In this document: positions 1 to 64,000 of the stretch, piece by piece
Layout of the letters: each line of letters opens with the position of its first letter
Position numbering within the stretch: the stretch's first letter is position 1
The notes under the pieces: model-generated
Told to the model about the DNA's origin: nothing
Databases searched by the model: none
The model's input: the letters and a program-made list of their open reading frames with translations, nothing else
Position numbers and translations under genes: made by a program
From: Lepidodermella squamata
Taxonomy: Eukaryota > Animalia > Gastrotricha
Length of the DNA: 64,000 bases
Assembly: GCA_047495785.1 (NCBI GenBank)
Contig: JBLDXI010000013.1
Coordinates: 620,001 to 684,000 of the forward strand
Direction: 5' to 3'

Positions 1-62
1 GTGCAAAACATATGATTCGCCTCAGCTTTCGAGTACTCATCACTTTAGAATCAATTGTTTAG

Positions 63-374
63 AAGTTTGGTCAGTGACCGCGCCGAGTAAGCTTCTCATC
101 GCTGCTGGTATTGACGAAGAATTGGTAATTTATTGTAGCCATAGTCTTCATTTCTTATTTGTATTATTGCATTATTTAGGAGAAAAGGAGAAGCATTCTT
201 GACAAAGATCCTGCTGCTTTGAAGCTGCTGTCCATGGCTGGGCGAGGCCCTTTCAGCGAAGGCTTCCGCCAGGCGATATCAACCCCGAACATTTCTTTCG
301 ACATGAACGCATCACGGAACAGTTACGGCTGTAACTTATCTCGGTCCAACGACAATTGGGATTTTGCTCACTAA
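63..374 (+). CDS. 3' exons of an unidentified gene truncated by the window start
   Basis: Exons ~63-124 and 180-374 joined by a GT..AG intron give ..VWSVTAPSKLLIAAGIDEEL|EKRRSILDKDPAALKLLSMAGRG..WDFAH*; no family recognised. Confidence 0.5.
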
Positions 375-819
375 TTTCTAACTATAGTGCCAGTTTTGTT
401 GGTTGCTGATGTGCTTCCATGCCTTATTCTTAATCATAAACTCTTTCACATCTCTTCCGGCTTCTTTCAAAAACATCGTGCAAATAATTGTCATGCTTTC
501 TCAGGAATTATTTTGTTGTGAAAGAATCTTGACATGCTATCAAAATTAGAGCTATTATAATGAAATCTTCCGAATTTTCTATTTTCATATGGGAATTGCG
601 TGCAAAATTCACCTTTTTGACTTGAAACTCAGAATATACGTAAACCTCAACCGGTCTCGCGATGCCTGACTTCTTATTGTGCTTTATCATTTATCGATAG
701 ATCTTAATATTTTCGAAGCTAAATGCCATTTTTACCCTAAATCAGTGCAAAGTAAAACTGACAGGCTTTCTCTTTAAATCTCAATCAAATTTTTTTATTT
801 ATTTATTAGAGAAATTAAA

Positions 820-3792
820 ATGGACTTTGCATTGTCCAAGCAGGTTTCATTCAGCTCCTTAGCAGCTAAGCTTGACGACTTCAAGAACGCCCGTTCGAAG
901 CAATTCCGGATTGAGCGCTTCACGAAGTTCGTCAGCGAATGGCGAAAGGGTTTGGCTGAACGCCGTCAGTCGCGGGTGCCAATAACCGATGATGACCAGA
1001 TCTTCTGCGTCTTCCGGTTATTGCTCCCTAAGCTGGATTACTCCCGGCCGGCCTATAATTTAGCAGCCAAAAGTCTTCGGAAGCTGATTATGGACGTTTT
1101 AAAGATCCCTGAGACTGTAAGCTTAGCGGTTTTTTCGTTGGTCGTATTTTTACTGTATTCTTATTTAGCACCCTGCCGCAAAAACACTTACGGTCGCTAA
1201 CGATGGCGAGCAGAATGAAGAAATCGTGAATGCTGCCTTGCCGGAGAAAATCGCAGAGGTCGTCGCCAGCATTGTAACCTACCATAAGTCAGACCGGCCG
1301 ATTTCTGTCTTCGAAGTCAATGCCTTTCTGGACAAAATCGTTGCCCTAACGCCCCGGAACGAGTCAGTGAAGGCAGAGTTCTACCATCTGCTTCACAACT
1401 TGCCGCCAAGGGCTGTCTTCTGGCTCGCAGCTATAATGCTGAAGGAGGTCAATTTTGGTTTGCCAGCGCTCGCTGTTCTGGACGTTTACCACCCAGACGC
1501 CAGAACGATGTATCTGCACCAGTGTGACCTCAAAGCTATCTGCGATACTATGGCTGATCGGTCATTGCGATTTTCCTCTGAAGCTCAGCAATGTCGTCCC
1601 ACTCTTTTTTGTCATCCCATGCTGTCTGAACGCTTAAATGTCAACAACGTATGCTAACTAATTGTTGTGTCATGATTTTGTTGAGTGATTTGGAATTCCA
1701 ATAGGCTGTGGAAGTTTTGGCGGGGCATCCTTTCGTTATCGAGACCAAATACGACGGCGAGCGCTTTCAGATCCACAAAAACGGCTCTGTTTTCAAATAT
1801 TTTTCTCGACGGTAAGCGTTTATTGGTGTTATTTCACTATTTCCTTCATTTAATTGTTTTATTAGGGGCTATTCCCAATACACGTCTACTTTTGGTGACT
1901 CGTTTAGCAACGGGACGTTAACACCTGGTCTTCGGGGCGCTTTCGCCGACGATGCCGTTGACCTCATCATCGATTGCGAGATGATGACCTACGACAGCGT
2001 AGAAGACAAGTTCATCCCACTCGCTCGGTCTAAGAAAGATATCAAGAAGGTCCGAAAGGAGCATGACTGGAGCCTAAACAGCGGTAGCGCTGCGCTGATC
2101 GTGTTTGACATTCTTTATGTCAACGGCCAAACAGTGCTGCACATGCCTCTTCAAGAAAGGCTTAAACTCCTTGAGAAGGTTGTCCGTCCTGTGCCTGGCA
2201 AGCTTTTTTTCGGTAAACGAGTCTTCTCGCAAAATCCTCGCGAAGTCGCCGACGCCTTGCTGGCGGCCATCAACCAAGGTGATGAGGGTCTTATCCTCAA
2301 AAAGCTGTCTTCTACTTACCAGCCTGACAAGCGCGAAGGAGGCGGCTGGTTCAAGGTCAAAGCTGATTACTCGGACGAATTAGCTGATACATTGGACCTG
2401 GTCTTGATGGGCGCAGACTACGGCGAGAACAGGACCATCAACGTTCTGTCCAGTTTCTACCTCGGCGTTCGCGAGCCGCTGACGAATGGCGATGTCCGCT
2501 ACCACTGCGTCGGGAAATGCGGAGCTGGTGTGACGCAGGAGATGAGGCAACTTCTCAATCGTAGCTTGTCTCAACTCGGCGTTCGAACTAGGGCTATCCC
2601 GCCACCAGACACTCTCCGCTTCAACACCCATCCCGTGATTTGGATCGACCCCGAGTCTGCTCCCATTTTCCGAGTCCGGGCTGCCGAGATCACCGACTCA
2701 GACCGTGGACGTGAATCTGCGATCGGGCGTACCTTGCGGTTTCCCAGGGTTCGCGACCTTCGTGATCCGTCTGAGAAGGGTCATGAGAACTGCACGACCC
2801 TAACTGAACTTCTCTCCATGAAAGTCGGGCCGATGGGAAAGCAAAACCTGACCGCCGATGAAGTCGCCGATGCTGCTGATGGTTTGCCTTCCAGCAAGCG
2901 CCGCAAGACTGCTGGTCGAGGTCGCGAAAAGCAACTCGCAGTCGGTGCTGTCGATCCAGTTGAACGTCAGCGTTTGGACGAACTTGCCGCCGCTGCCGCC
3001 CAAACGCGGTTGAAAGGCAAGGAAGTCGTCGTCTTTGACGCGCCCCAATCCCGCATGGCCCAGATCCGCGAACACCTGGCGAATTTTGGTGCTAACCCGG
3101 TCAACGCTCCAAAGCGCGGACTCACCTACCTGTTAATTGCTTATAAGGTTGAGTCGGTCAATGTCCAAGTGTATATGAAGGAGCCGCACAATCACTGGGA
3201 CATCATGTCCGGAGAGTGGTTTGACCGATGCTGTCGCGAAGGTCGCGTAATTACGCCGTAAGTTTCAAAATATTCTTAGGCCGAACTGTTAGATACAGTT
3301 TTTTGTTACAGGAGGAGGCTTGCAGATTTTGTGTACGTTACGCCGCTAACCCGGAGGCTTATTGCCGACGCCTATGGCAATTCGCTGTCAGCCGAGCGGT
3401 CGCAAGAAGAACTGAAGTCTGCTGTCGCCAAAATCAGCATGGAGAATCGGCCATTGCCAAGTGACGAACGGGTGATGGACTTCTTTGACACAATCCACCA
3501 TGGTCAGAGCAAATATCACCTGTTCCGCCGAATGGTCGCTTTTTTCGGCAAGCCCAAGGGCCGATTTTACTCCGACAGCCAGTTCCTCTTTGTGCTTTAC
3601 GGTGGCCGCGTCGCCAACAGTGCAGATGAGCCCGGGTTGACCCACTTCATCATCGACGATAGGCACCTCGATGGCGTTGACTGGTCGGTGGTGGCGCTTT
3701 CGAAGCGTGCCCATCTAGTCACACCGACCTGGGTCTCTGAAAGTGTGGCGTCCAACAACCTGCTGGAGGATCGATTCTTTCGTCCGACCTAG
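820..3792 (+). CDS. LIG4: DNA ligase IV (5 exons)
   Basis: N-terminal [17 protein letters not shown]; spliced exon 1705-1811 gives [14 protein letters not shown] (motif I); [34 protein letters not shown] and TLRFPRV motifs; two C-terminal BRCT-like repeats. Confidence 0.95.
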
Positions 3793-4073
3793 CTGTTGTC
3801 ATATCTTTTGCATCGAAACGCGATAACTGCCATTTGCAGTTCCTGTCTTGCGTTTTTAAGCGGATTACATTCGAAATTCAACTGGCGGAGACGATTCACT
3901 GCTATTTCAACTGCTTTTTAACATGTGATCGATGTTATTTGCACATCGCCATTCCACGTCGATTTTTTTGCTTTTCTACTTCTGGTCAAACACTATTTGC
4001 TGATTTTTACTAAACGGAGTTATCTTTATAACCTGCCTTGTTTTTCTAGATCTGCTAATGTTATAGTGATACC

Positions 4074-5160
4074 ATGTCATTGGCTGCGCCGAAATTGATA
4101 GCCGAGGCAGAGCAATGCATAAAAAATGCGGAAAAATTGTTTGTTGATTGTTCAATTTCCGACAATCATTGTAAGTCTGTTTTTCATTCAGTATTAAAAC
4201 TTCGTTGACAAAATGGACGGCTGATTACGACGGAGCCGCTTCCGAATACCAGAGAGCTGCCTTAAATTATCGAAATGCCAAACAGCTTGAGAAAGCAAAA
4301 GAAGTTTACTGCAAGGCGGCTGATTGCTACCTCAAGTGCAACACTCCGTTCCACGCCGCCAAGTAAGCAAATTTGTTGATAATCAGTCAATTGCTCATTT
4401 TTCTCGTTTGTACAGGCAATATGAGCAGGCTGGATTTTGTTTGCGAGATGCAGGCAAACTCGAAGAAGGGGCCGATATGGTTAGCAAGGCTGCGAGCTAT
4501 TTCCAACAGTCGGGCGATCTCGACACAGCAACTTTGGTTTTAGCAAAAGCTGCCAAAATTATCGAAGAAACGAAGCCAGATCAGGCAGTTCAAATTTATA
4601 AGAAAGCGGCTGACTTGGCCGAAATTGAGGACAAGTACACTTTGGCCGCTGATCATATGGCTAAAGCCGCCAGCTTGGAAATCCGTCGGCGGAAACTTAT
4701 TGATGCCAGGCAGTCATATCAAAAGCAGCTGGAATATTGCGTGAAGGCTGGCGGAAGTGGTGGGTCAGCTTCGACGCCCGCTCGAGTTGTGTTATCATTG
4801 GTCGTTGTCAACGTTGCGGCCGGCGATTTGGTCGCCGCTCGCAAGGACCTGGATCTAGCAGTCGGCGTTAATAATTTCACGTCGACTGAGGAGTGCTGTT
4901 TAGCCACCAATTTAATTGACTCGCTCGAGCGAGGCGACTCGAAAACTGCGGTGCAAGTCCTGCGAAATCCGATTTTCAAATTTATGGACAACGAAATTGC
5001 CAAATTAGCACAAGAAATGCTCAGCACTAGGAAGGAGCAAGCAACTGCCGAGGAACTTGTAGCAGCATCGGCAAAAGCAGCCGCTAAAGCAGAAATCGGT
5101 GCTGACGAGGAAGCTGGTCCAGCTGAGGCTGAATCGCAGGATCTCTCATTCCTTCAGTAA
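4074..5160 (+). CDS. NAPG: Gamma-soluble NSF attachment protein (3 exons)
   Basis: Spliced translation AEK..KTSLTKWTADYDGAASEY..FHAAK|QYEQAG..FKFMDNEIAKLA with an acidic tail. Confidence 0.92.
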
Positions 5161-5626
5161 CTGGCGCAGATGGAACTTTATAATGATAATTGCAATTCGA
5201 AACTTCTTGTAATGAATGTCGCAATATTGTTTGCCTGATCGCATGCACCTTGATTACATGGTGATGTCATGTCTTCGTTTTTGTTCTAATTTTGTCTGTG
5301 ATTTCCGCCTTCTGATGAGAGCATTCGTATTAGCATATTCACGTATGCATTTATTTACACGAAACGAGCTTGGTGGGCTATCCAATTAATGTGGCATCGT
5401 GGTAGAAAACCTCATGTTTACAGTTGTTTCCACATAATTTCTTATTTCCATGTCATGCGGCCAGGGTCAACTAGATATGATATGCGCTTTTAAATAAAAG
5501 AGAGCTTTTATCGACACCTTTTCCAGTGTTTTATTTACATGATAGCAAATATGAAATACAAGTTGAGTTGAAATTGACGGGAAAACTTTAACGACGAGAG
5601 AATGCTATTCGATAGCCTTGTAGATG

Positions 5627-6474
5627 TCACGGGTGTGAGCGAGGTTTTTTGTTTTCTTCTACCCAAGTGTTGAACACTTCTCGGCAGAAATTGACGACAC
5701 ATTGAGGACCTGGTTATAGAATAGCAATGTAACGAGTAATTGTTGCACTTGGAAAATTTACCACAAAAATCTCGATCCCAGAGTTTGTTATCGACGGCGG
5801 GCTTTGAGCACCCGAATCCACGACACGTCCTAGCGGGTATAGCCTGTATGACAAAAAAACTGTGAGAAAAAAATAAGACGGCTGAATAACTTACAGATCT
5901 ACTCCCTGCGTTTGTTTCAATATTCGCAAGAGAACTGATATCGATAAACGAGATTAGAACAATAAAACACATCATAAACACGGTTACCGATCATATTCTT
6001 CTTTTAGCCGACTGTTTTCGTCAATATATCGCTGCTTGCCTGCGGAATCCATGCTTTCCCAATTTTGCATTGCAAGCTTTTGCAGCTCAGCCATTGTCAC
6101 AGAGGGTTTGTTTGCTTTCAGAATCTTCTCATAGTCGCGGAAAAATAAGCAGAACGCAGACGGTGGCCTTAAAATATAAGTTTTATAAACATCGACAACT
6201 AACATCATGATACGCACCTGGACAGTTTCGGCTTCCTGTCTTCGGCCTCTGATTTGTAGAGTGAAACATTAGACGCGTTTTTCGCAGCTGCTCTAACGTT
6301 GCTGAGAGGCTCGTTGTAATCTTCATCACTGCTGAACTGCTCACCCGAATTTATTGCGCCCGGGTGGGAGGAATCCATAGGTCTGCGAACCGAAGTAGCA
6401 GGTTTGGCGTTGCAGTTTTCTACCACTAAAATGTCATCACCATCTTCCAATCTTAATTTAAATACTCGCTGCAT
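5627..6474 (-). CDS. TOX/TOX4-like HMG-box protein (5 coding exons)
   Basis: HMG box RPPSAFCLFFRD..WESMDSAGKQRY; spliced C-terminus CRGFGCSKPAVDNKLWDRDFCGPQCVVNFCREVFNTWV matches the TOX4-type Cys motif. Confidence 0.8.
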
Positions 6475-6585
6475 TACATCTCTCTATGTGCCTATAAAAA
6501 GATACGGAGCTCAGTATAGATGAATAAAAATAATAATAATGAGACGAATAATAAGGAATAAGGATACATTAACGTTATGATTACA

Positions 6586-6660
6586 TACCGTCAACTGGGG
6601 TGACTTTGGGCATCGGGGTCACTTCGACGTACCAAAATGGGGTGACTTTGGCGTACCAAA
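6586..6660. mobile_element. Solo left end of a pogo/Tc1-mariner-type element
   Basis: TA|CCGTCAACTGGGGTGACTTTG with repeated GGGGT(G/C)ACTT subterminal motifs, similar to the TIR at 12879; no partner TIR seen. Confidence 0.55.
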
Positions 6661-6824
6661 AATCAAAGATGGTAAGGTAAAGAGTTCTCATTTTATTTTT
6701 TTCAAGGTTTCACTTCACACGTTGTATCGTACAAACTATACCTAATCCTTGATGCTTTATAAACCTTATTATAAACATTCATGGGGTTTCATTGTTTCAA
6801 GCAATCAATTATATAAAAGCGTGA

Positions 6825-6991
6825 ACTGGAGACCTCGCTCCTCGGCCTAATTGGCATGATCAAAAGTGTAGATTACTGCTACGATGCATTTACAAGTTTG
6901 TAGCCTGACTGCATATTATAACGGTTTTTCTACGCTACTAGATACTACACTTTTGATCATGCCAATTAGGCCGAGGAGCGAGGTCTCCAGT
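6825..6991. mobile_element. Foldback/MITE-like element with ~47-bp inverted arms
   Basis: ACTGGAGACCTCGCTCCTCGGCCTAATTGGCATGATCAAAAGTGTAG at 6825 and its reverse complement ending at 6991; a third arm copy at ~7050-7097. Confidence 0.8.
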
Positions 6992-7327
6992 GGCGAAAAA
7001 TCTTAAGCGGCAAATACTAAGGGATACTAACTGATTGGGATATTGCACGGGAGACCTCGCTCCTCGGCCTAATTGGCATGATCAAAAATGTAGTATCATG
7101 GAACGCTTCAATAAAAGCAGCGAAATTTGTTTCAAGTAAGTTTGATGTTTCAAGTACTTCTCGATCTATCAAGAGGGTACTTGACATATCATGCAGTACT
7201 TGATCAATCGAATACTACTCGATAGATTAAAGCCTACTTGATAGTTCAAATACTATTTCTTCGATATCATTAGTTATATAGCTCAAGATCTACCTCATCG
7301 AAGAAACCTCATCGAAAACACGGAAAT

Positions 7328-7710
7328 GGGTTTCACTTTGAAACCCTCAAATGTTTCTTATATAGCGAGCAAGGTAGTATCAAAGTGAAACCCTCAAATG
7401 TTTCTTATAAATACTATATAGCGAGCAAGGTAGTATCAAAGTGAAACCCTCAAATGTTTCTTATATAGCGAGCAAGGTGGTTTCACTTTGAAACCCTCAA
7501 ATGTTTCTTATAAATACTATATAGCGAGCAAGGTGGTTTCACTTTGAAACCCTCAAATGTTTCTTATAAATACTATATAGCGAGCAAGGTGGTTTCACTT
7601 TGAAACCCTCAAATTTTTCTTACGTTTCTTATATAGCGAGCAAGGTAGTATCAAAGTGAAACCCTCAAATGTTTCTTATATAGCGAGCAAGGTGGTTTGA
7701 AACCCTGAAC
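7328..7710. repeat. Minisatellite, ~42-54-bp units, about 8 copies
   Basis: Repeated GAAACCCTCAAATGTTTCTTATA..TATAGCGAGCAAGGT. Confidence 0.9.
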
Positions 7711-8291
7711 CTTTCAAGTAATAAATTATCATTATAATCAACATCATGAATTTGAAACCTGAACATTTTTAAAATTTTATCCAGGGGACTGGCGAATACC
7801 CCGCGAGTGGGAATCTAAAATATTTGACGCCAGCGCAACTACCCTAGCCTCAACTGCCGTCAGGCTAAAACGGAATGACAATCACTCACAGAGACTATTT
7901 CCTGAAGATAAAGAAGCAAAGAGCAAACCCATTCATGTACTAGTCGACATCTATTGATATTTAGTAGCCGATTACACTGTTTAGATAAATGCTCCAAATA
8001 GCATTTTAGAGGACTTTCCTTTCCCTTTACAACACCCATACGTTCGTATGAGGAAGTGCGGCGGTTGATTCGTAGATTCGTTCCGCAGTGTCGCCGATAA
8101 ATCAAAAGAGTCAAAAAAGATAGTAGATGCAAATCGGGAGTCAGAAGCAGTGGAAGTCCTCAATGCGCATGCACATCAGAGCTTGACTTGCTATGGATGG
8201 AAGGATGGATTCGTTGCCAAATCGACAGTCGTCCGACAGCTTTTGGGGGCTCTTCAAAAGCTCTTCAAAGTCAGGATCAGGAATTACGATT

Positions 8292-8385
8292 TCTCCTCGC
8301 CCTGACGGACTCAAGCTTTCGCCATAAGGCGGAGCTTGTGAGAAAATCGCGAGCTTACGCTCTAGGAAAGTTTGAACTGGTTTAC
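8292..8385. repeat. Dispersed repeat, copy 1
   Basis: TCTCCTCGCCCTGACGGACTCAAGCTTTCGCCATAAGGCGGAGCT.. nearly identical to the sequence at 22770. Confidence 0.8.
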
Positions 8386-10583
8386 TAACTACTTAATCGA
8401 AATCCCTACCCCTGGTACTCCAGTTATTGCTGACTGTTTCTCCAGGGCCCAGGCATTAGTGCCCAGGTGGCTTTTCCACTCACTCAGCGAAAACGAAAAA
8501 CGAAAAACTCAGCGAAGCCTACAAACGCCGTCGTAGCAAGAAAGCTACCAAAACTTGAAAAAAGCCCAGGTTTATTTAATGCCCCAGTGTTAATAGATAT
8601 AAAAGTATTGTTCATATTTAGTAGAATTTTTGACGCATGTAATTCATAATTTTGTGATAAAGACCTTCACCGAAAAATGACTATTGAACGGCGATCGAGA
8701 TGGGACCCAAAACTAGTTTTTACGTCTCAGACTACGTCAGCAGGGATGTTCCTTTTGAAGTTATTGATCGAAACTCAGTGGCCTCTATAAGTTATTTATT
8801 GTAGTTTTGTTCGCTGCTGGTAGTTCAGAAAGTTTACACTACAGTGAAGCCTTTTATTTCTACCTATTTCTATTTCATTGTTTTGTATCTAAAGACTCAA
8901 GACTCGCGTAAAACATCACTGACGTGTGATTCGAGGTCTTCACATCAACCTGATGCTTTTTTTTTGAGCTCATCAGCCCATCGATGCTAATGGTTTGAAC
9001 GTCATTTGTTTCTGCCATGAAATGTCTACGAGTGTTCCACTCAAACGATGCCTCATCAAACCATCGGCTTAGTTGAACGTAAATTTTTTACCTGGTTGTC
9101 TGCATATCTCGGACGTTGGTGAAAAGAAGCTGCTGGCTGAATTATATTCGACAACAACTGCTGAAAGTTCTTCAAAACTGACAGCCTCATCTTACGCTCA
9201 GCTTATTAGTGAAATCCACCCCGACGGAGGCAGGTGCATGAAACATGAAATAAATTCCACTAGGGTGGAACGCAATGGGGTACACGCGCATCGTGCTCTC
9301 TTGCTCCCTCCGCCCACTTAGTAATGATGATCGTTCATGGAGGATTGAGGAACACCTATTAAATTCCTCCTTGTGATCGTTACTTATGCGTGGATTGCTA
9401 ACTTACCCTGGACTGCTGATTGCTAAACAGCGCATCACCTGAAGCCCCAGCCAAACTTACTTTTCAAGCGCAAGGCGTGTAGTCAGACTTGCCTATATTC
9501 TGAATCAAAGCAGTCCTTCATCAATTCGTTATCGGTTTTCTAATCGTATCTCGGAAGTTATTTTTGTATCGTGCAGTGTCACTCTTGCCCCGACACCGAA
9601 TCATTGGCAGCCCTCCTGCCGATTGCTAATTTCGCGGCAGAGTCAAACGTCGTTTAATATATCAAAGCTGCTAACGAATTCGAATGGAAAGATCCATGCC
9701 AATATTTTACTGTCCGTTTTAAATGCATATCACCGGCGACTAGATGGCAGTCATATAAATCTCGGCTTATCCTTATCGGCACCTTCGTTTTAGATCACGA
9801 GCACAGTATCAAGTACAACATCTCACTGGAAACCAAATTGTATACCCCTGTTATGCTGAAATGTGAAATTATATTCAAACAGACCCGTTCATTCTGAAAT
9901 TTTTGAATGAACATCGCGACTTTGCGCTGACAATCCACCGCCCCACAATAGTAACTGTTAATTGTGCAGACCCCCGAATAGGATAAATTGCAGTTTCTTG
10001 TTTCTCATTTGTATTAATTCTCTTTGATGATGCCTACCGAAAAACCTGTAATACTATTTAAGTAAAGTGAGAGTTGTTCATACTTTAGAATCGAGTCACC
10101 GATGGTCTGGTTTAGTCAACTTTCGCGGTCTGACGCATATCTATGAATGCTCTTCGGAAGTCCTCAATTAACAGAATTTTTCGATTCTGCGGTCAAGTCG
10201 TCTTTGTCAACACAAGGTAACGTGAGTTATCTGAGCGTGTCTATCTACACACATGTGATGAGAGACCATCTTGCTGCGAATCCGAATGCTGATGAGAGAA
10301 ATGTCATCGTTTGGTGATGATTCGCTGACGAAGCTTCATTCATCTTCATTACATGATTATTTTATAGATATGTCACGTTGTCCATTAGAATTCTTAATAC
10401 TTATTGCCTCTTTCCTCTCAAGTCATTCCTTGGCTGCAGTAATGATCATGCATATCAGATAAACCTCTAGAGCAAAAATCGCATCACTGCAGTCGAAGCG
10501 CTATTTGAGATGCTTTCTTACGCGAGCACGTTATTAAGAAGCTGTTGACTTTGTTTTTAGGATTTTCATTGAGTTTTTCGATC

Positions 10584-10982
10584 ATGTCGTCGCCAGCTAT
10601 GATGGCTGCCAGACCTGCTGGTCAAACGTTTAAGGACTGGCTGAAGAAAACCATTTTCTATGCTAATGGTTACCACAAGTATGGCCTGAAATCCAATGAC
10701 ATCGTCTACGTGACTCCCGAGGTCCGCGAAGCTCTCAAGCGCCTGCCGAAGAAAGAATACGATGAGCGATACTATCGCATGGCTCGTGCTATCAATGTAA
10801 CCGACAATTTTCACAGTAACCAATTTTTGAAATGTGTTAATTATCCACAGATTCATTTGCACGGCAAAATTCTTCCCCAGAACGAATGGATCAAGTACGA
10901 GGAAGACCACAAGTACCTTCAACCGTATCTGGACATGGTCAAACGCGAAAAAGCTGACAAGAAGCTCTTCAACCAGAGCTAA
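10584..10982 (+). CDS. UQCRB: Cytochrome b-c1 complex subunit 7 (in-frame 54-nt intron 10797-10850)
   Basis: GYHKYGL..VREALKRLP..YDERYYRMARA..ILPQNEWIKYEED..YLQPYL. Confidence 0.95.
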   Translation: MSSPAMMAARPAGQTFKDWLKKTIFYANGYHKYGLKSNDIVYVTPEVREALKRLPKKEYDERYYRMARAINVTDNFHSNQFLKCVNYPQIHLHGKILPQNEWIKYEEDHKYLQPYLDMVKREKADKKLFNQS

Positions 10983-11870
10983 GCTAGGCTACGGAAAATA
11001 AAAACTGTACATAAGCCCCCAATCTTACAATTCTCTTGCAGTTTGCTAGCCAAATACACGGCTAGATTTATCTTAGAATCGGAAAAATTGGTATTGTTGT
11101 ATGAGCGCTGGAACCTTCTCTGAAACCCGTAATTCGCCATGCATTGAAAATCTTAGATATTTAATAAAGCCGATTGCGAATAGACTTCATATGCATTTTA
11201 TTCTCAATTTGAAATACAGTTGTACTCGGGAAGAACTATTGTTAAAAAACAGAGTAAGCACACAACTCATCGTGCCCATAGCGAAGTGAAGCCACTCTTC
11301 TCACGGTCATGTCTCGCCCATCCATCTGATGCTGACTTCACTCGAATATAATGATAGGCCAGTTGATTTATAGGTCCTACGTTAGTCGGAATCACAACTG
11401 GTGTGAGACGGAGTTGCATGTCTTGGGCACCGGATGTTTCCGATGTGTCAAGTACAGGTGTTGTCGTGGTGGGTACAGTCAAATGTGTTGAATTTGTCAA
11501 TTTGTCAATTTGTTGACGCAGTTTTGCATGAGCTGAAGCACTTTTCTTCATTTTAGAGAAGGCACTGGCAAGTTCTGAATTCGAGGTGAAGTGCGTACTC
11601 GAGGTTCTGAAATATGAAACAATAAAGAATTACTGAACCGAAACTTTTAGTTTAAGAGGAGGAAATGAAACCATGCGCTTCTCGAGGCTTCAGCACAGCA
11701 TCCAGGAAAAATTAAATGGCTTAAAATTATCAACCAGTGTGATCAGAAAAGAAAACACGCTGTCTAGCCTTTCACCTAGTGGTATTTGAACAGTGGAAAT
11801 GGCAATTGATGCCATTTTGCCGCAGGGGTTTGAAAATGTGACTAGTAACAAGCTGGGAGCAATCACGAAG

Positions 11871-12486
11871 TCACTTCAAAGCGCTAAAATAGTAGGATGC
11901 ATGCGTTAAATGCGTTAATGCGTAATCTTTTGACGTAAGCTATGTGCACCATCGCTCACCGGTCTCCTCGAGAAGTGTTAAGCCGCGAAAATCCGGAGGT
12001 AGCTGTAGCCGAGGTGTTCGGGCGATTGCCTTCGCGGCTGCCAAAAGCACTCGAAATTCGCGATTCACCGCTCATTTTCGCTGCCAGCCATTCTTCAAAT
12101 GTCTTTTTACCTTCCTTCTTGTTTCCTACGGGCGCAATCCCATTTTCACTGTCAGGTCAGATATATTCATATTTTTAGTTACGAAGGTATGCTTCGGAGT
12201 ATCGAGCGAGTTCAACATAATTTAGTTGGGAATTTTCTATGCTTTTAATTGAGTTTATTCAGCGATTTCAAAAAATCATGTTGATCATAATCATGGGCAT
12301 CATTCTGGAGCATTTCGTGCTGAGCCCCTTCAAATGGCGCAATGGTAGGAAACTACTAAAGTAAAAAACTACAAAGGGATAAGGGAACTTACTATGCAAA
12401 AGCTGGACTCTTTCCAACAGGGCCTTTTCGACTGCTGAGCTTTGATCCGATGGCGGAAGCGAAATTTGTAGCGTTGGTGACAGAAG
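11871..12486 (-). CDS. Probable coding exons, either the 3' part of the ANKRD60-like gene or a separate gene
   Basis: Open frames bounded by AG/GT sites (SVTNATNFASAIGSKLSSRKG; ENGIAPVGNKKEGKKTFEEWLAAKM..); I could not build a complete model. Confidence 0.3.
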
Positions 12487-12878
12487 CTATAATTCAATAG
12501 TCACAAAATTGCCCGTTAGCAAACCTGAACTAACCGCTTTACCGCGAATTTGCCTTATTGTGATCATAAGGTATTTAAAAGATGAAGAATCTTCAGCATT
12601 ATTTCATTTCATTACATCGATACCCAGAATATAATTCAGGCAGTTTTAATCGGCAAGGAAATTTCAGTGATGAGCAAAGCCGCATTGCTTTTTAGAGTCT
12701 GGATTACCTGGTATGTTATTAAAAATCAGAAAATGAACGCATAGACAGGTGCAACTATTAATTTCTGTGTAAGCAACTTGATTTGAGTGGGTTATCGATT
12801 TTTTATGACCGCAAAATTTTTAGCTTTTACTGAAATCCAAATCAAATTCGCGGTAATAATAACACCGTATGTCTAATA

Positions 12879-13811
12879 CCGTCACTTGGGGCTATCCGGA
12901 CGGCGAAAAAAAATTACCCCCTGATTTTTTTGCATTTTTACACGTTTCAGAAGGTCCTGATTCCAATGGAACCAGGATTCCGAATAGCCCCACGGATGGG
13001 GCTATTCGGACAGGTGTGGGGCTATTAATGATACATAAATACTCAATTCAAATATTACTGATATGTTGTGCTCGGTGGTCGAGTGGCTTTGAATGTGCTC
13101 CTAGAAAGCACAGCAAAGTACGAAAGCAGGGTTCGAGCCCACGCCGCGAAACAATTTTTTGTCCGCAAAAACTTTCCATTATTTTTATGCACAACGATAT
13201 AGTGCAATATAGTGCACTGATTTCTAGTTGAATTATTTAATTAATTAATCAATCAATTGACTTGTCGTATTGCACGTAAAATAAGTATTTTGCAGCCCTT
13301 CCAGTTTATTCAAAAGTTTAAAAAGCTAATGAATTCAAAGACCACTTTAATCAGCGAGGAACTTTTGAACAATGCAGCTCATTAGCATATTCAAAATGAT
13401 ACACCGAATAGCCCCACAACATCATTTTTTCGTGGGGCTAAAAGGACGCAATTAATTAGACAAAAGTATGAGTCGGATCGGGGCGTTTTTAATTTTCATG
13501 GGTGCCCTAGCGTCTGTAGATTCAGGAAAAATTGGGCGCAGGTCCAGCAAAATTCTCTTCGGTTCCAGGTAATTCAACGCAGAACAGTGATTAAACTGAG
13601 TTAAACTTACACCTGAAAGGTAAGCCCATATCTTCACAACCACTTACTCTCAGGTCATGAAATTTTTATGGCATGTGGGTCGTCTTTCCACCTAACTCTG
13701 TGCAAAATTTCATTGCCAATGGCCGGGTAGTTTTTAAGCTATGCTCATTCTCCCGTTTTCATGAACATTCGTCCGAATAGCCCCAATGACCCAGATTACC
13801 CCAAATGACGG
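12879..13811. mobile_element. Non-autonomous TA-flanked DNA transposon (MITE), 933 bp
   Basis: TA|CCGTCACTTGGGGCTATCCGG ... CCAGATTACCCCAAATGACGG|TA imperfect TIRs; internal CCGAATAGCCCC motif in both orientations. Confidence 0.85.
13069..13152 (+). pseudogene. tRNA-like sequence (tRNA pseudogene or SINE head) inside the MITE
   Basis: A-box TGGTCGAGTGG, stem-loop TGTGCT-CCTAGAA-AGCACA, B-box GGGTTCGAGCCC, T-run just downstream; poor acceptor stem. Confidence 0.55.
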
Positions 13812-13833
13812 TATATGAAAACCTAGGTATTTA

Positions 13834-15505
13834 CGTCGCGGTGCTGTGCTAGGTTGAAGATCGTCAGTTTCGCCTGCAGTTTCAGATGTTTTATTTGGAT
13901 TGCTTTTAAAATCCGCAGCGACTGCAACCCGTGTAGGAGACAGTCCTCTAACATATTCGTGCGATTGTCGAGGCTTCCAGCGATCACGGTCACCTAAATA
14001 AAATTTGCCCTGAAAATAGTATTTTTCAAGTGGCAACGAAGATTTACCTGGCGGCGGAACATGCATCATATAAACTTGGCCTTGTGATCCATTAAAGTGA
14101 ATTGTCAGATCGGAATCAAAGTATTGATGTGGAAACATGGGTATGTCAGCGAAGCTGGGCTGGGCATTCTTGGCTCGAAGCTGCGAGGGTAGGTAGGTTG
14201 GTAAATGAAACAGTTATTGGAGGTTTAAACAGAATGGCTGAAAAGTTTGTGGATTTGATCGAGATAATCTCTCAGACAAATAAAACAAAAGTACACCAGA
14301 AAACTTGGTGATAAAAAAATAAAGGTCATTAGCGGATTGCTTATCCTACATGACCAACTTTTAGATTTGTTGCACTGATTTCATTTGAAATAGAGTGTCG
14401 TTCAAATTTAATCAAATCAAAGTGCGGATAGTTTAAGAATCCCATAAGCAAAATCAAATACTTTGCTTCATTTTACGGTTCTGTTGGGAGAATTATCGGA
14501 TAAAAAATCCAGCACGAACAACTAAAACACCGTAAATAAATTTACTTGCCACCGGAAGAGAAATAATTGACGCGAGGACTGGGTTTGCTCCAATCTATAA
14601 TTTTAACGATTGTTCGCCAAGTATAATAGAAAGGAAAGCAAATCAAACCGATTCGCTATATCAAGCGGTGTCTCGTCGTTGTAGTCTTTCATGTCAATAT
14701 CGGCACCATTATGAATAAGTAAATCCAAAATTTCAGATTGTCCTTTCGCCGCCACTATGTGCAAAGCCGTACGCTTAAACTGAGTTTGCCCATTCACATT
14801 TATTCCTGGAAAAATGAATATTTTATTTAAAAAAACTTCAGAGCAGTCGGAATATCACCGGCGGCTATCAGCTGTTTCACCAATCTGGCGTACCCTCGAT
14901 GACACGCTATAATTAAAGCAACTGTTGCTCGAAAACGCAAAGCTTCTTTCCTTCTCTCAATATCCTTGATATAGTCCAGGCTAGGGCTTCGGAAATCACT
15001 GTCTTCGGTTATTCCAAGAGACATGAGCTTAAAACTCACGTGTAATACAAATTAAACAAATTGGTACTAATAATACTTACCTTATCGAAATCTTGCTCAA
15101 GAACGGCTTCGACTAACTTAGACCAGTCGTGTCTTATCGAGAGAGAAAGAGTGCAGTAATTAACGAGGTTTAGCTCATGCAGGTACATGTTATCATATAG
15201 AATCGCTTCATCGTTGAAGCAAACTTGTTGAACCATGGTCGGAATTCCGGTGAGCAACTCAATGTCTCCTTTTAATTCAGCGATGGTCAAACCGGTATTT
15301 ATTTTCATGTCGTAATTCTCCAAAAATCTGGATTCTTTAAACTGTATTTTAATGTTCATCGAGCGACACTTGTGCCGGTTTAGTTTTCCGTCAGAGCCAG
15401 GCTCGGCTGGCTGCCCTCCAGAAAGCAGACCACACGCGCTGCACCGAAATACTGAAAATCGCAAATCATGAGCCTGATTCCAAGTTATGGATATTTACCT
15501 GGCAT
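13834..15505 (-). CDS. ANKRD60-like ubiquitin-like plus ankyrin-repeat protein (3' end uncertain)
   Basis: UBL segment TIAELKGDIELLTGIP..QQV; ankyrin repeats ALIIACHRGY and RTALHIVAAKGQ..ETPLDIA; downstream exons QLFLFRWQ|LRAK..HQYFDS. Confidence 0.75.
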
Positions 15506-16715
15506 TATATTTGAATGCTTTTCAAGAAGCCTGAATTGTCATGTTAAGATTCTTGGTGGGCAACAGAACAAAGCTGAAGTTATCTTGCATCCATACACGA
15601 TGTTCTTACATCGATGGGATCGCGAACTTCGACAAGAAGCAAATTCGGACGTTACCATAACAACGTAAATTATTGCAAAAACATTTTAAACATTATTTAA
15701 AAAAATGTCATTGAATTAATATTACAGCCACGTCAAAGACGAAAAAGTTTCAAATCTGCGCGTTTTTCATCCATCAGTTTTTGACGGGTTCGCTTACACA
15801 ACGAGGTTCAACGCGGTCGTTTCTCCCGCCTCCCGCGGCGCCGCTCCATCTCGATTGATGGCGTATGGCGTATCTCTTGGTATCGTTCCTGTCACTCACA
15901 AGTAGGGCTTATCCGAAATTCTTTCAGCTGAGCTCTTGTCGCTAATAATTGATTTTTACTCGCTCTTGATCTACATTGAACGTTGAACAATGAAATGCAC
16001 TTTTTATAGATGATTTATGATTGATTTATAGATAAGGGGATGGGTTTTGAATTTCCTTTTGCAGTTTGATCGTTGATCTTTTCAGTGAGATTTTATCAGG
16101 TAGAAACAGGAAAGTAGTAGTTGACAATAGATCTCGTTTATCGCTTTCGAGACCTGTTAAAAGTTGCCAGGAAAAATGGTTATTTCTCCATTAATTGTCG
16201 CACTGCTACCAGCTGAGATAGCAGTTTTCTATTTATAATTGCTGGACGCGTGACGAATTTTGAATGAATGGAGAAATAGGGCTTGAGATTAAGATATCTT
16301 AACCAGCTGCTAACTTGTTCTTAACTGGTTGTCGATCACAGAAGCCAAAGACGCAACCCTCAACGTCTTCTAAATCAATATTGAGAGCCCGTGATTTGGG
16401 AGACATTTTAGATTGTATAGGCTGAGGTTATACATCTTTTCAGCTACTATTTATTTTTCTCTGAGAGTACCCTGTCTTGTTCAGAGCTTCCACGTCCGAG
16501 GAAAAGCTACCTATTTTTAAATGCTGTATAACGTCTTATTTTCATCGAAAAGCGCGCTTTTCAGTTTGCAGGCATTTATTTTATTTATTTAGATGTTAGA
16601 TTTGCGTGACGTTTCAACCATCAGCAGGCGAAAATACTCAGAAAAGTGCAATTGCTATATTTGTATTATTTTTTAGCCCACGATTCTTTAATCATTCCGG
16701 CCGTGTGTCATTGAA

Positions 16716-19326
16716 ATGTCAAATGCACGATTCCCCTATCTACAAGCGGACGAAGTAGCAAATTTCCCTTCCATTAAACTCGGACTCGATCCTGAAAAGG
16801 AGTTAACATATCGGCAACAGGCCAGCGCTTTCATTCAAGAATTGGGCCAGCGACTTCAGTGGTGAGTTGCAAGAACATCCGATCATCTCTTAAATCATTT
16901 AATAAACAACAGCACACAATGTACAATGAATACTGCTATTGTATACATGCATCGATTTTACTATCTTAACTCGTTCACTAAATTTCATCGAAACGTAAGT
17001 TATAGCTTGATGGACTATGAATATTTAATTTATTATTTCCCAATGCAGACGATGGCTCCTGCTTGTCTCTTCTTGGCCTGCAAAGTAGAGGAGCAACCGC
17101 GAAAAGTCGAACATATAATCAAGGCGGTTTATCGGATTCTATGCAGGGAGAAACAGCCACCCGAGCCAAACACTGAGGTAAAGCGTCCTTATGGATTAGC
17201 ATTCCTCATAGGCTCTGTTCTGGTTGATTTATGTCATAGTAGCCATTGATATTCACATATAGCTACATGATTATGCGCTAGCGGTGTAAATAGGATGCTT
17301 TCGTTTTCGATCTGATTCTTGAACATTTGATTGAGCAAGGCTTGAGCATCTATAGTAAGCGCGTAGTTTCGTCATGTAGCTAATTGTGAGCAAGGCGAAT
17401 TGGCTTGTCTCTTATCAAAATGTACTTTAAAAAAGTTGAACTGATAGGTTAGTCTTCCGCGGCCGATTTCGAATTATAAATTCCACTTGAAGTTACATAA
17501 TTCTGCTTCGATTTCAGGAGTATCTGCAAAAGGCTGAGGAATTGGTTGTGAATGAAAATATACTGTTGCAGACGCTTGGTAATAATTGAAGGTTAAAGCT
17601 TACATGCTATAATCGCCTAGTCCACTTTGGAAAGGCTTTCGCATAATCGTCGATCACCCTCACCCGCACATCGTCCGATATTGCGATCGTGATTTGGCTA
17701 ACAGTGGTCAAGGTTAGAAAAGTTTGAATTTTTATTCAACTCTTATTAATATTGTTTTACAGGTCACAATATCGCTCAAGTTGCGTGGTTCTTGGCGACG
17801 AACAGTTTGCATCTGACAACATTTTGCCTTCAGTATCCTCCGACTGTTATCGCTGCCCTTTGTATTTATCTCTCGTGTAAGTACATTTCTTGCCCTCTTC
17901 AATCGAAATCGAACCAGCCATGGTGGTACGATATCGATCGGAACGCGTCCGAAGAGCTGCTCACCAAGTTGGCCTACGAATTCGTTGCAATTATGGACAA
18001 GGCCCCGACAAAATATAAAACTATCAAGGGGAGTAAAATAGGTTAGCGCTCAGTGATTCTTGCTGGGATGAATACGTGTGTGAATATAACCCATGTTGCC
18101 TATATTACGCAGGTTCAGAGTCTTTGTTAGGTCAAGCTCCTCAAAATTCTGGTGCTCAAAATACGAATGACGATTCGACACCTGCTCAAGTTCGCCCGGA
18201 TGCTGGTAATGTGGATTCGGTAGGGAAAGACAAGCCAGTGAAGGAAGAAGCGGTGGATGAAAAAGCGAAAGGTGCGTCACAGTTTATTTGGAATACATCG
18301 TTAATTATGTTACGCATTTTCAGAAACAGGAAAATCTCATAGATCGGCAACAAATACTGACGATGACGAGCTTTCATCACCTCCTCGCAAGCAGTCGAAG
18401 TTAGGCACTGCGATATCGCTTAAAGATTATAAAGCCAGGAAAGCTACAATGGACCAGCATTCCGGACCAGCTTCAACCAACCCAGGTAGGGCTTTTATGA
18501 AGTTGTTGCAAGTTGAACCATGACATTTATGTCGTAGCGAGCGAATCGCCCAGCGTTGAGCATCGATTAACTGGAAAGGCGCCGTCATCGCCCTCTACGG
18601 TAGACCCTCTCCATCATAAAGTTCCCGCACCTCTTCATGGCTTGCCGATCCTTGAACCCCTTACATTGAGTGCCGAAGAAACAGAGCACAAAGAGTCTTC
18701 AAAAATCTCAAGCCAGCCACACTCAAAGTCTGATTCGCGGCATCCTGAGAAAAGTAAAACCGATGCTGATCGACACCGGTCTCATCATCACCATCGACCT
18801 TCTCACCACGGAAACGAGGAGTCTAAAGCCAGTGCGACCAATCACAGTAGCAGCGCTAGTAATCAAAGTAGCAGCGACCGCCACCATCGTCATCACTTGC
18901 ATCATCGTTCCTCCCATCATCATCATCGAGGCTCCACCGGTGAAAAGCAATCACAACCGCAGGCAGCGGCAAGTGCAATAAAATCTGAAGCAGGGCAGCA
19001 AAATCACGTGCGAAGCTCGCATCACAATGCCGATTCGGAAAATTCAAGTAACAATAGCGCGATAGCTAACGGCAACTCCAAGTCTACGGTATCAGAGACA
19101 GCCGCAACCGTCGACATATCGTCTAAAGTTTCAATCGAAGCATCGATGATGGATGCAAGCCAAATGTACGTACTTTAGCACTACATTATGAGTTTTTCTT
19201 ACATTTATCGCTTCCAGATTATTAGCCACACCTCCGTCACCTTCGTCTACCCAACACGCAGATCTAATGGATGTGAAAAGCGAGCAGGTATCTGCTGCTG
19301 AGAACGCCCCTTCTGCCGTCGTTTAA
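16716..19326 (+). CDS. CCNT: Cyclin T (multi-exon)
   Basis: ELTYRQQAS..NTAIVYMHRFY..LFLACKVEEQPRK..LLQTLGF..DHPH..ATNSLHLTTFCLQY; His-rich C-terminal region. Confidence 0.95.
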
Positions 19327-20502
19327 AATTCGATCGCGCCTACTCCACCGCAGGCCGCCTCGGGTTCGAATAACTATCGATAAAGCACCAGAATAAAATT
19401 GTTTTATCTATCTCGTTAAGATTTGCATCATTTGTTGGTCAGAGTTAACTTTTTGATGTATGTGCGTAAAGCACAAGTGCTAACATTTATAGAAAACTAG
19501 AATTAAAGTCGGATCCTACTGCTGCCCAGAAGATGAATGTCTTGTGGCGTTCATAGCCGATGAAGCTTTGCTCGAGTCGTTTCATGAAGTTACGAATTGA
19601 AGAACTGGCGTTGAATCAATTAATACACATAATACGCTATCTACATTTGTGTTTCGTGATCGATCATTTATAAAACCTAATTTCGCGGCAAGGTACTTGA
19701 CCGCGTCTTGCACACCTGTGAAAATAATGTAAAATATTGAAAGCGTTATTACTGAATACATAGTCTCTTTTAATTCGATGTTGATATGAAATTCTAGAGC
19801 GAATATCTCGACTGAAACCGTCGCCAGTTAAGAAGAAATTGGAGCGTTGATTCAAGTGCGTAGATGATGCGGTTATATTAGAGATCAGCTTGACACGAAG
19901 TCGCGGCTTCTATCTTTCACAACTTTCGCCGCCTCTTTCGCCTTCTTGACTCTTCTCACCGTATATTGAATGATGATGATACTGAAATTGTGAACTCCGC
20001 GTGTACATAGCCTGCGTTACCGTACTCGGCATATTATACATCTCGTATAAACTGGGTAATTCGTCTCAAGGTACAGTATTGCAGGATGTTTAGTGGAGCT
20101 ACACTGCTTGGTGAAAATGAGGTTATTGTCAAAATAAAATAATGATAATTTTTCAACCGATTTTTCGGTTTTATTACTTTCGTCTTAGCGGAGAGAGAAG
20201 TTTTACGGAACTGCAGATTTTATTCAAGTTGCTCAGAATGTTTGAAGTAATCTTGTACCCAAACAATAAAATTCAATATTTGAAAAGCCGATTTACGCAT
20301 AAAAACAATTTTTGTCGCAAGATGGAGTTGAGTGAACTGTATTAACCATACTCATGTCCAAACAGGCAATAGTTTCATTATTCAAATTCACATAATACAT
20401 TTTTCAGTAAGCATTTATTAAAGCACGTAGCATGTAGCAATAATCCACAACAAAACGCCGAGTAGACAGGAAACACGAAGAAACAGCAGATTAGAAGGCC
20501 TT

Positions 20503-21789
20503 TCAGGACTTTCGATGCTTGCTTGGTTGGACCTTTGCCATCAAACCATCCCGATCGAGTCCGTATGCGTCAACTTTAGCTAAGCTATGGTTCTTCCTAA
20601 GGCTGCCTTCGATAAGAAATGTGTTAGGTTCGGCAGAATAGTCGTTTTCGGCCACTTTGATGTCGTTAAAATCCTGATTGATCATATCCCGCAGCGATTC
20701 TTTGGCTTTCAAGGGCTTTGGCAATCCTACTTCTGAACCGTTGTCGATAGCATTCAAGTTGCATTTTTTTAGAAGAACGTTGACATCATCGGCATTCGTG
20801 CGTCGGGAAGTTAATTTGCGAAAAGTAATGACAGGGGTGGTAGATGTCAAGTTCCTGTGGATAAGTTCATGCCTAAATGACAATTCGAAAATGTATGAAA
20901 TTATGAATACGGAAAACGATTTACGTTAGCAGTTCGGCAAGCTGTTTCAGCTCGAATTCGACGTCATCGTCATTCAACTCCACATTGGCAAAGCATTTCC
21001 ACGTAATATCAAGGCTCGAAAGGCCGTCTGTAAGTTCAATCTGGAATTGAAAACGATCATAATTTCAATAAAATAAGTCCGGGCCAAACCCAAGTATATG
21101 ATGATTTAGGAATAATAGCCCGTTATAATGTAAACATGCTCTCGTGCCTTCCCAATCAGCGCCATAACAAATGCATTTCAAGTAATAGGCATCATTTATC
21201 CTCTCAAATCTTAAAGCACGAACACGTTGCTTTTGCATATGCCAAGCCCCATTTTTCCAATAATTTGTAAGACATTGAAAGTTGGACAATAACAATTTAC
21301 TAGAGCCAACCAAAAAATAATAATATTCGTAACTTACATTGTGAATTCCGATCTTATCCTTGCAGTTGAGCTCCTTCAGCGAGTTCAGAGTTGCATCAAT
21401 AACCATATCGCGTAGGGCGAAAGCTACTCTATGGGAGGGTTTTAGAGACAAATGGGGGTTGTCGTCAGCACCAATTACAGACGTTCGCGATGACGACGTC
21501 ATTCGGATTAGGGCAGACTAAATAAAAAACAATGCACTTCATTAGCTCGACGACGAAAACAACTTACGGGGTCATAATTTTCTAGAATAAGAGCACTTCC
21601 TTTTTTCCTAGATGGAATAATTCGAAAAGTTGGCAAGTTGATTGACATTAACTTGGGGAAAAAATACCGGTGAAAGGACAGTTGACTTTGACTTGCCCTT
21701 TGTTTCAGGCGCTGAATGTATTTGTCAGTACACATTCTCGGGGAAGTAGAATAAAACCTGAGGACAGCTCCAAGCGATTTTGTCGTCAT
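20503..21789 (-). CDS. RBFA: Mitochondrial ribosome-binding factor A-like protein (4 exons)
   Basis: N-terminus resembling a mitochondrial targeting peptide (MTTKSLGAVLRFYSTSPRM); spliced IHN|IELTDGLSSLDITW..ELKQLAELL.HELIHRNLTSTTPVITF resembles the RbfA domain. Confidence 0.65.
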
Positions 21790-21793
21790 TTTG

Positions 21794-22222
21794 TTACTGA
21801 TTAATTGTTATCTCCAATACTCTAAGGCCGTTTTCAGACGGATCAGTTATGACTAGGCCTCTGGGAATGTAGATTTTCTCGTTTTGCTCGTTGACGTAAG
21901 ACGCCACCCGTTGCAAACACTTTTCGTAATGAGTATCGATACAAAGATAGAGCAGATAGAAAGTCAAACAAGAGCAGCAGCTTTCACAAAAGGTTGTGCA
22001 ACTGAGTTCCTCGGCCTCTTGGAACAAAGCGTTAATATTTTCTATGGTTTCGAGAAATCTGGGTTCGTCGATATAAGCCTTGAGTTCCCGAGGGAATCTC
22101 TTTTCAAAACGGACACTCAGTCCTTCAGAATAGTCGCGCTGAATGAAGACTTTGTTTGAATTTCGAGAAGCATTAACACTTCCGAGAGGAACGCGCTCGG
22201 GATCACCGCCGACGTTATTCAT
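21794..22222 (-). CDS. GOLGA7: Golgin subfamily A member 7 (Erf4 family), intronless CDS
   Basis: KVFIQRDYSEG..FESCCSCLTFYL..THYEKCL..PRGLVITDPSENGLRVLEI. Confidence 0.95.
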   Translation of the reverse strand: MNNVGGDPERVPLGSVNASRNSNKVFIQRDYSEGLSVRFEKRFPRELKAYIDEPRFLETIENINALFQEAEELSCTTFCESCCSCLTFYLLYLCIDTHYEKCLQRVASYVNEQNEKIYIPRGLVITDPSENGLRVLEITINQ

Positions 22223-22769
22223 AAATAAATATCATAACTTAATAGCTATATCAAAATGAAAGTATGCAGTGGTTAATCAAATTAAACGATAGAAAAAACT
22301 ACATTGGACGTGTTGCTAACAGTTGCTATTTATGGATTTTGCAACAGCATGGAAAACAACACTTGTTGTTCCCCTGCAATCCTGTAAAAAAATTTTCCTA
22401 GGATCAGAACAAGCTATGGATGACTTCCGTCAGGGATGGAAGGACGGATTTCAGACCCTGCCCCCATTTCAGGTGATTTAACTCTTAACAGGGACTGAGT
22501 TGCTGTGGGGAAACGCTTGGAGAGATGACACACCAGAATGCAAAAATAAGCAGCAAAATAAGGATATAATCTAATTGTTATTTGGTCTATTTTCTATTAG
22601 GATGGTATTTGTTGCAAAGGAATCAAATAAAGATGATGATAATAATAATGCTCGCTCGGAAAAGTGCTAATCAAGTTAATGCTGTAGGTGAGCGGCTTTG
22701 CGGCAACAAGACGAACTTCACGATTCACGATCATGATCACGAATTAACGATGTCTCTTGTCTCCTCGCC

Positions 22770-22860
22770 CTGACGGACTCAAGCTTTCGCCGTAAGGCGG
22801 AGCTAGTGAGAAAACGCGAGCTGACGTCTTAAGTAAGTTTGATACGGTTGTTGTAGTCAA
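22770..22860. repeat. Dispersed repeat, copy 2
   Basis: Matches 8292-8385; contains hairpin AGCTTTCGCC-GTAA-GGCGGAGCT. Confidence 0.8.
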
Positions 22861-23744
22861 AACCCGACGGCGAGTTAACAGAGAGTTGAATGTTAACCGT
22901 GGCCATTTTATTCTCGAGTATTTTGCACGTAACTATGCGTCGGGCGTTGGGCGTTGGTTAGATTCACGGGACTTTGGTGGTCTTACACTAACTTCACTTA
23001 CCCCGATTGATCTCGCCACCCTTCCGAAATGGAATAAAAACAACTTCCGCGAAAAGCGAAAGCGAAAAACGAAAACTCGCCCTTTTTAATTTTCCAATTT
23101 TCCAATTTGCGAATTCTTTCTCATACGCTTATAGTATGAATAAAACCGCGATTAATAATGATCTCGGAAAATTTATGATCGAATACTGGTCTTCACATAT
23201 ATATATAGGACTTTTTCAATAAATCTTGTGGGGCGGACCTTATTTTCTCTGGCCTGTCAGTTTTTGGTTGAAGGAGTCGTGCCCGGGTCATTCTGATGGT
23301 AACTCTGTGCTAGATGTCAACAAACACCAAAAGAGAGTGTTTGAGATTTGATGAGCCATCAACACGGGTGCAACACGAACTGGAGCAGAGGCTGACTGCC
23401 ATTGGCTTCTCATGGCTGCTGGTTTCTCAACCGCATCCTTGGTCTGTGTTTAGGGTCCACGTCAAGGATCATCCTCTTTCCATCTTTCCTCACATCAGCC
23501 GTGGCTATTCATTAGCCTCATCAGAGTCGAAAACTTTGATGACAAAGATAACTTCATTATCTGAAATACCGGTTTTGCGGTACTACTAAATCGACGACTC
23601 ATTGCCATCAATCTTTGCGTAACCGTGATGCAAAAGCTTTAATCGGATACCAGCGCTACAGATTCTAGTTTATCGCTAGCTGCTGTTTAATTACACGTGT
23701 TATACTTGTGTTTAATTTTTTAGAAGTTAACGATGACGTGAAAG

Positions 23745-26123
23745 ATGGCATCTGGTAGTCACATAGCCAAAAGCAAAAAGCGGTATGCTGAGGAGAAAAC
23801 TTTGATCTTCGATGTTGAATTATTCCCAAGTACCGACGACTCGTATCCTCAGATATCATATGCTGAAATTTATAAAGCGGAGACTGGGAAATATCCAGGA
23901 AAGCTGGGAAGTGAGCAGTTTCCAACTGATCTAAATGAGCTGGACAGGAAATGGCTTGATGATTTGCAAGATCAAGACCTTGGAGATGGTTACGACGAGG
24001 GTGATAGCTTCATTGACAACACAGAATTGCACAATGACAAGTTGCCTCTTTGTGTGACTACAAAGTATGGTGGATTTTACGTGAATTGCGGATCCTTGAA
24101 GTTGAAGGAAGTCAAACCTGAAGTGCTATTTAAAACTGATAATCCCAGCAAACGACCGCTTAATGAGAAGAAGACGGATAAACCCAAGAAGTTATCTCTT
24201 GATCACCGGCCTAGTGACTTACTTGGAAAGTTGAAGTCGGCTTCGGACCACAATGGAAAGACAGGACTCACAGTCAATCGAAAAAATAGTCTTGTGATAT
24301 CTTCGTCATCTTCTTCTTCGCCCATTGGTGCTGGCATTGTCAATTCATCGTTGAACTCAAGGCCTCAGATACCCGACGTGACTCGGACGTTAAAAACGCA
24401 GCAATCAGTTGATAACGATAACGATAGCGATGACGAAGATGAAGTGTTGAGTCGCTTGGTTTCGACATCTTCAAGTAAAATAGAAACAAAAAAGTTGGAG
24501 CCTGCGATCCCAAATAAGTTGAAAGCGATACCGAAAACTGGCAAGGTGTCTGCCAAAAAGGTTCAAGATCGGCCTCATCCTCTTGCTCATGCGAGCGGTG
24601 GCAACTGCAGTCCGATAGTCAAGCAGGCTCATCGTATGGTGAAGAAGAGCATCAAGGCAAAGATCCAGCAGCAAAATGCACCACGCATTATGCCACAGGA
24701 AGCTGGCGACGTTAAGTCGGCGAAGCGTCCCTGTCTTACGTCTGTGGCAGACCGGGCCAGTAACACAGCAGTGTCTAGTCCATCGCCGGCCTCAATCAGC
24801 GATCCGCCCAGTAATTTGCCTGGCCCTCGAGTAGCCCTTCCGGAAGCCTTACAAGCAGCGGTTGATGCCTTCGAAGCGGAAGCGAAAGTTCGGGTTGCAA
24901 TGTCGGAGCAGAGCTCTCAAGGCTTGAACACTAAGGGAAGCGGGAGCGCCACGGCAGGCGCCAAGAGCAAGCTAGATCTTTTCAATCCTCGTCTCGATGA
25001 TCTCTTACTTCGAATCGTCAAAGAGTCTCGGCAGCATCCTTCGTCAATTCGACACTCCGCTCTGAATTATCTCGCTGAAGTTTTGCCTATTCAGAAAAAA
25101 TCACTGCAGAATCGAATTGCTCGAGTCATTGATCTAGCTCAGAGACAGCAGCTTGACGAACCGATCGGGAAGTTACTGAAAGCCGCAAATTCCCGGAGTT
25201 TTTCCCAACCGTTTGATGCTGATTTAAGAGCTATTCTGACTGAAATTATCAACTTGAGGATTCAACACTATCAGTCGCAATTACACCACCGTGTTACGCT
25301 TGGAACTTTTCTTCGTTCTTATTGCGAAAAGGAACTTAGCGTGGCACTCTCGAAAAGTTCCGCCGCAAACGGAATGCCCCTCAGCAGTGTCGAGGAAACA
25401 ATTGTTAACGAAGTGAGATCTCTATTCCCGAACATTCAAATGCCAACTGCCTCAGTATCTCCGTCTTCACCGGCTCCGAGGGTTAGTCCGGATAGTGCTT
25501 CGGGTAACGACGACATCGGTAACGTGAACACCATTGCAAGTGGTCGTAATTCCTCGGCTGCTAGCAATCACGTTAGTAAACCTCAACCCACAATTCAGGC
25601 AGCGTTCCAACAAGCACAAGCTGCGAAAGCGTCCCAACAGCAACAGCAACCTCCGCCTGCGCCTCCTCCTCTGCCCGCGTCAACTGACTCTACTGTGCTT
25701 CTATCGCCGTCTTTCCATAGCAATTCCACAGCGCAGAAGGATTATGCAAGCTCAAATAAGCCCCAGTCTACTTATGCCGCTCAGCTATCACGAATCACCC
25801 CTACGGTAATGCCGCTTCCTCAATCGGCCGGTGCCATGGACTTTCGAACGTCTTACCAACAGCAACCTCAGCCATCTCCACAACAGCAGCAGCAAGCGAG
25901 GTCGCTGGCGAGTTCGGTTGCCAACTTGCCTTTATACTCTCTCTACCAACATCTTGGCGACCAGCAGAACTTGATGGCAGCAGCCGCTGCTGTAGCCGCA
26001 GCCTCAGCTTCAACGCACTGGCCTCCGAACTCGAATGCGTCGAACACGCCGAACCAGAAGGCGACACCAGCTCATCAACAGCTGCGCTCTCCATTTGATT
26101 ACAGCACTGCTTTCAAGCAATAG
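23745..26123 (+). CDS. UBN: Ubinuclein/yemanuclein (HIRA complex), single coding exon
   Basis: HUN domain GYDEGDSFIDNTE..TTKYGGFYVNCGSL; helical middle domain; low-complexity tail. Confidence 0.9.
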   Translation: MASGSHIAKSKKRYAEEKTLIFDVELFPSTDDSYPQISYAEIYKAETGKYPGKLGSEQFPTDLNELDRKWLDDLQDQDLGDGYDEGDSFIDNTELHNDKLPLCVTTKYGGFYVNCGSLKLKEVKPEVLFKTDNPSKRPLNEKKTDKPKKLSLDHRPSDLLGKLKSASDHNGKTGLTVNRKNSLVISSSSSSSPIGAGIVNSSLNSRPQIPDVTRTLKTQQSVDNDNDSDDEDEVLSRLVSTSSSKIETKKLEPAIPNKLKAIPKTGKVSAKKVQDRPHPLAHASGGNCSPIVKQAHRMVKKSIKAKIQQQNAPRIMPQEAGDVKSAKRPCLTSVADRASNTAVSSPSPASISDPPSNLPGPRVALPEALQAAVDAFEAEAKVRVAMSEQSSQGLNTKGSGSATAGAKSKLDLFNPRLDDLLLRIVKESRQHPSSIRHSALNYLAEVLPIQKKSLQNRIARVIDLAQRQQLDEPIGKLLKAANSRSFSQPFDADLRAILTEIINLRIQHYQSQLHHRVTLGTFLRSYCEKELSVALSKSSAANGMPLSSVEETIVNEVRSLFPNIQMPTASVSPSSPAPRVSPDSASGNDDIGNVNTIASGRNSSAASNHVSKPQPTIQAAFQQAQAAKASQQQQQPPPAPPPLPASTDSTVLLSPSFHSNSTAQKDYASSNKPQSTYAAQLSRITPTVMPLPQSAGAMDFRTSYQQQPQPSPQQQQQARSLASSVANLPLYSLYQHLGDQQNLMAAAAAVAAASASTHWPPNSNASNTPNQKATPAHQQLRSPFDYSTAFKQ

Positions 26124-26535
26124 CGATTCGTCGATCTTTCATCTTGTTCTCACATCAGAATCCCTTGATTTTAAATGACTTGCGCAGAGTTCGATTGCAT
26201 TCTTGTTTATTCTATGACCGCGCCAAACAAGTGGAATGTTTTTGTGGTGTTCAACTCTTTCATTTCTTTGTAATGCGCACGACGCGCGGATCTTCGCTAC
26301 ATAATTATATTATTATTATTATTATTATTACGCCTAATTTGACGATGTTAGAAATGGCACTTATAAAAACACAGAAGTGTAACATTGAATGTTTGTTTCT
26401 TTTTGTGCGCTCTTACTTTATGGCGGTTTGAACTCTTCTTCGAATCGAAAAGATGGCGAAATCATCTCGAGACTTGTTTTTTCGAAATTAAAATGAATTT
26501 TTCAATGCGATGCTTATATTTTCTTAGGCTTTACA

Positions 26536-27226
26536 ATGCTGAGATTGTGCGTCATCCGCGTTCGTCCCCAAATCGCGGCTCTGAGCTCCGCTGTCAAGCC
26601 GGTCGTTGGTGGCCAAAGCTACCAGCTTTCGCAGCACGATCGCGACGAGTTCCACCCTCGCATCGGTAAATTGCTATCAACTTTTTATTTTTCTTCTAAA
26701 AAATGTTGCTTTTAAGGAAACCGCGATATTGTTGGTTCTGGCTGGAACAACCGTCTGCAGTACGCCGACCGCCCTGAATACCCATACCCCGCTATTCGCT
26801 ACGGTGAAAACACCTCTGCTGTCGCGGCTCTTCGCGAGAAGGAGCGAGGCGACTGGAAGAAGCTGAGTCTTGAGGAGAAGAAAGCTCTCTACCGCGCCAG
26901 CTTCCGGCAAACTTTCGCCGAATTCACCGCTCCGACTGGCGAGTGGAAATTCGTCTTGTTCTCCATCTTTGCGGTGGGTTCGTTCACTCTTTGGGTCGTT
27001 TACTGGCTCAAGACTTGCGGTATGTTTTTCAATGACCAATCAAAAAGAAATTGTAAACTAACGATTTTGGTTATTTACAGTTACCCCGCAACTTCCTTAC
27101 ACTTTCTCTGACGAATACCGTTACAAGATGGTCAAGAAGTACATTGATATGAACGCCACCCCGGTGCGCGGCTTCACCTCCGAATGGGACTACGACCGCA
27201 TGAAGTGGAAGTGGGAGAAGGACTAA
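26536..27226 (+). CDS. COX4: Cytochrome c oxidase subunit 4 (3 exons)
   Basis: Spliced RIGNRDIVG..YPAIRY..LREKERGDWKKLSLEEKKALYRASFRQTFAEFTAPTGEWK..SEWDY; missed by the ORF track. Confidence 0.95.
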
Positions 27227-27680
27227 TCGATTTCGGCGTTTAGCGGAAACTTTACAAAATATGAAAACCCCCTTAAAAATGAACACTAATATTTGGCAAA
27301 TGAATGAATGAATGCGTGGTTACCATTAGTTATTGTTTCAAACCTTCTCGTCAGCTCTTCACGCCATGAATAGTTTTGATTAAATCCCGGCAAGACAGTA
27401 AATCTTTGCGCACTTCAAAGTACTCTAATGTATGACCGGCTATCGTTGTAAGGAAAGAAGATAGATAAAACATCCTGATAACAATCTAAGATTCGTTTTA
27501 CTTCAATGAACGCACCGATGCTGCCAAGTTGTGTTAGATCAGCGCCTATCATTCATGTATTGAGAATGTATTCGATCGGTACGATGATAAAATTAAAAAA
27601 TAAAATTGTTTGAGATGTGGAGTTTTAATGGAGGTGAAATGTAAAAATGTTACGATTCATTTAGGAAATTTCGCTGTGAA

Positions 27681-28972
27681 ATGAGTAGCTGCGAATCGAA
27701 TGCTGCCTGGAAAAATGAAGTAAACCATGTGTTACAGCAATTGCTGACGCATATCCAATCGGAACGGGATCGATTAGTCGAGGCTGCTACGAAGTCGGAT
27801 TGCTCTACCCTGAAATTGAACCCTCAGTTTGAAAATCTTCTCTCCCGGCTGATTATGATGCCGATCGGCAGTTTCGAACGCCCCGGAGCTCCGATAATCG
27901 ACATACCATGCGCTGCTATCGATAATCCTTACTTGCGGAGAGAAGCGGCAATATCCGGGAAAACAGCTGACACCAAAGAGTCATCTCTCAGCTGGCTGCC
28001 CTCGGCCAAAGTATCTAGGCACAATTCGACATACTCGAAAATGAAACTTTGGTACACCTTGAAGGGGAAGGATTTTCATGGCAGTCCCTTGTCGAAAACC
28101 AGCGCAATCATCGCCCTACCTTCAATTGATCGATTCGCGTTACTCCACAATTTGAACATGATTAGTGTATGTGTTACCGTTGATTCAACCACTGCATTTT
28201 CGCGAACTTTTATTATGTATAGATGATCAATTCAAGGGGTGATATTGTATCGTCTTTCTGTATTCACAAGCATTTCGATTCGCCAGCTGCTGCTTGTCCT
28301 AACCAGCTTGTTGTTAACCCGAAGAATCCGCGAGAAATACTATGCATCCAAGATGACTGCATCAAATGCGTTGGCCCCATCGACAAGGAGATGTCCTCCA
28401 TTGAGGAATTGGAGGCCATAACTTGTTTTTCTAAGTTTCCACATTTACCTTACGGTTTAGCTGTCTCAGATAAAGCCCGTTGCGTCTACACTGCTGTTGG
28501 AATTTCCATTTTCGCGATATCTATGGATGATTGGACAGTATTAGGCACATGGACGATGAAATATGGCACTAGCAAAACTCAGGTACTTGCCGCTAAGAGC
28601 GATCAACTCTACGTGCGTGGGGATGGCGGTAGCTCATTGTTCACAATCCCGATAGCGCACGACGGCCGGCTCAAAATGGACGAAATTCACCGAATTCCTC
28701 GCAAATTTGACTACGTCAAAGCTATAACTTTCGACGCCGATGGATTCGTCCTCGTAGCCGATAACGAGCGGAAACGTGTTGAAGTTTTCTCTCCGGACTT
28801 CGAAGAGAACGTTGCGGTTATTCACTTCCCTGATAATATCATGGGATTTTCTTTGACTGATATTGCTGTTATGGAAACTAAAGACCGTAAAGGCGAGTCA
28901 ACGAAGATTGTTGCTATACCAGATTATTTGGCCAGCAGAGTTTTCTTCTTCTCGTCAACTAATTGTTCCTAG
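27681..28972 (+). CDS. Helical N-domain plus NHL-like beta-propeller protein, paralog A
   Basis: LTHIQSERDRLV N-domain; PYGLAVS and AITFDADGFVLVADNERKRVEVF NHL-like blades; intron ~28167-28222. Confidence 0.75.
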
Positions 28973-29188
28973 ATAGCTTCAATATTAAATTTATTTATCC
29001 ACTATTGTATGATGTAGATTGTCTTTATTTTAATTTGACCAACTCGTCGAGCAAGCATATCTACAACTATTTTGGACCTTCTGTACCAGTCGAATCTGAA
29101 ACAATTGATCTGAAAACCACTGGTGTGGACTGTTTTATTGCTGATAAAATCTCTTTTTTTATCTGTTAAATAACGAGATGAATTTTCT

Positions 29189-29236
29189 CTCGGCCTTAAC
29201 TCGGCCTTAACTCGGCCTTAAATTCGCCTTAAATTT
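29189..29236. repeat. 11-bp tandem repeat
   Basis: (CTCGGCCTTAA)3 plus one degenerate copy. Confidence 0.8.
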
Positions 29237-29325
29237 GAGTTTATGAATAGTATACTTGTAGCATATTCTACCTATCATTATCGTAATTTGCTCATAAATT
29301 TGCTCAATATAGATTTGGTTCAGAA

Positions 29326-30661
29326 ATGAGTCTGCACCCTTTGGAGGCGGAAAAAGATTTGAGCAGCGTACTGTTAGCCGTTCTCACTCATTTGCAAGCG
29401 GAACATGATAGACTTATGGAAAATGTAGTGAAAAATGACGCCTCAAAGCAGCCGGTGAAATTGGAATTCGTGAAGAATGTGAAATTTTACGAATTATTGG
29501 CGCGATTCACTCAAATCTCGTTATGGATTCCATTTGAACCCCCGCCACCTGTCGTTGAAGCGATTCAGCCGAACAAAAATAAGTGCTCCCACATAGTGTT
29601 GAACCCTTATTTGATGGCGGAGCAAGGCAAGTCGAATGCGCCCAAGCGCAAAAAATCGCCACCGCCCGCTGACATCGGTTGTAAAGTAAAGCGACAATGG
29701 CAGGTTGAACGGAAAGATGTTTTCAACCGCGCCTACAAGGTATCTGTTATTAAAGGCGCTGATTCCTCTGGATATCGGCTATACTCACCTTGTGCCATTG
29801 TTGCGCTGCCATCATTAAAACAATTTGCCGTTTTACACAGTGATAATAAAATTAGCGTAAGTTGAATTGAAGTTGGACGAGTGATTACTGATAATTGCAA
29901 CGTTTTGTTAACAGCTTGTTTGCAGTTCTGGCAAGTTGGAGAGAACTTTTACTATTGTCAACTTTGATTCGAAGCGCCCGAGTTCGAGCTCCCCATGTCT
30001 TCGAGTTGACCATAGAAATCCTAATTATTTGATTGGCATTATCGGTGGACAAATAACATCGATCGGTCCGATTGACGAGGCGATCAAATCTCCTGGAGGA
30101 TTTATCGATTCTAAACCCTTGGTACCTTCTTCCATTTGCTTCGACCAGCCGAGTGGATTGGCTGTTTGCCCTGCTGCTGGACTTCTTTACACAATTATTG
30201 GCAGCGATGTGATTGCGTTCTCACTGGTCCACGGCTCGATGAAGGGGAAATACCCTATAACCTCACCGGTCATATCTTCAAAAGCGTCAGCTCTCGGATT
30301 TTTCAACGGAAGGTTTTATTTTAAGGGAGAAGGCGGTCGCTCGCTCTTTGCGGCGCCTATCGATCACGAAGGCGCCGTTGATCTTGACGCTTTTCGTACG
30401 ATCTCAGCCAACTTCGAAAGTTTACGGGCCATAGATTTCGACGATAACGGCAATATAATTGTTCTGAATAAAGGAACAAATTCAATTGAGGTTTTATCGC
30501 CGAACGGTGGCAGCGCGTTGGCAACGTTCAGCCCTCCGAATACTTACGGCAATTTTTCGCCGGTCGATATCGCCGTTCTTTCTGTGAAATATTCAACTCC
30601 GTCATTTAGCATCGGCGTTGCTGATTGCTTCACCAACAAAATCGCCATTTTTTCATTTTAA
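29326..30661 (+). CDS. Helical N-domain plus NHL-like beta-propeller protein, paralog B
   Basis: LTHLQAEHDRLM; FDQPSGLAV; AIDFDDNGNIIV; same intron position as paralog A. Confidence 0.75.
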
Positions 30662-30785
30662 AACCATTTTACAACTCATGCTTTGTTGTTTTATGCCTTT
30701 TATTTCTCACCGAAACAATAAATTAATAATGGTTATTGATTAATCAACTGATTTTCTGTTCAATATATGTTTAGATGAATCAGTT

Positions 30786-31145
30786 ATGAGTTCAGATATA
30801 AAAGATCCTGTCTCATCTCATGCTGTGCATATCCTGGACCAATTTCTGCGTCACGTGCAATCTGAGCGTGATCGTCTAGTAGCTAGTATTGAGAATTTGA
30901 ACTCTTCGCAGCCGGTCAAATTCGTGAAAAATCATCGATTTGAAGAATTGCTTTCACAACTCAGAAAAACGCCATTCGGTAGTGTTGAAATTGAGTCGAA
31001 ATCTGATCATGAGATGAGATCTTCGGATTCGATATCCAAGAGTGCAGCTAAGCGATCCAATGCGGCGACAAAACAGAAGACCGTCAACAATCCCTACTGG
31101 TTGACGGAATCTCATAGGGAGAATAAGCAACGAAAGCTGGAATGA
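30786..31145 (+). CDS. N-domain-only paralog C (119 aa)
   Basis: LRHVQSERDRLV..FVKNHRFEELLSQL..PFG; stop codon before any propeller. Confidence 0.65.
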   Translation: MSSDIKDPVSSHAVHILDQFLRHVQSERDRLVASIENLNSSQPVKFVKNHRFEELLSQLRKTPFGSVEIESKSDHEMRSSDSISKSAAKRSNAATKQKTVNNPYWLTESHRENKQRKLE

Positions 31146-31281
31146 ATTTCGTGTTTTTTAATTGCATCTGACTCTTCTCCACTTTATCTTGTTGTGTATT
31201 GTTCAGTTTTTTCCTTTTTCATCGATTTGAGTGAAATTCATTTGAATTTATTTTATTTTAGATATTTTATTTTTATTACGC

Positions 31282-32662
31282 ATGTCTGGCCTGCCCGGTG
31301 ACCTAGATGGCGAGATATCGTCTATCCTAGAAAGATTCCTGGACTACTTGCAATCCGAGCGAAATAGATTGGTGGCAAATGTTGAAGAATTGTCGCGTGA
31401 CTCAATGTCGATCTCCTTCAAAGAAAACCCTTTATTTAATGAAATTCTTTCCTGCGTCATGCGAACACCTCTTGGAACCGTCGTAGAGGCCTCTGTTGTA
31501 AAACAATTGGAAAAGCAACCAACCAGCGCCGTACACTCGCCATCTCCTAAAAAGAAGAGAATAAAGCAGGAAAAAGAAGCAGCTGACCCGGTTGCTTCTC
31601 TCAATAAGTGGCTACCTCCCCTGAAGTCTGGGCCCGTGGCGAAAGCCGAACCTGTTACAGCCGAGGAGATGCAAACCGAGTTTAAATTGACGAAAGCACA
31701 CTCAGCCGGCTTCGATAACCCCGCCGCAGTGATCGCTCTCCCGAGCAGAAATTGTTTCTTGACTCTTCACAGCAAAAACAAACTTAGCGTAAGATTTCTG
31801 ATTCAAGATCTGATTTGTAATATCAGTCGATTTTCCATTAAGGTTGTATCTTGGAATGGAAGCGTGATCTCAACGGTAGAAATCAAACACCCTCTTGTGT
31901 TCTCGCAGTATCAGATCGCTAAACTCGACCAATCGAACCCGAATCAAATAATCATCGTATCGGATAACAAAATTTTAACGCTAGCCGTGGATGCGATTGT
32001 AAACGCTGAGAGTGCCGTTGTGTTGAAACCGGAATTTCGCGTGTTTCATTTGGCCGGATCGCCGTCCGGACTGGCAGTGAGTCACCACGCGATTTACCTG
32101 TCGTCTGCGAATGAAATAGTTGGCTATTCTCTGCCTGCTTGGAGTCGATTGGGCGTGTGGTCAGTCGATGGAGAAATTTCCCTGTGCGTATTGGCAATTC
32201 GTGATAACGAGCTGTACTTCCGAGGCAGTGCGGCCACAACTCTGTATTCCGTCCCTATTGAACCCAGTGGCTCCCTTACGATGCGAAATGTCAAAGTAAA
32301 AGCAACAGGTTTCGGCATGCTTCAAGCGATTTCTTTTGACGACGATGGCAATATATTTTCAGTTTCGCAAACGGACGTTAAGGTAGGTGCAGTGTCAAAA
32401 ACGGTTTTATTTCCATAACAAAAATTTAAAAAATTTTCAGATGATTTCATCTACTCAAGCCACCTTGGCAATCCATAAATCTCATAAGATCAGCCGTAGC
32501 CTAGTAACACCCGCCGACGTCGCAAGTTTGGGCGCTAGCCATGAAAAATCCGGGCTTTTCACTTTTCCGAACAAAACCACGTGTAATCGTGTTATAGCCG
32601 TATCTGATCTAGTCGCTAGTGAATTATCTGTATTCGCTCTTGTCGAGAATAACAGCTGCTGA
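31282..32662 (+). CDS. Helical N-domain plus NHL-like beta-propeller protein, paralog D
   Basis: LDYLQSERNRLV; FDNPAAVIALP; SPSGLAVS; AISFDDDGNIF; two short introns. Confidence 0.75.
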
Positions 32663-32952
32663 TATCTCAATAATTACGTGCAATGATTTTTACATGAATC
32701 GAAATTTGTTGCGCTCTGTAATAAAAGTCGATGGCATAGTTTCAATGGTGTGCCGTTCGGGCCGCAAAACGGCGCCGTTTCGTGTTCAATGCGCGCTCGT
32801 TGCATGCGTGGGCATCGCCACGGCACTTCAAAACACAAAATATGATGGGTACTTGTTTTTTAATGGCTCGAGGTATATACAAATTGTCATTCAAGTAGTC
32901 ACTCGTGCGTTGGAGTTTTTGTTACACTGGTAGTGTATAACGCACGACCATT

Positions 32953-33013
32953 CATCATCATCATCATCATCATAATCACAATCTTCACTAAGCATCATCA
33001 TCATCATCATCAT
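32953..33013. repeat. Two (CAT)n microsatellite tracts
   Basis: Read directly from the sequence. Confidence 0.85.
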
Positions 33014-33058
33014 CAGCGTACAGGTGTATTTCTACCAGCAGTTTAACTTTTGGATAAG

Positions 33059-34806
33059 ATGCCAAGTGCTCACGTATGGCTATGCCTACTGCTAGCCGCC
33101 GTTTTTCTGATCGATAGCACCCTTGCAGATGACAGTAAATATAGCTAGGAAATATTAGCAAATTTGAACGATTATATTTTCAGAGGATTGCTTGACTAAT
33201 GCCTACGTTCCTCGTAGCCCGAATGCTATGTACGGCTACAACTCGAGCGAGCCTGGCGCCAAATTATACCCCGACCTCGAATCTTTCTTGCAGATATACC
33301 GAGAGATGGTTTTTCCGTGCAACGGATGGCTGAAGAGCGTTGTATTACTACCAGCTCAGGGAGAGGTTGCATTTCAAGAGAAACAATTAAAATCCAATAT
33401 ATTAGCGTCGCTGCATTTAGATAAAAAACGTTAACATAGGTCTTTTTCGGCCAAATCCGCTGGACAACGTGCTTAATCTGGTCAATTCGACGTCGATTCG
33501 GAATGTTTTGCCACCTTTCGGGAACAGAACTTGGTTTTTCTACGATCTTCCTAAGCCGATCGAAGGCAAAATGGGCGATTACATTGGAATATTTTACGAC
33601 AGCTGGAGGACTGTCTCGTCTGACCTTGTTATCCGCAGTATCGACATCAGCGCTAATCCACAAGTTGACATTCCTGACGTAACTGGCGACGCTCTTGTTT
33701 TCAAGCTTGATGCAAGTCTCATTGCGCCAGGTTAATAGCCACAAGTTTATTGCTAAACTTAAACAATTTTTCAACATGCAGGGGGCTCTGTCGATATAAC
33801 GCTTGGTGACCGCCGAAGCCGCTTTCCTGCCCTTGCTGCAATCATAAGTAATCATCAAGCGGTTATGTTAGATGTGATTAAAAATCATGTATTTTGCAGC
33901 TCCTTGGATCACGACGACCCCAGCTCCAACCAGCCCTCAGCCACCCAGTCTGCCGCGACGTAAGATTTTTGAAATAAACCTGGAAAAAGTTGGCTATTTT
34001 TAAAATCGTCGTAGAGTGCACTCTTGACGTTTTGCCTGAAGATATCAACTGCGCGAACACAACTCGCAGATTTCGATATTCGGTCAGCTATGGTCGATGC
34101 TTTGAATTTCTGGGCTGCGATACGTTATCAACGACGAATAACTTTGGAAATTCAAGAGACTGTGTGCAATATTGCGCATGGCCAAGTAATTTTCCGATTT
34201 CTATGCCTGTTGTATTATAACTAATTGTTATTATTTCGCCAAGTTACCACATCACCTGCACCTGCGTCCCGAGCTGCTCCTCTTCAGGGTTCTCAAGACT
34301 CTAGGTGCTTGGAATCTCTGACTTCAGCTGACCGCAATTGCGCAAATCCATTAACTGAGAGATGGAATTTTAACTCGTTCTACAGGCAATGTACGCCCTT
34401 CTTAGGGTGCGATCGAGGCGCTGGAGCGGGTAACAACTGGGAATCAGCTTACCAGTGCCAAACGGCCTGCATTCTCGGCAACGCTACCGACCCTGGCGCA
34501 GCCGATACTCGTAAGGAATATATTTTGATCAATGAATAAGTAAATGAATATTTTGCCGTAGGTTGCACGTCAGACGCAACTTTAGGCCAATGGCTCTGCT
34601 TATATAAAGAGTCGCGCTACTACTGGGATCGAGATGCTAAGTCTTGCAAGCAGTTTTATGGGTGCCCTTATCGAAATAACATGGGTTACGCGGTAGGAAA
34701 TAACTTCGGGTCCTACTCGTCATGCGTCTCCAGTTGCTCATCGCCGACTACAACTACAACGACTACAACTACGACAACCAGAGCGACAACGACATTAGCT
34801 CCATAA
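33059..34806 (+). CDS. Secreted protein: unknown N-domain, three Kunitz/BPTI-like domains, Thr-rich tail
   Basis: Signal peptide MPSAHVWLCLLLAAVFL; three 6-Cys modules of form C..C..R[FWY].[YF]..CxxFxGC..NN[FW]..CxxxC. Confidence 0.8.
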
Positions 34807-35090
34807 CATGAGGCGTGGGGCAAAACCGAATTTGAAAGAAAGAAATTTCGTTGTCCATATTCTGATATAGCTCCTTTTTTATGCAGAACTTATCCAGTCG
34901 TGTTTCGTTTTTATGTGCAAATAAATTAGCAGCTGAGCCTAATTCTGAATGAGTTCTCAGCGATTTGTCGGGGTCGCCGGTTGGGATCACTATAGGCAGT
35001 CCTCTGGCACAATCATTACCCGCATGTTCCAACATGCTTTGAATCATTTGGACAAGATAAAATTGAACGCTTTATTAAATAAGTAGTCAT

Positions 35091-35660
35091 TCATATCACC
35101 CTAATTATGGGTCGATTTTGGGATTTTCGGGGTGACTGATTTTTCACAGTTTCGGTGTGTGTTATGGATACCGGTTGCTGCTTTGGCTCGGTCACGAGGC
35201 CTTCGCTTGAAGTTGGCTTTGACGATGGAGGGTCGTTCACGGGTTTCGCTTTCAGTACATGCAGCGTGTAGTCTTGATGATAGGTAGTAGCCTCCTTACT
35301 CCTGGACGCCCTTCGATACTCCCCCTGAATTCTGCTGTCGGGAATCAAGTGCGGCACTGATGGGCGGGAAATAATAAAATCTTATTATAAATAAAATGTG
35401 AATGACAACTAACGTATTGTTGCCGCTACAGGCCTTTTGACAACTTTTTCAGGAAAGCGAGGAAAAGGGCCAATTAAATATGTCTGTTTAGTCATGCCAG
35501 TCGACTGGGCTGTTACTGTCCTCTGACTAAGTTGCTGTGACACTGGCGATGTGTTGGAGTTCTGTTGAAACTGCGGGGTTGATGCGGTCGATTCATTATT
35601 ATCGATAAAATATCGTCGCCTGAAATTGCGGTTATAAGTCGTCAGGTAAGCGTCGTCCAT
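35091..35660 (-). CDS. Small SAXO/Mn-motif-like protein, possibly a ciliary microtubule inner protein
   Basis: Two exons; motifs YLTTYNRNF and TTYHQDY. Confidence 0.45.
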
Positions 35661-36526
35661 TACAGTTCTTCTCAATGAGAGAAAAAATGGTTTGCACCGA
35701 CTGATGAGAAAAAACTGAGAGTTAAATCGCGACGGGGGGCGAGCTTTCAAAATTTATGAAATAGCCCATATATCAAACTAGACTGCGACGGCAAATCAAT
35801 ACATCGGCTATCCAAAACAGGAGTCGCCGCCTAAAAAAGCGCAAAAATGTGGTCCACGCAGCGAGCGCGCCAAGAGCGCATAGTTATAATGGATCGCAAG
35901 CGCACTTGATATTTTTTTTACGCATTTAATCAAGTTTACCTCCTTTATTGATGATGAAAGCAGAAAGGTTTTGTTCATTCAACGGCGTTTCTAGGTGATG
36001 TCGACAATCAGCAGAGCGAGCCGCAAATTACAGCGAAAGGCCCTAATTAACCTTTAAACTAAGCAACTCATATCGGCACGAAAAAGCTGAAATTAGCTGA
36101 AAAACCAATGGGAATAACTAGTTAGCTGAAATTAGCTGCTGTAAAAAGCCGTTTGACAGCTCCACCGTTTTCAGCAATGTTCAGGTGATTATTTTCAGCA
36201 ACAACAAAATAAAAATCGATGCAGCTTATACAAAATAGCTGGGTTTTGGGATTCGCTGCATCTGTCGCATTTCGCTACTTGCGATTTTTCGCTCCGTGTT
36301 CTGAAAAATTCAAAACGTGTCACGTTTTCACAAAACGCGCATCTGTCGCGTGTCACACTGCCCATGGTGGCTGGCATATGCTCTTAAGATTCGATTGCAG
36401 ATAAAGTTATCAGAATTTGCCTATTCCATGAAAAATAAAAGGGGGCGGATACTGAGCTGATAAGGCTCATTAGAAGGAATATACTACATGATTAACACAG
36501 AGTCAAACACTTTTAATGACATAATT

Positions 36527-38997
36527 ATGCTCTTGAAAACAACTGAACTGTTTGCTGTTCTAATCATTGGCTGTCTGGTGCGTAGCATCAGTGCAGAATC
36601 TGGCTGTACCTTAGTTGAACAGCCTCTCGAGTTGGACGAGTTGAAAGAAGAACCGATCACCTGTAAAGCGTTGCAAACACATTCGCATTGGAGTCGGTTG
36701 CGCTGTTGTACCACTATTTTGTCAAATTTGCCGCAATGTGATGCTTATGACATGGCCATTGCTCAAGAGCTGTTTGTTTTAATCACATCCTAAATCGGCT
36801 TCAATAGTAAATCAATTTCTTATTTGCACATTTCAGGAATAAAGCCGACAGCTACCGATGTTCTGTGCGGGCGAATAGCTCTTATAGTGACCGAGCTTGT
36901 TGCGAGACTGATTTGATCCTTGGACTTGCGTATAATCTAAAACTAATTAACGCTTGCGAAAAAAACGGAGTGGTCTTCAACGAAAGCCGCGCGTTCTCTG
37001 AATCAGATGGTAAATATATATATTTTGTTTTGCCAATTAATAAATTAAAATCTGTTGATAGGAGAACTGAAGGAAATAGCAATGTACTCGTATGGAGCAT
37101 TAACAAGTTCGACTGTTACCGTATTTTGGGAGATCGATGCTTGCACAATCGACACCATTTTGGAGCTGAGCGAAGAAGCAGCTGATGGGAAAACAGTTCA
37201 GCGTTATTCTTACTTGCAATCTTGCAGTTCGAAACTGAAGTCTGACCGGCAGGGATGTTTCACGCCAAAGCAACATTCGAAAGAACTGAAAGAGTTGCTG
37301 CCTCATACAAATTACACTATATCACTGCGCCAGAAACGATACAATTCCCGTTTCTGGAGTCAGCCTGTAATTATGAAGTTGAGAACACACGAAGAAGTGC
37401 CATTGTCGGCCGCAGAATTGGCACCAGGGCTGATTATTTTCGACAACGTGAATCATACTTCATGTTCGTCGATGGGGGCGGAAGGTTACGAATTTTTCAC
37501 GCTTATATGGAGGGTAATATTTTTAGATTTTCGTCAGCTAAAAATTGAATTTTCACCTGTGTAGAAACCTGGCAATGCTGTTGCGAGAGGGGAAATACTG
37601 ACATACGAGTTACGAATTCGATATTTCAACGAAACCGAACCGCTTTCTATCGTATATGGCTCAGAAACTAGTAAGACTTACATGCCTATTTCCGTCCACC
37701 ATGGACCTGGAAATTCTTGGTGCACTGTTCCTATAATTTTCGAAATATGGTCGCTTAATTCGGCGGGAAGGTCGATCATCAGCTCCAACATAGCAGTTTC
37801 TTTGGATACGTTTCTAATAAGTAAGTTTGGCCGGCGTGATGAACCACGGAAATTAAAATTTCGATTTCAGACGCGCAAAGCTTTTCCTTCGTGCTGGGTT
37901 CCTTGGACTCGATAAATATTGAACTTCTCCCTGAACGGTGGAGTAATTTAACACTTTATTATCGGACTGATGAATCGGATGATGATGCGATTGATTGGTG
38001 TGATGCTGGTTTATCAGACTTAGATGGGAAACCTTTGGGCATTCCGTTGAACCAAGGTTGCTGGAAAAAGAAGTCAATCTTCGGAATCTCCGTGGAATCT
38101 TCGGGTGGAAGTTCGGGAATTATTCCTTTGAAAAGCGGTGCAGTAAGCAAGGCTTTTACAATGATTCCGAACGAAGAAGATCAATCCTTCGGATACCTGG
38201 CTATTAGTTTAATTTCCGTTGCTGCCGCTGTAATTCTGTTAGCTGTAGTGATAGCTGTCTGGAGAATCCGAATTAAAACTAGAAGGCGCTCACGTGTTCC
38301 GGAGCCAATACCTTTACCAGAGATAATTTTCACGGGCGAACTGCCGATGTATCACGTTAGGAGTTCCTTTGAGAAAGCCGAAATTGAACAATCGAAACGC
38401 AATGGCGAGCCGGAGGCTGGTCCATTGAATAATCCATATTCTGTGCTAGTTGTTGGGCCTAATAGCGAACAACAAGAAAATGCGGATTTTGCATCAAATG
38501 TTACTTCGGAGGATGCTGTTCCATTGGTTGGTGGATCTGGTCAAAATTCTGAGCCAGCTGGTGGGCCTCATAGCGAAGATCAAAGCAATGCGGACTCTGC
38601 CTCGACTGTTAGTTCGGAGGATGTGCGACAGCCGGGTCTTGGGCACTACAAAGCCGTGGGTCTACAGAATTCCTCTGCTGGTACAGCACGCAATAGTTCG
38701 ACGCAAGCATCTAGTATGGAACCGACGTCGGAAGAAGGCGATGAGGAAGAATCGGAAAGTTCGTCCGTTACAGAAACAAGTGCGAATAATATTTCCAGGC
38801 TACTAGTATCATCGGGATATACTCCAATTTCTGAGGAGGCTACTTCGACTGACGAAGCGGATCCGCACGGTAGATTTTTCTCCGGCGATGAGGCTCGCCC
38901 GAGTTCGTACATTCCTATCGCCACGACTTCAAGCGGTGGTTCTACAGAATCCTCAAATATACCAGCTTCAAACTGTGGTGGTTATACGCCTATTTAA
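36527..38997 (+). CDS. Type I FN3 cytokine-receptor-like protein 1 (long tail)
   Basis: Signal peptide; Cys-rich N-terminus; FN3 with LPHTNYTISLR..SRFWSQP (WSxWS-like) and THEEVP; transmembrane helix; Pro-rich juxtamembrane segment; Tyr motifs in tail. Confidence 0.75.
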
Positions 38998-39238
38998 ACA
39001 TTATTTTAACCGTTTTTTTCGCTGAATAAAATTCGTTTTCAATTCGGCCTTTTTATATCGGTAGCATGCTCCATCTCACTGTTCGAGCTCAATACTTCTC
39101 AAATTGAGGGGGAGCTGATAAAATCAGGAAAAGATTAGGCTAGTTCTTTGGTATTTCCGTTATCGTCCACACTCAGCAACAATAGTGTTAGATATGTTAT
39201 TTGCATGAGGTTTTTATTTATAATATAGCTGAAATTCA

Positions 39239-41320
39239 ATGGCTATTGGATGCTGTTCTGAAATATTTGTCATTTTCCTCATTTGCCTCCCTTTCTCTTT
39301 CTCGTTGGAATATTCTTGCTCAATTAGTAAACTCGCAGCTCCAATTACTTCGATTGAGACTTTCGCGTCGACTAGTGGCTTTGAACGGTGCTACGTCACA
39401 ACACCGGTTCACGGCCGAGCTGGCAGTGTTGCTCGATGTTGCGCCACACCTGTCAAAGAATGCCGGCAGCAGCTACTGCGGATCGAACCTTCATCAGTTA
39501 GAGGCACTAGGTTGATTTCTGAATAAATTATAATATAGATTCGTCAATACCTGCGATTGTACAGAAAAGATGAAAGCTGTGACACTGCCGTCGGCCAATG
39601 TTGCGCTTCATTTACTAATGAAAGAGATACGGCTTACAACATAAGTTTGATCTGCATCGATGAAGGAGAACAAATCCTCAATTCTTCGAACATCAAAAGA
39701 TTCCTACCTGTGGAACATGGTAATCAGCAGGCATTAAAAATGTGTCTCTCACAATGCATCAGGTCTGTAATTATTTTCCACAGAGCGAGCGAACTTCAAG
39801 TCATCTGACCTCCGAGTTTTTAATGTTACGAGTAGGACAGTTAATTTTGAATGGACGATGATGGGTTGTAATAAGGAGCTAACCGCAAACCTGTGGCAAA
39901 TCAGCAAATCGATTAAAAAGCTTCTTGATAGCCGATTAGTCACCTGTCGGCATCCCAGCAATGACTCCGGACTGTGTTCAAGTCGTGAAAAGAAAATAAC
40001 CTCAAGGTTATTTGACGCAAATGATCTCGACCCATATACAGAGTACATGGTAGAATATCGGCAGAAAATTGAAGATTATTGGACAAAACTTTGGGGAGAT
40101 GCTAATTACACAAATTTTACGACATTTGATGATATCCCTCTGAGCGGGCCCACGATTTCACCAGGTGGTATCATCGTCCCAGGCTGCGGCGAACTCGCAA
40201 ATAATGGCTCATCTTTCAACATAACCGTTGTTTGGAAGGTTTGATTCTCATGATTTAATGGTAAAGAATTATCATAAATCATATAAATCGTTCTATCAAC
40301 ATAGGCATTGTTAGACCCTTTAATCCTGCGAGGACTTTCAAAAGGATATACTGTTGAAGCCGCATTTCTGCCAACAAATGATTTGGTTAAAAAGATCAAC
40401 TACACCTATCCATTGGAAACTAACTCAACCATGGTAGATATTTCTATCAACGTGATAGAAGACATGAATATAGATGATCTCTGGAATTCGTTGAATCTAC
40501 GGGTCAACATTTGCGCTAATACTCGGGCTGGTTATTCGTGTTCGGCTTTCGAGGGTAATTTAGGAAAAATCGCTCAGTGTAAGTTCGTATCTTTTTTATA
40601 CGCAATTATCAGCGAGAGTATTGGAATTTAGACGCTCGACAACTTTCCATTCAGAGATTCGAGCTGAGATCTCAGTTGAAGATAACCGGAGCTCCGTTTG
40701 GTTCACAGAACGTCACTTTCTACTACGTTGGAGAGAACTCGCGTCAAGTAGATTGGTGCACAAAACGCTTAGATGACGGGCCGACTTTCGATTTGCCACC
40801 TGATTGCTTCACAGAAAAGCTCGATGGCCAGTTCATGGGAGTCTCAGTCGAGGGCGAAGGTTTCAGCACGGGTATTTTGGATTATAAACAGTGCTTCGAA
40901 CCTCCTTTCCAAGCGCTATTCGTTGCGATCATTCCTGTGGGTGCAATAGTTTTAGCTATAATGGTAGCTGGCATTGTTTGTCTGGCACTGCGAAACAGGA
41001 ATTCGAGGAACTGCTGTAACGTTTTACTGTCAGGTGATCGTCGCAACGCTTTTTCGCGGAAATTCAAGCTGGAGCCATCTGCCACACCGATAGAGGATGC
41101 CAAAGACATTGTTTATCACACATCAGGCGATGAACGAAATTTACAACCTCTGCTACCACCTCGCCAACCTGCATCTCAGCATCTACCAAAGCCTGTAATA
41201 ATTGATGACGATAATGAATCCCAACATGATTCAGTGGCTGGTTCTGACCTGGTAATGGATGAGGCTGTGATGTCGGTTTCAAACGACGAAAAATATAAAA
41301 CATGCAACCCTACTGTTTGA
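39239..41320 (+). CDS. Type I FN3 cytokine-receptor-like protein 2 (short tail)
   Basis: Signal peptide; LDPYTEYMVEYR..TKLWG..TFDDIPLSGPTISPGG; VDWC..GVSVEGEGFSTGI aligns with paralog 1; transmembrane helix. Confidence 0.75.
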
Positions 41321-44300
41321 TAATCCATATTATTTCACATATTTTTCATTTTAAAATTTAGGTTTCAATAAATACCACTTTGTTATACTATAAACGGAGG
41401 CTCGGCTATAGTCTAATGGTTATCGGTATTTGGTTACTTGCCTTGTAGAGGTTTTTCCAGTTATTATATTTTTACCTGGGCACATATACAACATCGTTAG
41501 AGTAAATCAGTGGTGTTATCTGTGAATTGACGATAAAATCGCAGTAATATTTTATTATTTGCAAAGAAGGGAGCAATTTTGTTACGGTGGATTGTGTTCG
41601 CCGCAGAATAACGCACCGTCCGCAACACGCTAATGTTCTTCGCGATTTCTTCTGGCTCAGAATGTATATGCGGAATGAGTATATAAGATCAAGGGCGAAA
41701 AGGAGCATGGAAGCGAATAAACATAATTCACGATGAGAGGAAGCGCTAAACAAAATGTGGAAGTTTTTCCCAGCGATCGCGTATTTTATTATTTGCATAT
41801 TATCGCAACGCGGGCTTCTACAGCGCTGGTTCAAGGTAAATAATATCTACGTATGTATTGTATTATTAGGTATTTAATATAGAATGGCATATAGCATGCC
41901 CAAGATGCATTAGAAACATAGTATTTTCCTTATTTTCTACAACCTGTACAGAACTTCTTGCTTTTTTCTTTGCGACAAGAGGCCCATAGGGCTCTAGATT
42001 CACTTGGAGCGGAGTAGAGCTGCGCTGCCTCTGAAGACGATTTTTTGTCTTTCCAATGTGCTGCGATCGTTTGTTCGCACCTTGTAATGCGATGACGCAA
42101 TTCACACATACACCTCCCACTTTCATTTCCGTCGACCAAATGGTTGAATTCACTACTATATGCGTTATGATGAGTCTAGTGCAACAGCCTATAATGCGCC
42201 GAGTGTGAGTAAAAGCAGGCGGCAGAGTTGCCGAGCGCACACGACTCTGCCGATGTCATACAGCCTACTATATATAGGTTAAAGCACGATCGTTCAAAGC
42301 CGCAATATACAAGTGCAAGTTCGGATAGGCGACCATACATAGGTAAACTGCTCTGCGTCACCGTATACATTCCACTGGCCATGTTATAATTCGCTTTCGT
42401 CACGTCAGCCCTAGCATCATCGTAGTCATGTCTATTCGGAGCCTATTATCGTGGTCCTTTTTACTCGTCTAACCTTTACCTGATATCCGCTGTCGTCCTC
42501 TGTGATGGTTTGTTGTTGTCTCAGTTCACCTTTTCCGCAGCTATAATATAGCAGCACCACGTGCGCGCGCAATGGTGCCGCGTTGTCCACATCATTCAGT
42601 CATACCTACCATTACTATTATCATGTTATGCCTGCTGAACGCAAGAGGCCGCGGCATCACTTGGCACCAGAAACAAACTTTCGAGCATTCTCAAACGCTT
42701 CTCAAGGCCGCAATTTATTTACGAGTTGTTGCGAAGTCATCGATGCAAATGCGCGTATAGTAGGAAATTATTGCTCGCGTCCATAGTTTCTCGACGCTGT
42801 TATTTTGATAAGAAAACCCGGCTGTACGTGACCCCGTGATTATACGTATAAGTTATGTATGTCGCATAACGCGCTAGCCGATGCCCCATGCGTTTTCCAA
42901 TGTTTCACACCAGGAAAAGATAAGATTATTATAGTAGTCCTTCATACCGCGCCAGTGGAAAATGACAGCAACCTGCATCGCGATAATTAGCGTGTTGCCG
43001 CATTATTTTTGTGAATATTCAAACAGGGGCGATATCGCGGTCAAGTCGGTTGACAATAATATTGCTCTGCCCCACTCTGCTGTTATTTGCGTTCGTTTTA
43101 AGCAACATTTTCGTGAGGTACCTAGTGATGAAGTGCCTGGGTATTATAATTTACAATTATTACCATCGATGCGCACATCACCCGACTAGCAATCGAGATG
43201 CCGATTATTAACGGGTAAATATTGCGCGTGGCAAGTTGAGACACAAACCAGAACACTGGCCTCCTCCTTGCAGGCTTACCTGACTGACTACTACCTTATA
43301 TTTATACCTACCACGACCACACCATTCAGTCGTAGTCGCCGCCGCAGCCGCTCTATAACAGCACCATAATTACTCACCTTCATCTCATCGTCGTCGCTTT
43401 GTTTGTTCAAACACGCAGTTGGCCTACATGCTACACACATAGCCAGAGGCACAGTACACATGTGCTGCTGCTACTACTACTACTCGATTGCGATGTAATG
43501 TTTTTAAACAACTCGCTACAAATTTGTAGTAGGTACAGATGTTTCCAGCCTTTCTTTTTACGAAGATATAGCCACAGCATTTATTCGCTTCGTCATCATT
43601 GCAAAAATTGCTGGGTTTTTCCCAGGGCTTACCATGCTCATTAATTATTTGCCAATACCAGCATGACTGAAGGCTGAGCAGGTGAGCGCAGGCTCTATAT
43701 CGACCGATAAATAATGGCGATGCTTCTTTATTATGGAATAACGATTTTTTTTTGACAAATTCTGCCACGTTTGTCTTATAATAGTAATTTCAATTATAGG
43801 CTTCCTATAAAAAGAGTTTGCAATTTTTTTATTTCTAGATGGACGTTACGGATAAATTAAGCCAACATTTTTGAATTTTGAATGTCTTGAGATATCGATT
43901 CAGCATTAGTCATATGTTATCGCAGCACGCACGCGTCCACCTCGTGTCACCACCGCCGTCTGTTATTCGTGCTGACGACGATGTTCAGATCGAAAATAAC
44001 CTCGCCTCTTAGTACTATAGTGTAGTAACTAACCTATCATATGGCACGGGTTAGCATAATAGAATTAATAATAGGATTGACGCGATGGCATGTTCTGATC
44101 GATAATTTTGCGCTTCCGTCGTCGCGGTATGAAAGAGTAAAGTGTTGGTGTGCTTAGGGTCTGTGTATCGTATTAATGCTACTTCTTTAGCTACTCTGTT
44201 AAAATGTCTTAGTTCGACCGGTCCGCTGTGCTTCTTTTCCGATGCGATTTCTTACTGCTTCGGCCAGAAATAATGCTAGCAACAATGGCACATAAACATC

Positions 44301-45359
44301 ATCACAGCTATTTCCGGCGTTGTTTGTAGGCCACTGCTCTTCTGCTTTCTTATACGCATTTAGCCGAATGCGAGAGCAAGAGAGAGGAAAAATTATTATT
44401 ATTTTATTATTTCACGATATTGCATATCGCTGATGAAAGCGTATTAATATTGCACTGTTTAAGTTGTGAATTTTCCTACTGCTGGTTATCCATCACACGC
44501 CGCGTTCTGTCACGTTGTCATGGTCTTCGTCGCTGGCATAAGACTTGTTTTAACAATGAAACACTGCGTTGAATCTGCCGCCTTTACATAAGCTGTAGCA
44601 AGTCGCAGAATCTACCATTGTCGCCATAGACTGTTAACACTATTTATTATTATTATTACTGCTCTATGGTTTTTTCTCGCTCCGCTCACAGTGTAATCGC
44701 TGAACTAACCCGAGCAGTTGCCGTCGTAAAAATGTTTATTTATGCCATTCTATTTCGTGGCCCAACACTCGAGGCCACCGCCCAGAGAAACGACGTGTGG
44801 GATGCGTGTTTATTCGCCTTTAAGTGTCAAGATAACGCGATTTGTGGCATTATATTTATTATTAGCCAAGCGAAAAGGCCACAGCAACACCCTGCGCCTG
44901 GCTGATACTTCAGGTTAAAATCGGCCGATTTTCTTCCTCATCATCGTCATTACCGCCGCCGAAGCACGTACAATGAGCCCTCTTCAAATTCAATTTGCGT
45001 GTGCCAGCCATGTGCCGTGAGCAAACAAATTTACGTGAATTGCTCAAAAACACTCGCGTTTTTTTATCTTGTTATTTTGTTGCAAGTAATAATTTTCTCG
45101 CCGTCTAGTTTTGTTTAAATAATTTATTGTTGTTCATCCTTGCTGTCAATTTGAAAAGCCGAGGTGTTGCTCTTTTTGCGCACGCCTGAGAGATACATTC
45201 GTACGCTACATTTTTCAACAGAATTTGTGCTTCAAATCGCTTTCTGCTGGCTGTTTTCTTCTTCTTCTTCACGGTCGATATCGATATTAGCGTGCACATC
45301 CTCAACACCATTGCTTTTAATTCGTTCCATGGGCTGCTCATTTGAATCAGCGAACTATC

Positions 45360-48300
45360 ATGAACAAAACACTAAAATTCGCGCTCGTCGTGGTCACGGC
45401 GACAATCCTACTAGCCGCTGAGCTAGGCGTCACCGCTGCCGGCGACGAAGACCCGGCTGCCGCCCAACAACAACAACAACAGACGCCGGCGGCTAAGCAC
45501 AACACCAAGGAACGGGCTGGTCATCATGCTCGGCGGACAAACGTCACCGGGCTGCCTCCACGGAGAAGATCGCAACGTCGGACACCGCCGGGTTTACTCA
45601 CGTCGACGGCTGTGGCCACAAACCCCGCGGATCCAGCACCAATGTCGATAAAACTTGGCCTTAACGACAAGCCAGCAGTTGCCGCGAATGAGGTATGACG
45701 AAAATTTCATTTCATAAATTCATAAATTTCTTCACTCATTCATATTAGATGCATAACGATTTTGCAAATGACGATAGAAAAGCGAATAGCAGAAAGCAAC
45801 AAGATGAATATCAATTAGGAATGGGGCAGCAGCAGCAGCAGGCGATGCCTGGTAACGCGATGTTTGCAGCATCACCTCAAGACAGTCCGCAAGCTCAGCC
45901 TCAACAGCCTGCAGTGCCTTCTGCGAATCCGTGGCAACCAGTTATTGCTAATACGCAACCTCCTCCTCAACAGCCTCAATTTAACAATTTTAACAACATG
46001 GGTGGAATGGGAGCGCCTGCTCCTGGAATGGGCCCAGGCTCGCTGGCCGGTATGAACGGCATGAATAATAACAATGCCCTAGGTGGCGCTCCTGCACCGG
46101 AACAGACCACAAACCGGAGACGGCGTAAGTTTTAGCCGAAATCGAATTTATTATTCAACCTTTTACATGGAGTCGAGCATTCATTATTGTCCCTTTGTAT
46201 TTCGTCATCAGGGTTAAATTATATATAAACGGGAGTAGTTCGGTTTTATAAATTGGTTTTATTGCCGTCTTCGCAAAACCGCATTCAACCTTCTCATGGG
46301 GTTGCGCTGCCGAAGTCGAAAACATAAACAACGGAGTCAGCGGACTGTAGTAGTCAACTTGAACAGTATAGTCGCGTGGGAATTGCCGCTAGTTATTAAA
46401 AATTCGCAATAGTGCATTATAAAACATTAATTTATTATGCTTTGATTTGAGCGGCGCTCGAAATGTTAGCTTAAAATCGTAGCCACTGTTTTTATTTACC
46501 AGCCATTCAAATCGCGCGCAAAAGCGATGAATTTCTCGGCGAAACAGTCTCACGCTTTTCACCACAACATTGTTCCGCGATGAGATGAAGCTGATTTCCG
46601 ATCATTGTGCCAACTTTCTAATAACTTCTCACAGTTTCGCGCAAAATTCGGCGGTTTCGACTAGCAATAGTTTCACTCACCTTTTGTATAGTAATAGTAC
46701 TTCAAAGAATCGTTATCGTCCCAACTCTCTGCGTTATCGCTTACCTCTTAGCGTCGACACGACACGGGCCATTTCAGTGCGGCTCTTACAAACTACCGGC
46801 CCTTTTTGCGCCTTTCATTATGCCAGGTAGCTGCAGTATTTACGTGTAAAACACGGGCACGGCGGTATTAACATTACAGCTTTAGGCTTTGAATAAATTC
46901 AAATGCAATGTACCGTACTGAAAACAAAGACCCGCCCGCTGCTGTAAAAGCGCAGTTTTAAATATATCGCCGAACATTCTATAATATTTTATATAGGTAA
47001 TATAATAGTGCGAACGGTGGGGTTGTAGTTGAGAGCGAACCTATATGTGGAGCGCGCCCGTAAAAACATGCATCTCTCGGGTCATCTCTCGCCACTCGCT
47101 AATTCAAGCAGTTATGGTAGCGGTTGAGGCTCGGCTCACAACGCGTCTGCTCTTTCTCACACGCCAGCAACGCATTTTCTGATGTGTTGCAATTGAAACT
47201 ACGTTATTATTTTGCTGAAAAATACGCGCGCTTTTTCCATTCATTACTCCCGCCTTTTTATTTACTGAAAAATTACACGTTCTACATTGACAAGGTCCGC
47301 GCCTTTCCTCCCCGTTCTTTTTCAAACCCGGCGTAAAATAATATTATCAATCATGGAACATGGTATAGTACGTTCGTACATACATAATGTCATCATTTAC
47401 AACAAATCTACGCTCGTAGCTAGCCGGCAATTGCGCTTTCAGCTGTGCGATGCCGATTTAATTTGAAATTGCAATATGACGCGCCCCTCTGACACGCACA
47501 TTTGCGTTCGAATGCAATTAGCAACCTCTATCTATCTATATCTCTGTCATGTAGCCAAGCTACCGGAATTCTCATTTTCTACAAATTGGCATTTTGGCAG
47601 CGGCTGAAACGTAAATAAAAATTATTTATTCATTTCTAGAGTCCCATCGCTCGATTTTTTCTTGTAAAATTTCGGTTTGCCATACCTCAATCAACGACGG
47701 CGGCGTCACAAGTTATCAGCGCGATTATTTTAGTCGCCACCCTTACCATCACTGACGCCGCTCGTCTCATAGAGCTGACTAGGGCCCCACCGAAAAGCGA
47801 AGTTAATCGCGGCCAGACAAGTTACATTATCGGGCCGTCGACGAAACCCAAAGTCGACGGGTGGAGGGCTGTGCAAGAACCGACACGGCCTAATGCAGCC
47901 TTCATCAATGGCACCCTCCAATGGATAACCCCTTCCACGACAACACGTGGTTTGTAATAATTATAAATCAGAATGAATGTTCGACTGGTTTTTTCGGGGG
48001 TTAAAAATGTTGCCTAGAAATGGTCTAATTTTTGTGAATTTTCTTTACAGCGCAAGAAAATCGCGAACAGGCGGTGAAGAAGTTGATCAATCTCGGTCAA
48101 GTTATTTTGGTGGAGCAGGAAAACTCCGACTTCCTCGCACGTTTTGGCCTGAGCCAAGACTACAAATTGCGATACTCGCCGCCACCGCTCAGCGATCCAT
48201 GGCCATTGCCGCAAGTTTTCGAGGAAAGTGGCCGATTGTACGCCATCAACCCGAACGAGCTCGAGTGGAACCTGATGGGCAAGGGATCAGCCTGCCCAAC

Positions 48301-51300
48301 CCTCAAGCACATTATCGATCGCTACAAGTCCGAAACCCTGTTCATTTCGGCCGGCACTTTGGCTGCCGATGACTCGGTTCTAGATCCGGGCTTCATGTAC
48401 ATGCCAACTGAGTCGCCGACAGCTGATGCAACTTCAACCACGACCGATTCAGCGCGTGATGACCGTCGAGGACAGCGGGTAATTAATTTTGCTGAAATTA
48501 GCCTGGGTAGTAATACAGCTTGAGATGTATTAATAACGCTAAAATAGAGGAAGATGTACTAATTTTAAGGAGGCTGTTTTCTTAGTCACCGACATATCTT
48601 TTATGTTTGTTTCTTTGTATCTAAATAATGCCAGGCCAGTTCAGCTAAAGCCGATACTCGACGAGAATTTCGGGTTTATGACGAAGAGGTGCTTAAAGAG
48701 TTTGATTGATCAGTTTTCCCTTACCTGAAGCTTCATAAATTTACTAAAAAACCCTACTAACACATTATTAGCCATTTCTTTGACTGACTAATCTTAGATG
48801 CTTCATTTGCGTTTCTATTTTAACTATTTGAGTTTTGATTAACTGCATTTTGCTGGATGAGTAACTTGATTGGCTGAAAATGAATCAGAATCGGAATTTG
48901 CGGACGGGTGGTGGCGGGGTATATTACCGCATTTCAACGCACTCCCTGCCAACCGGGCTCTGTTCGTGTTGCATTCAGTTTTGCTATCATCAAACCTAAC
49001 CCAGAGTGTTGCAATTTTTATTATTATTTTTTGCTCCTTTTGGTGGCACTTGGCACCATTCTTAACTAGTTTTTAGATCAATTAACTATTATTTATCGTG
49101 ATGATAATCTTTTTTGTTATTTCCTCTACAGCTCAGAGCCAAGACGCGTTTCTGGGTTCAAGATGAAGATCATCCGGTTGAAGCAATAACAGTTAACCTC
49201 GTTTCGAATTGCTCAGATTGGCCTCAGCGTGAATCTGATGAAACTTGTGAGTTACCGAAAAAAGCCATCGTGCTTTTTTATATTTAATTTTTCACTTTTA
49301 GATTCGTTGTCGATTAGTGCTAGTGGTATTACGATTACTGCCAACGAAGTATGGGGCGTGTTGTACGCCCTGGAAACGCTTTCACAACTCATTCACTACA
49401 ACGGCCTTACCTACCTAGTTCGCGGGGCCTCAGTCCTTGACTGGCCTCGTTTCCGTCACCGCGGTCTCATGCTCGATTCGTCGAGGCACTTCTTGCCCAA
49501 ATCTATTATCAAACATAACATTGTAAGTTGCCGCCTTAATCGTCGATTATAGTGGGTTTTACTCGTGGATATCAATTTTAGGATGCAATGGTTCAAAACA
49601 AGTTTAACGTCTTTCACTGGCATTTGTCGGACGACCACTCGTTCCCGCTGCATTTGAACTCATTCCCGAACTTTGCTCGACAAGCGGCGTACTCGCCGGA
49701 ACAGGTCTACTCGCACATGGACGTGCAGGAGATCATCGAGTACGCCCGAGTTCGCGGCATCCGAGTCATGCCGGAGATCGACTCGCCCAGCCACGTGTTT
49801 TCGTGGCGCCACCTGCCCACCGACATTCTGACGCGTTGCTACGGCAGCGACGGCGTGCCGACCGGCGATGTTGGCCCGCTCGACCCGACCAACAACCACA
49901 CGTACGAAGTGCTGGCGAAAGTCCTCAACGAAATCGCTCAGTTGTTCCCGGACCGTGCGTTCCACGCCGGCGGCGACGAGGTACCGCTGACCTGCTGGGC
50001 CACCAACCCTGACATCACCGATTTCCGCAGTAAATTCAAGCACTTGAGCCCTGTACCTAACCAGCCGGTTCTGCGGCTCGAGGACCTGGTGACGCTGTAC
50101 AACCAGAAACTGTTGTCGATTATTCGCGACACGCGGCCTCAGGATGAACAGCCGCCGCAGGTCGTCATGTGGGAAGAGGCGTACAAGAACGACTGGAACC
50201 TGTCGAAAAATGTCACGCTGCACGTTTGGATCAGTGATCAGAACTTGGTGAAGTTCCTGTCAGATCGGGGCTACCAGGTTCTGTACTCGCAGTGTTGGTA
50301 CCTCAACTACATCAATTACGGCGTTGATTGGATCAAATTCTACCGATGCGATCCGTCCAAAATCGGCCAGTTCGGTAATTATTATTTCCATTTAATCCTG
50401 GGATATTTATTTAGTGCTCTAGACAATTTGACATTTAAAACAGTCTAATAAATTGGCGATCCTACTTTTAGCAGAACCAAATTTTGATTTTATTTGCAAA
50501 ATTATGTACATTTTTCTAGGAATTTCTTTTTTAAATTATTAAAAAATATAGGACATCAATAGTTCAGCCCCAATTTTTTAAACTTGGTTCCGCTTATGCA
50601 TATTCTGATGATTTGAGACCGATCCATCCCTTTCGGGAAAGAAGACCACGGCCACGTGGTTTCGTGTTGGGCCTCAGGATGAACTTTTTGCTCCAATTTG
50701 TGTACAAAATTAACTTGGATAGATTGTTAATTTGCTATTGATTTTATTCAATTGTTCCAACTCGTAGCTCGAAACGTTATTAGGTTTTCTGAATTTTGAA
50801 CGCAATCGTGATAAAAATTTGTCCGAATTGAAATCGTTATCAAAGATTTATGGTTCGAGCTATCCCGGGGAGATTTTCGTAACTATTATTAAAATGCAGA
50901 AATCTGGAAAAATTGTCAATTTCTCCCTTATTTAGGCCAATTTCCATTATTTAAGTTGTCTATTGTCATACCCTTATTTATTATTCTTGTAATTTTAGTG
51001 CTCATTCCGAAAGACACGAATGTGGCTGGAGGCGAAGTCTGTTTATGGGGCGAGTACATTGACGAGACCAACCTGATGTCGACGCTGTGGCCGCGTGCTT
51101 CCGCCGTTGCCGAGCGCCTCTGGTCGAACATGACCGTCACCGACATCACGTACGCCGGCCGCCGGCTCGAGGAGCACCGGTGCCGCATGCTGCGCCGCGG
51201 CTTCGCAGCCGCGCCAGTCTCCGGGCCGGGCACGTGCGGCGACAGCGCGTTCCGGCCGAGCCACCGGCTGCGCGACTACAAGTTGTACGAAGCGACGCAC

Positions 51301-51834
51301 AAGATGAAGAGCCCGCGGAACAGCGCCGGCGCCGGCAGCTCGCTCGGGCTGGGCTACAACCCGGTTTCAGCCAACCTGAGCCACGGCTTCGGCAACGCCA
51401 GCAACCACTTCTACACGGGCCACCGCGGCGGCCTGTCGGACAACGCGCTGTTCACGGACGGTGACACGATCGCCATGTGCCAGCGCCTGCTGCTCAGCCA
51501 GCAGAACCAGCCCAACTACCAGGACGGGCTGTTCCGCACCGGCATCCAGTACACGGTGCAGGGCAACTTCCACTTCAGCGTCGAGTCCGTCCTGCAGCTG
51601 ACCTTCATAGCCGTTGTGATAATCGCGTGCTTGCTGATGTGCCGTGGCCGCCGCATGGGCCACGGTCTCAAGGTCTTTCGCCCCGTCATGGAGCGCATCT
51701 ATGTCCTCTGTCCGAAAACCGCTACCGCCGCGTCGTCGAGCCCATCGCCGGGCGTGGGCGGCGGCGGCGGGGCGTCATCGTCCCGATCGGCGCCTGTCCC
51801 CATCGCAATTCCAGCCGACAAATTGAAGCCTTGA
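45360..51834 (+). CDS. GH20 beta-hexosaminidase 1 with low-complexity N-extension and C-terminal transmembrane helix
   Basis: Signal peptide; PWPLPQ; [18 protein letters not shown]; [10 protein letters not shown]; HAGGDE; [24 protein letters not shown]; hydrophobic [17 protein letters not shown]. Confidence 0.92.
47360..47949 (+). CDS. Alternative first coding exons of hexosaminidase 1
   Basis: ATG|gt at 47360-47364; stop-free exon 47640-47949 with hydrophobic [16 protein letters not shown]; phase-1 donor compatible with the exon at 48051. Confidence 0.6.
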
Positions 51835-52685
51835 GAATTATAGTAGCTGACTTTTTACATCACATGCAATCAGTCTGTTTTTGGTACATATTTCATCATC
51901 TCACGCCGTCGACCTGAGTTCGACGAAAAATTGCGACGAAATAACACTACTTGCGGTTGTTGCCTTGTCTTTTTTACCTAACGGTTATATTATTATTTTA
52001 ATTTCGAATTTTTCACGCGCTAATTCGAAGAACATGCGATATCAAAAGTTCCGTCTCCTCTTCTTTTGTTTTCCTGCCAATTTTTTTCGTATGGCACATG
52101 CGTAACGAGATTTAACGTCTGCTCTTGTTGGTTTTGTTCGTTTTGGCGACTGCGAAACAGTGATTTCAGATAATAAAAAAAATAGGTATCGAATAATTTT
52201 ACGTTGAAATATATAGGCCGTTTTAGCTGATTCATGCAACACTTGTCGGGTGTCTTGCGCCTGTGATTGATATATTAATTTAAATATTATTATTAATGTA
52301 AAAAACAAAGCTTGGTTTTTGCGTTATCTCTCTCTCTTTCTCTCTCTCTCCTATATATCTATCTCTCTTAAAAATACCGGAAGCTATGCGATGTGTATAT
52401 AGTTGAAAGCGAAAAGACTTATTATTATTATGATTATTATTATTGCGGATACTTCGGATATGAAGTGTTACCAAAAGACTTTGTTGAAAAGATTCAATAA
52501 ACACAGAAAATGATTTTTTGAACTGTTTTGTTGTTTTTGCATTCGGCGAAAGCACGTGCCAGTAATTATTCACGTCGAGAGCACGCGAACTCATCGGGTA
52601 TTAAAAAAGTTCGAACTAGTTCATGTTCGCAATAGATAGAGCTGGCCCTACGATGAGTATTTGACTTCATTGACACAAAAACATC

Positions 52686-54937
52686 ATGTTCGTCCACGAA
52701 AATCTTCTCGTACTGCTGGGCATTTTTCTGGCCTTTTCAAGTGCCCAGCAAATAGGTCGTCCTCTTCATCCAGTTCCAAGGGCGCATCATGCAAACATCT
52801 TTAAGTCTTCTGACGCGTCAACGCCCGCTACAACTCTCTCGCCGCCAGCTCCGGCGAATCCGAGAGATGCGGCGTTAATTCTGAAAGGCAGGTCTGACTT
52901 CCTAATCGTCCCTCTAGCCTCATCGAACGACAAAAATCAACCGAGGTATGGGCATTTTTCGAAGACCGTTAATTTGACAGCATTATAATTCATTTTGAAG
53001 AGCAAAAAGTGCGAATAAGCCTTCGATATGGCCTTTGCCATATTTTACGTCGGAGATCCATGAGTATTATCGTATCGACCCGGCTGCTTTGGAATGGACA
53101 GTGGCATCACCTAGGATGTCTAGTTGCCAATTCCTTGAAACAATTATTGACCGGTATAGACTGAGCAATCTTTATCAACTCGGCAAAAACAAGTCAGAAG
53201 ATGAGGTAACTTTCCACGAAATTATTTTATTGGAAACACTACGAATCTCAAGCATTCCAGCCGGGCTTTGATCATCGAGAACCGACAACTTCAATGAAGT
53301 CGATTAAGCGAATCTTCATTTATCTGAGCCGTGTGACCTGCGATAATTGGCCGAATCGTTTCAGCGATGAATCTTGTAGCGTTTTTCTTGACGAATAAGT
53401 GCTAGCAAACAAAATTTATTCTTATAGATTCGCTAACAGTGGATGATGGTACGATCAACCTGACTGCCGACGAAGATTGGGGACTGATCTATGGCTTGGA
53501 AACCCTAACTCAGCTAATTTTCCGGTCAGGCGGTTCCTACTTCATTCCCAAGGTTTACGTCAAAGACCATCCGAAATATATACATCGAGGGCTATTTCTC
53601 GATTCAACTGCAAGCTATTTACCATTGGAAACAATCAAACAAACAATTGTAAGCACTATGACGATAATTAGGAGTGCTATGTATTTGAATCTGCTTTCAG
53701 GACGGGATGCTTCAAAACAAACTGAACGTCTTACAATGGCGCATAGCGGGCGAAAAAGCTTTCATGCTTAAGCTGAATGCTCTACCTTCATTTTCCAAGT
53801 CAACCAATTTTTATTCGCGCGCTGATGTGCAAGATCTGATCGAATACGCTCGGCAACGAGGTGTCAGGATTGTCCCAGAAATTGCAGTTCATAACGACGT
53901 TGCATCATGGCGGCACGTTCTTCCCGAAGATATATTTCTGCCCTGCGGAAATTTGCACGTGCTGAACCCTATCAGCCGGCATACTTATTCAGCGATAAGG
54001 AGGATTTTCTCGGAGGTCGCCGAACTTTTCCCGGATCATACGCTGTCGGTAGGAGGTGCGGATGGCATGTTTCCGTTGTCATGTTGGCAAAATGCGACAG
54101 ACCTGATGTTGAGTTTGGGGAAGAATATTGACGACGAAAGGATGAATAAGGATATTATTAAACTTCATTACAATATCAGCAATGATCCACGGGATTTGAT
54201 GCTTGTGTTTCACAAGCGAATTCAGCATATTCAAAAGGAAACGGCTCAACTGTTGGGAAACGAGCATCCCCTCATGATCATAGGCGACTACGCTTATCGG
54301 CAAGCTCCGAGAATGATAAAAACTGGAGTGGCTATTCATGTCACCCAGAGTGGCGATCATCGATTCATTCAACGTTTGGCCGAAAAGGGATTCAGAATAA
54401 TTTCTTCGTCATGTTGGTGGTCTTCAAATAGCAAATCAATAGAAGATTTTTCGAAATCAATTTATGAATGTGATCTTTCTACAAAGGAACACGGTACATT
54501 TGGATATTTTATACCCAATTATTGTTCTATCAGTCGTTTCTTTTCCTGTCGAATACATAAGGTTGGCCCAGCTTTTTGGGTGGAGTATTCGCTGATCATC
54601 ATCATGATTTTAGCGGGGAAGAATTTTGGAGCCGCGTGCCTCTTGTTGCTGATCGTCTTTGGTCGAGCAAACAACTTTTCGATCAAGGTAAAGGAAGAAC
54701 TAATTCAGTACATAGCTTGGAATAATATCAATTATGTAGAATTTCTGCGCCACAATCGCCGCAGATTGAAGCAGCATCGTTGCAGAATGTTCGAGTGAGT
54801 ACAGTACCAATCTTCGATATGCTTACTTTGAGTAATAATTTCTTTTTTTTAGGCGAGGCTTTTCTAATATAGGCAGCCCCGCCGACTGCAAAGCTCTACA
54901 AGAGTTGAAAAAGAAAGTGCTTTTGCCGGTTGCTTAA
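52686..54937 (+). CDS. GH20 hexosaminidase-like protein 2, catalytically degenerate
   Basis: Signal peptide; DHPKYIHRGLFLDS; NKLNVLQWRI; GVRIVPEI; SVGGADG replaces HxGGDE; VADRLWS; HRCRM. Confidence 0.85.
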
Positions 54938-55340
54938 ATGACTTTTTTACCGTATCGAGTATCTGAGCTATAGAATAATTTAATCGGCTATAAAATCGAA
55001 ATACACGAATAAAGAAGAATGAGATCATCGATTGGTTTTTTCCTCTGATTCTACTGCTTTTGTATCCACACAATATGACGGTCCGGATTTTTTCATTGGA
55101 ATTTTACAAGAGCGAGCGCTAATCCGCGATCGCGTGCCGATGATTGTTAGGCTTTTTGGATTTATCGTAAAAAATACAAATAAATGCATTTTTCCACACT
55201 CATAACATCTGTTGCTCGGCGTGTGTAGCTTCATTTTTCCAGCTGCGAGCCTGTCATTAGGCACTTATTTATTCACCAGTGAGTTGTAGTACGAGTAGTA
55301 GTGGTAGTTGTGGTTGTAATATAGCAGTCGATGCGACGCA

Positions 55341-58300
55341 ATGGATAGAAGTACCTTGCTATGCCTTCTGATGATGCTAACTAGCGTATGGGCTGCCGAG
55401 CGTCTGAAGCATTACAGCCATCATCATCATCATGCCGATCAGTCGCCAAACGTTGCTCAAGTCGATGCCGAAAATAACGACCAATTGGAGCAGAACTATT
55501 ACGATGACCAGTTGGCGAGGCATCGCGTGTCGAAAACAGCCAACGCCGATCAAGCACAGTATGAAAATGAGGAGCGTGAACGTAAGGATGACGTAGGAGC
55601 CTCGGTCGAAACACCGCTTACCACCGTAATAGCCATGCCCGATCAAGAGCATCACGATGGGCCACAAAGTTCGTCATTTTTTGCCCGAAAACACCTCAAA
55701 GATGCGATTGAAGTGAAGCAAGTGACAGCCACGACCGCCACAACGCAGCGACCTCCTCTCGAGCCATCAAAGTTGCCGAGGAAGGCAACAACGAAGCGGA
55801 AACAGATAACGACGAGAGATGTGAAGAGGCAAGCAGATCGCAAAAATGAAACGCCCGTCAAGCTCAAGCGTAATCTCCCGATGAAAAAGGTTTCAACGCG
55901 GCAGAATAATCACTCAAATCATCAGAGTAATCAGGTTGTTGGGCCTGCCGGAGAAATGACACAGGTTTCGAATCCAGCTTTTTTTACCAAAATATATCGC
56001 CTTATTTTCTTTGCCTAGGAAGCAGGGGTTAATCAAGCGAAAAAACCAACAAAGAGAGCTTCGATCAGGAAAAAGCACGCCGTTGGTGTTGGCGAAACCC
56101 AAACACATGACCTGGTCAAACCACCCGTTGTCAAGTTGAAGCTCACGCCTAGTTACGACAACCAAAAGCCAGAAGAGGAAGATTACAACGAAGCTATAGC
56201 GCCTGAAGCCAACAATGCAAAGCCAGCTCATAGCAAATTGAAAATAAATCCGCACCGCGTCTCGTCGTTCTTCGCAAAGAAACATCTCAAAGCAGCTCAG
56301 GAGGAGGAGGAAGAGGAGGAAGAAAAAATCGACGAGGCTTCGACCGACGCTGAGCAAACGCTCGTGACGGAAGCGGCAGAAAATGAACAAATTGATGAGC
56401 AAAAGGAAAATCATGAAAATCTACATCGACAGTACGAGGAGCGGATCAAACGAAACAAGCCGTCTATCAGATCCACCTTGAGGCAAAATCCTACTACCAC
56501 CAAGCCTGAAGTTATTGGTAAGTTAGGCTCGCGCTGTTAACACTCGACAGTACATTCCTATCACTGCAGATGAAAACAAGTTGCGCGCCGAGCTGCTGGA
56601 GAAAAAAATTATGATGGGTCGAATTAAACTTTCGAATACTGATTTTCTTGCAGAGTAATCACGCGCCAAACCAAACTTTGAACGTTTTATATTGTTTTTC
56701 AACCCTGATTTAGGTACGGATTAGGACAGCAGTATTCGTTGCGTTACTCGCCTCCCCCAAAAAGCGAACCCTGGCCAATGCCTCAAGTTTTCATGTCCCC
56801 CGATGAGCTGTACGACATCGATCCGTCTCAAATCAGTTTTGAAATCGCCAATCGCAAGCCTGAATTTATCAAGAACTGCTCGGCTCTTGAAAGCATTCTC
56901 GATCGCTACAGGGAACTGCTGTTCAAATCGGCACGTCAAATAGCCATTGCTGACGCCATGTTGCCGCCTGGTGCGGTCTATATGCCGACCTTCAAATATC
57001 CTCTGCCTAAGCGGAATGTCACGCATAAATTCGAAAATCACACCACCAGACCAAGCTTTTTTGAACGGAGAGTCATAAGACGGATGAATTCGGTGAGTTT
57101 TTCTCAAATTTGAATTTTAATAATTGTTCGAAATGTTTAGCCCAAAGATGGCCCAACTGGTGACTCGGTTCCAGTTTGGACCCGAGAAGGTCCGCTATCA
57201 TCATTTAAAATAAGCATTTCGATTCGATCTGGCTGCTCCGAATATCCTGGCTTGAACTCGAAAGAATACTGTAAAAACTTCCCACTGTTAAATTTCCAGT
57301 ATAATTCCGATATTTCACGAATCTTCAGATGGACTAGAGATTACTAGAGCCGGGATCACAATTGACGCTCCGGAGGTTTGGGGCGTTTTGTACGCATTGG
57401 AGACCCTATCCCAAATGATTTTCATTGACGAAGCGAAAACGACCTATTTGGTTCGTGCGGCCTCGATCGAAGACTGGGCGCGTTTCAAACACCGTGGACT
57501 ACTGCTCGATTCATCCCGCCATTTTCTGCCCATCTGGGTTCTCAAGCAAAATATCGTAACACTTCCCTAATTCAAATAATTCGCGTCATTTTAAACAGTT
57601 TTCAATGTTTTTAGGATGCAATGGTCCAAAATAAATTCAACGTCTTTCACTGGCATTTGTCCGACGATCAGTCGTTTCCGCTGTACTTGAGCTCGTTTCC
57701 AGAATTCGCTAAGCTGGCTGCCTATTCGCCAGATCAAATCTACACGCCGAGTGATGTTCGCGATCTCGTTGAATATGCGCGAGTTCGCGGCGTTCGCGTT
57801 ATGCCCGAAATTGACACGCCGAGTCACGTGTTTTCGTGGCGCCACTTGCCGGAAGCCATTATGACCGAGTGCTACAGCGGCAGTCGACCGAACGGCGACA
57901 TCGGCCCGCTTGATCCAACAAAGGAGGAGACGTACGACGTGCTGAAGAAAATGTTAGGCGACGTTGCCCAAATGTTTCCGGACGCTGCTTTCCACGCTGG
58001 TGGCGATGAGGTCCCGAAAAATTGTTGGATTTCCAATCCGAACATTTCTTCTTACCGCCGCGAGCATAAGAAGCCAGCCGCGACAGAGAATTCACCCGGC
58101 CAGCCGTCGCGTGTTTTCAACCCGGATGAATCAATGTTGAGCCTGCAAGAAGTTGTAGCTCAGTACAACCGGCGTTTGCTTAGCTTGTTCCAGTCAAGTC
58201 GAGAAGGTAACGAAACGGCTAGTGACGACGACCCGCATATGGTGATGTGGGAGGAGGCGTACGAAAATGACAACTCGATCTCACGTGACGTCGTCATTCA

Positions 58301-59386
58301 CGTTTGGAAGAACGGCCAAAACACTGTCAAATTTTTGATTGACCAAGGATTCAAAGTTCTGTTCTCTCAGTGTTGGTACCTCAACTACATCAGCTACGGT
58401 GTTGATTGGCAAAAGTATTATCAATGCGATCCTACAATTCTCGGACAAAACGTTGGCCCTCGTAAGATTTGAAATTTCAATTTCTTTAAATGAGATTGAA
58501 TCTTGTCTGAACTCAGAGCTATCAGCAGAAGATACTGGTATCTTGGGCGGTGAGGTAAGTGAGTCATCCTGCTGATTGGTATTATGACTAGCCGATTGTC
58601 TATTTAATTAGGCTTGTATGTGGGGTGAATACATCGATGAAACGAATCTCATGTCAACGCTATGGCCCCGCGCGTCCGCTGTCGGTGAAAGACTATGGTC
58701 CGATCGTAAAATAAAAGACGTTGTGAGCGCAGGTCGGCGTCTAGAGGAACACAGATGCCGAATGCTAAGGTTTTTGGCAATTTTTCTCAAATAAATGTTT
58801 TACAACCAAGTTTTTTAGGCGCGGCATCCCAGCAGCGCCGATCTCCGGCCCTGGCACTTGCGGCGCATCAGAATTCGTTTCGATTTCTAAACTGAAGCGA
58901 AGTGAGGCTGGAGAAGCTATTGAATCCGACCAAAAAGATAACGCTGCTGACGATTCAAAGGCTAAGAAAGTGATTGAAGGAGGAGTTGCAGTTTTGGAAT
59001 TCGACAGCGAGTGCAATAGGTTCGGAGCGAATTGTCCGAAGCCTTCCCGAGGCCTATTTTATGGACAAAACGCCGTCAAATCAGGCAGTATCATCTCGAT
59101 TCGCATCAACTACAGCAACGATCACTATGCTGAAATCGCCATCGATGCTGCTTCGTTGTGCCTGATTGGAGCTGTTATGCTTGTTATTGCTTTAGCTTGT
59201 TCGTCAACGCGCCGCAGCGGCTTGAAGTACCTTCGTCCGATATTTTCGATTTTCAGCCGGCGAGGTGCGTCAGATCGCGTTGTAGGCGGGTTCATTTCCA
59301 CACCTTCGCCTCGATCCTACAACTCGCCGCATGATGGTGCTAGCGGGAAAAAGCCATTGGTGAAACATCACATCAGTATTGACTAG
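55341..59386 (+). CDS. GH20 beta-hexosaminidase 3 with long charged N-extension and C-terminal transmembrane helix
   Basis: Signal peptide; PWPMPQ; [14 protein letters not shown]; HAGGDE; [22 protein letters not shown]; hydrophobic [15 protein letters not shown]. Confidence 0.92.
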
Positions 59387-59750
59387 AAATAGACGCTTTG
59401 AGACTTTTTTGTTCAAACTATTCAATTGCATCAATTCATGTGATCTTCTTCTCTCTGAAACGTCAAATCTATTGCCTCTTTTTCTAGGCGCAGGACATCG
59501 CCAACATCGCCAAGTTTGTTGTGTTGTATTGGATGAAGTTATTCGCTGTTTTTTTGAGCGTGTCATCTACCTATATTATTATGAATAAACCAAATTGAAT
59601 GAATGACGCCCACACAGGTTGCACTTTGATGCGCTCGATTCACCCAAAATACGGCGTTGTCTGAATGGATGATTCACGGTTTGCGCCCCACGACGAGGCT
59701 CACAGACAGAGTCATTCAAAAATATATATCTTAATTCCAAACGGCAAAGT

Positions 59751-60962
59751 ATGGTGACAATTTTTGGGTTAACTCTTTTCGTTTTTGTATCGTTATCCTC
59801 GCCTGCGAGAGGTTACACAGTCGGCAATAGTAAGGAAATTTTCGGAATAAGGAATTTTAGGAAAACAAATATTTTTGTTTAGCATGTAGCACTGACACGG
59901 ATTGTGGTGGGCCAACCACTGAGGTATTTTGTGGCAAAGTTAACTACGATCCTCCCTGCCAAAAGGTAAAAGCAAGCCGGAATAATATTTTCATGACTTA
60001 ATAGTGCCAACTCTCAGGGAATGTGCATGTGTCGGACGGGATACAAGTTCAACGTATCCAGTTGTGTTGCAAGTACTAGACCGCATCAGAATTCTGAAGA
60101 TGATCGTTAATTACATGATTTTTCAGCTTCAACTACGACGGGTTACGCCGAATTCGATGGCGAGTGCGAAGGGGCCGCTTCGTCCCTTAGCAAAACTTGC
60201 AATGTCGCCGTTGGAATGATGTGCAACGCGGCTTCTGGAAAGTGCATCTGTATTCCAAGCACTTCTTACTCGGCTTCAACAAAGACTTGTGGCGTCCGTA
60301 AGAAACAAATAAATGAAGGGTTGACTCGGGAATTTTTCTTATTTGTATTTTGATAGGCCAGTTCGGCGATGCTTGCTCATTCACGGGCGAATGTGACACC
60401 GGAACCTACACAACTTTTCTGAACGCTGGTGGAGGACCTGTAAGTTCTGCCGAGCAATTTATCTTCATTCTGTAGCTATATAATAAATACATTTTAGCTA
60501 TGCTCTACGACTTGCACCTGCAAATCTGATTTCAAGCAAGTTGCGCGCCTAAAACTTGATGACACCTCATCGTCGACGAAAACGATTCAAATTTGTCTGA
60601 AAGGTTAGGAAACGATATTGTACTAAGTTCGTGATTACTAAACATTATTTTTATGCCAGATTACGATGCTGATCTTGCCAAAAACAAAACGTGTACTTTA
60701 GTGCCGGAATCTATCGCTGCAAGTGGCGCTCAAGTTTGCAGTTCGTCCCTGATTTGCGCGAAATGCCCAGAAGACTCTGCGTCAGCTACAACAGGAGTGT
60801 GTAGAAGCTTCAACGGAGGTGCCAATGGTAAATTTAACCATCGGATAACTTGAAGCTGCTAATTTTCCATTTTTTCCAGGTCAACCAATGTTGGAGCCGA
60901 CTAGAATGACCTGCATTGTAGTGATTTTTTCTTTTGTCGCGATCACTGCTAAAATGGGCTGA
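59751..60962 (+). CDS. Secreted Cys-rich (EB/EGF-like module) protein 1 with hydrophobic C-terminus, possibly GPI-anchored
   Basis: MVTIFGLTLFVFVSL..CSTDTDC..CMCRTGY..FGDACSFTGECDT..GAQVCSSSLICAKCPE; many short exons. Confidence 0.7.
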
Positions 60963-61164
60963 AGAAACGATGCGCTGTCGCATTGGCCTCATTCCTGAAT
61001 GCGCCTTGTTTGAATTGCTCTTTTTGAAATTGTGAAAGGAAACGGCTTTTGATTAAAACACGCAGCAACATGAATAAAAAATATGGTGTTCCTTTCAACA
61101 TTTTCCGCTGGTTTGTAAAATAAGGCGTAGCAGTCGAGACCTACATATGATATCGGGGAACTCC

Positions 61165-62811
61165 ATGTCTAAATCCATGAGTACACTGTTTACTGTGGCC
61201 ATCTTCGCTGCTTTATTTTCAGGAGTCTCGTGTTACTCGATTGGAAATCGTATGTTTATATGCAAATAAATAGTTGTCGAATCTAAATGGGCCTTGAAAG
61301 AGTGTTCTGTTGATGGCGACTGTCCCGATACGACTGCCACTTACTGCAACCGCTTGACTACAGTCTCACCGGCATGTGCGAAAGGTCTCTGCCAGTGCCG
61401 GCCTGGTTACATATACGATGGAAGCACGGCCTGCTTGCAATGTAAGCTAGTGACAATTGCAGAATAAAATAATGCTTGAAAGATCTTTACTTACTTGAGA
61501 TAACAATCTTACGGTCAATGCCGTATGTAGCAACGCTGTAAACGAAGTTCCAGCCTGGGGAGCCACTTGCGTCGCTGGGACAGTCACTTGCACAGCTCCA
61601 ATATACTACGCCTTGACGGTTGATTGAAATTTCTGGAATAACTATAATATTCAAGACTCTGTATCTTCTTCAACAGCCAACACGTTGCTATCAAGCAGTT
61701 TACCAACCAGGTTCGCCATTTCCCATATTTTCGAATTTAATCAAGCTTAGATTTGTCCAGTATACGGCCAAGCGTGTAGCATCTCATCGACAAACACTAC
61801 ATGCAACGCGACTCTCAATTATGCTTGCAGCACCACTACAAATCTTTGCACCTGCTCTCAGACCAACATGATCTACGTCAGCAGCTTGTCGGCTTGCCGA
61901 TTACGTCAGTTGACCCTGTGTTCATATCTTCTTGTCTCTTTAAGCGGCATTTGTGTGTAGGAACTTACGGCGATGCGTGCTCCCTTCAAACTGATTGCGA
62001 CACGCAAGTTTTAACCTTATTCACTTGTGTTATTCAGAAGTGACGATTTTTCAATTTTCTACAGAGGCGTTTATACGAACCTGCTCACCGGTGGGGGAGG
62101 TCCGCAATGCTCATCGGGGACTTGCGGCTGCCTCACTGGCTTTACGATGGTACAACGGCTTGCTTACGATGGCAAAGTCTCGACAACACTAAGCGTTTGC
62201 TTAAAAGGTACTAATTCACTATTAAATTTATTCCAACGATAAATTATCGGTATTTTCAAGGTTATACGTCGAATTTGGCGCAAAATGCAACCTGTACGTT
62301 AGTTCCAGAAGCTCAAAGTAAGTTTAAATTTCTCTTTTCATGTTAAGATGGGTAATCGTGTACTTAATCATCGAGGTACTAATGGAGCTCAAGTTTGTTC
62401 TTCGAATTTCGCTTGTGTCCGCTGCCCGGAAGAGACTACTGCTGCAACGCAAGGCACTTGCCGAGCCGTATTAGGAGGTTTGAAATCGTGACTATATGCG
62501 GCTTTCATGAACCTAGTATAATTCTTTCGCAGCAAGTTGTGCCAGCGTTCAATCCAAGGCCTTGGGTTCGCATTTATTCATCCTTTGATTTTGAATCGTC
62601 CTATTATATATCATGGTTGATTTCCTATTCAGGAGGCATGACTCCGACCGAAGTAGTCACTGCGATCAAAGCGTGTGGAGGTCAAAGCAAAGGTAAACTT
62701 ATCCCTCAGTGATTAGATACCTTCAACTTCTGATTTATAGCCTCTGGAAAAATGAAGTCTAACATTTTCCTGACAGCAGCCCTTGTCTCAATATTCTTTC
62801 TGGCTAAATGA
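61165..62811 (+). CDS. Secreted Cys-rich protein 2, tandem paralog of protein 1
   Basis: MSKSMSTLFTVAIFAALF..CSVDGDC..CQCRPGY..YGDACSLQTDCDT..GAQVCSSNFACVRCPE..NIFLTAALVSIFFLAK*. Confidence 0.7.
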
Positions 62812-63080
62812 CAACTCAGCACAATTTTGATTACCGCTTTATTAGGCACAGATTTATTCGTTCACTTATATTGTATTTCTAACATATACTCTTTATTTCG
62901 AGAAAAATAACAATAAAGCCAATGTCGAACCGTGAGACAAGCAAGTTTCCCACGAATCAGCCTGAACTTGATCGCCATTATCGGGGATGAGGAGATCAGA
63001 ACCATTTTGAATATAAAAAATATAACAATTATAATTTGATATTGTAATGTTACTAGAATTTTTCAATGAAATTGTTAGAT

Positions 63081-63728
63081 TTAGTAGTCCTTGGGTGTTT
63101 CCAGTACTTTTAGCATAACACCCTGGCGACGGTAAAAGTCAGCTTGGACGTGTTGCACTCGAGCATGCTTTGATCGTTCATGTGGCTCCGAGTTTCGATC
63201 TAAATAGTGGCCGTAATATGAACTAGACAGCGTTGGCACGTGTTTCTTCTTCTCCTATAACAAAGCGTTAAATTGCGGTTCACTATTACCACTGAAGTAG
63301 TAATTTACCTCTTCATTTACTTCCAGTCCACGAGCATGTGCATGTACGCGATCGCATCGATGAAGTCTACCGTTGAAGTCGTAATCAACGTGAAAAGTTC
63401 TGTCATAGTTAGTTTTGATCGGCCTTGGCTGTTAAAATTTACAGCAAAAGCATCAAGTAAATGATCCCAATTTCAATTTAGAAAATACCTTGGCGTCTGA
63501 ATTGAAAACAGTTCGTTCTTTAGGAATGGGATCCCGGTGGGTGGGAATAAATGAAAAGGCTGATAGCTCACATGCGTTGCCGCGCAACACAAAGTAATCG
63601 CTGTCTGTTTGAACATGGAGAAGTGGCTTATTAGTCACAGTGTCATGCGTCCCTACTTCTTTCGAGGGCGCTACTGGAGGACAATAAACTGGAGGCTCAG
63701 GGTGGTGATCCGGAAATCGAGATGACAT
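63081..63728 (-). CDS. CFAP90: Cilia- and flagella-associated protein 90 (C5orf49-like), 3 exons
   Basis: Spliced YDRTFH..LHRCDRVHAHARGLEVNEE|EKKKHVPTLSSSYYG..HVQADFYRR. Confidence 0.8.
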
Positions 63729-64000
63729 TGTAAATTAACCTTCTACAAAATAACGAGAGAATATTTAATACATTACGTTGTTTAAAACTCGGAGACGACA
63801 TGTAAATATTGATAGAGTAGTCAGCTTAAATTAACCAGGTCAATTAAAGAATTTGCACAATGCGGCAACTCAACAGAACAGCCATTTATCCAAATAATTG
63901 AATACACAATAAATTAACGAGTGAAACAGATAATGATCGGCTGTTCGCCAAATTACAATTGATAATATGGAATAAGCAGTATAATGTCATACAAAAATAC

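What the first reader, a model, noticed from the sequence alone, without database searches (positions are those of the whole stretch)
21780..21812. GOLGA7 stop and RBFA-like start are only 4 nt apart: candidate bicistronic locus
Seen: the minus strand reads ..ACAATTAATCAG TAA CAAA ATG ACG ACA.., so a complete GOLGA7 CDS is followed 4 nt later, in another frame, by an ATG with A at -3 that opens a mitochondrial-targeting-like peptide. There is no room for a separate 3' UTR and promoter. Inference: either (i) one bicistronic mRNA read by reinitiation or leaky scanning, or (ii) the last GOLGA7 codon (CAG) doubles as a cis/trans-splice acceptor, so that the two products are mutually exclusive. The GOLGA7 CDS is intronless and a likely 5' UTR donor lies upstream (~22301), so it could be spliced out whole.
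Basis: partly seen in the sequence, partly recalled or inferred. Interest (0 to 1): 0.8.

Follow-up and report, generated by a model that had tools for sequence, protein, structure and literature searches.

The report
Conserved two-gene GOLGA7-led messenger RNA
In this small invertebrate genome (probably a gastrotrich), a GOLGA7/Erf4 gene almost free of internal ATG codons ends 4 bases before a second, mitochondrial-looking gene, and the two are most likely carried on one mRNA that ribosomes scan through: a known trick in a new gene pair.

Summary
On the minus strand an intronless Erf4/GOLGA7 ORF (22222-21794, Pfam E=2e-34) stops at TAA. After CAAA, an ATG (21789) opens a second gene that public cDNA contigs show to have five spliced exons.

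One cDNA contig runs unspliced across the stop/start junction into the spliced downstream exons. There is no AATAAA or ATTAAA before the second gene's stop. No spliced-leader or exon-skipping joint was seen.

The 433-nt first cistron holds one internal ATG, against 5-7 expected (P about 0.002). A relative with 77% identical Erf4 and saturated synonymous sites keeps the layout: a 13-nt gap and no internal ATG in 451 nt (P<0.0005).

The Erf4 start has T at -3 and the second start has A at -3. Both species also carry a 6-codon uORF overlapping the Erf4 ATG.

Best reading: a bicistronic mRNA read by leaky scanning, possibly helped by reinitiation after the uORF.

The "RBFA-like" label could not be confirmed in any exon-by-exon test. 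The joined protein model was left out.

Earlier notes of this scan describe several similar pairs in this genome, so this is a new member of a known kind.

The parts
22246..22247 (-). Acceptor-like AG (TTTTGATATAG|C) 23 nt upstream of the Erf4 ATG. It may be a cis- or trans-splice acceptor defining a short leader.
   Evidence: It aligns with TTTTAATAG|G in L001, 25 nt upstream of that species' ATG. No RNA evidence was obtained: X3's contig stops at 22231.
22215..22235 (-). A 6-codon uORF (ATG ATA TTT ATT TAT GAA TAA). It starts 13 nt upstream of the Erf4 ATG, overlaps it and has G at -3.
   Evidence: Read from the sequence. L001 has the same uATG position, length and stop (ATG ACT AGC CTT TAT GAA TAA), and GTTATGA is conserved. 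Whether it lies on the mature mRNA was not shown.
21794..22222 (-). First cistron: intronless Erf4/GOLGA7 ORF of 142 codons. Its start context is TTATTTATGA (T at -3).
   Evidence: Pfam PF10256 E=2.3e-34. It is 77% identical to P0001/L001 with pN 0.13 and pS 0.85. It is single-copy in the genome.
22171..22173 (-). The only internal ATG of the first cistron. It is out of frame with T at -3 and opens an 18-codon ORF ending at 22117.
   Evidence: ATG census: 1 observed against 5.2-7.2 expected, P=0.002-0.003.
21790..21793 (-). The 4-nt inter-ORF spacer CAAA, which places A at -3 of the second start.
   Evidence: L001 has a 13-nt spacer, also with A at -3.
21668..21789 (-). Downstream gene, exon 1 (coding part): ATG and a presequence-like N-terminus.
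   Evidence: X1 record 5 runs from 22066 to 21667 without a break and then splices. The G-A-x-x-R-F-Y-x-T-S motif is conserved with L001.
21568..21607 (-). Downstream gene, exon 2 (40 nt).
   Evidence: cDNA joints 21667/21606 (60-nt intron) and 21568/21517 (50-nt intron), GT..AG on the minus strand.
21338..21517 (-). Downstream gene, exon 3 (60 codons).
   Evidence: cDNA joints in X1 and X3. It is 32% identical to the L001 orthologous exon.
20925..21040 (-). Downstream gene, exon 4.
   Evidence: cDNA joints 21338/21040 (297-nt intron) and 20924/20871 (52-nt intron) in X1 and X3. The intron positions and phases are shared with L001.
20503..20872 (-). Downstream gene, exon 5 coding part, with stop TGA at 20505-20503. 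The five exons add up to 275 codons.
   Evidence: It is 39% identical to L001 exon 4 and single-copy in the genome.
20159..20502 (-). 3' UTR of the unit. AATAAA occurs at 20419, 20224 and 20175, and the probable poly(A) site is near 20159.
   Evidence: These are the first canonical signals on this strand after 22300. The X1 contig covers 20159-20509. Sequence read.

Best explanation
One transcription unit starts in the 1.5-kb divergent intergenic region shared with a ubinuclein gene. It yields a single mature, spliced, polyadenylated mRNA of about 1.6 kb that carries two unrelated ORFs. The first is an intronless Erf4/GOLGA7 cistron. Four nucleotides later comes a five-exon gene for a 275-residue protein with a mitochondrial-presequence-like N-terminus.

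Some scanning 40S subunits start at the Erf4 AUG, which has a poor context (U at -3). The rest pass it and meet almost no other AUG in any frame for 430 nt. They then start at the second AUG, which has A at -3. This is leaky scanning.

A conserved 6-codon uORF overlaps the Erf4 AUG. If it lies on the mRNA, it may carry a further share of ribosomes past the first start and let them reinitiate at the second.

What is shown: the anatomy, the splicing of the second gene, RNA continuity across the junction at contig level, ATG depletion, and conservation in one relative. What is inferred: that one molecule carries both ORFs, that both are translated, and the role of the uORF.
For: (1) The junction and the Erf4 identity are confirmed.

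(2) Runs X1 and X3 derive from RNA. They show four GT-AG joints, no depth in the 297-nt intron or in the upstream intergenic region, poly(A)/poly(T) loose ends and a SMART template-switch oligo. X1 record 5 (556 nt) runs 22066->21667 unbroken over the Erf4 stop and the second ATG. It then continues through two splice joints into the downstream exons. The contigs along the unit have depths of the same order (about 110-420).

(3) There is no AATAAA or ATTAAA on this strand between 22300 and the second stop at 20503. The first lie in the 3' UTR.

(4) ATG census. The window has 1 internal ATG in 433 nt, against 5.2 in synonymous shuffles (P=0.002), 5.9 under other-gene codon usage (P=0.003) and 7.2 by composition. 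L001 has 0 in 451 nt (P<0.0005). Controls: the downstream gene's exons have 10-13 ATG per equal length, an Erf4 ORF with no matching ORF seen after it in the translated scaffold (L003) has 10, and only 0.4% of 430-nt windows here have <=1.

(5) Synonymous sites between the two species are saturated (pS 0.85, pN 0.13). The depletion is therefore maintained independently in each.

(6) Start contexts: T at -3 for Erf4 and A at -3 for the second ORF, in both species.

(7) Both genes are single-copy, so there is no separate monocistronic copy.

(8) The same signature (weak ORF1 context, AUG depletion before ORF2, inter-ORF of about 14 nt) is the experimentally tested mark of leaky-scanning bicistrons in green algae (PMC11892635).
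Against: The RNA evidence consists of assembled contigs, not single reads. A contig across two genes does not prove one molecule, and contigs drop rare isoforms.

The 5' end of the unit was not seen. X1 has no depth above 22171 and X3 stops at 22231.

X1 depth over the 5' half of Erf4 is about half that of the 3' half. This would also fit an internal start site, or 3' bias of the cDNA library.

Conservation rests on one relative only. A 142-codon first cistron is long for this mechanism. Its stop lies upstream of four exon junctions, which in many animals would invite nonsense-mediated decay. No translation data exist.
Confidence: 0.6

Rival explanations
1. There are two overlapping transcripts. 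The second gene is transcribed from its own start site inside or just upstream of the Erf4 coding sequence, so the Erf4 sequence serves as its long ATG-free 5' UTR. Erf4 is translated only from the longer, rarer transcript.
For: X1 depth is about 248 from 22066 downward, about 110 over 22067-22171 and 0 above 22171. The window's only internal ATG (22173) lies just above that point. ATG depletion would equally be required of a long 5' UTR.
Against: X3 has a contig covering 22029-22231, which includes the Erf4 ATG. In L001 the whole cistron, from its first codon, is ATG-free. The depth fall is what a 3'-biased SMART cDNA library gives. The longer transcript would still be bicistronic, so this rival modifies the main reading rather than replacing it.
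Confidence: 0.15
2. The primary transcript is processed at the junction. The AG of the last Erf4 codon (CAG, 21798-21797) accepts a spliced leader or an upstream 5'-UTR donor. This gives a monocistronic mRNA for the second gene, mutually exclusive with Erf4 mRNA.
For: Earlier, unchecked notes of this scan report a spliced-leader RNA and leader-resolved operons in this genome. An AG lies 8 nt before the second ATG. A GT at 22302-22301 could serve as donor.
Against: No joint ending at 21797/21796 and no loose leader sequence at the junction were listed in X1 or X3, and the X1 contig passes straight through. The stretch before the CAG is A-rich (ACAATTAATCAG), unlike the T-rich acceptors of the four confirmed introns. 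L001 has no AG within about 40 nt of its second ATG. No poly(A) signal exists for the upstream gene. Trans-splicing at the junction would not require an ATG-free first cistron.
Confidence: 0.1
3. Termination-reinitiation. Ribosomes that have translated all of Erf4 stay on the mRNA at the TAA and restart at the ATG 4 nt downstream, as on some viral bicistronic RNAs.
For: The stop and start are very close, 4 nt here and 13 nt in L001.
Against: Reinitiation after a 142-codon ORF is inefficient in eukaryotes without a dedicated tethering element. That is established knowledge, not tested here. No UGGGA-type motif is seen in the last 80 nt of either Erf4 ORF. The spacer length and sequence are not conserved. 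This mechanism would not select against ATGs inside the first cistron, yet the depletion is strong in both species.
Confidence: 0.1

Closest known systems
Leaky-scanning bicistronic nuclear mRNAs of green algae (e.g. TOM22 and OST4 loci; PMC11892635)
   Same: A short first ORF has a weak start context. AUG is depleted in all frames up to ORF 2. The inter-ORF spacer is very short (14 nt in the REX1 example). ORF 2 has a good start context. The pairing is conserved across species.
   Different: This locus is in an animal and the gene pair is different. The first cistron is fairly long at 142 codons. All introns lie in the second cistron. A conserved uORF overlaps the first start. Nothing has been tested experimentally here.
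Other candidate bicistronic pairs noted by this scan in the same genome (BRK1-METAP1D, LYRM5-COQ10, POP7-THUMPD2, LAMTOR5-EXOC2, LYRM7-Maf, FMC1-RPP30)
   Same: Each has a small first cistron with few or no internal ATGs, a gap of 4-27 nt, frequent conservation in relatives and often a mitochondrial partner. One note also mentions an overlapping uORF.
   Different: Those are unchecked AI notes on other loci. The gene pair here is different, and its first cistron is among the longer ones.
Spliced-leader operons of nematodes, tunicates and flatworms
   Same: Same-strand genes are packed with no room for a promoter between them, in a genome said (by unchecked notes) to use a spliced leader.
   Different: The upstream gene has no poly(A) signal. 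No usable acceptor is conserved at the junction. The RNA contig is unbroken across it. ATG depletion is not a feature of such operons.
Erf4/GOLGA7 family (PF10256), partner of Erf2/ZDHHC9 palmitoyltransferases
   Same: The first cistron matches the profile over its full length and the Cys-rich core is conserved with a spider orthologue.
   Different: The gene here is intronless, ATG-depleted and followed at once by a second ORF. The spider orthologue has introns and a RAD51D-like neighbour.
Mitochondrial ribosome-binding factor A (RBFA, PF02033)
   Same: By inspection only: an N-terminal presequence-like segment, followed by a stretch whose pattern of hydrophobic and charged residues could fit the helix-strand order of the RbfA KH-like domain.
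   Different: No statistical match was found in any exon-wise test. The same bacterial profile finds human and mouse mitochondrial RBFA at E=1e-7.

Membership tests
Erf4/GOLGA7 (PF10256) | Significant full-length match to the family profile | tested here: met
   E=2.3e-34, 118 bits against a cut-off of 29.3, covering profile positions 2-116 of 116. The sequence is 57% identical to a spider protein named golgin subfamily A member 7.
Leaky-scanning bicistronic mRNA | Both ORFs on one mature mRNA | tested here: inconclusive
   A cDNA contig bridges the junction and continues into spliced downstream exons. There is no poly(A) signal between the ORFs. However, contigs cannot prove a single molecule.
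Leaky-scanning bicistronic mRNA | AUG depletion, in all frames, from the first start to the second | tested here: met
   1 ATG in 433 nt (P=0.002-0.003) and 0 in 451 nt in the relative (P<0.0005). Controls have 10-13.
Leaky-scanning bicistronic mRNA | Weak start context at ORF 1 and favourable context at ORF 2 | tested here: met
   T at -3 for ORF 1 and A at -3 for ORF 2, in both species. This was judged by the general purine-at-minus-3 rule. A consensus specific to this genome was not derived.
Leaky-scanning bicistronic mRNA | Arrangement conserved in related species | tested here: met
   L001 has the same two genes 13 nt apart, three shared intron positions and the same convergent cyclin neighbour. 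It is the only relative found.
Leaky-scanning bicistronic mRNA | Both ORFs translated, with output inversely coupled through the first start | not testable with these tools
   This needs Ribo-seq, proteomics or reporters.
Spliced-leader operon | Poly(A) signal and 3' end of the upstream gene just before the downstream acceptor | tested here: not met
   No AATAAA or ATTAAA between 22300 and 20503 on the minus strand. No poly(A) loose end near the junction.
Spliced-leader operon | Leader-bearing transcripts joined at an acceptor before the downstream ATG | tested here: inconclusive
   None was listed in X1 or X3, and the relative has no AG within about 40 nt. Only contigs were available, and they drop rare forms.
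RBFA (PF02033) | Significant match to the RBFA profile | tested here: not met
   There was no hit exon by exon and none in a six-frame search of the whole genome. My own bacterial RbfA HMM run with filters off gave about 0 bits for every exon. hhalign probabilities were below 1%. The domain would be split over three exons, so this is a weak test.
RBFA (PF02033) | Type-II KH-like alpha/beta fold | not tested
This needs the spliced protein as one chain.
RBFA (PF02033) | Mitochondrial targeting (for the eukaryotic branch) | tested here: inconclusive
   By inspection only. There is no acidic residue in the first 21 residues. The segment is rich in basic and hydroxylated residues. R-F-Y followed by S/H-T-S is conserved with L001. 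No predictor was available.

The most novel reading that the evidence does not exclude
The unit is a three-ORF translational switch. A conserved 6-codon uORF overlaps the Erf4 start codon and diverts a regulated share of ribosomes past Erf4. They then reinitiate, across an ATG-free 430-nt cistron, at the start of a mitochondrial ribosome-assembly-type protein. This would couple the output of a Golgi palmitoylation cofactor inversely to that of a mitochondrial factor. It would be one instance of a genome-wide class of such bicistrons in gastrotrichs, alongside spliced-leader operons.
Probability: 0.2. Interest if true: 0.6.

Novelty: new member of a known kind. Interest (0 to 1): 0.4.

Why it matters
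Animal nuclear genes are normally monocistronic. Conserved cases in which two unrelated full-length proteins share one mRNA by leaky scanning are few, and they have mostly been studied in flies, mammals and green algae.

This locus adds a well-defined example, conserved across saturated synonymous divergence, in a phylum whose published genome paper mentions neither operons nor trans-splicing. Together with the scan's other notes, it suggests that compact gastrotrich genomes use this layout repeatedly.

In practice, gene predictors will tend to mis-annotate such pairs by fusing them, dropping one or inventing a UTR. The locus also offers a simple reporter design for testing start-codon stringency in a spiralian.

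Tried and rejected
(1) Identity of the second protein. None of these gave support:
- Pfam on ORFs and on each exon.
- PF02033 six-frame search of the whole genome.
- PDB phmmer and two-species exon profiles. The best hits were ribosomal protein S3 at E=0.34 and FrzS at E=0.16, which I take as noise.
- ESM Atlas feature search on two exons.
- A profile of the last exon against 1.84 billion representatives, which found only the relative's own ORF, P0003.
- A bacterial RbfA HMM built from 30 genomes and run with filters off.
- hhalign of that alignment against each exon alignment.

The positive control worked: the same bacterial profile finds human and mouse mitochondrial RBFA.

My impression that the motif order resembles human RBFA rests on memory and is not used as evidence.

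(2) More relatives. The exact-protein look-up found nothing. The word search found only P0001 and a spider protein. A metagenome scan found three distant Erf4 loci with no matching downstream gene.

(3) Processed, intronless copies of either gene in the genome: none.

(4) Rfam on the window and on the upstream region: nothing relevant. No tRNA genes either.

(5) Literature. No paper pairs RBFA with GOLGA7 in this sense, and none links gastrotrichs with spliced leaders.

(6) The spliced-leader sequence itself was not recovered. Without further read access it could not have been used.

Left out: joining the five exons into one protein for a family scan or fold prediction, under the operators' binding note.

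Full report
**The observation.** The minus strand reads ...AATCAG TAA CAAA ATG ACG ACA... exactly as described. The upstream ORF (22222-21794, 142 codons, no intron) is a full-length Erf4/GOLGA7 domain protein, with Pfam PF10256 at E=2.3e-34. A DNA contig of run X2 matches 19500-22364 without a difference. A cDNA contig of run X1 covers the junction without an indel. The 4-nt spacing is therefore real.

**The downstream gene.** Runs X1 and X3 derive from RNA. They show GT-AG joints, no depth in the long intron or in the upstream intergenic region, poly(A)/poly(T) loose ends and a SMART template-switch oligo at 21430.

Their joints define four introns on the minus strand:
- 21567-21518 (50 nt);
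- 21337-21041 (297 nt);
- 20924-20873 (52 nt).

The exons are 21789-21668, 21607-21568, 21517-21338, 21040-20925 and 20872-20503. They add up to 275 codons. The 3' UTR carries the first AATAAA signals on this strand (20419, 20224, 20175). An X1 contig begins at 20159, next to the poly(A) end (20156) of a convergent cyclin gene.

Upstream, the next gene is a divergent ubinuclein starting at 23745. Erf4 is therefore the first gene of its unit, with a 1.5-kb promoter region.

**A relative keeps the layout.** The word search found one close Erf4 (P0001, 77% identical) on a 6.35-kb metagenome scaffold, L001. There the intronless Erf4 ORF (136-573) is followed after 13 nt by an ATG (587). That ATG opens the orthologue of the downstream gene.

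Exon identities between the two species are 31-39%. Three intron positions and phases are shared. A convergent cyclin-T-like gene follows. The N-terminal G-A-x-x-R-F-Y-x-T-S motif is conserved, so the ATG at 21789 is the true start rather than a later one.

A spider orthologue has introns and a RAD51D-like neighbour. Three distant metagenomic Erf4 loci show no such partner.

**The key test: ATG depletion.**
- From the Erf4 ATG to the second ATG, the window has a single internal ATG. It is at 22173, out of frame, has T at -3 and opens an 18-codon ORF ending at 22117.
- The expectation is 5.2 under synonymous shuffling (P=0.002), 5.9 under other-gene codon usage (P=0.003) and 7.2 from base composition.
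- L001 has none in 451 nt (P<0.0005).

Controls:
- The downstream gene's exons carry 10-13 ATG per equal length.
- A distant Erf4 ORF with no matching ORF seen after it in the translated scaffold (L003) has 10.
- Only 0.4% of 430-nt windows in this 64-kb window have <=1.

Synonymous sites between the two species are saturated (pS 0.85) while pN is 0.13. Erf4 is therefore under purifying selection as a protein, and the ATG-free state is maintained independently in each lineage.

The Erf4 start has T at -3 in both species and the second start has A at -3 in both. This combination is the tested signature of leaky-scanning bicistrons in green algae (PMC11892635).

**RNA continuity.** X1 record 5 (556 nt) runs 22066->21667 unbroken over the stop, spacer and second ATG. 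It then passes through two splice joints into exon 3. No joint ending at 21797/21796, no leader-like loose end and no poly(A) end were listed at the junction. There is no canonical poly(A) signal anywhere between 22300 and 20503.

These are assembled contigs, so they show that RNA crosses the junction. They do not show that one molecule carries both ORFs. The 5' end of the unit was not seen: X3 stops at 22231, and X1 has no depth above 22171.

**Reading.** The best explanation is a bicistronic mRNA read by leaky scanning (confidence 0.6).

A conserved 6-codon uORF starts 13 nt before the Erf4 ATG and ends just after it. It has G at -3 in both species. It sits behind a conserved acceptor-like TTTT(G/A)ATA(T)AG. 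If it is on the mRNA, it could carry further ribosomes past Erf4 to reinitiate at the second ATG. This is inference.

Rivals:
- An internal start site that makes Erf4 sequence a long 5' UTR (0.15). It fits the lower X1 depth over the 5' half but not the fully ATG-free L001 cistron.
It is not conserved, the acceptor is not T-rich, and no such joint was seen.
- Termination-reinitiation (0.1). It would not explain the ATG depletion.

**The 'RBFA-like' label.** Every exon-wise test failed: Pfam, a six-frame genome search, PDB, Atlas, a 1.84-billion-protein profile search, an RbfA HMM of my own run without filters, and hhalign. The same bacterial profile does find human and mouse mitochondrial RBFA.

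The putative domain is split over three exons, so these tests are weak. The decisive test is to scan or fold the joined product. I therefore call the second product a fast-evolving protein that is probably mitochondrial, of unconfirmed family.

**Context and novelty.** The genome statistics (121.2 Mb, 151 contigs) are close to the published Lepidodermella squamata assembly (122 Mb, 157 contigs). That paper does not mention operons or trans-splicing.

Earlier, unchecked notes of this scan report a spliced-leader RNA, leader operons and several other ATG-free-first-cistron pairs in this genome. Those notes prompted the ATG census, which I ran independently here.

The scan has thus seen this kind of locus before on other DNA. 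This one is a new member (Erf4 plus a mitochondrial-type protein) of a known kind of system.

Noticed in passing
window 22730-22850 (core 22760-22814); another copy at window 8271-8375: A dispersed repeat of about 105-120 nt has at least 40 copies in the genome at 80-89% identity. Its DNA contig depth is about 40 times the single-copy level, and it is also present in cDNA contigs. It has no Rfam or tRNA match. It lies about 520 nt upstream of the Erf4 ATG and is probably a small non-autonomous mobile element.
   Followed up: partly
window 30239-30661 (+): A 140-codon ORF has no internal ATG in any frame and is followed 16 nt later by another ATG that opens only 21 codons before a stop, possibly a short first exon. 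The wider stretch 29718-30692 (+) is also ATG-poor. There is no Pfam match. It could be another first cistron or a long 5' UTR.
   Followed up: partly
window 20156-20159: The poly(A) end of the convergent plus-strand cyclin gene (poly(A) loose end behind 20156 in X3) and the probable 3' end of the Erf4 unit (X1 contig starts at 20159, AATAAA at 20175) lie within a few bases of each other. The two genes terminate back to back with almost no spacer.
   Followed up: partly
window 19708: An X1 cDNA contig (19708-20070) carries a 21-nt poly(T) loose end before 19708. That implies a minus-strand polyadenylated RNA ending there, inside the convergent cyclin gene's 3' region, with no canonical signal within 30 nt. 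It could be a longer 3'-UTR isoform, an antisense RNA or a priming artefact.
   Followed up: no
window 22468-22905 and 23860-24308 (minus strand): Two further 430-nt stretches with at most one ATG lie upstream of the Erf4 unit on the same strand. They could belong to a long ATG-poor 5' exon or be chance. X1 shows no depth over the first stretch outside the dispersed repeat noted above.
   Followed up: no
L001 3415-4104 (-) and window 16926-20156 (+): Synteny extends beyond the pair. In both species a cyclin-T-like gene converges on the 3' end of the second cistron.
   Followed up: partly
window 21729: The 2015 cDNA contig differs from the assembly at one base (T>C on the plus strand) inside exon 1 of the downstream gene. 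This is probably a strain polymorphism.
   Followed up: no
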